From: Octopus vulgaris
Taxonomy: Eukaryota
NCBI GenBank assembly: GCA_951406725.2
Contig: OX597818.1
Location: 142,228,001-142,292,000, forward strand
Direction of reading: 5' to 3'
DNA length: 64,000 bases
Below are positions 1 to 64,000 of the stretch, in pieces. Made by a program: the position numbers and the translations under genes. The notes beneath the pieces were generated by a model. That model did not search any database. It was not told where the DNA came from and saw only the letters and a program-made list of their open reading frames with translations. Within the stretch, counting starts at the first letter, position 1. Each line of letters opens with the position of its first letter.

Positions 1-27
1 ATAATGATAATAGTAATAATAATAATG

Positions 28-76
<49 letters not shown>

Positions 77-86
77 TAATAATAAT
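1..86. repeat. (AAT)n microsatellite
   Basis: Direct reading of the sequence. Confidence 0.95.
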
Positions 87-696
87 CAGGGTATAAAAGA
101 GAAGTTGTAGGGTATTGTGCAGTGACAGGTAAGAGATGAGGTGGGAAGGACCACACACCCTCCTTCCTCCCCCTAATCCAGTTTTCCCCACCCTCCACCA
201 TCCTGTTTCAAGATAGTGATTTATGAAGAGTTAAGGAATGACATGCACAAACAGATGCAACATAATGGGAATAAATGAGATGGTGAAATAGGGGTGGGTG
301 GGGTGGCAGTTAAGATGAAGATGAGCATGAGTAAATGTTGGTGTTGGTAGTGGTTGTGGTGGTACTGTTTGAGAGACAGACAGACAGAGCAGGGTGGTTA
401 CAGATAGGCCTGAAAGTGGTGGTGTTAGTAGTGGTTATAATGGAGGTAGTAATGGTTGAGAGCGAGCGGGGCGTGGGGGAGTAAATATGGGCAGACCACC
501 ACACTCCACCCCACCCCACCCCCGTGGTGGAAGTGGTATTAGTGAGGATGGTGAGCTTTAACATGACAGTGGTGGTGGTGGTGGTGGTGGTGGTGGTGGT
601 GGCAGCTTAGGAGAAAGTTAAATGACTCAAAAATATTACAGAAGAATGTGGCAAGAAAAGAAAATATATTGTCTCGGAGCAGGAATGACTCAACCA

Positions 697-756
<60 letters not shown>

Positions 757-900
757 ATTGCATATGTTGTATGTGTGTGCACATTCATGTACATGTATAT
801 ATGTGTACAGAGCATATGCATGTATGCATGTATGTATGTATGTATGTATGTATGTATGTATGTATGTATGTATGTATGTATGTATGTATGTATTTATGTA
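697..900. repeat. (GT)n and (ATGT)n microsatellites
   Basis: Direct reading; source of the spurious CVCV/MYVC ORFs. Confidence 0.95.
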
Positions 901-1170
901 TGTGTATTGAGTGCATGCATGTATAGATGTGTATACAGCTTATGTGAGTGTGTGCATATATAAGTGTGTGTGTGTGTGTGTGTTTGTGTGTCTACGGAGT
1001 GTGTGTAATATAACCAGCCAGCCAGCCAGTTAGCTTGTCAGACAAACAGACAGAGACACAAATAGACTGATACGCAGACAGATAGGTAAATAGATAGACA
1101 GACAGACAGTATTAGAATTTTAAAAAGATATAAACAAAACATATGTCTACATGCACACGTGTGTGTGTGT

Positions 1171-1201
<31 letters not shown>

Positions 1202-1499
1202 CATGAGCATCCATTTATTTGTTCAACTGAACCATTATCATCCCACTCTTTATGTAATCCACAGCATGACACACTATGTCACAAAGCAGGGCCTATAAAT
1301 TACAAGCACAACACAATACAGTAGGCTTCCACACAGTTTCCATCAAGCAATTTTACTTCTAAGGCTTTGAGTTGATCCAAGGCTGTAATAAAAGGCACCT
1401 CCCCAAGAAGCCATGCACTGAGATTGACCCCAGAACCTCATGGTTGTGCAGCAAACTTCTTCAGCAGTTGGCCCATGTCTACATGTTTCATTTATATTA

Positions 1500-1828
1500 A
1501 AACTGGCATTTCATCAGTTACGAAGACAAGGGTTCCAATTGATCCGATCAACGGAACAACCTGCTCGTAAAATTAACATGCAAGTGGTTGAGCACTCCAC
1601 GGACATGTGTACCCTTAACGTAGTTCTCAAGGAGATTCAGTGTGACACAGAGTGTGACAAGGCTGGCCCTTTGAAATACATGTACAACTCATTTTTGCCA
1701 GCTGAGTCGATGGGGGCAATGTGAAATAAAGTGTCTTGCTCAAGGACACTATGCATCACTGGGAATTGAACTCATGACCCAAAGATTGTAAGCAGAATAT
1801 CCTAACTACTAAGCCACACATCTTCACA
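1500..1828 (-). mobile_element. tRNA-derived SINE, family D head (CORE-like central segment), diverged
   Basis: Reverse complement contains CTTGAGCAAGACACTTTATTTCACATTGC...ACTCAGCTGGCAAAAATGAG, as in 18805-19052; its 3' half resembles 13383-13570. Confidence 0.75.
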
Positions 1829-2909
1829 ATTTATGTATACACACACACATATATATATATAATTATGGAGATGTACTTGCATAGCAAGTGACTTGATCTG
1901 AGGTCGTGTGCTGAAACAAAAGCAATTGCAGCAAGGAAGATGATTGTAAGCCATTTAGGAACACACAAAAACAAATAAATAATATGGGTGGCTAATTCGC
2001 AATTTTTTAACCTATAGACAGAAATATAGATGTCACTAAAGTGACTAAGGGCGCTAATCAGCAACAGTATTGCTAGAAATAAGAGTCAAAACAACTCAAG
2101 AGCCACAGCAAGCATTGTCTTAATGATTATATATATACACCTTTACAATTTAAAACAATAAATTGTGGAACTTATAAAGATAATATATGAACACACTGTT
2201 TGTGTATAGATAGAGAGAGAGTGAGAGAGGCGGGGGAAAGAGAGAAAGAGAGAGATATAGATATGCATTTTTTTTTTTCACTTCCAGGGTCTGGAAGAAG
2301 GAGCAGTTCCCATAAATTTGTTGACAGGAGAAATGGCAATATCGCTGCTTGTTGCTCAGGATATTTGGAGAATTGCAAATGTAAACAAACACCCAAACAC
2401 ATTCATATACACACACATACACATGTGTATGTGTGTATGACAAGGTTCTTCCAGTTTCCATTTACGAAATCCACTTACAAGCCTTTGTTTAGCCATGGGC
2501 TATAGTTAAAGAATTTTGCTCAAGGTGCTGTGCATTAGAACTGAATCCAAAACCACACAACTGTGTGCGTGTATGTGCATGCATATACATATGTGTATAT
2601 GCATGCATGCATGCATGAGTGTGCACACATGCAACGTACATGACAAAGCTGAAGAGTTAATTCTGAAATTGTTTACATATTCTTTTACTTGTTTCAATTA
2701 ATAGACCATGGCCATGCTGGGCACCAAATAAGTTTCAGAAGTAATTCTACATATATTCTCCGACCTTTACGGAGACCAGCAGCAAGTTTGACTCCATAAT
2801 GTGAATTCCCTCCACAACAACGTTTATAATATAAAGAAAACATGGAGTTCCAAAGACATTTAATTTTATGCACCCTAACTTACACTACACACACACACGC
2901 GCACGCATC

Positions 2910-4072
2910 TATTGGGACATCTCATAAACAATGTAGTTTTTTCAATTGCATGAACTAAAAGTCAGAGGGATACGGGATAAACTACTTGCATCAATTTGCT
3001 ATAAAAAGCAGGTAGTAATTTTAACCTCTACTTATTCTTAGTGCAAGTTTTGAAAAGTGCAGTTCGATTTTAACAGTTATTTTTCCAAAGCTACAATGGA
3101 AGTGACAAAGGAGCATATTCAGTATATTTTGCTTTATGAGTTCAATAAAGGCAACAACACAGCAGAAAGCATGAGGAATATTAATGCAGTATATGGGGAT
3201 TGGACTATAAGCTAGTCTCAATGGTGGTTCCAAAAATTCCAAGCTGGAAAATACAGCCTAGAAGACAAGCCTCATCTTGGAAGATCTGTAGAGCTCAATG
3301 AGGATGTCCTGCAAACCTTGGTAGAACAAAATACCATCATAACTGTTGAGGAACTAGCAGAGAAGCCTGGATTTGGTCATTTAACCATTCATTGGTAAAG
3401 TCAGTAAATTGGGTCACTGGGTTCCTCACAATCTTTCCGAGTCTAATCACATGCAGAGAGAGAATGTGTGCTCTTCTTTGCTGTCATGTATCATGAATGG
3501 GCCTTTTTTCAACGGAATAGTAACTGGTGACAAGAAATGGGTTCTCTATAAAAATGTCAAATGCCAAAGACAGGGAAAGGAGAAACACCAGCACCCCAGG
3601 CTAAAGAAGATCTTCACCCACGTAACGTGTTGTTATCTAATTTGTGGGATATGAAAGGTTTAGTCCACTTTGAACTTTTAAACCTAAACCAAATAATAAC
3701 AAATGAAATCTACTGTGAGCAGCTTGAGTGGCTTCAGTCAGTGCTAGAAGAAAAACGACTATCTTTGGTTTCATGACAAACGATGTTCTTCCATCAATGT
3801 TTGGCCAAATACAGTAAGGATGACATTGCAAAGGCTGGAGCAGTTTGAATGGGAAATGATACACCACCCACCATATTCACCGGACATTGCCCCATTTGAT
3901 TATCATTTATTCTGCAGTCTTCAAAATCATTTGCATGGAAAAATATAAATTCTCTAGACGAGGTCAGAACAGTACTGGAGGAATATTCTTTATCATGGAC
4001 AAGTGAACTTTGAAGGGATGGGGGGGGGGGGCTTGCAAGTCTGCCAGATGGATGGAAGAGCATTGTAGAAAT
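2910..4072 (+). mobile_element. Degenerate mariner (Tc1/mariner) transposon with transposase pseudogene
   Basis: TA plus TIR-like TTGGGACATCTCATAAA at 2910. ATG at 3096 (MEVTKEHIQYILLYEFNKG). Hallmark motifs WVPHNL, IVTGDKKWV and HPPYSPDIAPFDYHLF are spread over frameshifted frames. The 3' end is replaced by an RTE fragment. Confidence 0.9.
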
Positions 4073-4222
4073 TGTGTGAGGAAATGCCACTCCCTAACTG
4101 TGAAAGGAACCTGTGGAAGAGGTAGACCCAGGAAGACATGGGATGAGGTGGTGAAGCATGATCTTCAAAACATTGGGTCTCACAGAGGCAATGACAGGAG
4201 ACTGAGACCTTTGGAGATATGC
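4073..4222 (+). mobile_element. RTE-clade LINE, ORF C-terminal fragment
   Basis: CVRKCHSLTVKGTCGRGRPRKTWDEVVKHDL; G.R.RGRPRKTW is the typical RTE C-terminal motif. Confidence 0.8.
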
Positions 4223-4275
4223 ACAAACTCAAATACATGAAAACATATATATATATATGCATACATATATGCATA

Positions 4276-4343
<68 letters not shown>

Positions 4344-4517
4344 ACACACACATACACATACACATGCATAGCATACACACACACACATACAGGTGTGTGT
4401 GTGTAATTACTGTGAATTATTGCTTTCTGTTATGTTGCTCTGTTTTTGTAGCTAACTCCATGCCACCATTGAGCATGATTCAAGGTATAAGACATTAAAA
4501 CTCTCTCTCTCATTCTA

Positions 4518-4581
<64 letters not shown>

Positions 4582-4949
4582 GTGGTGAAGAGTTTCTTTT
4601 GTGCTGCCATTAGTCTTTTTCTTGAAGAAACAAGTTTTTAATTTGTCAATAAATTATCATTAGGGTTGTTATGTGGTTTTGTCAAAGAAGTTGTAATTAG
4701 AGAAAATAACGATGTCATCCACCTTATTATATACTACGAGAGTGCAGTTGCTTGAGACAATAGGGTAGATAACAACTTCTATATTTGTCATTGATGATTA
4801 GTAGCTTGGTGTTGTATGTTTGTCATCAACACCCTTCTATGTACATAGCTTTCAAATAGTTCTGCCCACTTAGCTGTAAATAAGAGCAGCGTAGTATGAA
4901 AACAATCTATCACAAAGCAGTGGCAGCACTAAAACTTGAAGAGTGATTT

Positions 4950-5590
4950 CATCATCATCATCATCATCATTTAATGTCCGTTTTCCATGCTAGCATAGGT
5001 TGGACGGTTTTGACTGAGGGCTGGCAACCAGATGGCTGCACCAGGCCCCGGTCTTGATCTGGCAGAGTTTCTACAGCTGAATTCCCTTCCTAACGCCAAC
5101 CACTCCGGAAGTGTAGTGGGTGCTTTTTTACATGCCACCGGCATGGGGGCCAGTCAGGCAGTACTGGCACTGACCTCGCTCGAATCTTTTTACACGTGCC
5201 ACCGACACAGGTGCCAGTGAAGCGATGTTGGTAACGATCATGCTCGAATGGTGCCCTTTTACATGCCACGGGTACAGAAGTCAGTTGGCTGCTCTTGCAA
5301 CGAGCACCCTACTAGCACATGCATGAGTGCCAGTAAGGCGATGCTGGTAACGATCATACTCGAATAGCTGCTCTGTCAATGATCACACTCGTAAGGTGCT
5401 CTTTGCACCCCGCTAGCATGGATGCCAGTCATTGAAATGATTTTGATTTTGATTTTGATTTCACTTGCTTCAACAGGTCATCGCAAGCAAAGTTTTGTGA
5501 CCAAAGAAGGAAAAACTACGCATAAGCGGGCTGATTATGCTCCTGACATAGGCCACCGGTTGTGGTTTCATCTGGCTTGCCGGGTCATGT
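4950..5590 (-). mobile_element. RTE LINE 3' UTR fragment (family E) with (GAT)n tail and internal tandem subrepeats
   Basis: (CAT)n-TTTAATGTCCGTTTTCCATGCTAGC end and CCCTTCCTAACGCCAACCACTCC, shared with many copies in the window. Confidence 0.8.
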
Positions 5591-5815
5591 TCATCTTTTA
5601 TTTTTTACTTGTTTCGGTCACTAGGATGTGGCCATGCTAGGGTACAACCTTGAAGAATATTAGTCAAGTAAATCAACTCCAGTACATTTGTTTGTCATTT
5701 GTATGGTGGAGTCTCCATTGGTCCTGACAACCTTTCAGTTGTTCAACTGACTGAATTCTTATATGTGGTATCGCCATGTAAGTGGCTGGATATTCCTCAG
5801 ACACACATACTTTAA

Positions 5816-6623
5816 CCTTTTAGTATTCAGATCACACTGTTAAATGTAATCCCAATTTGTTCACATTGTTTAGAATTATGAGTGCATCATCTTGTAGCTT
5901 TGAAACTTCATTGATCTGAGTGTATATTTCTTTGATCTGAGTGTATATTTCTTTGATCTGAGTGTATATTTCATTGATCTGAGTGTATATTTCATTGATC
6001 TGAGTGTATATTTCATTGATCTGAGTGTATATTTCTTTGATCTGAGTGTATATTTCTTTGATCTGAGTGTATATTTCATTGATCTGAGTGTATATTTTAT
6101 TGATCTGAGTGTATATTTTATTGATCTGAGTGTATATTTCTTTGATCTGAGTGTATATTTCTTTGATCTGAGTGTATATTTCATTGATCTGAGTGTATAT
6201 TTCTTTGATCTGAGTGTATATTTCTTTGATCTGAGTGTATATTTCATTGATCTGAGTGTATATTTCATTGATCTGAGTGTATATTTTATTGATCTGAGTG
6301 TATATTTCTTTGATCTGAGTGTATATTTCTTTGATCTGAGTGTATATTTCTTTGATCTGAGTGTATATTTCTTTGATCTGAGTGTATATTTCTTTGATCT
6401 GAGTGTATATTTCATTGATTTGAGTGTATATTTCATTGATCTGAGTGTATATTTCATTGATCTGAGTGTATATTTCATTGATCTGAGTGTATATTTCATT
6501 GATCTGAGTGTATATTTTTACAATGACATTGTAGGGTAGGTGTGAGGGGCTGGATTTGGCTGGTTTAAACATGAAACAGTCAGAATATTTTGACCAGATG
6601 TGGCCAGTTTAAATGCTAAAGAG
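5816..6623. mobile_element. piggyBac-type non-autonomous element (MITE) with an internal minisatellite
   Basis: TTAA at 5812-5815 and 6624-6627; imperfect TIRs CCTTTTAGTATT / AATGCTAAAGAG (9/12 match). Confidence 0.7.
5907..6516. repeat. 21-bp minisatellite, ~29 units (TTGATCTGAGTGTATATT followed by TCA, TCT or TTA)
   Basis: Direct reading; 29 heptads in the minus-strand ORF 5832-6572. Confidence 0.97.
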
Positions 6624-6689
6624 TTAAATATCCTAATAATTATCAGGCCAGATCCAGATTAGCATGACACAGTATGGACAAGACTGGAT

Positions 6690-6826
6690 TGGAGTGGTTG
6701 GCGTTAGGAAGGGCATCCAGCTGTAGAAACACTGCCAGATCAGACTGGGCCTGGTGCAGCCTTCTGGTTTCCCAGACCCCAGTTGAACCGTCAAACCCAT
6801 GCTAGTTTGGAAAACAAACGTTAAAC

Positions 6827-6887
<61 letters not shown>
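6690..6887 (+). mobile_element. RTE 3' tail fragment (family E) with long (GAT)n
   Basis: GGAGTGGTTGGCGTTAGGAAGGGCATCCAGCTGTAGAAAC...CGTTAAACGATGATG. Confidence 0.85.
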
Positions 6888-6888
<1 letters not shown>

Positions 6889-7619
6889 GAGAAAAGAAGG
6901 AATAAAAAAAGTGTTTGTGCATGAAAGAGAGAGAGAGAAACAGACAGAGAGAAGATTGAACAGGAACTTGACATGTACTTTAGGACTGAAAAATGAAGCT
7001 GGCTTCAGTGGGATTTGAACTCAGTGAACGGAGAGTGTGAACAAATACTGTAAGTCACTCAATCCAGTACTTTAAGCCTCCACTGCTGTTTGTATACTCA
7101 GTCTTACAAACATATACGAGTGCAAGCGAGTGTGCACATGTGATTGCATAATATATGCAAGCATGCATGCAGTTAGACGCACAGAGAGTGACCGCCCTTC
7201 CCCACAACACAACACTACATATTTATATATACATATTTATATATACATATTTATATATACATATTTATATATACATATTTATATATACACCCTGGTGTCC
7301 ACCATATAAATGATTCATGGCAATTGTATGTTCTCCCCCCACCCAGCCCAGTCTTCACCATTGCCATTTCCTATGTTAAGCCGGCAGGGTTTCACATTCA
7401 CAATAGTAAGACACCCCAACACCACCACCACCACCATCATCATCATAATGAGGCTTTTACCAAAGAGGAAGGAGAGGAAGGAGAGGGTGTAGTCATTAGA
7501 AGAGTAGGAGGGAGGTATAGGTATGAGGTAATGGTTAAGGCTCTGTCTCATTGTTTATTCAATGAAGCCTGATTGATTTATGGTTATATGTATAGTTAGA
7601 GAGTATATTAGGGGACAAG

Positions 7620-7775
7620 GAGGTGGTAATGGTGGTGGTGGTGGTGGTGGTAGTAGTAATGGTGGTGGTGGTGGTTGTGGTGGTGGTGGTGGAGGTGGTG
7701 GTGGTGGTGGTGGTGGTGGTTGTGGTGGTGGTGGAGGTGGTGGTGGTTGTGGTGGTGGTGATGTTAATGGTGATC
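7620..7775. repeat. (GGT)n low-complexity repeat
   Basis: Direct reading. Confidence 0.9.
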
Positions 7776-9018
7776 TGGATTAGGATTTTGGATGCTGGCA
7801 GTTGCAATGGTAGTTGTGGTGGTTGTGTCAGTGGTTGAGGTTATGGTAGTGATCATGCACATAGTGGTGGGTGTGCTGGTGGTGTACTCTTTCATGCATG
7901 TCTTCAAATTGTTGTTGTTGTTGTTCATGTCACTGCAGATGTTGAAGGGGATAGTGTTACTGTTGTTGCTGTTGTTGTTGTTGTTGTTGCTTAATCTCAA
8001 GTTGGCAATGATCAAAGAGGTTTCACTGTATCCACGACAACATTATTTTTCTTTTTTCCGCCTTTTTATCTTTCAGTCATGAAGGAAGGCAATGCCCATG
8101 GCCCCTTTACAGAGCCCCCATCCCACTCCTGAACTAGCGGGAACAAGGAAGGTATCCTCAAACTGGAAACCTATCCCAAATGTTTGCAGTAAAGCAGACA
8201 CTGCCAAAAAGACACCCAGGGTGCCATGTGGTGGTGTTAAATCCGGTGACAGATAAAGTCTATCACCCAAGAAGGCCATGGTGGGAATTGAACTCAGAAC
8301 ACAACTCTTACAATACTACAAGGCATTCTACACTGACAGATGCTCTAACATTTTCTTTAATCCACCACCTGGAACTGGTACTTTATTTTTGCATGTTATT
8401 CATCATGATGATAATGATGATGATGTCCTACATTCTTGAAGGTTGTGATATGAGGGAAATTTGGTTTTTATTTCTAACAGGTAGCTTTTAAAGGCTCCAT
8501 AATTTGCTCAGTTGTTCTTGTTTTTTGTTGCAGTAGCAACAGTAGTAGTGGTGGTGGTGATTGTAGTGATGGTAGTAGTAGCAGTAGTAGTGGCAGCAGC
8601 AGTAGAAGTCTTAATATTAGTCTTGTCACACTAAACCAGAAGAACAACCAATTAATTGTAGTTACCTGTTCTTTGTAAAGACCACAAACTCCTTAAAAAG
8701 GGTCGGAAATATAGTATAACATTGTACTTCTTCACTCCACTGTCTTGTCTGCTTGCTATGCCATAGTAATCCAATTACTAAACAATTGAAAACTATTTGT
8801 AGTCAATTGCACCTTTTACTCTGTTAAAAATTGACTGGAAGTACAGTGCCAGAACAAAATTTTTTGTCCCTTTCTATTTTCTTAATAATGATTTCAAATT
8901 TTGGCAAAAGATCAGCAATTTTATGGGAGTGGGGTTAGTTGATTATAGGTGTTCAAATGGTAGGAGGTGGTATCAAAAGGTTCCCAAACTAATTATGTTT
9001 AATAAAAAAAATAACTTA

Positions 9019-9189
9019 GGCACAGGAGTGGTTATGTGGTAAGTAGCTTGCTTACCAACCACATGGTTCCGGGTTCAGTCTCACTGCATGGTACCTTGGG
9101 CAAGTGTCTTCTACTATAACCTCGGGCCGACCAAAGCCTTGTGAGTGGATCTGGTAGACAGAAACTGAAAGAAGCCCATCATACACATG

Positions 9190-9251
<62 letters not shown>

Positions 9252-9456
9252 TGTGTCTGTGTTTGTCCCCCAAAATCGCTTGACAACCGATGCTGGTGTC
9301 TTTACGTCGCTGTCACTTAGCGGTTCGGCAAAAGAGACCGATAGAATAAGTACCAGGTTACAAACAATAAATCCTGGGGGTCGATTTGCTCGACTAAAGG
9401 CGGTGCTCCAGCATGGCCACAGTCAAATGACTAAAACAAGTAAAAGAGTAAAAGAG
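9019..9456 (+). mobile_element. tRNA-derived SINE family A, full length, with internal (GT)n and GTAAAAGA tail
   Basis: A-box-like TGGTTATGTGGT and B-box-like GGTTCAGTC; many homologous copies in the window. Confidence 0.9.
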
Positions 9457-9624
9457 TATTAATATCATCTCCTTCAAAATAGTCAACTTGTGCAGCAATA
9501 CACCTGTATCTATTTTATTGAACCAAAAGGATGAAGGACAAAGTTAGAAAGTAAAAAAACCAGAAGAAATGCCACTAAGAATTTTGCCTGGCATGGTAAT
9601 GATTCTGTCAACCCATCACCTTCA

Positions 9625-10452
9625 TTTTCTTGATAATAATGGTTTTTAATATAAAAACAAGGCCAGCAATTTGAAGGGAAGCTGCTAGCCAATTACATCA
9701 ACCCTAGTACTTCATTTTAACTTACACTGACCCCCAGCAATTGACTAGTATGCTATTTTTCAAACATAAAAGAATGAAATGCCATATTGACTTTGGCGAG
9801 ATTTGAACTCAGGGTCAGCAGTTTTGAAAGATGAAGGTTAGTTGTATTACTGACCCCAGGACTTGGCTAGTACTTTATTTTACTGACTTCAAAAGAGCAG
9901 AAGGCAAAGTTGACTTTGGCTGGAACTGAACTCAGAAGATAAAGAACCAAAAAATTTCTACCTCTCCACTGCCAGAAGAATTCTACTAATCCATTGCCCT
10001 AATAATAATAATAAGGGTTTCTAATTTAGAAAGTAGGCCAGCAGTTTTGAGGGAAATGAGTTGATACCTTCAACTCTAATACTTGATTTGTACTTCATTT
10101 CGAGAGGATAAAAGGCAAAATTATTCTCAAACAGGATTTGAGCTGAGAATGTAAAGTGATGGAACAAACACTGCAAAGTATTTTTTTCAGCACTCTGACA
10201 ATTTTGCTAACCAACCACTCTAACAACAATAGCAGAATCACCACCAATAATAATAATAATACTTTCTATTATAGGCACAAGGCCTGAAATTTAGGGGAGG
10301 GGGATAGTCAATTACATCGACCCCAGTACTCAACTAGTACTTAATTTATCAACCCCAAATGGATGAAAGGCAAAGTCGACCTTGGCAGAATTTGAATTCA
10401 AGAGTGTAGAGACAGACAAAATGCTGCTAAGCATTTTGTCCAGCTTGCTACC
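9625..10452 (-). mobile_element. Tandem cluster of about 4 diverged tRNA-SINE family B copies, partly separated by (AAT)n
   Basis: Repeated GATGAAAGGCAAAGTCGACC...ATTTGAACTCAG segments homologous to 40057-40290. Confidence 0.7.
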
Positions 10453-10454
10453 AA

Positions 10455-10992
10455 GCCTTGGTGCAGTACCAGGCAGTGGCTCTCATGGCTTCTGGTCTTA
10501 ACTGATTGGAAGTATTATCATGTCTAGTCTTAGTATAAAAGATGGGCTACATCAAATACCACAGATTTGCTTGTCAGTTGCTTTGACCATGACCAGTTGA
10601 GCATGTCCCTTAGTGGCTGATGAAATGTGCATCTCTGATCATGAGCAAAGCTAGTGGGAGAGCATCATAGCCATGTGTTCTGAGGGATTCTTTGGGGTTT
10701 GAATAATTAACCCTTAGAAACGTAGGTATTTTGTTCATCATCCTTAAACAAACCTTATTCAGGCACCTTTTGAGTGAGATGGGCTGCTTGACCTAAAGAA
10801 AATTCTAGCTAGGCTCCCACCTGCAAGGTCATGTGCTGCTTATCTTGATATGAGGTTACCATGTTGTGCACATGTGGTTGTGATGCATGTGCCTAATTTA
10901 CTCTTATCAGATAGGTAGTCATGGCGGGTATATTGGGTTTCATATATTTGAACCCCAGCATCACTTTGATGGCATGTGCTGCTCTCTCACTC
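10455..10992. mobile_element. ~550-bp non-coding interspersed repeat (family F), followed by (AAT)n
   Basis: Homologous to 11564-12114 and 55546-56100. Confidence 0.85.
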
Positions 10993-11015
10993 AATAATGA
11001 TAATAATAATAATAA

Positions 11016-11523
11016 TCCTTTCTATTATAGGCACAAGGCCTGAAATTTGGTGGGAAGAGACTAGCCGATTACATCAATCTCAGTGCATAACTGGTACTTA
11101 ATTTATCTCCTTCACTCCTGCTCCAGAGCGTCAGCTGCGGGGTCATTCCGAAAAGCTCTACCTGCGACGATTTCATCTCAATCGAAGGAGAGGAGCTTTC
11201 TCCGTCCAGGTTGCGGATCCGTGGAACAAGCTGCCAGATGAGTTGGTGAAGATGCCAACGACCGCTTTGTTCAAAGCCTCCCTTGACCTCAAGTGGCCTG
11301 AACTCTTTACATGAACACCACCCTGTACTTAACTCCATGTCCCCCTACATGGCCTTGCTATTTGCTTTTGAGCCAAATTAACTAACTAACTAACTAACTA
11401 TCAACCCTGAAAGGATGAAAGGCAAAGTTAACCTCAGCAGAATCTGAACTCAGTACATAAAGATGGGTGAAACACTGCAAAGCATTTCGTCCAGCATGCT
11501 ACCAATTCTGCCAGCTCACTGCC

Positions 11524-11525
<2 letters not shown>
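11016..11525 (-). mobile_element. SINE family B interrupted by a CR1 fragment
   Basis: SINE sequence CTGGTACTTAATTTATC|AACCCTGAAAGGATGAAAGGC is split by the insert at 11108-11400. Confidence 0.85.
11108..11400 (+). mobile_element. 5'-truncated CR1-clade LINE: ORF2 C-terminus, 3' UTR and (AACT)n tail
   Basis: Open frame 11111-11314, FTPAPERQLRGHSEKLYLRRFHLNRRRGAFSVQVADPWNKLPDELVKMPTTALFKASLDLKWPELFT*, with the CR1 RGH..KL / WN.LP / FK..LD motifs. Confidence 0.9.
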
Positions 11526-11563
<38 letters not shown>

Positions 11564-11565
<2 letters not shown>

Positions 11566-12114
11566 CCCTGATGCAGTACCAGGCAGTGGCTCTCATGGCT
11601 TCTGATCTTAATTGATTGGAAGTGTTATCATGTACATTGTTTTGTCTTGGTAGAAAAGATGGGCTACAGCAAATATTCTGCTCAATACCACAGATTTGCT
11701 TGTCAGTTGTTTGACCTTAACCAGTTGAGCATGTCCCTTAGTGGCTGACGATATGTACATCTCTGATCACGAGCAGAAGTAGTGGGAGAGCATCATAGCC
11801 ATGTATTGAGAGGGATTCTTTGGGGTTTGAATAGTTCACCTCTGGAAACATGGGTGGTTCTTTCAACATCCTTAAACAATCCTTATTCAGAGACCTTTTG
11901 AGCGGATGGGCTACTCAACCTGAAGATTCTAACTGGGCCCCACCTGCAAGGTCATGTGCTGTTTATCTTGATATGAGATCACCATGTCGCGCACATATGG
12001 TTGTGATGCATGTGCCTGGTGTACCTTTATCAGACGGGTAGTCATGATGGGTATATTGGGCTTCGTATATTTTACCCCAGTGTCACTTTGATGGCATGAA
12101 CTGCTCTCTCACTC
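11564..12114. mobile_element. Family F repeat flanked by (AAT)n on both sides
   Basis: Near-identical to 55546-56100. Confidence 0.9.
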
Positions 12115-12282
12115 AATAATAATAATAATAATATAATAATAATATGATTAACAATAATGATTTCCTTTCTTTACCACAGGATATCCAATGCGGGAAACAT
12201 TTACAAGGATAGTTTATAATTTGTGTGGGGAAAAGATGGCATAAAATACAAATGTGTACAAAGTATTGGAAAACATGTATGA

Positions 12283-12372
12283 TGCACATTATTTACATTA
12301 TTTACATTTGACGGATATTTGTCCTCATCTTGACAAATATCCATCAAATGTAAATAAGGTAAATAATGTACA
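12283..12372. repeat. Inverted repeat: 41-bp arms with an 8-nt loop
   Basis: 12283-12323 matches the reverse complement of 12332-12372 with 3 mismatches. Confidence 0.9.
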
Positions 12373-13382
12373 TAATTCCTCATCTCTTAAATATAGAAAT
12401 GTATGATGCAGTCTTCCTGACACAAAAGGTCTCAAACAAAAGCCAATCAAGGACCGCCCCCATCCACCATATAAACTAAGGATCACCCTGACTAATGAGG
12501 GCATAAGCCTTCACCCTAGCTGTTGTTCTCCACATGGTTGTAGTAATGTCTAACACAGGCACAAAACAGAAAATTATTTGTTGGGAGGGGAATAATTGAT
12601 TGTATGGATCCACACTACTTGAACGACAGTAAGAACCACCAAACCAAAGTTCTGAATATTTGCAAAAACGCAAAACTGCACCCAGTTGTGCAGTGAAATT
12701 ACGCAATAGATATAATATTGAAATGATGGTGATGATGATGATGATGATGGTGGTGATGATGGTGATGATGGTGGTGGTGATGATGATGATGATGATAGTG
12801 ATGATGATAGTGATGATGGTGATGGTGATGATGATGATGATATAAAAATGTTTTCTACTACCGCCACCACCAATTCTCCTTCAAAATGAAGATATCTTGA
12901 GATTGCTATTTTGGATTAGGTTAGCTTCTTATCAATATAACTCCAGTCACGGAGTATTTATAGACTGAACAAGTGTTTCACAGAAGAAATGCCAAAATAT
13001 ACTCCTGAATCAGGAAGTGATACTACTTAATCGCAATCAAACACAAAGAAATGAGAAGAAAAAAAAAAAAATAACGAGAATACTTTAAAATAAAATAAAG
13101 ATTTCTCTCTTTTTCTCACTCCCCTCCCCCTCTCTCTTTCTCACTGCAAAAAAAAAAAAAAGAGGATAAAAATGATCAGCACTGATCTTGCAGACATAAT
13201 ATAATCAAAAACCATTCTCTTAGTTTATTTCTAGCTAAGTGTATCTAGAACTCCATTACCCAAAGTCTACCTAGTCTTTTTCTTTTTAAGATCGAAGGGT
13301 GTTATTTGAAGGAAATTTGACTGCTACTTTCAATATGTCAAGCTATCAACATAAAGGCCCGTTTATCAGTTTGGTTAATACT

Positions 13383-13772
13383 GGATGGATGGAAGCACTC
13401 CATCGGTTCCGACGATGAGGGTTCCGGTTGATTCGATCAAAGGAACAGCCTGCTCGTGAAATTAACGTGTAAGTGGCTGAGCACTCCACAGACACGTGTA
13501 CCCTTAACGTAGTTCTCGGGGATATTCAGCTTGACACAGAGAGTGACAAGGCCGGCCCCTTGAAATACAGGTACAACAGAAACAGGAAGTAAGAGTGAGA
13601 GAAAGTTGTGGTGAAAGAGTACAGCAAGGATCACCACCATCCCCTGCCGGAGCCTCGTGGAGCTTTTCGGTGTTTTCGCTCAATAAACACTCACAACGCC
13701 CGGTCTGGGAATCGAAGCCGCGATCCTACGACCGCGAGTCCGCTGCCCTAACCACTGGGCCATTGCGCCTCC
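13383..13772 (-). mobile_element. tRNA-derived SINE family C, CpG-rich (young)
   Basis: Minus-strand head GGAGGCGCAATGGCCCAGTGGTTAGGGCAGCGGACTCGCGGTCGTAGGATCGCGGCTTCGATTCC; homologous to 48767-49052. Confidence 0.9.
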
Positions 13773-15270
13773 ACCAGTTAATACTAATGGTGATAGAAAT
13801 GTTTAACTCCAGGTCTTGATCTAATAAACTTATAATCAGCTTATAATCAAATGTGTTGTAGTTATGACAATCCCATTTTATTCCTTTTTTTTTTGTTTTT
13901 CAAGTGGTTTATCAAGTGCTACATTATCAAATGTGTCCATCCGCATTTTATTTTTGAGAAGGCAGAGTGTGATTTGGAGGAGATTTAGCTGCTATTTCTA
14001 ATAATTCTGGCAATAGTAAAGTTGGTTACACATCGGGTTGTGAAAATATAGCTGTTTTTACTTGTTTAGCCCTAGATCAAGCACATTTATAATTCAAAGC
14101 GTTCCATTTATGGCCATCCCATATTTTTAGGAGTATCTAAGATTGCATTACCCCAATGTGTTTTTCTTTGTTTAAGACAATGTTACATTTGATCTGAGAG
14201 AGATTTGGCCATTATTTCTAGTAGGGAATGAAAAGTTTCAGAAGAAAGATACACCCAACTAAGATATCAATGAAGAAAGAGAAGTTCAGGAATAGAACAA
14301 CATTGGAGAAATCACCTCGGAGTGTGTAGGGTGTAACTAAGTAGGATCACAATACGTATAACCAACATAATTGTGAAGATATATCAGTCATAGATAAATA
14401 GTGAAGATATATCAGTCATAGAAAAATAGTCGGGGAAACTTAGTGAACAACAAGGAAGTCACCTTCAAGTATATTGGTGCTGATTAATTAGGGTTTTAAC
14501 CTTGTGTAAGTAATATATGGAATTAGACAGCTTACAAGGCATAAGAGCTTATATGATGTATTTCAATTTTGACAGATCCTTTCCTGAACCACCACTTGCC
14601 AGTAATCCAATTTTTAATCTTGTATTTATAAAAAATAGATTGATGTTCTGGGGCATTTGGAGATGGGGAGATTGGTGAAAATTGTGGGTTGTATAAACCA
14701 TGAAATATGTTAATCATAGAAATATACAATAATTATATAATTTGACAGCCATGTTCCATGCTGAGAATGTGTTGAATAATTTGACAGCATTCAATAGTTC
14801 CAAGGGTTATACTAGGCTGCACTGGCTACTCTGGCATGGTTTCTGTGGCTAGATGCCCTTCATAATGCCAAACACTTTACAGTATGTACTGGGTGCTCTT
14901 TTGTGCATCCAGTACAAGTGAGGTTGCTTTGCAGCTTCCAAGACAACAAACCCTGAGAGAGGCTACTTTATACTAGGAGTTGAGGGGTTAAAGTTTGAGA
15001 GAGGAAACCAGAGCAGAACAGGTTTTATGTCATAGAGGGGCTTTATGATTACTCTCATTTTAGAAAAAAGGATGAATGGGTGATCAGGGTAGAGTAGAGA
15101 AGAGGTGAAATAGTGGTGATGAGGTGTCCATGTGAATCCTCAAGGTATGAAGTGAGTAGAAGTGAAAGGAGGAAGAAGAGCTGGGTGTGTGAATGGGTAG
15201 TGGTTGCAAGAGTATGTTTGAGAGTGGGAGATGAGGAGCAGGTGAGGGGGAAAATATGATGAATGAAGAA

Positions 15271-15306
<36 letters not shown>

Positions 15307-15456
15307 GGGGTGGATGATAAGTGGTGTAAGTTGGTGGCACCTATAAAGATTGGAAAAGGTTGAGGGGTGGATGTAATGAGTAGTGGATCAGAGAGGGTGT
15401 GACCAATGATGCATAGGAGAGAAGAGTAGTAAAACAATAATGATAATGATGTAGAC

Positions 15457-15715
15457 CAGTGGTTCTCAACTGGGGGTCCATATGGCCCTTGGTGGTCCAT
15501 ATAAGACTTGTTGTTAAAATGTGTATGTGCAATAATTAGGTTAGACTTCTACAATACACAAAATATTTTAACAATTTTTGTTATTCAATTCTTCATAATA
15601 TTATATTATTAAAATACTGTAGGATTTTTCTAAATGTTAAAAGGTTATAAGGGTCCACCTGAGTAAAATAACAATCAAAGGGGTCCATTGATTAAAAAAT
15701 TGTTGAGAACCACTG
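15457..15715. mobile_element. hAT (Charlie-like) MITE
   Basis: Perfect 14-bp TIRs CAGTGGTTCTCAAC / GTTGAGAACCACTG; TSD degenerate. Confidence 0.85.
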
Positions 15716-16599
15716 ATGAGAGAGAGAAAGAGAGAGACATACAAAAGGCAGACATACAGACAGAGACAGACATAGTAAGTATGAGCCTTATTATTTGAAG
15801 GCAAAGTTGACTTTATCAGGATTTGAAATCGGAACAGAGAATTGGAATAAATACATTAAAGCATTCTGTTAGATACATCAATAATTCTAATGAAGTTAGC
15901 TTACTGTCTCTCACACATGTGGTGTTAATTGTAGAGATGGTGATAATAACAGAACCCTTGAGAGTATGTTGGCCAACTCAGTTAAATTTTGTTATAAATA
16001 GCAGAAATACTGTATTGAATCTGTCTTCACAAATGAAGTTTATAATAAACTTGAAAAATTAAAAATAATATCACAAGAATGGAAATGAATTCTGACAGTT
16101 TCTGCCAGCTTTGAATATTGTAACAAAAAAGTTAAAATATTTTCTATTTCTGGATCAATATATTCAGTGTAAATTGTCCTACATAGCTGGAATTCTGAAG
16201 AGGAAAAAAATCTTGATCTTCTGTCATTGATGAGAATGTAGAAACTAAATTACCTTTCATCAAGAAATTTTAAAACTTATTTGCATTATTGGATTGATTT
16301 GGGGGTTTTGCTTTTCTTTCTTTTCTTTCTATTTTTTTTCTTGATGAGTTTCCAAATTTTCACACATTTTCACATATTTTTAAAAAATAAAAGAAACTAT
16401 AGAAAAAGTGTTGAAATCTAAATATTTATATCCAGCTTGAATATATATTTTTTGTATAATAAAGGTTGTACTTAATTACTGGTAACATGTGAGAAGCTAA
16501 GTTATTTAACTTACAACACACGTGATGAAAATGAATTTTTAAAAAATCAATTTGGATACTAATATTGCAGACAGAATACTTTGGTTAATATAGCCCTTG

Positions 16600-16637
<38 letters not shown>

Positions 16638-16639
<2 letters not shown>

Positions 16640-17020
16640 TTTATCTTTTACTTGTTTCAACCATGCTGGGGCACCACCTTGAAGATTTTAGTGAGATGAA
16701 TCAACCCTAGTGCTTATTTTCTGTTTAAAAAAGTGGTACTAATTCTATCAATCTCTTTTGCTGAACTGCTGTTACAGAGACATAAACAAAACAACACCAG
16801 TTCTCAACTGGTGGGGGCAGGACAAACACATACTCAAAGACACATAAACACAGGTGTATACTTATATATATATATATGACTGGCATCTTTCACTCACAAG
16901 GATTTGGTCTGCCCAGGGCTATAATAGAAGACACTTGCCCAAGGTGCCAAGCAGTAAGATTCAATCCAGAACCAAGAAGCTGGGAAGGAGACTTCTTACC
17001 ACATAGCCATGCTTGCATCT
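16638..17020 (-). mobile_element. SINE family A, diverged
   Basis: CTTTTACTTGTTTC...GAAGACACTTGCCCAAGGTGCC...CACATAGCCATGC. Confidence 0.75.
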
Positions 17021-17304
17021 CTATCTAAAAAGATTGGATGGGCATGGCTGGAACACCTTTGTTCATAGGATAACCTGATTAGGATTGACTGGAGGTTAAA
17101 CAACAATACTAACATCAACAGAATAGAGAAGCTAAAACAGCACTAAATGAGGTTAAGTCCAATTTACTGGATGGATAGAATGTACACACAAAATAATCAA
17201 CATCAATTAGCCTAATTATCTATATTTCCCTCTGCATTTCGTTTTGAATTTAGAGTCTTTAATTATTTTCAGTTATATTTCTGTAAATAATAACTTCTAA
17301 CATA

Positions 17305-17720
17305 GGTGCAGGAGTGGCTGTGTGGTAAGTAGCTTACTTACCAGCCACATGGTTCCGGGTTCAGTCCCACTGCGAGGCACTTTGGGCAAGTGTCTTCTAC
17401 TATAGCCTCAGTCCGACCAATAATGCCTTGTGAGTGGATTTGGTAGATGGAAACTGAAAGAAGCCCATCATATATATATGTATGTATGTGTGTGTGTGTA
17501 TATATTTGTGTGTCTGTGTTTGTCCCCACCATCACCTTCGCTTGACAACTGATACTGGTGTGTTTACGTCCCCGTAACTTAGTGGTTCGGCAAAAAGAGA
17601 CCGATAGAATAAGTACTAGGCTTACAAAGAATAAGTCCTGGGGTCGATTTGCTCGACTGAAGGCGGTGCTCCAGCATGGCCACAGTCAAATGACTGAAAC
17701 AAGTAAAAGAGTAAAAGAGT
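17305..17720 (+). mobile_element. SINE family A, full length
   Basis: Homologous to 9019-9456 and 38859-39246. Confidence 0.9.
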
Positions 17721-18470
17721 ATAGGCATACTACCACAAATTGGGGTGGTGTGGGAACAGTTAATAGTTAATTAAATCCCCCACTTCCCCACGTAGATATT
17801 GAGTATATTTATCAGCCCCTAAAGAATGAAAGGAAAAGCTAATCTTGGTACAGTCTGAACTCAGAACAAAGAGAGACTTAGCAAAATACTACAAGACATT
17901 TTGTCTTGTGGTATTCTGATACTCTCTCAATTCTGCTAATCTACAAATCTTAAATAAATGTGCATAATTTTTAGACTAGAACAAAAGACATGAATATATA
18001 TTTGTTTCCACAAGGTTCAATATTTTTATTCCACAATAAGAGCAAGAACTGGAAAGACAGAATGGAGTGTAAGATATTCAAATAAAAAAAAAAAAGATGT
18101 AACTTGGGACAAGAGACATTAGCCAGTCTATTTGACATGGTTGATTGAATTTTTATAAAAGTGTAAGGCATTGTAGGAGAGAGATAAAGATAAATCAAGA
18201 TGATTCATATTAATCAGACATTAAAAAGTTTAGTCTCATAGTGGAAATGACACAGGATCAGAGGACATCATACCATTTCATAAATCATCCATTCCTTTCT
18301 AAATACACACACATCCGTGTGTGTGTGTGTGTGTGTGTATTTAGATAGAAAGATGGATGATTTATAAAATATGGATTGATGACTAATATATGCACATATT
18401 CAAAAACAAACAGGATTTTATTTGTGAATGTGTGTAAGCACACATGTGTACAAAACTTTATAAGTAGCAC

Positions 18471-18538
<68 letters not shown>

Positions 18539-18804
18539 CGTGCGTGCGTGTGTGTGGCAAAACATCTGTATCCGGATCTGCAAATCCTGGACAGGCCTGA
18601 ATTCCTACAGGAAACATCATGCCAGAACATCAGACTTAGAATACTGTGTAGCAGCAACATACTGAACCCTCATTTATCAAAGCAATCAAAGAATACAATA
18701 CATATGTGTGTGTGTGTGTGTGTGTATACATACATGTTTGTAGTTCTACTTTGCCAAGGACTTTTCAACCCACAAGTAATTGCATGTAGTACACTCTATA
18801 AAGT

Positions 18805-19361
18805 GGAGGTGCGTGGCTTAGTGGTTAGGGTGTCAGCATCATGATCATAAGATTGTGGTTTCGATTCCTGGACCGGGCGACACATTGTGTTCTTGAGCAA
18901 AACACTTCATTTCACGTTGCTCCAGTCCACTCAGCTGGCAAAAATGAGTAACGCTGCAATGGACTGGCGCCCCATCGAGCTGGGGAACACATACGCCATA
19001 GAAACCAGGAAACTGGACCCATGAGCATGACTAGGCTTTAAAAGGGCGCATTTAGGAGGCACATGGCCTAGTGGTTAGAGCATCGGACCTCGCGGTCGAG
19101 GGACTGCAGGTTCGAATCTCAGACCCGGGCGATGTGTGTGTTTATGAGCGAAACACCTAAGCTCCATGCAGCTCCGGAAGAAGGTAATGGTGAACTTCTG
19201 CTGATTCTTTCACCACAACTCTCTCTCTCACTCTTTCCTCTTGCATCTTGAAGCTCACCTGCGACAGACCGGCGTCTCAACCAGGTGGGGAACCTATATG
19301 CCAAGGAAACCAGGAAACCGGCCCTTATGAGCCAGGCATGGCTCAAGAAGGAACAACAACA
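18805..19361 (+). mobile_element. Head-to-tail SINE pair (family D 18805-19052 and family C-like 19055-19361) inside one 12-bp TSD
   Basis: ACTCTATAAAGT at 18793-18804 and 19362-19373; two tRNA-like heads; (AAC)n tail. Confidence 0.85.
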
Positions 19362-20284
19362 ACTCTATAAAGTAGTTAGTGGGAAGAAGGGCATCCAGTC
19401 ATAGAAGCCAAGACAGAATACTTTGCATGAACAATCTGAGAACAAGAGTCCCCAATAAGAAATGAATCAGACTTTGACAACCTGTCCAACCCATGGTAAG
19501 ATGGAATGGCAGACATAAGATGATGATGATGGTGATATGTTGATGTAGGCAGCGTTGTATGGTTGAGAAATTTGTTTGGCAACAACATGGTTTCAGGCTT
19601 TCTTCCATTGTGCAGCACCTTGGATAAGTGTGTTCTGCTATAAGCCTTGGGCTGACCTGCCTTGTGAATAAAATTTGGCTAATGGGAACTGTAGAGAAGC
19701 CTGTTATGTATGTATGTGTGTGTGTGTGTGTGTAAACATGGCTATCACTTACAAACAAGTATAACTTGATAGTTTGTGCCACGCTCTTGCCAATACATAG
19801 AAACCTACAACTGCAAAGCTATAGTGCTGTGACCAGACATAAATGCCTTCTTTGGGTCAGCCTTGACTAAGGCCGTGAAAGCTGGAAGGAGAGAAGACTG
19901 CATCAGCAGTCAATTGGTAAGTATTTCAATTAAGTAAACTGGAGCAACATCAAGTGAAGTGCTTTGCTCAAGTATACAACATTCTGCCAGGTCCAATAAT
20001 TGAAATCACATTACAATTGTCAGCCCTAGCCACAAAGCCACAAAGCCACATGCACTGTATGTGCTTATGATTTGTGCATCATAATTAACACATGCAGCAT
20101 TAGTTCTACATGCGAGCATGTAGGATGAAAATACCTAGTATGAAAATTGAATAAGGGTTTGTATTAGGAAGAGCTTGAAAAAGCAATATAGTGAAAATGA
20201 CATCCTATAATTTAATGAGCATGAGAGAAGGGGGGGGGGTCACCATCTTGTATGTAATAACAAGAAAATAGGAATTTGTAAGAC

Positions 20285-20580
20285 ATCGTTATTGTTTAAC
20301 GTCCGCTTTCCATGCTAGCATGGGTTGGACAATTTGACTGAGGGCTGGCAAACCAGATGGCTGCACCAGGCTCCAATCTTGATCAGGCAGAGTTTCTACA
20401 GCTGGATGCCCTTCCTAACGCCAACCAATCTGAGAGCGTAGTGGGGGCCAGTCAGGCAGTACTGGCAACAACCTCGCTTGAATGTTTTTACACGTGCCAC
20501 CGGCATGGAAGCCAGTTAGCCGCTCTGGCAACGATCACGCTCAGATGGTGCTCTTAGCACCCTACTAGCATGGGGCACAA
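20285..20580 (-). mobile_element. RTE 3' UTR fragment (family E)
   Basis: TTTAACGTCCGCTTTCCATGCTAGCATGGGTTGG... Confidence 0.8.
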
Positions 20581-20838
20581 TACCGGTCTAAGACTGGAGA
20601 GACACTGAGTGGCACGAATTTAGAATGTTTCGCTTTATATATGGGATGAACCAGAAGTCCCCATCTTCCACATCAACTGGAAGCTTCTAGAATATTCAAG
20701 AACTTTCTAGAAGGTCGAGGGAGATTACTCTTGTTAAATCCTTTTTCCTTTTTGCTTTTCTGCTTGACCACCAGGGTTCACTATAGCAAGCTTAAGAATG
20801 ATAATGATATAGCTTACAAAACTTTATAGTTTCTTGAA

Positions 20839-20876
<38 letters not shown>

Positions 20877-21608
20877 TGAAAACAGAGAGTCTAGTGAAAG
20901 TATCATTTCATTTGAGAACACATTATTAGCCTTAATATGTTTCCCTGAACAAGTAACCCCAGGTGGGTATGTTATAACTTAATTTTATTATCAGCTAAGC
21001 TATGATATGTAATCTTTGCAGTTGCAGATTTCACTCTGCTTGAAAAGAAGTAAACACACACCCACATGCATGCATTCACACTCACACACATAAAAACTGG
21101 TATTTAATCGTTGATAGACATGCCCCAGTCTCTGCTTTCTGTGCTGCTAGTGTAATGGTGTTTGTTCTTCAGATCAAGCTGGTCTTCTACAACCCACACT
21201 CAAGCACTCTTGAACTTATTTGCCTTGCTCTTCTCTCATTATCCATGTTGTGTCCAATTCCACCAGATTCCACTCTAACGAGGCTAATCTTTCCTCCCCA
21301 TAATAACAAACTCTCTGGAACCCACTCCTTGTCCATGTCTTTTCTGTAGGTGTCACCTTGCAGTAGTTTAAGCAGAACATTAAGGACATAGATCTCACTG
21401 GACCTGGAGGGCCTGTGAAGACCTAGCAAGAAAGACACTCACACACATATGCATGCATGCACACACACACACACATACACATGAATGCACACGCATACAT
21501 GTGCATGCACACACATGCACACACTCTCTCTCTCTCTCTTTCTCTCTTTCACACACACACATATATTCATATCATTTGTTATTGCTTTTGTAGTGCTTTT
21601 GGGTTAGA

Positions 21609-22149
<541 letters not shown>

Positions 22150-22190
22150 AGATAAATGAAAGAATGGAGTCGAACGACGATTTAACAAAA

Positions 22191-22289
22191 TTCCTTTATT
22201 CTCGGCACATGTTTCGAAGACTGCATATTCTTAATTCCGAAGGAATAAAGGGTGCATTTTGCCGTCTTCTCATCAGGAAAAACAAGGAA
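22191..22289 (-). ncRNA. Type I hammerhead ribozyme motif, decayed at U16.1
   Basis: Minus strand: UUCCUUGUUUUUC-CUGAUGA-GAAGAC...GUCUUC-GAAA-CAUGUG-CC-GAGAAUAAAGGAA. Stem II is a perfect 6 bp and stem I about 11/13. Confidence 0.7.
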
Positions 22290-23110
22290 CTTATGTCAGC
22301 ATCATGACGAACAAAAACTTTTAGATGACTGCCCACACGGAGTCCATAGTGATAATGAGTGTTTCTTTAAAATATTCCGTTATAAGCAGTGACGTCAAAA
22401 TTGGTTGGATGGATAAGATTCTAAAAAGTTCAAGAGTTCAAAAATGGTTGGAAGGGGTAAGTTCTAAGAATAAGGGGGTGACAGAGTGCAAGTCGTATGT
22501 ATGGTGATGCGTTGTTGTTTGCTTTTGCTAATGAGATTGAGTGCCTGTGTGTGTGTATGTATATAACTGCATTTGTGTCTATGTGTGTGTATATGTGTGT
22601 GGGATTGTTTGTGTATATATATATTAGTGAAGTATTGTTTAACAGCTGGATGGTCTTCCTGTCGTTAACTCTTACTTGTTATTCAAGTAAAAGAGTTTTC
22701 ATTCTACAGGTGCCCGGAACTGTCATCATATAACAATGTCTCTGGTGCAGTACAGCACAGAATGTAAATATTCACATGCATTGCACACACACACACGAAT
22801 ACACACACACACACACACACACACACGAATACACACACACACACACACACAATACATGCACACACACAAATACATGCACTTACAAATTTAAATAAGTAAC
22901 TACATGTTGAAAATTAATACTAATGCATCCAAAGCCAGGAATGTTGCTGCTGCTGCTAATGATGATGGTGATGATATTGAGTATATAAGGAGTGGTTTAC
23001 AACTCATAAAGCATCAATCGACACTCTATAAGTCTGGGGTGGGGTGGGGGAGTAAAAGATGATGAGTATTCATTCTACAATGGTGTACTTTACATAACAT
23101 TAAACAAACA

Positions 23111-23151
<41 letters not shown>

Positions 23152-23732
23152 TGCTATTATTTCTCGTATACACACATCCAACAAGTTGATATGAGCCTCT
23201 ATGTGGACACTCAAACTTCTAGAAAGAGCAGCCACTTCTCCCTTAAATCACATGGCTCAGTCTTCTCATATGAAGGACACACATTGTATTTGAAAAAATA
23301 TGGGCTGATCACAGCCAGAACACAGGTCTAATTGGATCAAGACTTACCTAGGGCTAAACAACAACAACATATATAAAATTTTAAAACATGGGCGCTTCTG
23401 TGAGGTCACTCATACTGCTAGAAATATCAACCAAATCTTTCTCTCAAGTCACACCTTAATATGACATGCTCATTGCATCTTTTTCTGAAATACAACATAC
23501 AATCTTTAAATGAAAAAGCCTCTACAATAGAAACCACATCTCCTAGAAATTTCATTGTAATGTAGAGAAAGGATACCATGTAGTTGTTGATACAGATAGA
23601 TGTGATGGTCATGGCTGGAATGATTTGTTCAGTTAGGACTGACCTGGTCTAAACAAGTTACATACATAAATGCCTTCTCTTCTCCCTTCTGTCTGTCTGT
23701 CTGTCTCTCAATATATATTTATCTATGTGTGT

Positions 23733-23791
<59 letters not shown>

Positions 23792-23952
23792 TGGACGAAC
23801 AGACAGATGGGGAGAGACAGACAGACAGACAGACGGGGAGAGAGACAGACATACATAGATACATATTATATGCATACATGACACATATACATAGCACAAA
23901 TTTAACCAGCACATACCTGCATATTAGGACGCATATATTTACACACACACAC

Positions 23953-23988
<36 letters not shown>

Positions 23989-24296
23989 CTGCAATAACGA
24001 CAGCAACAATAACAATCTGAGCCATCATTACATGTGGTGCCTCAATCAATTAAACGACCCCCGCCGTTGCTGCTCTGCCCTCAGCATTCCCACCATTTTA
24101 CACCATCCAAATATTCAAATTAGATGCCTCTAGAACATCTGATACCCATATTGATGAAGTGACAGAAGATCACAGGGGATTAATCACATCATGCCCCTCT
24201 CCCTCCTCATTGCCACACCCTTCTCACCATCCACCTCCCACAATCTTCAGCATAACCCTCTACCACTTCATTTTCCTCCACCTCCTCCATCTTCAG

Positions 24297-24369
24297 GCCT
24301 GTTACTGAGCAACAGCAATAAATTCTACAGATCGAAATCGATTCCTGATTTAAGGCATGGCATCACATG
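24297..24369 (+). other. Candidate small internal exon of an unidentified plus-strand gene
   Basis: Long pyrimidine tract plus TTCAG acceptor and GTATGT donor; open frame (G)LLLSNSNKFYRSKSIPDLRHGITW; no recognisable family. Confidence 0.25.
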
Positions 24370-24820
24370 GTATGTAAGGGGCGTTTTCTGAGATTATATA
24401 TGAGCTTGGGTATGGTGTATATTCTGGGGTATGCTTGGTAAGTAGCGTGAGATATGTATGGCATTTATCTGGGTATATCTAGGTATGTATGGTATGTTAT
24501 CTGAGGTATGCATAATATGTTATCTGGAGCATGATAGCATGTGACTTGGGATGTAATGGTATGTCATCCGAAGTCATTATTATCAGCATCATCATCATTT
24601 AACATACGTTGTCCATGCTGGTATGGTGTATGGTATATTATGAGATAAGTATGGTATATTTAGAGTATGTATGATATATTACCTGGGAGTATGTATGGCA
24701 TGTTATTTGGGATATGTATTGTATGTTACCTGGGGTATGTATGGCACATTACCTGGAGTATGATGATATGTTAGCTGGAAGTATGATGGCATGTTATCTG
24801 GGGTTTGTATGGAATGTTGT
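24370..24820. repeat. Degenerate ~22-bp minisatellite (GTATGTATGGCATGTTATCTGG-like)
   Basis: Recurring TATGG.ATGTTA.CTGG units; also at 34044-34495. Confidence 0.75.
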
Positions 24821-25559
24821 CCATCAAGGACTGGACGGTTCACAACACCATGACCCTGTGACCCTGCTATGCATGACAGAGAACAGAGATAGCTTGAATG
24901 CAAAAGCATCTAGAGTGGCACCCCACCCTGAATGCCTGGCTGCACCAGTTAAGAGTACTTGATGATGATAATGATGAGGATGATGAGGATGGTGGTGGTG
25001 GTGGTGGTGGTGGTACGTTATTCGGGGATAATTATTGAATGTATGATACCTGGGTAATGCATGGTGTGTTATCTGGGGTATACATTATCCAAGTCAGATA
25101 GAAGCACCATGATGTGATACAGTTCACTTAGAGATTAACAAAGACTTAGAGATGAAGCAAGCGACAAAAGTTGGTTTGCTAACTATTGTTGCTGTTGTTG
25201 TTGTTGTTGCAGTGGTGGTGGTGGTGGTGGTGGTTTATGCTTCAAGGATTGTGGAGTAATATTGGCTGTAGTGGTGGTGTCGGCTGTGGTGATAGTGGTT
25301 TATGGCGCATGGTCCCGGTGTTGTTATGACAGTGGTATGTGTATGAAAGAATTTGATTTAGTTTTCTCCTGCAACGACGTTCATAGTGGCATAGTGGTTG
25401 TTGTAGTAAGAGTAGTGGTAGTGGTGGTAGTGGTGATAGTAGTGATTCATACTCCCTTGTTGGATGGTAGTTCAGGTAGTGGTATTGGTGTTGCTGTTCA
25501 TACATTGGATGGTGGTTATTTATGCTAGCTGTAGTAGTACTAAAGGTGAGGATGGTAGT

Positions 25560-26240
25560 TGTTGAGGTGGCGGTGGTGGTGTTGTTGTTGTTGTTGTTGG
25601 TAGTGGTGGTGGTGGTGGTGGTGGTGGTGTGATTCATGCTCTTATGATAGTGCTTGTGATTCACACTCCTTGTGGTACTTATTTATGATAGGTACAACAG
25701 TAATGGTGAGTGGTGGCAGCGGTATTAATGGCAAAGGAAATATTAATTAGGATTCTGGAGAGAAGAACAGAATATGTAGTGATTTTGATAATGGTATTGG
25801 TGGTAGTGGTGATGATGATAGTAAATGGTGGTGGTGGTGGTGATGTTAATGGTGATGGTGGTGGTGGTGGTGGTGGTAATGATGGTATTGGTGGTAGTGG
25901 TGATGATGATAGTAAATGGTGTGGTGGTGGTGGTGGTGGTGGTGATGATGGTAATGGTGGTAGTGGTGATGATGATAGTAAATAGTGTGGTGGTGGTAAT
26001 GATAGTAGTGGTAATGGTGTGATGGTGATGGTGATGGTAATGGTGATGGTGGTGGTGGTGGTAATGATGGTGATGGTGGTGGTGGTGGTGGTAATTGTGG
26101 TAGTGATGACGGTAATAATGGTGGTGGTGGTGATAATTGTGATGGTGATGTTGGTGGTGGTGGTGATGTCGGTGGTGGTGATGTCGGTGGTGGTGTTGTT
26201 GTTGTTGGCGGTGGTGGTGGTGATAATGGTGGTGGGTGGC
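25560..26240. repeat. (GGT/GAT/AGT)n trinucleotide low-complexity region
   Basis: Direct reading; shorter in copy 2 (35200-35845). Confidence 0.9.
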
Positions 26241-27249
26241 AACAGTAGTGAAGGAGAGGGTAACAATGGCAATAACAGTTTATAGTCCTAGTTTTGTGTA
26301 GAACCCCTGTAGTCTTGGAGACACACACCAGTGTTGCATGGAAAAAGGGTGTGGTAATACTGTGGTTTGTGAAGTAAAACTGACTAGGGGTAGGGTGTAG
26401 CTAATAATGTAAAATTTGTGGTGGCATTCAAGAAATGGCAACAGGGGTATTGGTGTAGGGGTCAGTTGTAGTGGTAATAATGATCCTTAAGGTTCCCTTT
26501 ATTTCTGCCATTATAATAAACTGTTCAAAAGACGAGCGAGAGACAGGAAAAATTCTTAAATACCATGGCACCAGCACAGAGTTGTGTGAGGTCAGAGCGA
26601 GGAATGGAATGTGTGATGTTGTCCCATGTGTGCCAGAACAAAAGAAGCGGAACTATTTAGAAATTCTAGCCTCCATTTGATGCGCCAGACATGTATCGGA
26701 GAGGAATATAGGAAGCCTTAAAGAATGCGCTGAAATGCCTGCTGTTTATGAAACAACACAGGATAACGGGGCCACAGGTCAGATGTTTAATTGACACTGT
26801 TACAGCAGAAGGAACTGCTCCTGCCTAATTCCCAGTTTTGATAGGCTGAGGATGTTGTTTGGGACCAGAGGAAATTCCAATATTTTTATGCAAAGGGATT
26901 GGCAGGAACAATGAAGCAAGCAAGCATACTTTTGTGACACATTCAACCTTACTCATGTTGTTATGAGTGAGTGAATATGTGAGAAAGAGAGAGGGTATGT
27001 ATGTGTGCGTATACATAGAGAGAGAGAGAGAGAGAGAGAGAGTGTGTGTGTGTACATAGAGAGAGAGAGAGAGAAAGGAAGACAGGCAGACAGAAAGAAA
27101 GAGGTGTGTGTATCAATGCCTTCTTTTTTGTGTCCAAGCACACAAACATATATGTTCATATGCACAAATGTACATACCCACACACACACACATATATATA
27201 TATGCATACACACACACACACACACACATACATATATATATATATGCAT

Positions 27250-27283
<34 letters not shown>

Positions 27284-27287
27284 GCAT

Positions 27288-27319
<32 letters not shown>

Positions 27320-27804
27320 GCATACACACACACACAAACACATAAAAGGTGTCTCCATATATTTCAAGACCCTATCGATTAGTATGGAAAGGTCCTCTTC
27401 AAAAGAGACCATGGTAAGGTTATTTTTTTATTTACTGTTTCTAGGAAAGCCCAGCAGTTTCCCATGCATGCAAATTTCCCTCTCCATGCCACTTATGTTG
27501 TCCAGGGAAACAGCAAGGGCCAGTACAAGTGTTTTGGTAGCCATTGCTGTCATAATGTAAAAAGCTGGAACAGAGGCCACAAGTATTTCCTCCCACCCTT
27601 TAACAGTGCTACCATTCTTCAACCCTAGACTGGTATTTTATTCATCAATCTTGAAAGAATGAAAAACAGAGTTAATCTCAGAAGGATTTGAACTCAGGAA
27701 ACCAAAATAAATGTCACACGTTACTCTATCCAATACTCTAACAATTTTACCAATTTATGATCATGATTTATGCATACACGCACACACACACAAATATATA
27801 CACC

Positions 27805-28338
27805 CGGCAAGCCAAGTGAGATCGTAGCTGTGGCCTATACCAGTGCCGCATAACTGGCCCATTTAAGAGTACCCTTCAGAGTACCCTTCATTGGGTACCC
27901 TTTACCCTTTAAGAGTACCCTTCAGTCATTGGGTACTTGTGCTTGAGAAGACCGGTTGAGTCAAGTGAAATCGTAGTTGTGGTCGATAACTGTGCCACCT
28001 GACTGGCACCCGTGCCAGTGGCACATAATAGTCACCATTTGAGCATGGTTGATGCCAGTGCCGCCAGAGTGGCTCCCATGTCAGAGGCATGTAAAAGGCT
28101 CCATACAAAAGTAGTCAATGCCAGTGTCACATGACTTGCCTCCATGCTGGTGGCACATAAAAAGCACCCACTACACTCTTGGAGTGGTTGACGTTAGGAA
28201 GGGCATCCAGCTGTAGAAACCTTGCCAGACTAGATTGGAGCCTGGTGCAGCCTCCTGGCTTGCCAGTCCTCAGTCAAACCATCCAACTCATGCCAGCATG
28301 GAAAGCAAATGTTAAACAATGATGATGATGATGATGAT
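27805..28338 (+). mobile_element. RTE 3' UTR fragment (family E) with (GAT)n tail
   Basis: CCCGGCAAGCCAAGTGAG...GTTAGGAAGGGCATCCAGCTG...(GAT)n; duplicated at 37830-38368. Confidence 0.8.
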
Positions 28339-28769
28339 GACATATTAGGCATGGTTGTGTGGTAAGAAACCTGCTTCCCAATCACACATTTCTGGGTTCA
28401 TCCCCATTGCGTGGCACTTTGGACAAGTGTCTTCCATAGGTCTGGGTTGACCAAAACCTTGTGAGTGAATTTGATAGATGGAATCTTAAAGAAGCCAGTT
28501 CTGTGTGTGTGTGTGTGTGAGAGAGCATGCATGTGTCGGTGTGTGTGTGTGTGCATCTGAGTTTGTTTCCCACCACTGCTTGACAACTGATATTAATTTC
28601 TTTACACCTTCACAACACAGCTGTTCAGTAAAAGTGACTGATAAAATAAATACCAGCCTTAGAAACAAAATGATAACTGCTAAACACTTCAAAGCAGTGC
28701 TCCAGTATAGCGACAGTCTAATGACTAACACAAAATAGAAGAGAAAAAATATACGTATATATACACACA

Positions 28770-28801
<32 letters not shown>

Positions 28802-28804
<3 letters not shown>

Positions 28805-28929
28805 CATCCAGCTGTAGAAACACTGCCAGATCTGACTGGCCTGGTGCAGCCTTCGGGCTCGCCAGACCCCAGTTGAACCGTCCAACCCATGCTAGCATGG
28901 AAAGCGGACGTTAAACGATGATGATGATG
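28802..28929 (+). mobile_element. Short RTE 3' tail insertion, present only in copy 1
   Basis: Family E tail between ACACATGAA(TA)n direct repeats; absent at 38785-38835. Confidence 0.85.
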
Positions 28930-28973
28930 TACACATGAATATATATATATATATATATACATGAATATATATA

Positions 28974-29113
28974 AATCCTTAAATCCTTAAAAATGTTTTA
29001 GCCCGAAGGCCGCGGCCATGCTGGGGCACCACCGCTGAATGAGCTACACTAGTTTGTGAATCCACCTCTGATACGTGGCACTTGATCAACAAGGGAGTTC
29101 GATGCTGCTGCCC
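28974..29113 (-). mobile_element. 5'-truncated LINE (CR1/L2-group-like ORF2 end plus 3' UTR), present only in copy 1
   Basis: Minus frame [20 protein letters not shown] (stop 29049-29051), (TTTAAGGA)n tail, and flanking ATACATGAATATATATA repeats. Confidence 0.7.
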
Positions 29114-29118
29114 ATACA

Positions 29119-29157
<39 letters not shown>

Positions 29158-29176
29158 GAATATATATATATATATT

Positions 29177-29314
<138 letters not shown>

Positions 29315-29735
29315 CATATACATTAATATATATATATGTATACATGAATATATATATATATATATATATTCAATATTACTTTTTATACATGTTAGGCCAC
29401 TGGTGGTGAAATTTCTAAAAATACTCACCACCCTATAAATTTACGAGTATATATATATATCTGCTGGAGTACACCAGCTGTCAGGAAAGAGAAAGAAAGA
29501 GATGCCGCAGAGAGTACAAAGCCATAAGCCATAAACAGAAAACACATCTTTCTATTTATGACTTATATAGTAGTGTTGGTAGGGGATTCACAAAATGCCT
29601 CTGTAAACAACTAAGATGCAATTCCTTTCTCAACATTTTTCTTCAATATGTCTAATCTCTCGCTCTCTCTCTCTCTCTCTCTCTCACTCACTCTTCTTTC
29701 TTCATACCAAATAACCTGCCAGACATACTCTAGAT

Positions 29736-29954
29736 CAGTGCTTTTCAAACTTTTTGCTGGAGCGGAACCCCAAGAAAACATTTCACTGGCTTGAGGAACC
29801 CCTGTGCAATAATTTAATTGTCCTATGCACACATATCTGCACAGCAGAATTAAAAATTACTGTAGATTTTAGCATTTTTGTAACTTCTTGTGGAACCCCT
29901 GGATTGTACTGGCGGAACCCTAAGGTTCCGCGGAACCCTGGTTGAAAACCACCG
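29736..29954. mobile_element. hAT MITE with a perfect 8-bp TSD
   Basis: TSD CTCTAGAT at 29728-29735 and 29955-29962; TIRs CAGTGCTTTTCAA / TTGAAAACCACCG. Confidence 0.9.
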
Positions 29955-30672
29955 CTCTAGATACATAAGCAGTTTAGTTCTTTAGAAATATGGCCACAAA
30001 AGAGATTTCTGTTTTAGCCTTAAGAACACATTAGATAATGTAGTATTTGATATACATATTAACAGGATGGCCATGGCTGGAAAAACTTCACTATAAATCT
30101 ATTCTGTCAAGCCTGATTAACACTAGAACTAAATGAGAGGAATGACAGCAACTACGAGCAGCGTATAGTTTTGCAAGTGATTCTGTATAGTTACATTAGT
30201 GTGTTTAGGCACATGTTCATATATGTGTGTATTTGTATAATGTGTATGTGTGTGCGAGAGAGTGTGTGTATGCACATGTATATGCATGTGTGTATGTATG
30301 CATGTGCACTTAATACAGATATCTAATCACTGAAACTAAACAGTGTTTACAGCTGATTAGTAGGATAAATTAGGTGATGTAAGAATAATCCCTTTTTTTT
30401 TTTTTTACTGAAGGACCAAGACCTGTTGAGCTTAAGCAGCTGAAACACAATCCACAACACTGTAATTGGCTTTACTATATGTCATTATATAATGTTAAGC
30501 CATTGTTCGTGTGGTAAGTAGCTTGCTTACCAACCACATGGTTCCGGGTTCAGTCCCACTGTGTGGCACCTTGGGCAAGTGTCTTCTTCTATAGCCTCAG
30601 GCTGACCAAAGCCTTGTGAGTAGATTTGGTAGATGGAAACTGAAAGAAGCTCATCGTATATATGTATATATG

Positions 30673-30720
<48 letters not shown>

Positions 30721-30739
30721 TCCCCTAGCATCGCTTGAC

Positions 30740-30839
30740 NNNNNNNNNNNNNNNNNNNNNNNNNNNNNNNNNNNNNNNNNNNNNNNNNNNNNNNNNNNNN
30801 NNNNNNNNNNNNNNNNNNNNNNNNNNNNNNNNNNNNNNN
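30740..30839. other. Assembly gap (100 N)
   Basis: Run of N. Confidence 1.
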
Positions 30840-30963
30840 TCGAGGGAGATTACTCTTGTTAAATCCTTTTTCCTTTTTGCTTTTCTGCTTGACCACCAGG
30901 GTTCACTACAGCAAGCTTAAGAATGATAATGATATAGCTTACAAAACTTTATAGTTTCTTGAA

Positions 30964-31003
<40 letters not shown>

Positions 31004-31751
31004 TGAAAACAGTGAGTCTAGTGAAAGTATCATTTCATTTGAGAACACATTATTAGCCTTAACATATTTCCCAGAACAAGTAACCCCAGGTGGGTATGTT
31101 ATAACTTAATTTTATTATCAGCTAAGCTATGATATGTAATCTTTGCAGTTGCAGATTTCACGCTGCTCGAAAAGTAGTAAACACACACACACATGCATGC
31201 ATTCACACACACACACACACACACACATAAAAACTGGTATTTAATCGTTGATAGACATGCCCCAGTCTCTGCTTTCTGTGCTGCTAGTGTAATGGTGTTT
31301 GTTCTTCAGATCAAGCTGGTCTTCTACAACCCACACTCAAGCACTCTTGAACTTATTTGCCTTGCTCTTCTCTCATTACCCACGTTGTGTCCAATTCCAC
31401 CAGATTCCACTCTAACGAGGCTAATCTTTCCTCCCCATAATAATAAACTCTCTGGAACCCACTCCTTGTCCATGTCTTTTCTGTAGGTGTCACCTTGCAG
31501 TAGTTTAAGCAGAACATTAAGGACATAGATCTCACTGGACCTGGAGGGCCTGTGAAGACCTAGCAAGTAACACACACACACACACATATGCATGCATGCA
31601 CACACACACACACATACACATGAATGCACACACATACATGTGCATGCACACACATGCACACACTCTCTCTCTCTCTCTCTCTTTCTCTTTTTCACACACA
31701 CACATATATTCATATCATTTGTTATTGCTTTAGTAGTGCTTTTGGGTTAGA

Positions 31752-31815
<64 letters not shown>

Positions 31816-31851
31816 AATGAAAGAATGGAGTCGAACGACGATTTAACAAAA

Positions 31852-31950
31852 TTCCTTTATTCTCGGCACATGTTTCGAAGACTGCATATTCTTAATTCCG
31901 AAGGAATAAAGGGTGCATTATGCCGTCTTCTCATCAGGAAAGACAAGGAA
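31852..31950 (-). ncRNA. Duplicate of the decayed type I hammerhead at 22191-22289
   Basis: Same core and stem II. Confidence 0.7.
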
Positions 31951-32458
31951 CTTATGTCAGCATCATGACGAACAAAAACTTTTAGATGACTGCCCACACG
32001 GAGTCCATAGTGATAATGAGTGTTTCTTTAAAATATTCCGTTATAAGCAGTGACGTCAAAATTGGTTGGATGGATAAGATTCTAAAAAGATCAAGAGTTC
32101 AAAAATGGTTGGAAGGGGTAAGTTCTAAGAATAGGGGGGTGACAGAGTGCAAGTCGTATGTATGGTGATGCGTTGTTGTTTGCTTTTGCCAATGAGATTG
32201 AGTGCCTGTGTGTGTGTATGTATATAACTGCATTTGTGTCTATGTGTGTGTATATGTGTGTGGGATTGTTTGTGTATATATATATTAGTGAAGTATTGTT
32301 TAACAGCTGGATGCTCTTCCTGTCGTTAACTCTTACTTGTTATTCAAGTAAAAGAGTTTTCATTCTACAGGTGCCCGGAAATGTCATCATATAACAATGT
32401 CTCTGGTGCAGTACAGCACAGAATGTAAATATTCACATGCATGCACACACACACACGA

Positions 32459-32513
<55 letters not shown>

Positions 32514-32784
32514 ACATGCACACACACAAATACATGCACTTACAAAGTTAAATAAGTAACTACATGTTGAAAATTAATACTAATGCAACCAAAGCCAGGA
32601 ATGTTGCTGCTGCTGCTAATGATGATGGTGATGGTGATGATGTTTTAATATTGAGTGTGTAAGGAGTGGTTTACAACTCATAAAGCATCAATCAACACTC
32701 TATAAGTGTGACGTGAGGTGGGGGAGTAAAAGATGATGAGTATTCATTCTACAATGGTGTACTTTACATAACATTAAACAAACA

Positions 32785-32822
<38 letters not shown>

Positions 32823-33628
32823 TGCTACTTCTACTGCTATTATTTCTCGTATACACACATCCAACAAGTTGATATGAGCCTCTATGTGGACACTCAAACT
32901 TCTAGAAAGAGCAGCCACTTCTCCCTTAAATCACATGGCTCAGTCTTCTCACATGAAGGACACACATTGTATTTGAAAAAAATATAGGCTGATCACAGTC
33001 AGATCACACACAGGTCTAATTGGATCAAGACTTACCTAGGGCTAAACAACAACAACATATATAAAATTTTAAAACATGGGCGCTTCTGTGAGGTCACTCA
33101 TGCTGCTAGAAATATCAACCAAATCTTTCTCTCAAGTCACACCTTAATTTGACATGCTCATGGCATCTTTTTCTGAAATACAACAACATACAATCTTTAA
33201 ATGAAAAAGCCTCTACAATAGAAACCACATCTCCTAGAAATTTCATTGTAATGTAGAGAAAGGATACCATGTAGTTGTTGATACAGACAAATGTGATGGT
33301 CATGGCTGGAATGATTTTGATGACAGATTTGTTCAGTTAGGACTGACCTGGTCTAAACAAGTTACATACATAAATGCCTTCTCTTCTCCCTTCTGTCTGT
33401 TTGTCTGTCTCTCAATATATATTTATCTATGAGCGTGTGTGTAGAGAGAGAGACAGACAGACAGACAGATGGACGAACAGACAGATGGGGAGAGACAGAC
33501 AGACAGACAGACGGGGAGAGAGACAGACATACATAGATACATATTATATGCATACATAACACATATACATGGCACAAATTTAACCAGCACATACCTGCAT
33601 ATTAGGACACATATATTTACACACACAC

Positions 33629-33666
<38 letters not shown>

Positions 33667-35236
33667 CTGCAATAACGACAGCAACAATAACAATCTGAGC
33701 CATCATTACATGTGGTGCCTCAATCAATTAAGCAAACCTCGTTGCTGCTCTGCCCTCAGCATTCCCACCATTTTACACCATCCAAATATTCAAATTAGAT
33801 GCCTCTAGAACATCTGATACCCATATTGATGAAGTGACAGAAGATCACAGGGGATTAATCACATCATGCCCCTCTCCCTCCTCATTGCCACACCCTTCTC
33901 ACCATCCACCTCCCACAATCTTCAGCATACCCTCTACCACTTCATTTTCCTCCACCTCCTCCATCTTCAGGCCTGTTACTGAGCAACAGCAATAAATTCT
34001 ACAGATCGAAATCGATTCCTGATTTAAGGCATGGCATGACATGGTATGTAAGGGGCGTTTTCTGAGATTATATATGAGCTTGGGTATGGTGTATATTCTG
34101 GGGTATGCTTGGTAAGTAGTGTGAGATATGTATGGCATTTATCTGGGTATATCTAGGTATGTATGGTATGTTATCTGAGGTATGCATAATATGTTATCTG
34201 GAGCATGATAGCATGTGACTTGGGATGTAATGGTATGTCATCCGAAGTCATTATTATCAGCATCATCATCATTTAACATACGTTGTCCATGCTGGTATGG
34301 TGTATGGTATATTATGAGATAAGTATGGTATATTTAGAGTATGTATGATATATTACCTGGGAGTATGTATGGCATGTTATTTGGGATATGTATTGTATGT
34401 TACCTGGGGTATGTATGGCACATTACCTGGAGTATGATGATATGTTAGCTGGAAGTATGATGGCATGTTATCTGGGGTTTGTATGGAATGTTGTCCATCA
34501 AGGACTGGACGGTTCACAACACCATGACCCTGTGACCCTGCTATGCATGACAGAGAACAGAGATAGCTTGAATGCAAAAGCATCTAGAGTGGCACCCCGA
34601 ATGCCTGGCTGCACCAGTTAAGAGTACTTGATGATGATAATGATGAGGATGATGAGGATGGTGGTGGTGGTGGTGGTACGTTATTCGGGGATATTTATGG
34701 AATGTATGATACCTGGGTAATGCATGGTGTGTTATCTGGGGTATACATTATCCAAGTCAGATAGAAGCACCATGATGTGATACAGTTCACTTAGAGATTA
34801 ACAAAGACTTAGAGATGAAGCAAGCGACAAAAGTTGGTTTGCTAACTATTGTTGCTGTTGTTGTTGTTGTTGCAGTGGTGGTGGTGGTGGTGGTTTATGC
34901 TTCAAGGATTGTGGAGTAATATTGGCTGTAGTGGTGGTGTCGGCTGTGGTGATAGTGGTTTATGGCGCATGGTCCCGGTGTTGTTATGACAGTGGTATGT
35001 GTATGAAAGAATTTGATTTAGTTTTCTCCTGCAACGACGTTCATAGTGGCATAGTGGTTGTTGTAGTAAGAGTAGTTGTAGTGGTGGTGATAGTAGTGAT
35101 TCATACTCCCTTGTTGGATGGTAGTTCAGGTAGTGGTATTGGTGTTGCTGTTCATACATTGGATGGTGGTTATTTATGCTAGCTGTAGTAGTACTAAAGG
35201 TGAGGATGGTAGTTGTTGAGGTGGCGGTGGTGGTGG

Positions 35237-35288
<52 letters not shown>

Positions 35289-36649
35289 GGTGTGATTCAT
35301 GCTCTTATGATAGTGCTTGTGATTCACACTCCTTGTGGTACTTATTTATGATAGGTACAACAGTAATGGTGAGTGGTGGCAGCGGTATTAATGGCAAAGG
35401 AAATATTAATTAAGATTCTGGAGAGAAGAACAGAATATGTAGTGATTTTGATAATGGTATTGGTGGTAGTGGTGGTGGTAATGATAGTAGTGGTAATGGT
35501 ATGGTGGTGGTGGTGGTGGTGATGTTAATGGTGGTAGTGGTGATGATGATAGTAAATGATGTGGTGGTGGGATGATGGTAATGGTGGTAGTGGTGATGAT
35601 GATAGTAAATAGTCAGGTGTGATGGTGATGGTAATGGTGGTGGTGGTGGTGGTAATTGTGGTAGTGATGATGGTAATAATGGTGGTGGTGGTGATGATAA
35701 TTGTGGTAGTGATGACGGTAATAATGGTGGTGGTGGTGATAATTGTGATGGTGATGTTGGTGGTGGTGGTGATGTCGGTGGTGGTGATGTCGGTGGTGGT
35801 GTTGTTGTTGTTGGCGGTGTTGGTGGTGATAATGGTGGTGGGTGGCAACAGTAGTGAAAGAGAGGGTAGCAATGGCAATAACAGTTTATAGTCCTAGTTT
35901 TGTGTAGAACCCCTGTAGTCTTGGAGACACACACCAGTGTTGCATGGAAAAAGGGTGTGGTAATACTGTGGCTTGTGAAGTAAAACTGACTAGGGGTAGG
36001 GTGTAGCTAATAATGTAAAATTTGTGGTGGCATTCAAGAAATGGCAACAGGGGTATTGGTGTAGGGGTCAGTTGTAGTGGTAATAATGATCCTTAAGGTT
36101 CCCTTTATTTCTGCCATTATAATAAACTGTTCAAAAGACGAGCGAGAGACAGGAAAAATTCTTAAATACCATGGCACCAGCACAGAGTTGTGTGAGGTCA
36201 GAGCGAGGAATGGAATGTGTGATGTTGTCCCATGTGTGCCAGAACAAAAGAAGCGGAACTATTTAGAAATTCTAGCCTCCATTTGATGCGCCAGACATGT
36301 ATCGGAGAGGAATATAGGAAGCCTTAAAGAATGCGCTGAAATGCCTGCTGTTTATGAAACAACACAGGATAACGGGGCCACAGGTCAGATGTTTAATTGA
36401 CACTGTTACAGCAGAAGGAACTGTTCCTGCCTAATTCCCAGTTTTGATAGGCTGAGGATGTTGTTTGGGACCAGAGGAAATTCCAATATTTTTATGCAAA
36501 GGGATTGGCAGGAACAATGAAGCAAGCAAGCATACTTTTGTGACACATTCAACCTTACTCATGTTGTTATGAGTGAGTGAATATGTGAGAAAGAGAGAGA
36601 GAGTGTGTATGTGTGCGTATACATAGAGAGAGAGAGAGTGTGTGTACAT

Positions 36650-36683
<34 letters not shown>

Positions 36684-36774
36684 GAAGACAGGCAGACAGA
36701 AAGAAAGAGGTGTGTGTATCAATGCCTTCTTTTTTGTGTCCAAGCACACAAACATATATGTTCATATGCACAAA

Positions 36775-36813
36775 TGTACATACCCACACACACACACATA
36801 TATATATATGCAT

Positions 36814-36849
<36 letters not shown>

Positions 36850-36853
36850 GCAT

Positions 36854-36891
<38 letters not shown>

Positions 36892-36964
36892 GCATACACA
36901 CACACACACACACATATATATATGCATACACACACACACACACAATATATATATATATATGCAT

Positions 36965-37004
<40 letters not shown>

Positions 37005-37008
37005 GCAT

Positions 37009-37044
<36 letters not shown>

Positions 37045-37082
37045 GCATACACACACACACACACACACATATATATATGCAT

Positions 37083-37116
<34 letters not shown>

Positions 37117-37120
37117 GCAT

Positions 37121-37158
<38 letters not shown>

Positions 37159-37162
37159 GCAT

Positions 37163-37196
<34 letters not shown>

Positions 37197-37266
37197 GCAT
37201 ACACACACACACACACATATATATATATGCATACACACACACACACATATATATATATATATGCAT

Positions 37267-37300
<34 letters not shown>

Positions 37301-37350
37301 GCATACACACACACACACACATATATATATGCATACACACACACACACAA
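36775..37350. repeat. Compound minisatellite [ATGCAT(AC)n(AT)m]k
   Basis: About 15 units here versus about 4 in copy 1 (27170-27335). Confidence 0.9.
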
Positions 37351-38788
37351 ACACATAAAAGGTGTCTCCATATATTTCAAGACCCTATTGATTAGTATGG
37401 AAAGGTCCTCTTCAAGGGAGACCATGGTAAGGTTATTTTTTTATTTACTGTTTCTAGGAAAGCCCAGCAGTTTCCCATGCATGCAAATTTCCCTCTCCGT
37501 GCCACTTATGTTGTCCAAGGAAACAGCAAGGGCCAGTACAAGTGTTTTGGTAGCCATTGCTGTCATAATGTAAAAAGCTGGAACAGAGGCCACAAGTATT
37601 TCCTCCCACCCTTTAACAGTGCTACCATTCTTCAACCCTAGACTGGTATTTTATTCATCAATCTTGAAAGAATGAAAAACAGAGTTAATCTCAGAAGGAT
37701 TTGAACTCAAATAAATGCCACATGTTACTCTATCCAATACTCTAACAATTTTACCAATTTATGATCATGATTTATGTATACACGCACACACACACAAATA
37801 TATACACGCACACACACACAAATGTATACACCCGGCAAGCCAAGTGAGATCGTAGCTGTGGCCTATACCAGTGCCGCATAACTGGCCCATTTAAGAGTAC
37901 CCTTCAGAGTACCCTTCATTGGGTACCCTTTACCCTTTAAGAGTACCCTTCAGTCATTGGGTACTTGTGCTTGAGAAGACCTGTTGAGTCAAGTGAAATC
38001 GTAGTTGTGGTCGATAACTGTGCCACCTGACTGGCACCCATGCCAGTGGCACATAATAGTCACCATTTGAGCGTGGTTGATGCCAGTGCCGCCAGAGTGG
38101 CTCCCATGTCAGAGGCATGTAAAAGGCTCCATACAAAAGTAGTCAATGCCAGTGTCACATGACTTGCCCCCATGCTGGTGGCACATAAAAAGCACCCACT
38201 ACACTCTTGGAGTGGTTGACGTTAGGAAGGGCATCCAGCTGTAGAAACCTTGCCAGACTAGATTGGAGCCTGGTGCCGCCTCCTGGCTTGCCAGTCCTCA
38301 GTCAAACCATCCAACTCATGCCAGCATGGAAAGCAAATGTTAAACAATGATGATGATGATGATGATGACATATTAGGCATGGTTGTGTGGTAAGAAACCT
38401 GCTTCCCAATCACACATTTCTGGGTTCAGCCCCATTGCGTGGCACTTTGGACAAGTGTCTTCCATAGGTCTGGGTTGACCAAAACCTTGTGAGTGAATTT
38501 GATAGATGGAATCTTAAAGAAGCCAGTTCTGTGTGTGTGTGAGAGAGAGCATGCATGTGTCGGTGTGTGTGTGCATCTGAGTTTGTTTCCCACCACTGCT
38601 TGACAACTGATATTAATTTCTTTACACCTTCACAACACAGCTGTTCAGCAAAAGTGACTGATAAAATAAATACCAGCCTTAGAAAAAAAAATGATAACTG
38701 CTAAACACTTCAAAGCAGTGCTCCAGTATAGCCAGTCTAATGACTAACACAAAATAGAAGAGAAAAAATCTACATATATATACACACA

Positions 38789-38834
<46 letters not shown>

Positions 38835-38858
38835 TGAATATATATATATATATATATA

Positions 38859-39246
38859 GGCGCAGGAGTGGCTGTGTGGTAAGTAGCTTGTTTACCAACC
38901 ACATGGTTCCGGGTTCAGTCCCACTGCGTGGCACCTTGGGTAAGTGTCTTCTACTATAGCCTCGGGCCGACCAAAGCCTTGTGAGTGGATTTGGTAGATG
39001 GAAACTGAAAGAAGCCCGTCGTATATATGTATGTATATATGTGTGTCTGTGTTTGTCCCCCTAGCATTGCTTGACAACCGATGCTGGTGTGTTTATGTCC
39101 CCGTTACTTAGCGGTTCGGCAAAAGAGACCGATAGAATAAGTACTGGGCTTACAAAAGAATAAGTCCCGGGGTCGAGTTGCTCGATTAAAGGCGGTGCTC
39201 CAGCATGGCCGCAGTCAAATGACTGAAACAAGTAAAAGAGTAAAGA
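38859..39246 (+). mobile_element. SINE family A, full length and CpG-rich, present only in copy 2
   Basis: GGCGCAGGAGTGGCTGTGTGGTAAG...GTAAAAGAGTAAAG inside (TA)n; absent from copy 1. Confidence 0.92.
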
Positions 39247-39258
39247 ATATATACATGA

Positions 39259-39299
<41 letters not shown>

Positions 39300-39320
39300 A
39301 ATATATATACATACATATAC

Positions 39321-39358
<38 letters not shown>

Positions 39359-39644
39359 TCAATATTACTTTTTATACATGCTAGGCCACTGGTGGTGAGA
39401 TTTCTAAAAATACTCGCCACCCTATAAATTTACGAGTATATATATATATCTGCTGGAGTACACCAGCTGTCAGGAAAGAGAAAGAAAGAGATGCCGCAGA
39501 GAGTACAAAGCCATAAGCCATAAACAGAAAACATATCTTTCTATTTACGACTTATATAGTAGTGTTGGTAGGGGATTCACAAAATGCCTCTGTACACAAC
39601 TAAGATGCAATTCCTTTCTCAACATTTTTCTTCAATATGTCTAA

Positions 39645-39710
<66 letters not shown>

Positions 39711-39754
39711 TCTTCTTTCTTCATACCAAATAACCTGCCAGACATACTCTAGAT

Positions 39755-39955
39755 CAGTGCTTTTCAAACTTTTTGCTGGAGCGGAACCCCAAGAAAACAT
39801 TTCACTGGCTTGAGGAACCCCTGTGCAATAATTTAATTGTCCTATGCACACATATCTGCACAGGAGAATTAAAAATTACTGTCGATTCTAGCATTTTTGT
39901 AACTTCTTGTGGAACCCCTGGACTGTACTGGCGGAACCCTGGTTGAAAACCACTG
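39755..39955. mobile_element. hAT MITE (copy 2, with an 18-bp internal deletion)
   Basis: TSD CTCTAGAT on both sides; TIR end TTGAAAACCACTG. Confidence 0.9.
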
Positions 39956-40056
39956 CTCTAGATACATAAGCAGTTTAGTTCTTTAGAAATATGGCCACAA
40001 AAGAGATTTCTGTTTTAGCCTTAAGAACACATTAGATAATGTAGTATTTGATATAC

Positions 40057-40290
40057 GAAGGCGGCGAGCTGGCAGAAACGTTAGCACGCCGGACGAAATG
40101 TGTAGCCGTATTTCATCTGCCGCTACGTTCTGAGTTCAAATTCCGCCGAGGTCGACTTTGCCTTTCATCCTTTCGGGGTCGATTAAATAAGTACCAGTTA
40201 CGCACTGGGGTCGATGTAATTGACTTAATCCCTTTGTCTGTCCTTGTTTGTCCCCTCTATGTTTAGCCCCCTGTGTACAATAAAGAAATA
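40057..40290 (+). mobile_element. Young SINE family B with a 7-bp TSD, present only in copy 2
   Basis: TSD GATATAC at 40050-40056 and 40291-40297; single GATATAC at the empty site 30049-30055; A box CTGGCAGAAACG, B box GAGTTCAAATTCC. Confidence 0.95.
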
Positions 40291-40746
40291 GATATACATA
40301 TTAGCAGGATGGCCATGGCTGGAAAAACTTCACTATAGATCTATTGTCAAGCCATACTAGAACTAAACGAGAGCAACAACAGCAACTATGAGAAGCGTAT
40401 AGTTTTGCAAGTGATTCTGTATAGTTACATTAGTGTGTTTATGCACATCTTCATATATGTGTGTATTTGTATGTGTGTATGTGTGTGTGCGAGAGAGTGT
40501 GTGTATGCACATGTATATGCATGTGTGTATGTATGCATGTGCACTTAATACAGATATCTAATCACTGAAACTAAACAGTGTTTACAGCTGATCAGTAGGA
40601 TAAATTAGGTGATGTAAGAATAATCCCTTTTTTTTTTTTTTTACTGAAGGACCAAGACCTGTCGAGCTTAAGCAGCTGAAACACAATCCACAACAATACT
40701 GCTATTGGCTTTACTATATGTCATTATATAATGTTAAGCCATTGTT

Positions 40747-41140
40747 CGTGTGGTAAGTAGCTTGCTTACCAACCACATGGTTCCGGGTTCAGTCCCACTG
40801 TGTGGCACCTTGGGCAAGTGTCTTCTACTATAGCCTCAGGCTGACCAAAGCCTTGTGAGTAGATTTGGTAGATGGAAACTGAAAGAAGCCCATCGTATAT
40901 ATATGTATATATGTATATATATGTGTGTGTGTGTGTGTGTTTGCCCCCCCCCCCCCCCATCGCTTGACAACCGATGTTGGTGTGTTTGTGTCCCCGTCAC
41001 TTAGCGGTTCAGCAAAAGAGACCGATAAAATAAGTACTAGGTTTACAAAGAATAAGTCCTGGGGTTGATTAGCTCGACTAAAGGCGGTGCTCCAGCATGA
41101 CCACAGTCAAATGACTGAAATAAGTAAAAAAGTAAAAGAG
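40747..41140 (+). mobile_element. SINE family A
   Basis: Homology to other copies; its counterpart at 30508-30739 is cut by the gap. Confidence 0.9.
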
Positions 41141-41197
41141 TATGCATATACATGCATACGTATACATACATATATGTATATACGTACATACATACAT

Positions 41198-41250
<53 letters not shown>

Positions 41251-41462
41251 TTAATAAATAAAACATATGCATATATACATACATATATGTATGTACCTAC
41301 CTCTACATGTATATATACATGCATATATGGGTACAGGACACCAAAAAAACGTCGAACACAATGAGAAACGAAAACATAAACACAAAACCAAGGAACTGAA
41401 CATTTTTCTTAAACAACAAAAAAAATAGAGTACAGGACAAATAACACAAGGAAAAAACCCCT

Positions 41463-41540
41463 TCTTCAGTCGCCATGGTTTCATCTACTCTACGTTTTGA
41501 AGGTGGAGGCGATACGCATCTTTGATAGAAACTTTCCTTC
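41463..41540 (-). ncRNA. Rearranged (non-circularly permuted) hammerhead-like motif; G12 mutated to A
   Basis: Minus: GAAGG aaa GUUUCUAUC aaaga UGCGU A UCGCC ucca CCUUC (A)AA ACGUA gagua GAUGAAAC cau GGCGA CUGAAGA; four helices pair. Confidence 0.6.
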
Positions 41541-42435
41541 CCGCGAAAAGCAAATTAAATAAAATTTGAGATCTTTTTGCGGAGGGGTAAAAATGGTAAC
41601 AAAACCAGGAGAGTAACGACAGTACAAAATATAAGCAGTAAAAGACAGGACAAGGAGAATAACAAGACATGAAGGGCTGTTAAGCCGAACGAAAAAAAGT
41701 ATATGAACGCTATTTTTGAGAACGGCGAAGGAGCAACAGAAAATGCCATCTACACTTCAAGGAAACCGGGTCAGAAAGACATGTATACACACACACACAT
41801 GCATGTGTATGTGTGTGTGTGTGAATAAAGATGGACAGACAAACTGACCAAAAGTGCAAAGACACATACATGTACCTTGTGACATACATCCAGCAGCAGT
41901 AAGCTCACACAAGTCATGTCTAACTGAACAGATCCTTTAGATAAACGTGTTAAAAATAAAACTTATTCCATCCGTTGAATCATTGAATATTCAAATAGTG
42001 TTTGGTGGAAATATATGTAAATAGAGGCAACTATATTGGGATTTGTTTGGAGACAGTAATGTAGATTAAATTGTCATGGAGAAGGATTGAATAAATGCCT
42101 GATACATTTCGGAATAATGCTCAGTGGTATTTACTAAAAAAGAAAATGGTAATGGCGAAGTGTATTCTTTGATATTGAGATTTAGCGAAGAGAAGAGGGG
42201 AGCCGCATTGTATGTGGTGTGTGATTCAATGATTCGTATCTAGGTTTGTCTCGCATGCTAATACGGGCGTCGGCGTCAATGGAGCAGTCTGCGGAAGATT
42301 ATTTTTCCCACATAATAGGAATGATAAATCATAGACAACTTCAATGGTTTCTTCTCAATGTTCTGGTCAACTGAACAATCACCAAACTGATAACTGTAGT
42401 GATAGAAATATTAGCGATAGCAGTGTATATTTGCT

Positions 42436-42751
<316 letters not shown>

Positions 42752-43189
42752 CATGACTGTATAATAAGAGTTTTGCTTCCTAGTTTCATGGTTCTGGATC
42801 CGACTATGTGGCACCTTGAGCAAGTGTCTTCTACTATAACCCTGGGCCAGCTAAAAAGCCTTGTGAGTGGATTTGGTAGGTGGAAATTGAAAAGAAGCTT
42901 GTTGCATATATCTGTATGTACATACGTACGTATGTATGTATGTATGTATGTATGTATGTATGTATGAACGTATGTATGTATGAATTGATGCCATAATAGA
43001 TTGCTAGCCACTACACACATTTTTTTCTCTCCTTGTTTTTTCTGTCTACCTTTCTGTAGAAGAGCGTAGGCTTGAAACGTAAAAGACTTTTTCTATTCCT
43101 GAGCACTATACTAATACATCTGTTTGTTTTGTACACCACCTGTCTTCGTCTTTTGTTTTTTTCGTAAACTTTCCCTATGTATGTATGTA

Positions 43190-43265
<76 letters not shown>

Positions 43266-43718
43266 TTACTGTCTCCTTGCCTTGATATCATGTGATAGTC
43301 GTAAATGAGTATCACTGTCATACAAGCAGTGTTGTTCATTTCCAATATTCGGCAAAATCATGTCATAGATCAAAGAGAACTATTTCCTTTCTTGTAAACA
43401 GGTGAGGGTTAGCAACAGGAAGCTGTAGAAAATCTGCTTCAACCAATTATGTCCAACCTATGTTTGCACGGTTCAGATGGAGTTTATTGAGACAGATTTC
43501 ATAAAGCCAGATGCCCTTCCTGTCACCGATCCTCACCTGTTTCCAAGTAAGGTATTATTTCCCAATAGCCTGACATGTTTCTGCAGAATATTGAAAATGA
43601 ACGACACCACTTAAATGACAGTGAAACTCATTTACAACTACTGACCAATATCAAGAGACAGAAACACAAATACACACACATATGCACATGCAAACACACA
43701 TGCATGTGCACACATGTG

Positions 43719-43751
<33 letters not shown>

Positions 43752-44399
43752 CAGCCCTAGGCCTGCATAAATATAACAGTTGACAGTAATCAATAGCAAT
43801 GTTGATGATTGTCTGTGTGTGTGTGTGTTTATGTGTCACATGAACCAGTCATTGTTTCCTCATCTCTAATACATCCACCTATCAAAATATTAAGCATCAC
43901 TGATTCTTGATTGATTAATTAATAGGTTTGTTAACTACTTAATTGGTTGTTTGATTAATTAATTGTCCAGTCTGACATATCTTACAAATTCTTGAAGCTA
44001 AAGCTGTCCAAATATTTTATCACTGTTAACTTAGTGAAATAGAAAATTTATTTTAAAACGTTGCTTCTCAATCAAGTTAATTACATAAGTTAATTCAAGT
44101 TCATTAGATGCTAACTGTATGCTTCCTGGCTCTTCATTCTGTTATATACCAGTTCCTATTCTATCACCATGCTTCAACCAATACAGCTGTTTGACCATAT
44201 TCCTGCTAATTTGTGGCTAGACTACTAATTTGAACAGATAATCAATAGCTTTTAACAAAATAAACATGTTTTCTTTTTTGTACATGAAAGAAATGTTAAC
44301 TTATTAGATTATATCTTCATCATATTAATACAGCTGGATGTCTTACACACAGCCATGTCTGTTGCTGTGAGTATTGTGTTGATGGTATGATTGAAGCCC

Positions 44400-44430
44400 T
44401 GAGTACATGAGTGTATGCAAATGGGTATGA

Positions 44431-44516
<86 letters not shown>

Positions 44517-44636
44517 ATGAGGGAGTTTGAGTGTGTATGTGAGCTAGAGTAGTCATGAACATGAAAAAACATGCCTGAGTATATGAGTGTATGCAAATCT
44601 GTGTGTGTGTATGTAAGTGTGTGTGTGTGTGTATGT

Positions 44637-44676
<40 letters not shown>

Positions 44677-44785
44677 AAGTGTGTGTGTGTGTGTGTGTGT
44701 GTACATAAGGGAGTTTGTGTGTGTATGTGAGCTAGAGTAGTCATGTACATGAGAAAACATGCCTGAGTATATGAGTGTGTGTATA

Positions 44786-44820
<35 letters not shown>
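44400..44820. repeat. Local tandem duplication (~190-bp period) embedded in (GT)n
   Basis: GTACAT.AGGGAGTTTG.GTGTGTATGTGAGCTAGAGTAGTCATG at ~44513 and 44701. Confidence 0.85.
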
Positions 44821-44821
<1 letters not shown>

Positions 44822-45779
44822 TACATGCATGTAGATGAGAGAGAATGCAGGAGTTCATCAATGTCTACAAATATATTAGTTTGTGCATGTGTATGTGAAT
44901 GCGTGTGTGTATGTATATGTGAATGTGTGACTACATGCATGTACATGAGAGAATGCCTGAACAGTACACCAATGTATGCAAATATGTGGTGTGTGAGTGT
45001 GTGTGTGTGTTTTCACTTCACAAACCATAGGTTGTGAGTTCATATCTATAGCAGATGTTACCTTTATTTTTTTTTCTCTTGGCATGAAAGAATTATTCTC
45101 AATTCATTAGAGATATCTTTAACTGTTTGTGTCCCAAGATTCCAAGAAATGTAATGATGACAGAGTGACATTAAGATATAATTTGTACTTTCAAATTTAT
45201 TTGGTCACCTTAAAGAAGAAATTATGGTGTCACTTGGTCAAGTAAACAGAAGCAAACAACTGTAAGATTTGTACATTTTTACTTTTGTTTTTCTATACAA
45301 ACATAGGTAAGCCAAATACATATTACTGAGGTACTGTTTTTACAGCTGGATGCCTATGCTGCCACTTATCCTTACCTGTTTTTCAAGTAAGGAAGTTTCC
45401 ATTCCCACTCAACTTTGAAAATGCAGAGCTAATGGATGATTTGTTGACTGGGAAATGACCGTATAGAATACTGCCATAGTCCAGTCATTTTTCATCCTAT
45501 TACAGAATATAAACACATTCACAGAGACACATACGCACACATACACACACACACATGCAATCATTTTAAAGTACACTTTTCCAAATTTGTGTGGGTTAGA
45601 AGGAGTTTATTGAAGTAGATTTTCTCTGGCCACATGTGCATCCTGTTACCAACCATCTCTGGTTTCCAAGCAAGTTAATATTTCACCCCTGCTCAGACAA
45701 GAAGACACAAATACACATACTTATTTACACGTGTGTATTGTGCAGTGAATATATTTTCGTCTAAATTACACAAAAACGA

Positions 45780-46292
45780 AAATAACACTGACATCCCATT
45801 TTAACAGATATATTTACCAAAATTATGTTTACCTTGAAATTCTAAAGAGTAAATTTATTCAATAAAATCACTACTGGCTTCAATCATGGCCTCCAGACAG
45901 CTCTGGAATACTCTGCAACTTTTCTGGGCGATCTCCTTGGTGAATACTGCCATAATCCTTGCCTTCAGTCCATCTTTGGTGTTACAAGGAGTTTTGTTGG
46001 TCTCTCATTCAACTGCACCCCACACATAATAATCAAGGGGGTTGCAGTTTGGGGAATTAGGTGGCCAAATGTTAGGGGTGATGAGGTCCCAGAAATTGTC
46101 TGACAGCACAAATGCCAAGTAGTACAGCATGTTGCTTCCACATTTCTGGCAGAGTGAATTGCATCATGGTGCTGTTTTTCTCACAGATGGTGCCCAACTA
46201 ACCCTACTATATTGTGTAGTCAACAAAATCAAAAACAAACTATGCACGAAATTGAAAATATAAAAGGGCAACAATTTACTTATCACACCCTG
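45780..46292 (-). mobile_element. Internally deleted Tc1/mariner-superfamily transposon
   Basis: Minus frame LSDNFWDLITPNIWPPNSPNCNPLDYYVW (WPPNSPDLNP motif); TA-CAGGGTG terminus at 46294-46286. Confidence 0.8.
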
Positions 46293-47397
46293 TATATATA
46301 TGTACATGTATGCATATATATATATATATTTACATATATGCTCATGTGTGTGTGTATATATATATGTATATCTTAGGTGGATGCTCTTCCCAGTAGTTGA
46401 CATTAGGAAGGGCATTCAGCTGTAGAAACTAACCCAAAACAGATCATGTTGCCTGATGTGGTTCCCCCTAGCCATGCCAGTTCTTTTCAAGCCATCCAAG
46501 CCATGCCAGCATAGAAAACAGACATTAGATGTTGTTGTTGTTGATTATGATGATGAGGATTTTGATCATTCTTTCAGATTGTGTTTATTGAGGTAGATTT
46601 TTTGGGCTGAATGCTCATCCTGTCACTAATCTTTATGTATTTACAAGTGAGGTAACATGTCCTCTCCTGGCTTGAGATGTTTCCACAAAAGATTGGAAAC
46701 AAAGGACACCACCTGCATGATAGTGACACTCATTTACAACAACCACATGATGTCAAAACAAGGACACACCAAGACATACACACACACATAACACACACAA
46801 TAGGCGTCTTTTAGTTTCCATCTATCAAATTCACTCACATGGCTTTTGTTAGCCCAAGCTATAGAAGTCCTCTGTCCAAGATGCCACACAGTGGGACTGA
46901 ACCCAAAACCATGTACTTATAAAGCAAGCAATCAACCATAGAGCCACTTGTTTTACTAACAGAAGAAAGCAACCATAGAAAATATCAACAAATAAAAGTT
47001 AACAAAGAAGCCTCTATGTGCTTGTTTGACCTGCTGGAAACAGCAACCACATTGCCTTCCAAATTTTCTGCAAATTTAAAATACATATCCCTGTATCTTA
47101 TGATGATCCCTCACTGCACATCAGAGTTTGCAGCAAGGTCCTTAAGTATGGTGTACCTGGAACAACAGGTCTGTACATCAGGGCTAGTAATTCCACCAAC
47201 TACCTATGTGTGCCATAGGAATGTTCAATCAAAACCAATCTTGGTCTACTCACCAACAACAACAACTATAACATATATATGATTACTGAAGAGAAAATGA
47301 AGAAGTGAAAATCGAAAACAAAAACTAAAAAAAAAAACAGGAAAAGGAAAATCTAAAAAAATATATATATATAAAAAATGAACACTGATCAACTTAC

Positions 47398-47493
47398 CTG
47401 ATCAACAAGATGTAACTTTGTAACATATGCCCTTTCTGTCTTAAGTAATTCCTCCACAATTTTGTACCTGATATTTTTTTGTTTCTCAGATTC
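47398..47493 (-). CDS. Internal exon of a RhoGEF (Dbl-homology) gene, FGD-like (FYVE, RhoGEF and PH domain-containing); start of the DH domain
   Basis: Acceptor TTTATCTTTTATAG and donor CAG|GTAAGT; 96 bp, phase 0/0. ESEKQKNIRYKIVEELLKTERAYVTKLHLVDQ matches DH conserved region 1 and the FGD-type ELL.TE.AYV..LHL.DQ segment. Confidence 0.85.
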
Positions 47494-48691
47494 CTATAAA
47501 AGATAAACAGAAACACGAATATATAACAGCCGCAGCATATTTTAAACATACTTAATCTTTTATTCTCTTAATGGATTCAGTCATTTTAGTGTGGACATAT
47601 TGGGGCAGGAGGAACACATTTTTATGGGTATAGTTTGTTGCATCAACCACCTCTATACTTTTTTCATTAATCTCAGAAGACTGGGGACAAAGAGGAACTG
47701 CATGAAATTGGAACTCAGAATGCAAGGACACACAATCAAATAAATAGCAAAAGGTAGTTTGTCTATTGAAAACAGTTGTTATTATCCTATATATAAACAC
47801 TAAGAACTTTTTCTCTTTTCTCTCAATCCCTAAACTATAAAACGATCTATGAAGAAAAGGGGTGTAAGATGTTCCACCATACTGTAATTATTTTAATCTC
47901 TGATGAAATATCTCGCATCATAAAATGTTAAATTGATCACAGGTTATGTCAGGCTGATGACTTCTAAAAAGAATGAAACAATGCTAGACATGATTACTGC
48001 CAGCTAGAAATTTTTAGAATTTTGTAATAAAAAATGAATTGTGAGAATTCTGTATGTTTTGTTTTGTTTCGTTTTTTTTTTTGTTTTTTTGTATAGTTCT
48101 TTAATTTCAAATTCAAATTTCTAATCCCACCTCATATTATGAAAAAATGGGTTTTTCCCTAGTAATAGCTGTGACCACTAAGATTCTATCTTCTGCTCTA
48201 CTGATGTTTAGTGAGGGAAGAGAGGTACCTGGGAGAGAGGGGAAAGAGAAGAAAGGAAGAATGAAATGAAAGGAAAGAACAAAAGGGAAGCAAAAGAGAA
48301 TGAAGACAGCAGCAAAATGAAAGGGAAATGGAATGAGGATAGAGGTGAAGGAAAGATGAAAAGGGGAGAAGGGTGGGCAGGTGTAGATGGAGGTGAAGAA
48401 AGGAAAGAGTGAAGAGAAGGGAAGGAGAATGCCAGGAAAAGAGAGAAGGCAGTTTACAGATATCCAAGACTTGAATATTCATCTGACCAATTCCAGCAAC
48501 AAAGTGGATGCAGAGATTAAAAGGAACAGAACCACACAAACACCAAAACACAGGAAATAAAACTGAGGTGAACCAGTTCTAGATGGCAATTAACTGTAAC
48601 CAGCCATGACGGCTTGTTATAGAGATAAAGAACAGTTTGTCTTCACTAATTATGCTAAATACATATAATTAACAGTATCCCAAACAAAAAA

Positions 48692-48766
<75 letters not shown>

Positions 48767-48767
<1 letters not shown>

Positions 48768-49052
48768 GAGACGCAATGGCCAAGTGCTTAGGGCAGCGGA
48801 CTCGCGGCCGTAGGATCGCGGTTTCGATTCCCAGACCGGGCGTTGTGAGTGTTTATTGAGCGAAAACACCTAAAGCTCCACGAGGGTGGCGATCCCTGCT
48901 GTACTCTTTCGCCACAACTTTCTCTCACTCTTTCTTCTGTTGGCCTGCTCGCGTCGCCAGTGGGATGGCGTCATTTGAAGGCTAAAACGATGCAAAGTGC
49001 ATTGTGACCAGCGATGTGTAGCAACATCTGATAGCCTGGTCGGTCAAGGTGA
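48767..49052 (+). mobile_element. SINE with a family C head
   Basis: GGAGACGCAATGGCCAAGTGCTTAGGGCAGCGGACTCGCGGCCGTAGGATCGCGGTTTCGATTCC. Confidence 0.85.
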
Positions 49053-49071
49053 TATATATATATATATATAT

Positions 49072-49487
49072 TCTTTTACTCTTTTACTTGTTTCAGTCAT
49101 TTGACTGTGGCCATGCTGGAGCACCGCCTTTAGTCAAGCAAATCAACCCCAGGACTTATTCTTTGTAAGCCCAGTACTTATTCTATCAGTCTCCTTTGCC
49201 AAACCACTAAGTTACGAGGACATAAACACACCAGCATCGGTTGCCAAGTGATGTTGGGGGGACAAACACAGACACACAAACATATACACATACACACACA
49301 TACATATATATATATACATATATGTAACGGGCTTCTTTCAGTTTACATCTACCAAATCCACTCACAAGGCTTTGGTCAGCCCGAGGCAATAGTAGAAGAC
49401 ACTCGTCCAAAGCACTATGCAGTGGGACTGAACCCGGAACCATGTGGTTGGTAAGCAAGCTACTTACCACACAGCAACTCCTATGCC
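49072..49487 (-). mobile_element. SINE family A, full length
   Basis: Reverse-complement homology to 38859-39246. Confidence 0.9.
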
Positions 49488-49540
<53 letters not shown>

Positions 49541-49791
49541 ACACATACAAACACACATACATACGTACATATATACATAAATATGTAAGTACGTACATAT
49601 GTATGTATGCATGCAGGTACTATATAGTATGACTAGGCCCTGTACTACTGACAGATGAGATACTCCAGATATATACACACACAACACACATAAATATCTA
49701 AAATGATAGCTTCTGTGTGGTAGTGTGCTCTTCTACATAGATTGGCCAAATCTCCCAAATCAAAACTATTGCTTTAAAAAATGGACATGTA

Positions 49792-50163
49792 TTCTTTTAT
49801 TCTTTTATTTGTTTCAGACATTTGACTGTGGCCATGCTAGAGCACAGCATTCAATCAAACAAATCAACCTCAGGACTTATTCTTTGTAAGCCTAGTGCTT
49901 ATTCTATCAGTTTCTTTTGACAAACCGCTAAATTATGGGGACGTAAACACACCAGCATCGGTTGTCAAGCAATGTTGGCGGACACACACTCACACATATA
50001 TGACGGGCTTCTTTCAGTTTCTGTCTTCCAAATTCACTCACAAGGCTTTGGTTGGCCTGAGGCTATAGTAGAAAACACTTGCCCAAGGTGCCACACAGTG
50101 GGACTGAACCCAAAACCTTGTGGTTGGTAAGTAAGCTACTTGCCACCCAGCCACTCCTGTGCC
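49792..50163 (-). mobile_element. SINE family A
   Basis: Reverse-complement homology to other copies. Confidence 0.85.
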
Positions 50164-51758
50164 TATGTATGACAATATAATTTGAGACAATGTGCATGTG
50201 TTTTGCAGAGATTCATGCCAAAGCTCATACTTGTTTCTTTTAATAACCACTTGAGCACCACTTTTGTAAATTATGCCTAAAGTGACCAGATGATCGTGCT
50301 GTATTTCACACACACACACACACGTTGTCATTTAATGTCCTTGACCATGTGGACATGAACTGAATTGTTTGACAGGATCTGATGATCCAGACAACTACAT
50401 TGAACACCTGCCTTACTTCACTTGCAAAATATAACAGAAATTCTGAAAGCAAAAGTGTTTGCATACATTGAGGTTGTGGATGTACGTCTATACACGCTGT
50501 GCACACAACTGGGTCCTTCACCCAATGTCCTTTACCCAGTATCCTTCTCAAGTCTACAATTGCTTTTTCTCTCTTTCCCCTTCTTCCATTCAGACAACTG
50601 GGTTATTTCCTTGATTCTATTGCCACCCCTAACCATATTTACCATCATTTTTACCATCATCCATCCCCACTTTTGTTTTATCCACTTTTGCTAACCTTCT
50701 CACTTTTTCAACCTTTAACACTTCATCCCCTTATCATTCAGTCCCCGCATCACTCTCCTAAGTGCTGTATTATTCTGCTGTTGTAAGTAATAAAATTTGA
50801 ACCCATCACCATTTCTGTTCCACCAGTTACCATTCCCACTCCTCTGAGCGACTTCCAATTCATGTTTTCTGCCCAGCATTCTTTTTGATTCCCAACACTC
50901 ATAGTTACCATTGACTGCTTGTTCACCACCATTCCTACATTCATCTCCTATGTACATGTGACCACCTATGCTTATAACCCTCTTTCAGTGTCCTCTCACA
51001 CTCTTGCAGCCTTACTCACCATTACTGATTCTCCTGTCTCTACGATCTCTTCTTTTCCTCTTCTTGGACATTACCTTGAGGGTTTGTTCTGACACCTTGT
51101 CATTACCACATTCATCTTTCTTTATGGTATCACTCCAGCCACCCCTACTTATGTAAATTACTTATATAAAATGCAAAATCTCTATTCCACCTTTCTTACA
51201 TTATCCTCTCAACACCACACATAAAGCTCTATCTTCAATTCTCCCTCTCAAGTAAAGGGGTCTTTTTAGTGTTACAAATTTAGGCAACTTCACTAGTGCT
51301 GGTGCCACAAAAAAAAGGGCATCTAGTATGTTTTTGTAAAGTGGTTGGCATTAGAAAAGACATTCAGCTGTAGAAACCATTAAAAAAATGAGTACAGTAG
51401 GAAGATGTCATCCTCTGACCAGTTGCATTCTATTTAACCATCCAACTCATGTTAGCATGGAAAGCAGATAAAAAGATGATGACAATATGTATATATATGT
51501 CCGGGAATCAAAACCATGATCGCAATATCATAGTTTCAATTCCTGGACTGGGTTGCACATTGTATTCTTGAGCGAAACACTTCAGTTCCTATTTCTCCAG
51601 TCCACTCAGCTGTAAATGAGTATCCCTGCAGCTGACTGGCCTCCCATTTAGAGGAAATGTAATCTAAGACGCTTATACGCCACAGAAACTTGGTAACTGA
51701 CCATATGAGTCTAAGGATGGCCATTTAAGCAATGTGTTTGTGGGTGATTAAGGGGTTA

Positions 51759-51808
51759 GATGAGTGCTGATGAAGGGTCAAAAACTCCTGAAATATGGCA
51801 TATTCGTC
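51759..51808 (+). ncRNA. Decayed minimal type I hammerhead motif
   Basis: GAUGAGUG-CUGAUGA-AGGG ucaaaaac UCCU-GAAA-UAUGG-CA-UAUUCGUC; stem I is 8 bp including G-U pairs; U16.1 is replaced by C. Confidence 0.5.
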
Positions 51809-52049
51809 CATTATCCTTTTTTCATCTCTGATCTCATTGTTTGTTTACATCTGATATCTTGGATATGAAACATCATAACAAAAGTCAGTGCTGGTTATAA
51901 TTTCTATAGAGTATCTGTAGAGATAACCATAACAAGTTAAGACAGTAACATGTCCAGAAGACTTACTTTAATCTACTAGTAGTGCCTAAGCATAGCCACA
52001 GCCTCTAACTAAAACTAATACTAGTATGTATGTATATATATATATATAT

Positions 52050-52210
52050 AAAATACAAAATGGGACAAGATCACAAAACATCCGGACAGCTAGGTGATGC
52101 AAAAAGGGACAACAAAACATCCAGATAGACGATACAAAGAGAATAAGGACAAGTCATTCGAAGTTTTCTTTCTTCAGTCAAGTACCAGATTATTCTCGCA
52201 ATTTTGGCTG

Positions 52211-52213
<3 letters not shown>
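52050..52213 (-). mobile_element. Truncated copy of the 53860-54150 element, carrying the 3' half of the permuted hammerhead-like motif
   Basis: Minus: UCAGCC (A)AAA UUGC...AAUCUGG u ACUUGA CUGAAGA; flanked by (TA)n. Confidence 0.7.
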
Positions 52214-52258
<45 letters not shown>

Positions 52259-53476
52259 GTGTCTGCATTCATTTGGAATTGTTTGGAATAACATGGTGAA
52301 AGTTGGGAGTAAAATAAAATATGTAATCTGATAGGGATACAGTAGGGAGATAGTTAAGGAAAGGACTATGCTATACCACCCACCCCCACACACGCACATA
52401 CATACAGCCCATTGACTATATGTGTGGTGGGGGAGGTAGTGGCCTCTGGTAATTGGGTAGTAGCTTACCATTCCTTCAGTGAATAATGATTTAAAGGGTA
52501 AAGTGGACTGTTACAACTTCGCTATAATTAGCTAAGAGGAAAGGAATACAGTCGTAAAGGTTTCATAAAGGTTGTGATGTTAAGATGAAAAGAAATAAAA
52601 GTTTAGCTTCATTGAAATATAATTAAAGGGAAATACACTCTGGATAATCCCAGTATTTTTTTTATTATTATTTTTATATCAGCGATGAGATAAAAGTTAC
52701 AGTGAAAACACTCCCTCAGGATTTTTGTGGATGTGGTGGTGGTGGTGGTGGATGGTGTGTGTATTGTGGGGAAGTACCCTGTCTCTGAACCAGCTAGAAA
52801 TCACAGTCAAATCTCCCCTGAAATAACTTTTTTTTAAATAAAGAAATAACATTTTAAAATCTGTGGACTTCTGGACCTTAGGCTAAACAAGAACAACATG
52901 AAACTGAAACTTAACTATAACTCCAGCCCTAGGCCAAAAAAAGTGAATTTGGTATATAGAAATTGTAAGGAAGCCTTCCACACACACACAAATACACACG
53001 TGTATGTATATATGTGTGTGTAGGTGTATATTTACATTCACATTGCGAATAAGAGAACTGAAGTACAAACAGTAACGTTTCTGGACATTCCCCTTCCACA
53101 AATACCCCACTAGGGGTGCACTAGTGAAGACAAATGAAATGAAAAATCCTTTTCTTGAAAAACAGGTGAGAGTAGAGAAGGAATCAAGCCCCAATGATAC
53201 TTCAATGACAGATTTCCATTTAATCCACGCAAGCATGGAGGAAAAAGGATGTTAAATGAACGAGTATGTGTGTGTGTGTTGGTGTCAGGAAAGGCATCCA
53301 GCCGTAAAAACCATCCCAAAACAGACAGTGAAGCCTGAAGCAGTCTTGTCGCTTGCCAACTCCTGTCAAACCATCCAACCCATACCAGCATGGAAAACAG
53401 ATGCTAAATGGTGATTTTATATACGTATACACACACACACACACACACACACATCATATATATATATATATATATA

Positions 53477-53804
53477 AACAAGAAAAAAGCAACAAAAATG
53501 GATCAGTATTTCGGTACAATTGTTTCATACGAAGACCAGTTTTATTAAGGCTGCAAATATTGCAGCAAATACAAGTGACCCGTACTCATCAGCCGAAAAC
53601 ACATCTGAGTTCTCCAAACATCTAAGGGGGTGAGGCTACACTCCTGAAGCATCAGGGATAGTTCTATAAAAATCAGATTTAGATAATAAACGGACTTCCA
53701 ACGTTCTCTAATGTTGCACAGTCATATAACAGGTCTTAAAAAAGTATTTTTAAAAACCTGTTAGTTTCACAGAAAATGAAAATGTAAATCCATCCATGCT
53801 TTTA

Positions 53805-53807
<3 letters not shown>
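53477..53807 (-). mobile_element. ~330-bp hammerhead-bearing element between two (TA)n tracts (Penelope-like pLTR or retrozyme-like)
   Basis: Unique segment bounded by (TA)n on both sides; contains the hammerhead at 53506-53602. Confidence 0.6.
53506..53602 (-). ncRNA. Type I hammerhead ribozyme with intact core and palindromic stem III
   Basis: Minus: GUGUUUUCGG-CUGAUGA-GUACGGG...GCUGCAA uau UUGCAGC...UUCGUAU-GAAA-CAAUUG-UA-CCGAAAUAC; cleavage predicted after GUA (53515/53514). Confidence 0.85.
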
Positions 53808-53857
<50 letters not shown>

Positions 53858-53959
53858 TATGCAAAACATCCAGATGTTTAGGTGAAACAAAAAAGGGATA
53901 ACAAAGTATCCAGAGAGACGATACAAGGAAAACAACAATGGATCATTTGAAGTTTTCTA

Positions 53960-54032
53960 TCCTCAGTCGAGTTCCAGATTATCTTTGCAATTTCAGCTGG
54001 TTATACTCAAGATTGCTCCAATCTGGCCAGCC
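53960..54032 (-). ncRNA. Rearranged (non-circularly permuted) hammerhead-like motif with all core nucleotides present
   Basis: Minus: GGCUGG CCAGAUU gga GCAAU C UUGAGU auaa CCAGCU GAA AUUGC aaagau AAUCUGG a ACUCGA CUGAGGA. Confidence 0.65.
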
Positions 54033-54178
54033 CTAAGGAAAAATAAGCTAAAAGCATTACATTCCTTGGAAGAAAGCAGTAAATGTTACACAAAAACAAG
54101 GACGGAAAAAACCCCCAGAAATGTTACATAAATACAAATAACAGGACGTATATATAGTAGTATATAGTATATATACAT

Positions 54179-54345
54179 AGGTGCAGGAGTGGCTGTGTGG
54201 TAAGTAGCTTGCTTACCAGCCACATGGTTCCGGGTTCAGTCCCACTGCGTGGCACCTTAGGCAAGTGTCTTCTACTATAGCCTCGGGTCGACCAAAGCCT
54301 TGTGAGTGGATTTGGTAGATGGAAACTGAAAGAATCCCATCGTAT
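54179..54345 (+). mobile_element. SINE family A, 5' half
   Basis: Homology to other copies. Confidence 0.88.
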
Positions 54346-54989
54346 ATGTGTATATGTATGTGCGTGTGTGTCTGGTGATGGTGGTGGTGTTAGTGGTGGT
54401 GATGGTGGTGGTGGTAGTGATAATGATGATGATGATGATGATGGAACAATAGGGATGATGTGGTTAATGGCTGCAAAAGTTTAGGATAACCTAATAATGA
54501 TAAAATAGCGATGAAGCTGATAATGAAAAATGATGACAAGGAGACAGATATCTATATTTCTATAAAACATGAACATTTCTGAATTCGTGTATGTCTACTT
54601 GTGTGAGATTTAAACACACAATCACTGCCATCTAACTAACACTGCATCTCTTAAATAATAACTGTAATGGCTTCTAATTTTGGCACGTAATAAACACTTA
54701 GCAAGGAAGAAGAGCTCCAGGAAATTAAATTGATTCCATTAAAGGAGATGAAAGTCCCCTTGATAGGATTTCAGCTGAAGATAATAATCATCATCATTGT
54801 TTTATTATCCACTTGTAAATAAATAATAGTGTTTGTATGAACTGTGATTTTTTTTGTTTTGTTTAAAGTGTGCACACATTCAAGACAAGGAGGATACACA
54901 CACACATATATATATATATACACAAATTTGACAGACCCCTAGTTTTCATCTACCAAATTTCCTTCATGAGGCATTGGTTAACCTATGGG

Positions 54990-55250
54990 GATAGTAGAAG
55001 ATATAAACTGATAGTGTCCTCACAGTCAAAACAAACCTTCAATATAGACAAATGGCTGAAGGAGATTTGAATAGAATGCCCTGTAGAGCTCCTACAGAAC
55101 GGTTTTCTCTTAAGGACAGCAAGGATTATCAGGAGGGTTTTAAGCACGTAAAAGACTACAGAAGACTTGTGGGTACCTAAAGTAACAGGTAGTGGTCTGC
55201 TCCCCACATAAATCCTATCAGGAATAAGCCCAAACCTGAGTCAAACCAAA
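54990..55250 (+). mobile_element. R4/Dong-like non-LTR retrotransposon 3' end followed by (TAA)n
   Basis: KWLKEI*IECPVELLQNGFLLRTARIIRRVLST*, resembling the LQK..LLGTA.ILR.VL C-terminus; second copy at 56133-56330. Confidence 0.7.
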
Positions 55251-55487
55251 TAATAATAACTGCCCTGATGCAGTACCAGGCAGTGGTTCCCATGGCTTCT
55301 GATCTTAATTGATTAGAATTGTTATCATGTACATATTTTGTCTTGGTTCAACTGGTACTTATTTTATTGACCCCGAAACAATGAAAGGCAAAGTCAACCT
55401 TGGCAGAATTTGAACTCAGAATGTAGCGATGGGTGAAATACCGTTAACCATTTTGCCCAGCATGCTAATGATTTTGCCAGCTCACTG

Positions 55488-55545
<58 letters not shown>

Positions 55546-55546
<1 letters not shown>

Positions 55547-56100
55547 GCCCTGATGCAGTACCAGGCAGTGGCTCTCATGGCTTCTGATCTTTACTGATTG
55601 GAAGTGTTATCATGTACGTTGTTTTGTCTTGCTATAAAAGATGGGCTACAGCAAATATTCTGCTCAATACCACAGATTTGCTTGTCAGTTGTTTGACCTT
55701 AACCAGTTGAGCATGTCCCTTAGTGGCTGACGATATGTGCATCTCTGATCACGAGCAGAAGTAGTGGGGGAGCATCATAGCCATGTGTTGAGAGGGATTC
55801 TTTGGGGTTTGAATAATTCACCTCTGGAAACCTGGGTGGTTCTTTCAACATCCTTAAACAACCCTTATTCAGGGACCTTTTGAGCGGGATGGGCTACTCA
55901 ACCTGAAGAAAATTCTAACTGGGCCCCACCTGCAAGGTCATGTGCTGTTTATCTTGATATGAGATCACCATGTCGCGCACATATGGTTGTGATGCATGTG
56001 CCTGGTGTACCCTTATCAGACGGGTAGTCATGATGGGTATATTGGGCTTCATATATTTTACCCCAGTGTCACTTTGATGGCATGAACTGCTCTCTCACTC
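55546..56100. mobile_element. Family F repeat flanked by (AAT)n (partial copy also at 55261-55345)
   Basis: Near-identical to 11564-12114. Confidence 0.9.
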
Positions 56101-56343
56101 AATAATAATAATAATAATAGTAGTAGTAGTAACAGCTGAAGGAGACTGGAACAGAATATCCTGTGGAGTTTCTACAGAAAGTTTTCCTCTTAGGGACAGG
56201 AAAGATTATCTGGGAGGTTTTAAGCTCATGCAAGACTATTGAAAACTTCTGAATATCTAAGGTTACTTGTAATAATCCGCTACTCACATTAACTCTACCA
56301 GGAATAAGAACAAACCTGAATCAAATCAATGATAATTATTATG

Positions 56344-56378
<35 letters not shown>

Positions 56379-56391
56379 GGTGGTGGTGGTG

Positions 56392-56525
<134 letters not shown>

Positions 56526-56526
56526 T

Positions 56527-56780
56527 ATTCTTCAGTAGTCTTATTTTATCATATGCTTTCACGGTACTACCGAGCACAGTTCTGTGTGCCTTGGGTCTGT
56601 GCTGTGGTCTGTGCTTTACGTAGGAAGTGCACAGTGCCTAATAGTTCTACTTTCTGTATGTTATATACATTTGTAAGTCCTGGTGTTTTGGTTATATATA
56701 TATATATGTCTGAATGTTTTTTAATCATACCTAATGCACCTATTCTTATAGGAATTGTTTCTGTTTTTAGGCTTCACATC
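56527..56780 (-). mobile_element. R4/Dong-like 3' fragment
   Basis: Minus: LKTETIPIRIGALGMIKK...PGLTNVYNIQKVELLGTVHFLRKA. Confidence 0.75.
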
Positions 56781-56799
56781 CAAGTTATTATTATTATTT

Positions 56800-57312
56800 A
56801 CTTTTAATCTGCATATTTGTTACAATTACTTGTAACATGTCCAGCATCTTAGGGCAAGTGAAAGATAAGAGATGTCACAATATGACTGAAAGTTTGGGGA
56901 GGGGGAAGTGGCAGGGGCAGTAACAAAATATCTTCATGTAATACAACACAGACATTTAAATTGATAGGGTTTTTCTACGGATGTGGGCAGTACTTGTAAG
57001 CACAATCTTTTGGATTCCTCTGAGACATGGTTCTCCTGGGATGTTATCTAGATGTTTCTGACAGCCCTTTTTTATCATACATAGGACACTACAATAACAA
57101 GAACAGTTCTTGCTTTAAGAAGCCACATGTTTTGTATTTCAATTTCCAGGTCCTTTAATTACTTAATTTGTCAAATTCCTTTACAGATTTATTTTTATCA
57201 GTGGGGACGCTTACCTCTATTAGTCTGCAGGTATTTTCTTCCCTGTCTTTAACAATTATGTCTGGTCGATTAGCCTTGATTGTTCTGTCAGTGTTGACTG
57301 GAAAATCCCAGT
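56800..57312 (-). mobile_element. R4/Dong-like retrotransposon fragment with a restriction-like endonuclease domain
   Basis: Minus: WDFPVNTDRTIKANRPDIIVKDREENTCRLIEVSVPTDKN...KDLEIEIQNMW...IQKIVLTSTAHIRRKTLSI* (frameshifted); (TAA)n on both flanks. Confidence 0.85.
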
Positions 57313-57969
57313 TTTATTATTATTATTATTATTATTATTAAAACTTTGAAATCTGTTTATTGGACCTATTTTAAAACCTCTAATAATTATCATTTCTAAT
57401 AACAAAAATAAATCACAAAAAAAATGAAAAAAACAAATGAAAAAAACTAACAAAAAAACCAGTGTGCTGAGAAACAACCATATCAGAGATTTGGAGAGTC
57501 ATGTATGAGATGGGGTGTCATACAAAGGATGAGAGTCGATAATTTGTAGAAGAGGTGTAATTAAAAGCTATTAATTACACCTCTTGACATATTATGATAA
57601 GAGGTGCAATTATGTGCATTGATGAATTTAGGCATTCTTGTTAATACTTAACATTTCAATGGAAATCCATAAAGAAATAGGTTTCTCATTGAGGATTTCA
57701 CATTAGGCATGGACATAGCTGTGTGGGAAGAAGTTTGTTTCTCAACCACATGATTCTGAGTTCAATACCTCTGTGCAGCATCTTAGACAAGTGTTTTCTA
57801 CTATAGTCCCTGGCAGACAAAAGTCTTGTGAGTGAATTTTGGTTGGCAAAAACTGAAAGAAGCCTGTTACATGTATGTATACACATACACATTCACACAC
57901 ACATGTGTATATATATGTATATATAAATATATGTGTGTGTGTATGTATGTATGTATATATATATGTGTG

Positions 57970-58194
57970 TATTTCTTTACTACCCACAAGGGGCTAAACA
58001 CAGAGGGGACAAACAAGGACAGACATAGGTATTAAGACGATTACATCGACCCCAGTGCGTAACTGGTACTTTATTTATCGACCCCGAAAGGATGAAAGGC
58101 AAAGTCGACCTCGGCGGAATTTGAACATAGCGGTAGATGAAATACTGCTAAGCATTTCGCCCGGCGCGCTAACGTTTCTGCCAGCTCGCCACCT

Positions 58195-58195
<1 letters not shown>
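57970..58195 (-). mobile_element. Young SINE family B
   Basis: Reverse-complement match to 40057-40290, including the AAAGAAATA tail. Confidence 0.9.
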
Positions 58196-58229
<34 letters not shown>

Positions 58230-58251
58230 ATGTACATGTGTATGTGTATGG

Positions 58252-58598
58252 GTAAAGGATAAAGACCCCCTTCAGTCATGAACGACCAAGGGATTGGACC
58301 TAGAAAGTTCCCCTCTAAGGCACAAGTCCAGGCAAAATTGTTTATGGAAGACCAGTAGTCACTTATGCATACTGGTCTCCCCTCTCCCACACCACTGATG
58401 TTATCCAAGGGAGACACAAAGGCTGATACAGCTTAACACCAGTGATGTTGCAACTCATTTCTACAGCTGAGTAAACTGGAACAACATGAAATAAAGTGTC
58501 TTGCTCAAGAACACAACACACAGCCCAGTCTGGGAATCGAACTCACCACCTCATGATTGTGAGCCTGATGCCCTAAACATTGAAGCCATGCACCTTCA
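58252..58598 (-). mobile_element. SINE with a family D head; homologous copy at 63497-63838
   Basis: CTCATTTCTACAGCTGAGT.AACTGGA.CAACATGAAAT.AAGTGTCTTGCTCAAGAAC in both copies. Confidence 0.85.
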
Positions 58599-58617
58599 CA
58601 CACACACACACACATAT

Positions 58618-60110
58618 ATCATCATCATCATTTAACGTCCGCTTTCCATGCTAGCATGGGTTGGACGGTTCAACTGGGGTCTGGGGAGCCCGAAAGCTGC
58701 ACCAGTCCAGTCAGATCTGGCAGTGTTTCTACAGCTGGATGCCCTTCCTAACGCCAACCACTCCGAGAGTGTAGTGGGTGATTTTATGTGCCACCGACAC
58801 AGGTGCCAGACGAGGCTGGCAAACGGCCACGCTCGGATGGTGTTTTTTATGTGCCACCGACACAGGTGCCAGACGAGGCTGGCAGACGGCCACGCTCGGA
58901 TGGTGTTTTTATGTGCCACCGACACAGGTGCCAGATGAGGCTGGCAAACGGCCACGATCGGATGGTGCTTGTTATGTGCCCACAGCACGGAGGCCAGTCG
59001 ATGCGGTACTGGCTACGGCCACGTTCGGATGGTTTTCTTGTGTGCCACGTGCCACCGGCACTGGTACCACAAAGATACAAATTCCATTGATGTTCATCTA
59101 TTTTGATTTGTTTTGATTTGATTTTTACTTGCCTCAACAGGTCTTCACAAGTGTCACAAGAAGGAAGGTATGCACAGGTGGACTGACTACGTCCCAGGTA
59201 GGGGCCATGGGTTATGGCCTGACTAGTCTTGCCGGGTCTTCGGATGGTGTTTTTATGTGCCACCGACACAGGTGCTAGATGAGGCTAGCGAACGGCCACG
59301 ATCGGATGGTGTTTGTCATGTGCCCACAGCACGGAGGCCAGTCGATGCGGTACTGGCTACGGCCACTTTCGGATGGTTTTCTCCTGTGTGCCACCGGCAC
59401 TGGTACCACAAAGATACAAATTCCATTGATGTTCATCTATTTTGATTTGTTTTGATTTGATTTTGATTTTCACTTGCCTCAACAGGCCTTCACAAGTATC
59501 ACAAGGAGGAAGGTATGCACAGGTGGACTGACTACGTCCCAGGTAGGGGCCATGGTTTATGGCCTGACTAGTCTTGCCGGGTCTTCGGATGGTGTTTTTA
59601 TGTGCCACCGACACAGGTGCTAGATATATATATATATATATCATCATCATCATCGTTTAACGTCCGCTTTCCATGCTAGCATGGGTTGGATGATTTGACT
59701 GAGAGATGGCGAACCAGATGGCTGCACCAAGCTCCAATCTTGATCTGGCAGAGTTTCTACAGCTGGATGCCCTTCCTAATGCCAACCACTCCGAGAGTGT
59801 AGTGTCATCATCATCATCATCATCATCATCGTTTAACGTCCGTTCTCCATGCTAGCATGGGTTGGACGGTTCGACCAGGGATCTGGGAAGCCAGAAGGCT
59901 GCACCAGGCTCCAGTCTTATCTGGCAGTGTTTCTACAGCTGGATGCCCTTCCTAACGCCAACCACTCCGTGAGTGTAGTGGGTGCTTTTTACGTGCCACC
60001 TGCACAGGTGCCAGGCGAGGCTGGCAACGGCCACGGTCGGATTGGTGTATTTTATGTGCCACCGGCACGGAAGCCAGACGAGGCGGAGCTGGCATCGGCC
60101 ACGAGTCGGA
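58618..60110 (-). mobile_element. Three stacked RTE 3' UTR fragments (family E) with ~61-bp subrepeats and a ~345-bp tandem duplication
   Basis: (CAT)n-TTTAACGTCCG tails at ~58618, ~59640 and ~59806; 58896-59239 repeated at 59240-59584. Confidence 0.88.
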
Positions 60111-60689
60111 TAATATATATATATATGTACATATATATATATATATATGTATGTATGTATATGTGGGAGGTGTACTATGTGCATGTGTGTTTGATTATGC
60201 TTACCCACCACCACTACTTACCAACCAGTGTTGGTTTGTTTACATCTCCCATAACCTATCAGATCAATAGAAGAGGCTGATGCAATAAATAACAGGTTTT
60301 AAAAAATAAATAAGTACTCGAATAAATTTGTTCATAAGATCCCTTCGAGATGGTGACCCAGCATGACCTCAGTTCAATGACTGAAATAAGTAAACAAATA
60401 AAAGATAAGAGAATATTATTTCCATAATATATGTGATGGCTGCAGTTTATGTCTGCTGTTTATCCCCTCAGTCATTCATGATTGAACTGACCTATAATCA
60501 AAGTGGTTCCAGCTATGACCATCTCATCTGTTTACTTGAAGCACTGCAACAAGGAACATGTTATTCAATGCGTTGTTGACTTTCTAAGCTGGTAAGGAGT
60601 AATTTGAGTAAAATTTAACTGTTACTTCTTGCAGATTGAATGACCACATCTTGTTATATTTGATTTTCATTATTGATGGGGAAGATTAA

Positions 60690-60900
60690 AGGCGTTGAAC
60701 TGGCAGAATCATTAGCATTCTGGGCAAAATGTTTAGCAGTATTTCATCCATCTATGTTCTGAGTTCAAATTCTGCTGAGGTTCATTTTGCCTTTTACCCT
60801 TTAGGGGTTGATAAAATAAGTAGCAGTTGAGCACTGGAGTTGATGTAATTGATTTAACCCCCTTCCCCAAAATTGCTGACTTTGTGCCAAAATTTGAAAC
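60690..60900 (+). mobile_element. SINE family B, diverged (another copy at 61876-62090)
   Basis: CTGGCAGAATCATTAGCA...GAGTTCAAATTCTGC...TTTGTGCCAAAATTTGAAAC. Confidence 0.8.
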
Positions 60901-61020
60901 CATCATCGATGGAGAAGACTGCTAGTAATTAAGAAAAGATGAAGTGAATTAATAATAGCAAGCCTAACGAAGTAAGGAAGACAGAGGAATATGACTTTAT
61001 TTGACAAACATGAAAATATA

Positions 61021-61410
61021 GATGCAGGCATGACTGTGTGGTAAGAAGCTTGCTTCCCAACCACATGGTTCCAGGTTCAGTCCCACTTCATAGCACCTCG
61101 GGCAAGTGTCTTGTACTATAACCTCAGGCTGACCATAGCCTTGTGAGTGGATTTGGTAGATGGAAACTGAAAGAAGTCTATCGTATATATATATATATAT
61201 ATATATATGTGTATACATCTATGTATGTGTATGTCTTTGTGTTTGTCCCCCCCATCACCACTTGACAACCGGTGTTGGTGTGGTTACATCCCCATAACAG
61301 AGCAATTTAGCAAAAGAGACCGATAGAATAAGTACTAGGCTTTAAAACATAAGTCCAAGGGGATATTTGTTTAACCCTTCAAAGCAGTGAAACGAGTAAA
61401 AAAAATAAAA
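61021..61410 (+). mobile_element. SINE family A
   Basis: Homology to other copies. Confidence 0.85.
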
Positions 61411-62207
61411 GAATATTTGGTAATGTCTAGATGATCCAACCATAACTATCACTTTTATTTGGCAAATATGTAAAAATGCAGAACCATATGGTAGGGGTAG
61501 TGACAAGAGACTCCAACCATGACCATCCTTTTTTATTAGACAAAAATGTCGAATATAGAACCATATGGTAGTAACAAAGTAAACTAAACTGACAGAATAA
61601 ATACCGGGGCAGTGGAGTAGAGAGATGATAAAAACAGATGGAATATATAGTGGAAACACTACTAAATCCTTGTGTGTATGTATTCACACACGAACACACA
61701 CACACACACACACATGTATATATGTAGTGTATGTGTATGTACAAACATAAATATGTAGGTGTGGATGTGTGTGGATGTGAATATGAAGTAGAATCTACTT
61801 ATAATTGTAATGTTATCAGCTGGTTAATGTTATCGAAATTGATGTGGCCCAAGTGGTTTATTTGCTTAAATGTTAAGGGAGCAAGCTGGTAGAATTATTA
61901 GCACGCTGGACAAAATTCTTAGTGGCATTTCATCTGTCTTTATGTTCTGAGTTCAAATCCCACCAAGTTCAACTTTGCCTTTCACCCTTCCAGGGTCGAT
62001 TAAAAAAAGTACCACTTGAGTACTGGGATCAATGTAATCAGCTAGCTCCTTCCTCTGAACTTGCTGGCCTTGTGCCAAAATTTAAAATCAAAGTTTGCAG
62101 TCAGTTAACATTACTGAAAAGACACTGCCACAAAGTGACCACTGTAAGTAGCTTCCACTATGTATATTACATGTGCGTGTTTATGAATATAAGAGGATGT
62201 GAGTGTG

Positions 62208-62238
<31 letters not shown>

Positions 62239-62247
62239 GTATATATG

Positions 62248-62301
<54 letters not shown>

Positions 62302-62402
62302 TATTCTTTTATTCTTCTACTTGTTTCAGTCATTTGACTGGCCATGCTGAAGCACTGCCTTATACATGTAAAAAATGCACACGTGTGTGTGTGTGGACAG
62401 AC

Positions 62403-62472
<70 letters not shown>

Positions 62473-62485
62473 ATAGATTAGATAG
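62403..62485. repeat. (AGAT)n microsatellite
   Basis: Direct reading. Confidence 0.95.
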
Positions 62486-62802
62486 ACAGACAGAGAGATC
62501 CATTTCTCTATCTGTATATGTAAATATGTTTGTGTATATATATATATATAGCATCATTATAGATTTTTTTGTTCACTTTTCCATCCTTACAGAGATGAGA
62601 CAGAATTTAGACACCTTTCCTGTCATCAAACCTTCACCTGTCTCCAAATGAAACAATATTTCCCCATGACTGGACATTTTTGTGCAGAAGATTGGAAACA
62701 AAGAACACGGCTCGTATGATGATGATGATGATAATGTTTGTTTACAGTTATCATGCAATATTTAGTCTAAGAGACACACACATACACAAACCCACACAAA
62801 CT

Positions 62803-62833
<31 letters not shown>

Positions 62834-63015
62834 CAGGCTTCTTTCAGTTTCTTTTTACCAAATCCATTCAGAAGGCTTTGGCTGGCCTGGAGCTATAGTA
62901 GAAGACACCTGCTCAATGAGCAACACAGTAGGACTGTATCCAAAGCCATGTGGTTGGGAAGCAAACTTCCTTATTGCCTGGCCATGCATGCACCTATTTT
63001 ATATATTTATATATG

Positions 63016-63055
<40 letters not shown>

Positions 63056-64000
63056 TACATATGCATACACACACATATATACATATATACACACACACAT
63101 ATGGTTGCATGTATCTACACATACCTACCTACCTATGTACATACATACACACTTATCATCTCACTAGTAAATTAGGCTCCTTAGCTAAACAATGGGGTGG
63201 GTTTTACCATAGCTCTGAACTGATGAGTTAAGTCTTTCTTAAGACACCAAAGATCACCTACTCCTGTCTTTCAATCCCTGTAATGGATTACACACACACA
63301 CAAGTGAGGGGACAAATGAAAGAAAGGGGCACTCAACACATTATTGTTTAGAACAGTCTGATTCAACCCCATGTAAGTTCCAAAGGCTTGTTACAGGACC
63401 CTAACTGTTGGGTCCTTTAACAAACCTAAGGAGTTTTAAGTTGCATGGGGTTGAAGACTGTTTTAAATAATATATATATATATATATATATAAAGAGTAA
63501 AGGATAAAGTGCCTCTTCAGTCATGAATGACCATGGGACTGCACCTAGAAAGTTCCCCTCCGAAGTAAAAGTCCAGGCACAGTTGTTTATGGAAAACCAG
63601 CAGTCACCCATGCATACCAGCCTCCCTTCCCCACACCACTGATGTTATCCAAGGGAAAGGCAAAGGCTAATACAGCTTGGCACCAGTGACATCACAACTC
63701 ATTTCTACAGCTGAGTGAACTGGAGCAACATGAAATGAAGTGTCTTGCTCAAGAACGCAACACACAGCCCAGTCCAGGAATCGAACTCACTACCACATGA
63801 TTGTGACCTGACATTCTAATCACTGAGCCATGCATCTTAACACACACACACATATAAATAGGTGTGTGTGTGTTTATATATATTTTTATACATACACACA
63901 CATACATATGTGCATGCACGCGTAACCACAGACATAACAGACGTAGATATATTTATTCCACAGACATTTGATCCAACCAAAATTTTGCATTCATATCTGT

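Follow-up and report, generated by a model that had tools for sequence, protein, structure and literature searches.

We asked whether a stretch of the Octopus vulgaris genome that holds the parts of a hammerhead ribozyme in an unfamiliar order forms a real fold, and how the catalytic core of such a ribozyme would be held together. The stretch lies on the minus strand of the window, by which we mean the whole DNA analysed here (64,000 nucleotides of contig OX597818.1). A preliminary description had noticed a permuted hammerhead at 53960-54032 and a second element at 41463..41540 with different helix sequences and the same architecture, and had taken the second as the strongest internal argument that the fold is real. 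The evidence set out below favours reading the element at 41463..41540 as a decayed copy of a predicted hammerhead with the order site-GAAA-CUGANGA, in which the link between A9 and G10.1 is replaced by a predicted four-way junction and which is embedded in a high-copy non-coding repeat that is likely of Naiad origin; intact copies would likely cut after GUA or GUC. We regard this account as probably correct.

Hammerhead parts in a split, non-circular order

Each string named in the preliminary description was found at its place on the minus strand, and the four helices (GAAGG:CCUUC, GUUUC:GAAAC, UGCGU:ACGUA and UCGCC:GGCGA) pair as claimed. The two elements of the window share no detectable sequence and keep the same strand order. 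The span of 41463..41540 proved too narrow, since the whole element extends from 41587 to 41458 and is made of the following parts.

41583..41587, minus strand: P0 5' strand CCCCU, the partner of the AGGGG directly after A9
41541..41582, minus strand: hairpin Ph, with base CCGC:GCGG and then AAAA:UUUU
41536..41540, minus strand: stem II 5' strand GAAGG, with G10.1 at 41540
41524..41532, minus strand: 5' strand of the helix linking stems I and II, GUUUC-U-AUC, GUUUCUAUC
41513..41518, minus strand: stem III 5' strand UGCGU (41518-41514) and H17, an A at 41513
Between 41513 and 41512, minus strand: predicted cut
41504..41512, minus strand: stem I 3' strand UCGCC (41512-41508) and the 4-nt linker ucca (41507-41504)
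41503-41499, minus strand: stem II 3' strand CCUUC
41498-41491, minus strand: G12-A14, where a mutation has made G12 an A at 41498, then the stem III 3' strand ACGUA, AAAACGUA
41478..41485, minus strand: linking helix 3' strand GAUGAAAC
41474-41463, minus strand: stem I 5' strand GGCGA (41474-41470) and core CUGAAGA (C3-A9, 41469-41463)
41458..41462, minus strand: P0 3' strand AGGGG, directly after A9

The GUUUC:GAAAC linking helix continues with AUC:GAU beyond one bulged U, and half of the core helices cross. The order of the parts is site-GAAA-CUGA, which does not follow the circular order of the Rfam hammerhead types I-III. The proposal of a permuted architecture held for the order of the strands, but not as a plain permutation of blocks: A9 is not followed by stem II, the motif opening with the 5' strand of stem II and closing with CUGANGA, and two more helices, P0 and Ph, bridge the gap. 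The Ph hairpin abuts both the P0 strand and stem II, with a spacer of 0 on either side.

The fold is conserved in a high-copy non-coding repeat

The element lies within a dispersed repeat, family A, whose copy in the window carries a tract of foreign subfamily alleles.

41252..41779, minus strand: family A copy, 5'-truncated, 538 nt, between (TA/CA)n microsatellites
41418..41492, minus strand: tract of subfamily A2 alleles in an otherwise A1 copy

Family A is a non-coding unit of about 780-830 nt (measured spacing 777-831 nt) with 3514 candidate copies in the assembly (2.8 Gb, 227 contigs); the best 39 non-self copies are 93-95% identical. Copies have a common 3' end that enters (TA)n and variable 5' ends. 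Longer copies are head-to-tail partial tandems, in which the sequence upstream is the 3' end of the preceding unit, and inverted pairs also occur (L070). Tandem pairs that carry two ribozymes were found at six family A loci and four family B loci. An adjacent Penelope-like open reading frame with reverse transcriptase (RT) and GIY-YIG domains, which the preliminary description had suggested looking for in longer copies, was not present in them; they consisted only of tandem units of the non-coding ~780-830 nt, and walks upstream from families A and B reached tandem copies and no open reading frames.

The core is well preserved in this family. CUGAAGA stands beside stem I both here and in 49 of the 54 family A copies. 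The majority sequence around G12 is CCTTCGAAACG, in agreement with the consensus that had been proposed for checking, and of 53 distinct copies 46 read GAAA and 2 read AAAA. Because the family majority reads GAAA, the A at G12 in this copy is explained as decay at a CpG, as had been suggested. The triplet is GUA in 25, GUC in 21 and GUU in 1 of 51 copies (GUH in 47/51). The U16.1-A15.1 pair is present in all 30 copies aligned for pairing, and G10.1-C11.1 is G-C in 27 of these 30; the latter pair is G-C or G.U in 18/20 copies of families B and E and is also found in families C and D.

Under the six-helix model, 96.9% of 1080 cells pair across the 30 family A copies, against 40.6-49.4% when the partners are slid, and the helices are thus preserved among copies. 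Compensation is seen between subfamilies, with a C-G to U-A change in Ph in 11/30 copies and a G-C to A-U change in stem III in 8/30. The Ph change sits at CpG sites, which mutate fast on both sides, and each compensatory change, here and in families B and E, is one inherited event. We are highly confident that the fold has been conserved by selection.

The copy in the window is a mosaic. It has A1 alleles at 41581-41513, A2 alleles at 41492, 41457, 41456 and 41418, and A1 alleles again from 41387, so that the 5' edge of the tract falls between 41513 and 41492, a 21-nt interval containing the predicted cut. The pattern occurs in 0 of the other 53 family A copies (n = 1) and could stem from gene conversion or a template switch. 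The mosaic of A1 and A2 also explains the G.U pair that this copy has in stem III; each subfamily has a Watson-Crick pair there.

The design recurs in unrelated repeat families

Other repeats are interspersed in the window. A dispersed repeat of 250-400 nt occurs at 8979-9365, 17300-17627, 30454-30709, 38819-39156, 40693-41049, 49256-49499, 54140-54395 and 60981-61347, and we take its resemblance to be to a tRNA-derived SINE. At 5781-6664 there is a tandem array of about 40 units of 21 nt that is open in several frames. Two further features carry, in whole or in part, the design of the family A element.

53820..54150, minus strand: family B copy, likewise of the six-helix design; its core is intact and H17 lies at 54011
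52041-52214, minus strand: partial family B/E copy, 3' part only

The design recurs with other helix sequences in four further repeat families of this genome, B, C, D and E. By BLAST, families A, B, C and D have no sequence in common beyond microsatellites, and E is a relative of B. Among 20 distinct B/E copies, 96.4% of cells pair, and B and E differ by compensatory changes in stem I (G-C to A-U) and in the linking helix (U-A to C-G), each in 5/20 copies. Copies of family E (L314-L333) are 99-100% identical and have an intact ribozyme; this identity points to recent transposition, and therefore to a partner that was lately active. In a 1.2 Mb sample of the genome, BLAST with ribozyme segments found 22 places (6 of family A, 11 of B/E, 5 of C and none of D, with tandem units counted once), which would scale to roughly 50,000 copies in the whole genome, mostly decayed.

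Family C also forms short tandem arrays (L211-L214, L218) of a 114-125-nt piece that covers the ribozyme's 5' half as far as GAAAC, and in these arrays the last unit alone is complete.

A predicted four-way junction between A9 and G10.1

If A9 ran directly into stem II, the strand after A9 should pair with the strand before G12. In families B, C and E this arrangement allows only 0-2 contiguous pairs, compared with 5-6 when the 5' strand is used. In family A, the contiguous option is a weak helix of 4 bp after one extra A (G-C, G.U, G.U, G-C), and one family D copy has 5 weak contiguous pairs after a 2-nt insert.

P0 and Ph helices within 1 nt of A9 and 10.1 and of comparable strength were found in at most 0.17% of 3000 random, non-repetitive anchor pairs for A1, A2, two B copies and the C copy L224; family A helped to define the junction rule, and its own score is thus not independent. 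The background was 2.6% for the family C copy L215, in which a different register was picked, and 6.9% for family D, while the value for family E (27%) comes from a copy truncated inside the hairpin and is uninformative on the junction. In full-length family E, P0 is 14 bp long. A cruder score based on counts gave a background of 6% and missed the family B copy of the window.

When stem III was forced and stems I and II and the core were kept open, ViennaRNA added P0, Ph and the linking helix without prompting in 6 of the 7 sequences, the exception being family D. Summed helix energies favour the six-helix model by 6-18 kcal/mol with pseudoknot costs ignored. Unconstrained nested folding preferred other structures in 7 of 7 sequences; in family A the competing fold is a rod that sequesters GAAA, and in A1 the stem II strand pairs with the 3' flank. 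P0 and Ph are predicted to close the gap between A9 and G10.1 as a four-way junction.

In L005 and other A1 copies the flank after CUGAAGA could form some 14 bp with the strands of stem II and of the linking helix, and this pairing is a possible off-switch.

Pairings in a decayed AT-rich repeat might be due to chance, and two results would fit this explanation: nested folding of the 78-nt stretch was not favoured over shuffled sequences (z = +0.79), and Rfam returned no hammerhead, neither among the 150 of 207 matches listed for the window nor among the 4 matches for an intact copy. The z-score is unremarkable, as expected for helices that cross. A four-helix descriptor matched twice in the 64-kb window, at this element (score 20) and at 54011 (score 25), but it had been derived from these two elements and their own matches are no test. 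In 1.2 Mb of evenly sampled genome it gave 3 matches with scores of 23, 23 and 18, of which the last (L264, without the junction) was treated as chance; the controls gave 0 matches in 3 x 0.6 Mb of shuffled sequence, 5 in 10 x 1.2 Mb of shuffled sequence and 1 in the reversed 1.2 Mb. There were no matches in 30 GIY-YIG loci, and none in the 1.2 Mb genome sample when the descriptor carried a U3-A8 core. With GAAA required strictly, 20 x 1.2 Mb of shuffled sequence (24 Mb) yielded 5 matches, every one with a score of 18 or less. This ceiling, the compensatory changes in family A and in B/E, and a strand order common to five families and to published Naiads make chance pairing extremely improbable. 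Family A might otherwise be an ordinary type-SGC hammerhead as defined by Eckert et al. 2023 (PMC10085705), with stem II formed by the GGGG that follows CUGAAGA and the extra A together with CUUC, the matches of the 5' GAAGG and of CCCCU being incidental. The four pairs noted above would permit this, and an extra nucleotide between A9 and 10.1 is described as common in Penelope hammerheads in the available text of PMC4209133. However, GAAGG:CCUUC and CCCCU:AGGGG are wholly Watson-Crick, the added hairpin Ph covaries, and families B, C and E leave hardly any contiguous pairs after A9. An uninterrupted type-SGC core in family A is accordingly improbable, and the split six-helix fold is the reading that we carry forward.

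Relation to Naiad and other Penelope-like elements

Family D represents a decayed Naiad's 3' end, and matches the 3' end of the published Naiad_Ovul/Obim sequences, in the portion accessible, nearly letter for letter. A Naiad-type motif pattern had 375 exact matches in this genome and 0 in the control. Several of 20 loci found by the start of the 3' UTR have decayed RT frames upstream with GIPMG/YIDD/YNKT motifs, and six of them (L236, L237, L239, L243, L250, L253) combine a decayed RT upstream with the ribozyme motif ~800-1100 nt downstream. Of eight family D loci selected with the ribozyme pattern, none had RT motifs in the 5.5 kb upstream, and the decayed Naiad RT pieces had no match in the protein database or Pfam. 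An intact Naiad frame was not found among the 150 of 1118 candidates scored, the longest of 124 matches being 292 aa.

Naiads were stated to lack a canonical hammerhead in the accessible text of Craig et al. 2021 (PMC8557442), some being flagged as HHR_core or HHR_half_core only. We read passages of the file of 54 published Naiad consensus sequences by eye around four spellings of CUGANGA; line breaks in the source file hide some occurrences, most families could be given neither form in these passages, and the counts are lower bounds. The split six-helix form is present in at least 9 of the 54 families, namely the near-identical trio Amil, Aacu and Anas, Obim, Ovul and four others, and the Bfor consensus shows it in part. 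A complete type CSG, with A9 joined to G10.1, was recognised in the same way in at least 6 consensus sequences in the nematode stretch of the file. These six comprise Naiad-1, -2 and -3_Nbra (assigned by file position) and three more.

Family A has Penelope-like traits: (TA)n targets, variable 5' truncation with a fixed 3' end, partial tandems of the pLTR kind and inverted copies. No Penelope open reading frame with an N-terminal GIY-YIG and a C-terminal RT was found in the window or upstream of family A copies, and comparison of family A with family D, the Naiad 3' end, gave microsatellite matches only. We infer a Naiad origin for family A from the common design and insertion habits, sequence similarity being absent. 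On this sequence evidence the repeat probably belongs to the non-autonomous Penelope-like elements and derives from Naiad; that it is mobilised by a Penelope-like element is very likely, and descent from Naiad 3' ends is somewhat less certain but still likely.

The genome also contains a young Neptune-like Penelope element with many open frames of 781 aa that combine RT with GIY-YIG at the C-terminus. Pieces of it lie near a repeat copy at 5 of 155 loci (tblastn), in inconsistent arrangements. The Neptune-like element (L167, L172 and others of L161-L190) has a minimal hammerhead in canonical order with a palindromic stem III at 18 of 30 loci. Its core reads UUGAUAA instead of CUGANGA, with a U3-A8 pair, and is missed by searches based on CUGANGA.

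Predicted activity and mechanism

In the accessible account of hammerhead chemistry in PMC11300833, G12 is the general base, the 2'-OH of G8 the acid, and a sheared A9.G12 pair lies beside G10.1-C11.1. In natural hammerheads the A9/10.1 link can accommodate one more nucleotide (PMC3705267 and the available text of PMC4209133). Since G12, the general base, is an A in the copy at 41463..41540, this copy is predicted to be inactive.

For intact copies we propose the following course. P0 would stack after the sheared A9.G12 pair and Ph on stem II, and through this stacking the junction would hold A9 and G10.1 together in the absence of a backbone link, and the RNA ends would lie at P0's far end. 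Seen so, the fold would be a circular permutation of the cycle to which SGC and CSG belong, opened at a new place, and a single cycle would be opened in three ways, as SGC, as CSG and as the split form. Folding would be completed late, because P0 closes only once CUGANGA has been made, and flanking helices could switch the ribozyme off. Intact copies would cut after H17 (GUA or GUC; here between 41513 and 41512). More tentatively, cleavage may trim head-to-tail or read-through transcripts to RNA of unit length, by analogy with proposals for Penelope hammerheads in the accessible text of PMC4209133, and we give a role in processing tandem RNA slightly better than even chances. A Penelope-type RT/GIY-YIG protein could copy the unit-length RNA into (TA)n sites.

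Four RNA-like contig sets show a dip in depth where the cut is predicted, but the dip recurred in a large, probably genomic run and was rejected as an assembly effect. Among the family A 5' ends, counted by eye in 100 of 166 matches listed, 9 lie no more than 3 nt from the cut and another 9 lie 4-29 nt upstream, a count biased by the position of the cut in TAT microhomology with (TA)n and by the first letter of the search pattern, which excluded most full-length A1 copies. Among the family B 5' ends (100 of 836 matches listed), 1 is at the cut and ~8 are elsewhere. Copies do not clearly start at the cut, and the counts of 5' ends are not taken as support.

A selected six-helix fold may no longer cut, or may need a protein to do so, serving as a recognition element for the RT or being held off by competing helices. 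The competing nested folds in all seven sequences, the recurrence of the depth dip in a probably genomic run and the lack of a cluster of family B truncations at the cut among the matches listed are all compatible with this, as is the poor cleavage in vitro of minimal Penelope hammerheads described in the available text of PMC4209133. It does not readily account for the constancy of CUGANGA, GAAA, UH, U16.1-A15.1 and G10.1-C11.1 across unrelated families and, in the published sequences accessible, across phyla, while all the helices have changed, nor for H17, where the majority forms have A or C but no G, in keeping with the needs of catalysis. A fold that has lost cleavage, or depends on protein for it, is thus unlikely, and intact copies of the repeat are expected, with good probability, to cleave. 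A different doubt concerns only the partner: the ribozyme may be as described, with the non-coding families moved by the young Neptune-like Penelope rather than by a Naiad. The many 781-aa frames of the former, set against the lack of an intact Naiad frame among the 150 of 1118 candidates scored, and the recent partner activity implied by family E would suit this possibility. Against it, the Neptune-like element has its own minimal hammerhead of canonical order and no sequence in common with families A, B, C and E, and a divergent Naiad could be missed when 150 of 1118 candidates are scored. Mobilisation by the Neptune-like element is a real but less probable option, and a Naiad-type partner for the repeat is preferred.

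Significance and comparison with known hammerheads

In the open literature, no publication was found that describes a hammerhead of non-circular order, or one with a split core, in either a retrotransposon or the genome of an animal; the search covered open sources, most subscription journals and bioRxiv supplements lying outside it. 'Type-SGC' appeared in Eckert et al. 2023 alone, whose text and supplement, in the parts accessible, make no mention of Octopus. In their accessible text, a 2026 paper (PMC13725137) cites for alternative permutations only Eckert 2023 and two others, and a 2026 retrozyme preprint (bioRxiv 10.64898/2026.07.22.740005) treats type I only. We lean towards the view that Naiads across animals carry an unseen class of hammerheads of the S-G-C cycle, those of nematodes being intact CSG and those of cnidarians, molluscs and others having a seventh topology that is opened at A9/G10.1 and rebuilt by a four-way junction able to act as a folding switch, with tens of thousands of copies in this genome. 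Such a class would break the rule of an uninterruptible CUGANGA block, which is the basis of the six-permutation hammerhead scheme, and would place non-circular hammerheads, hitherto known from environmental sequence only, in animal genomes at high copy. It would also overturn the statement that Naiads lack hammerheads, making the ribozyme again a near-universal feature of Penelope elements with a testable role in transposition, and would offer a helical insertion point inside the core as a natural site for switchable ribozymes.

According to the accessible text of Eckert et al. 2023 (PMC10085705), type SGC (HRIMA-1 and variants) was validated in vitro and found only in metatranscriptomes, type CSG is represented by 5 sequences from soil metagenomes, and neither comes from a known organism. 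In that scheme block C, made of stem I, CUGANGA and the stem II strand, is unbreakable and admits at most 1-2 inserted nt. The design described here resembles type SGC in its S-G-C order, a linker of 3-5 nt between stems I and II, a helix tying both stems together and the presence of all core nucleotides. It differs in that block C is opened after A9 in families A-E and bridged by P0 and Ph, and, unlike the SGC and CSG finds, it resides in an animal genome at high copy. As far as its sequence tells, it would work like a type-SGC hammerhead, yet it lacks the unbroken block of that type, in which the stem II strand lies 0-2 nt from A9. A further relative is the PK hammerhead of Zhan et al. 2024 (PMC11300833), which, in the text available, also has a helix beyond the core, a distant strand completing its stem II region. 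There, however, A9 runs into G10.1, the order is circular and the pseudoknot is made to the loop of helix IV; neither that link nor that order is found in the octopus element.

As a mobile element, family A is like the Naiads of the accessible text of PMC8557442 in targeting (TA)n, in being truncated at the 5' end and in forming partial tandems and inverted copies. Unlike a Naiad, it has no open reading frame and no detectable similarity to the Naiad 3' UTR in the available sequences; the design and the insertion habits alone are held in common. It also resembles the non-LTR retrozymes and the type-I hammerheads of Penelope pLTRs (accessible parts of PMC4209133 and bioRxiv 10.64898/2026.07.22.740005) as a non-coding, tandem-forming, hammerhead-bearing derivative of Penelope-like elements. 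Where Penelope pLTR hammerheads have an extra nucleotide at A9/10.1, a whole junction is found here. Retrozymes, as described in the same accessible texts, are tandem units each with a type I hammerhead, and in these as in the Penelope pLTR hammerheads a minimal palindromic stem III works as a dimer. The tandems of family A do carry two ribozymes, but not of type I: here a full stem III of 4-7 bp would form within one molecule, the order is non-circular and the junction stands at A9/10.1.
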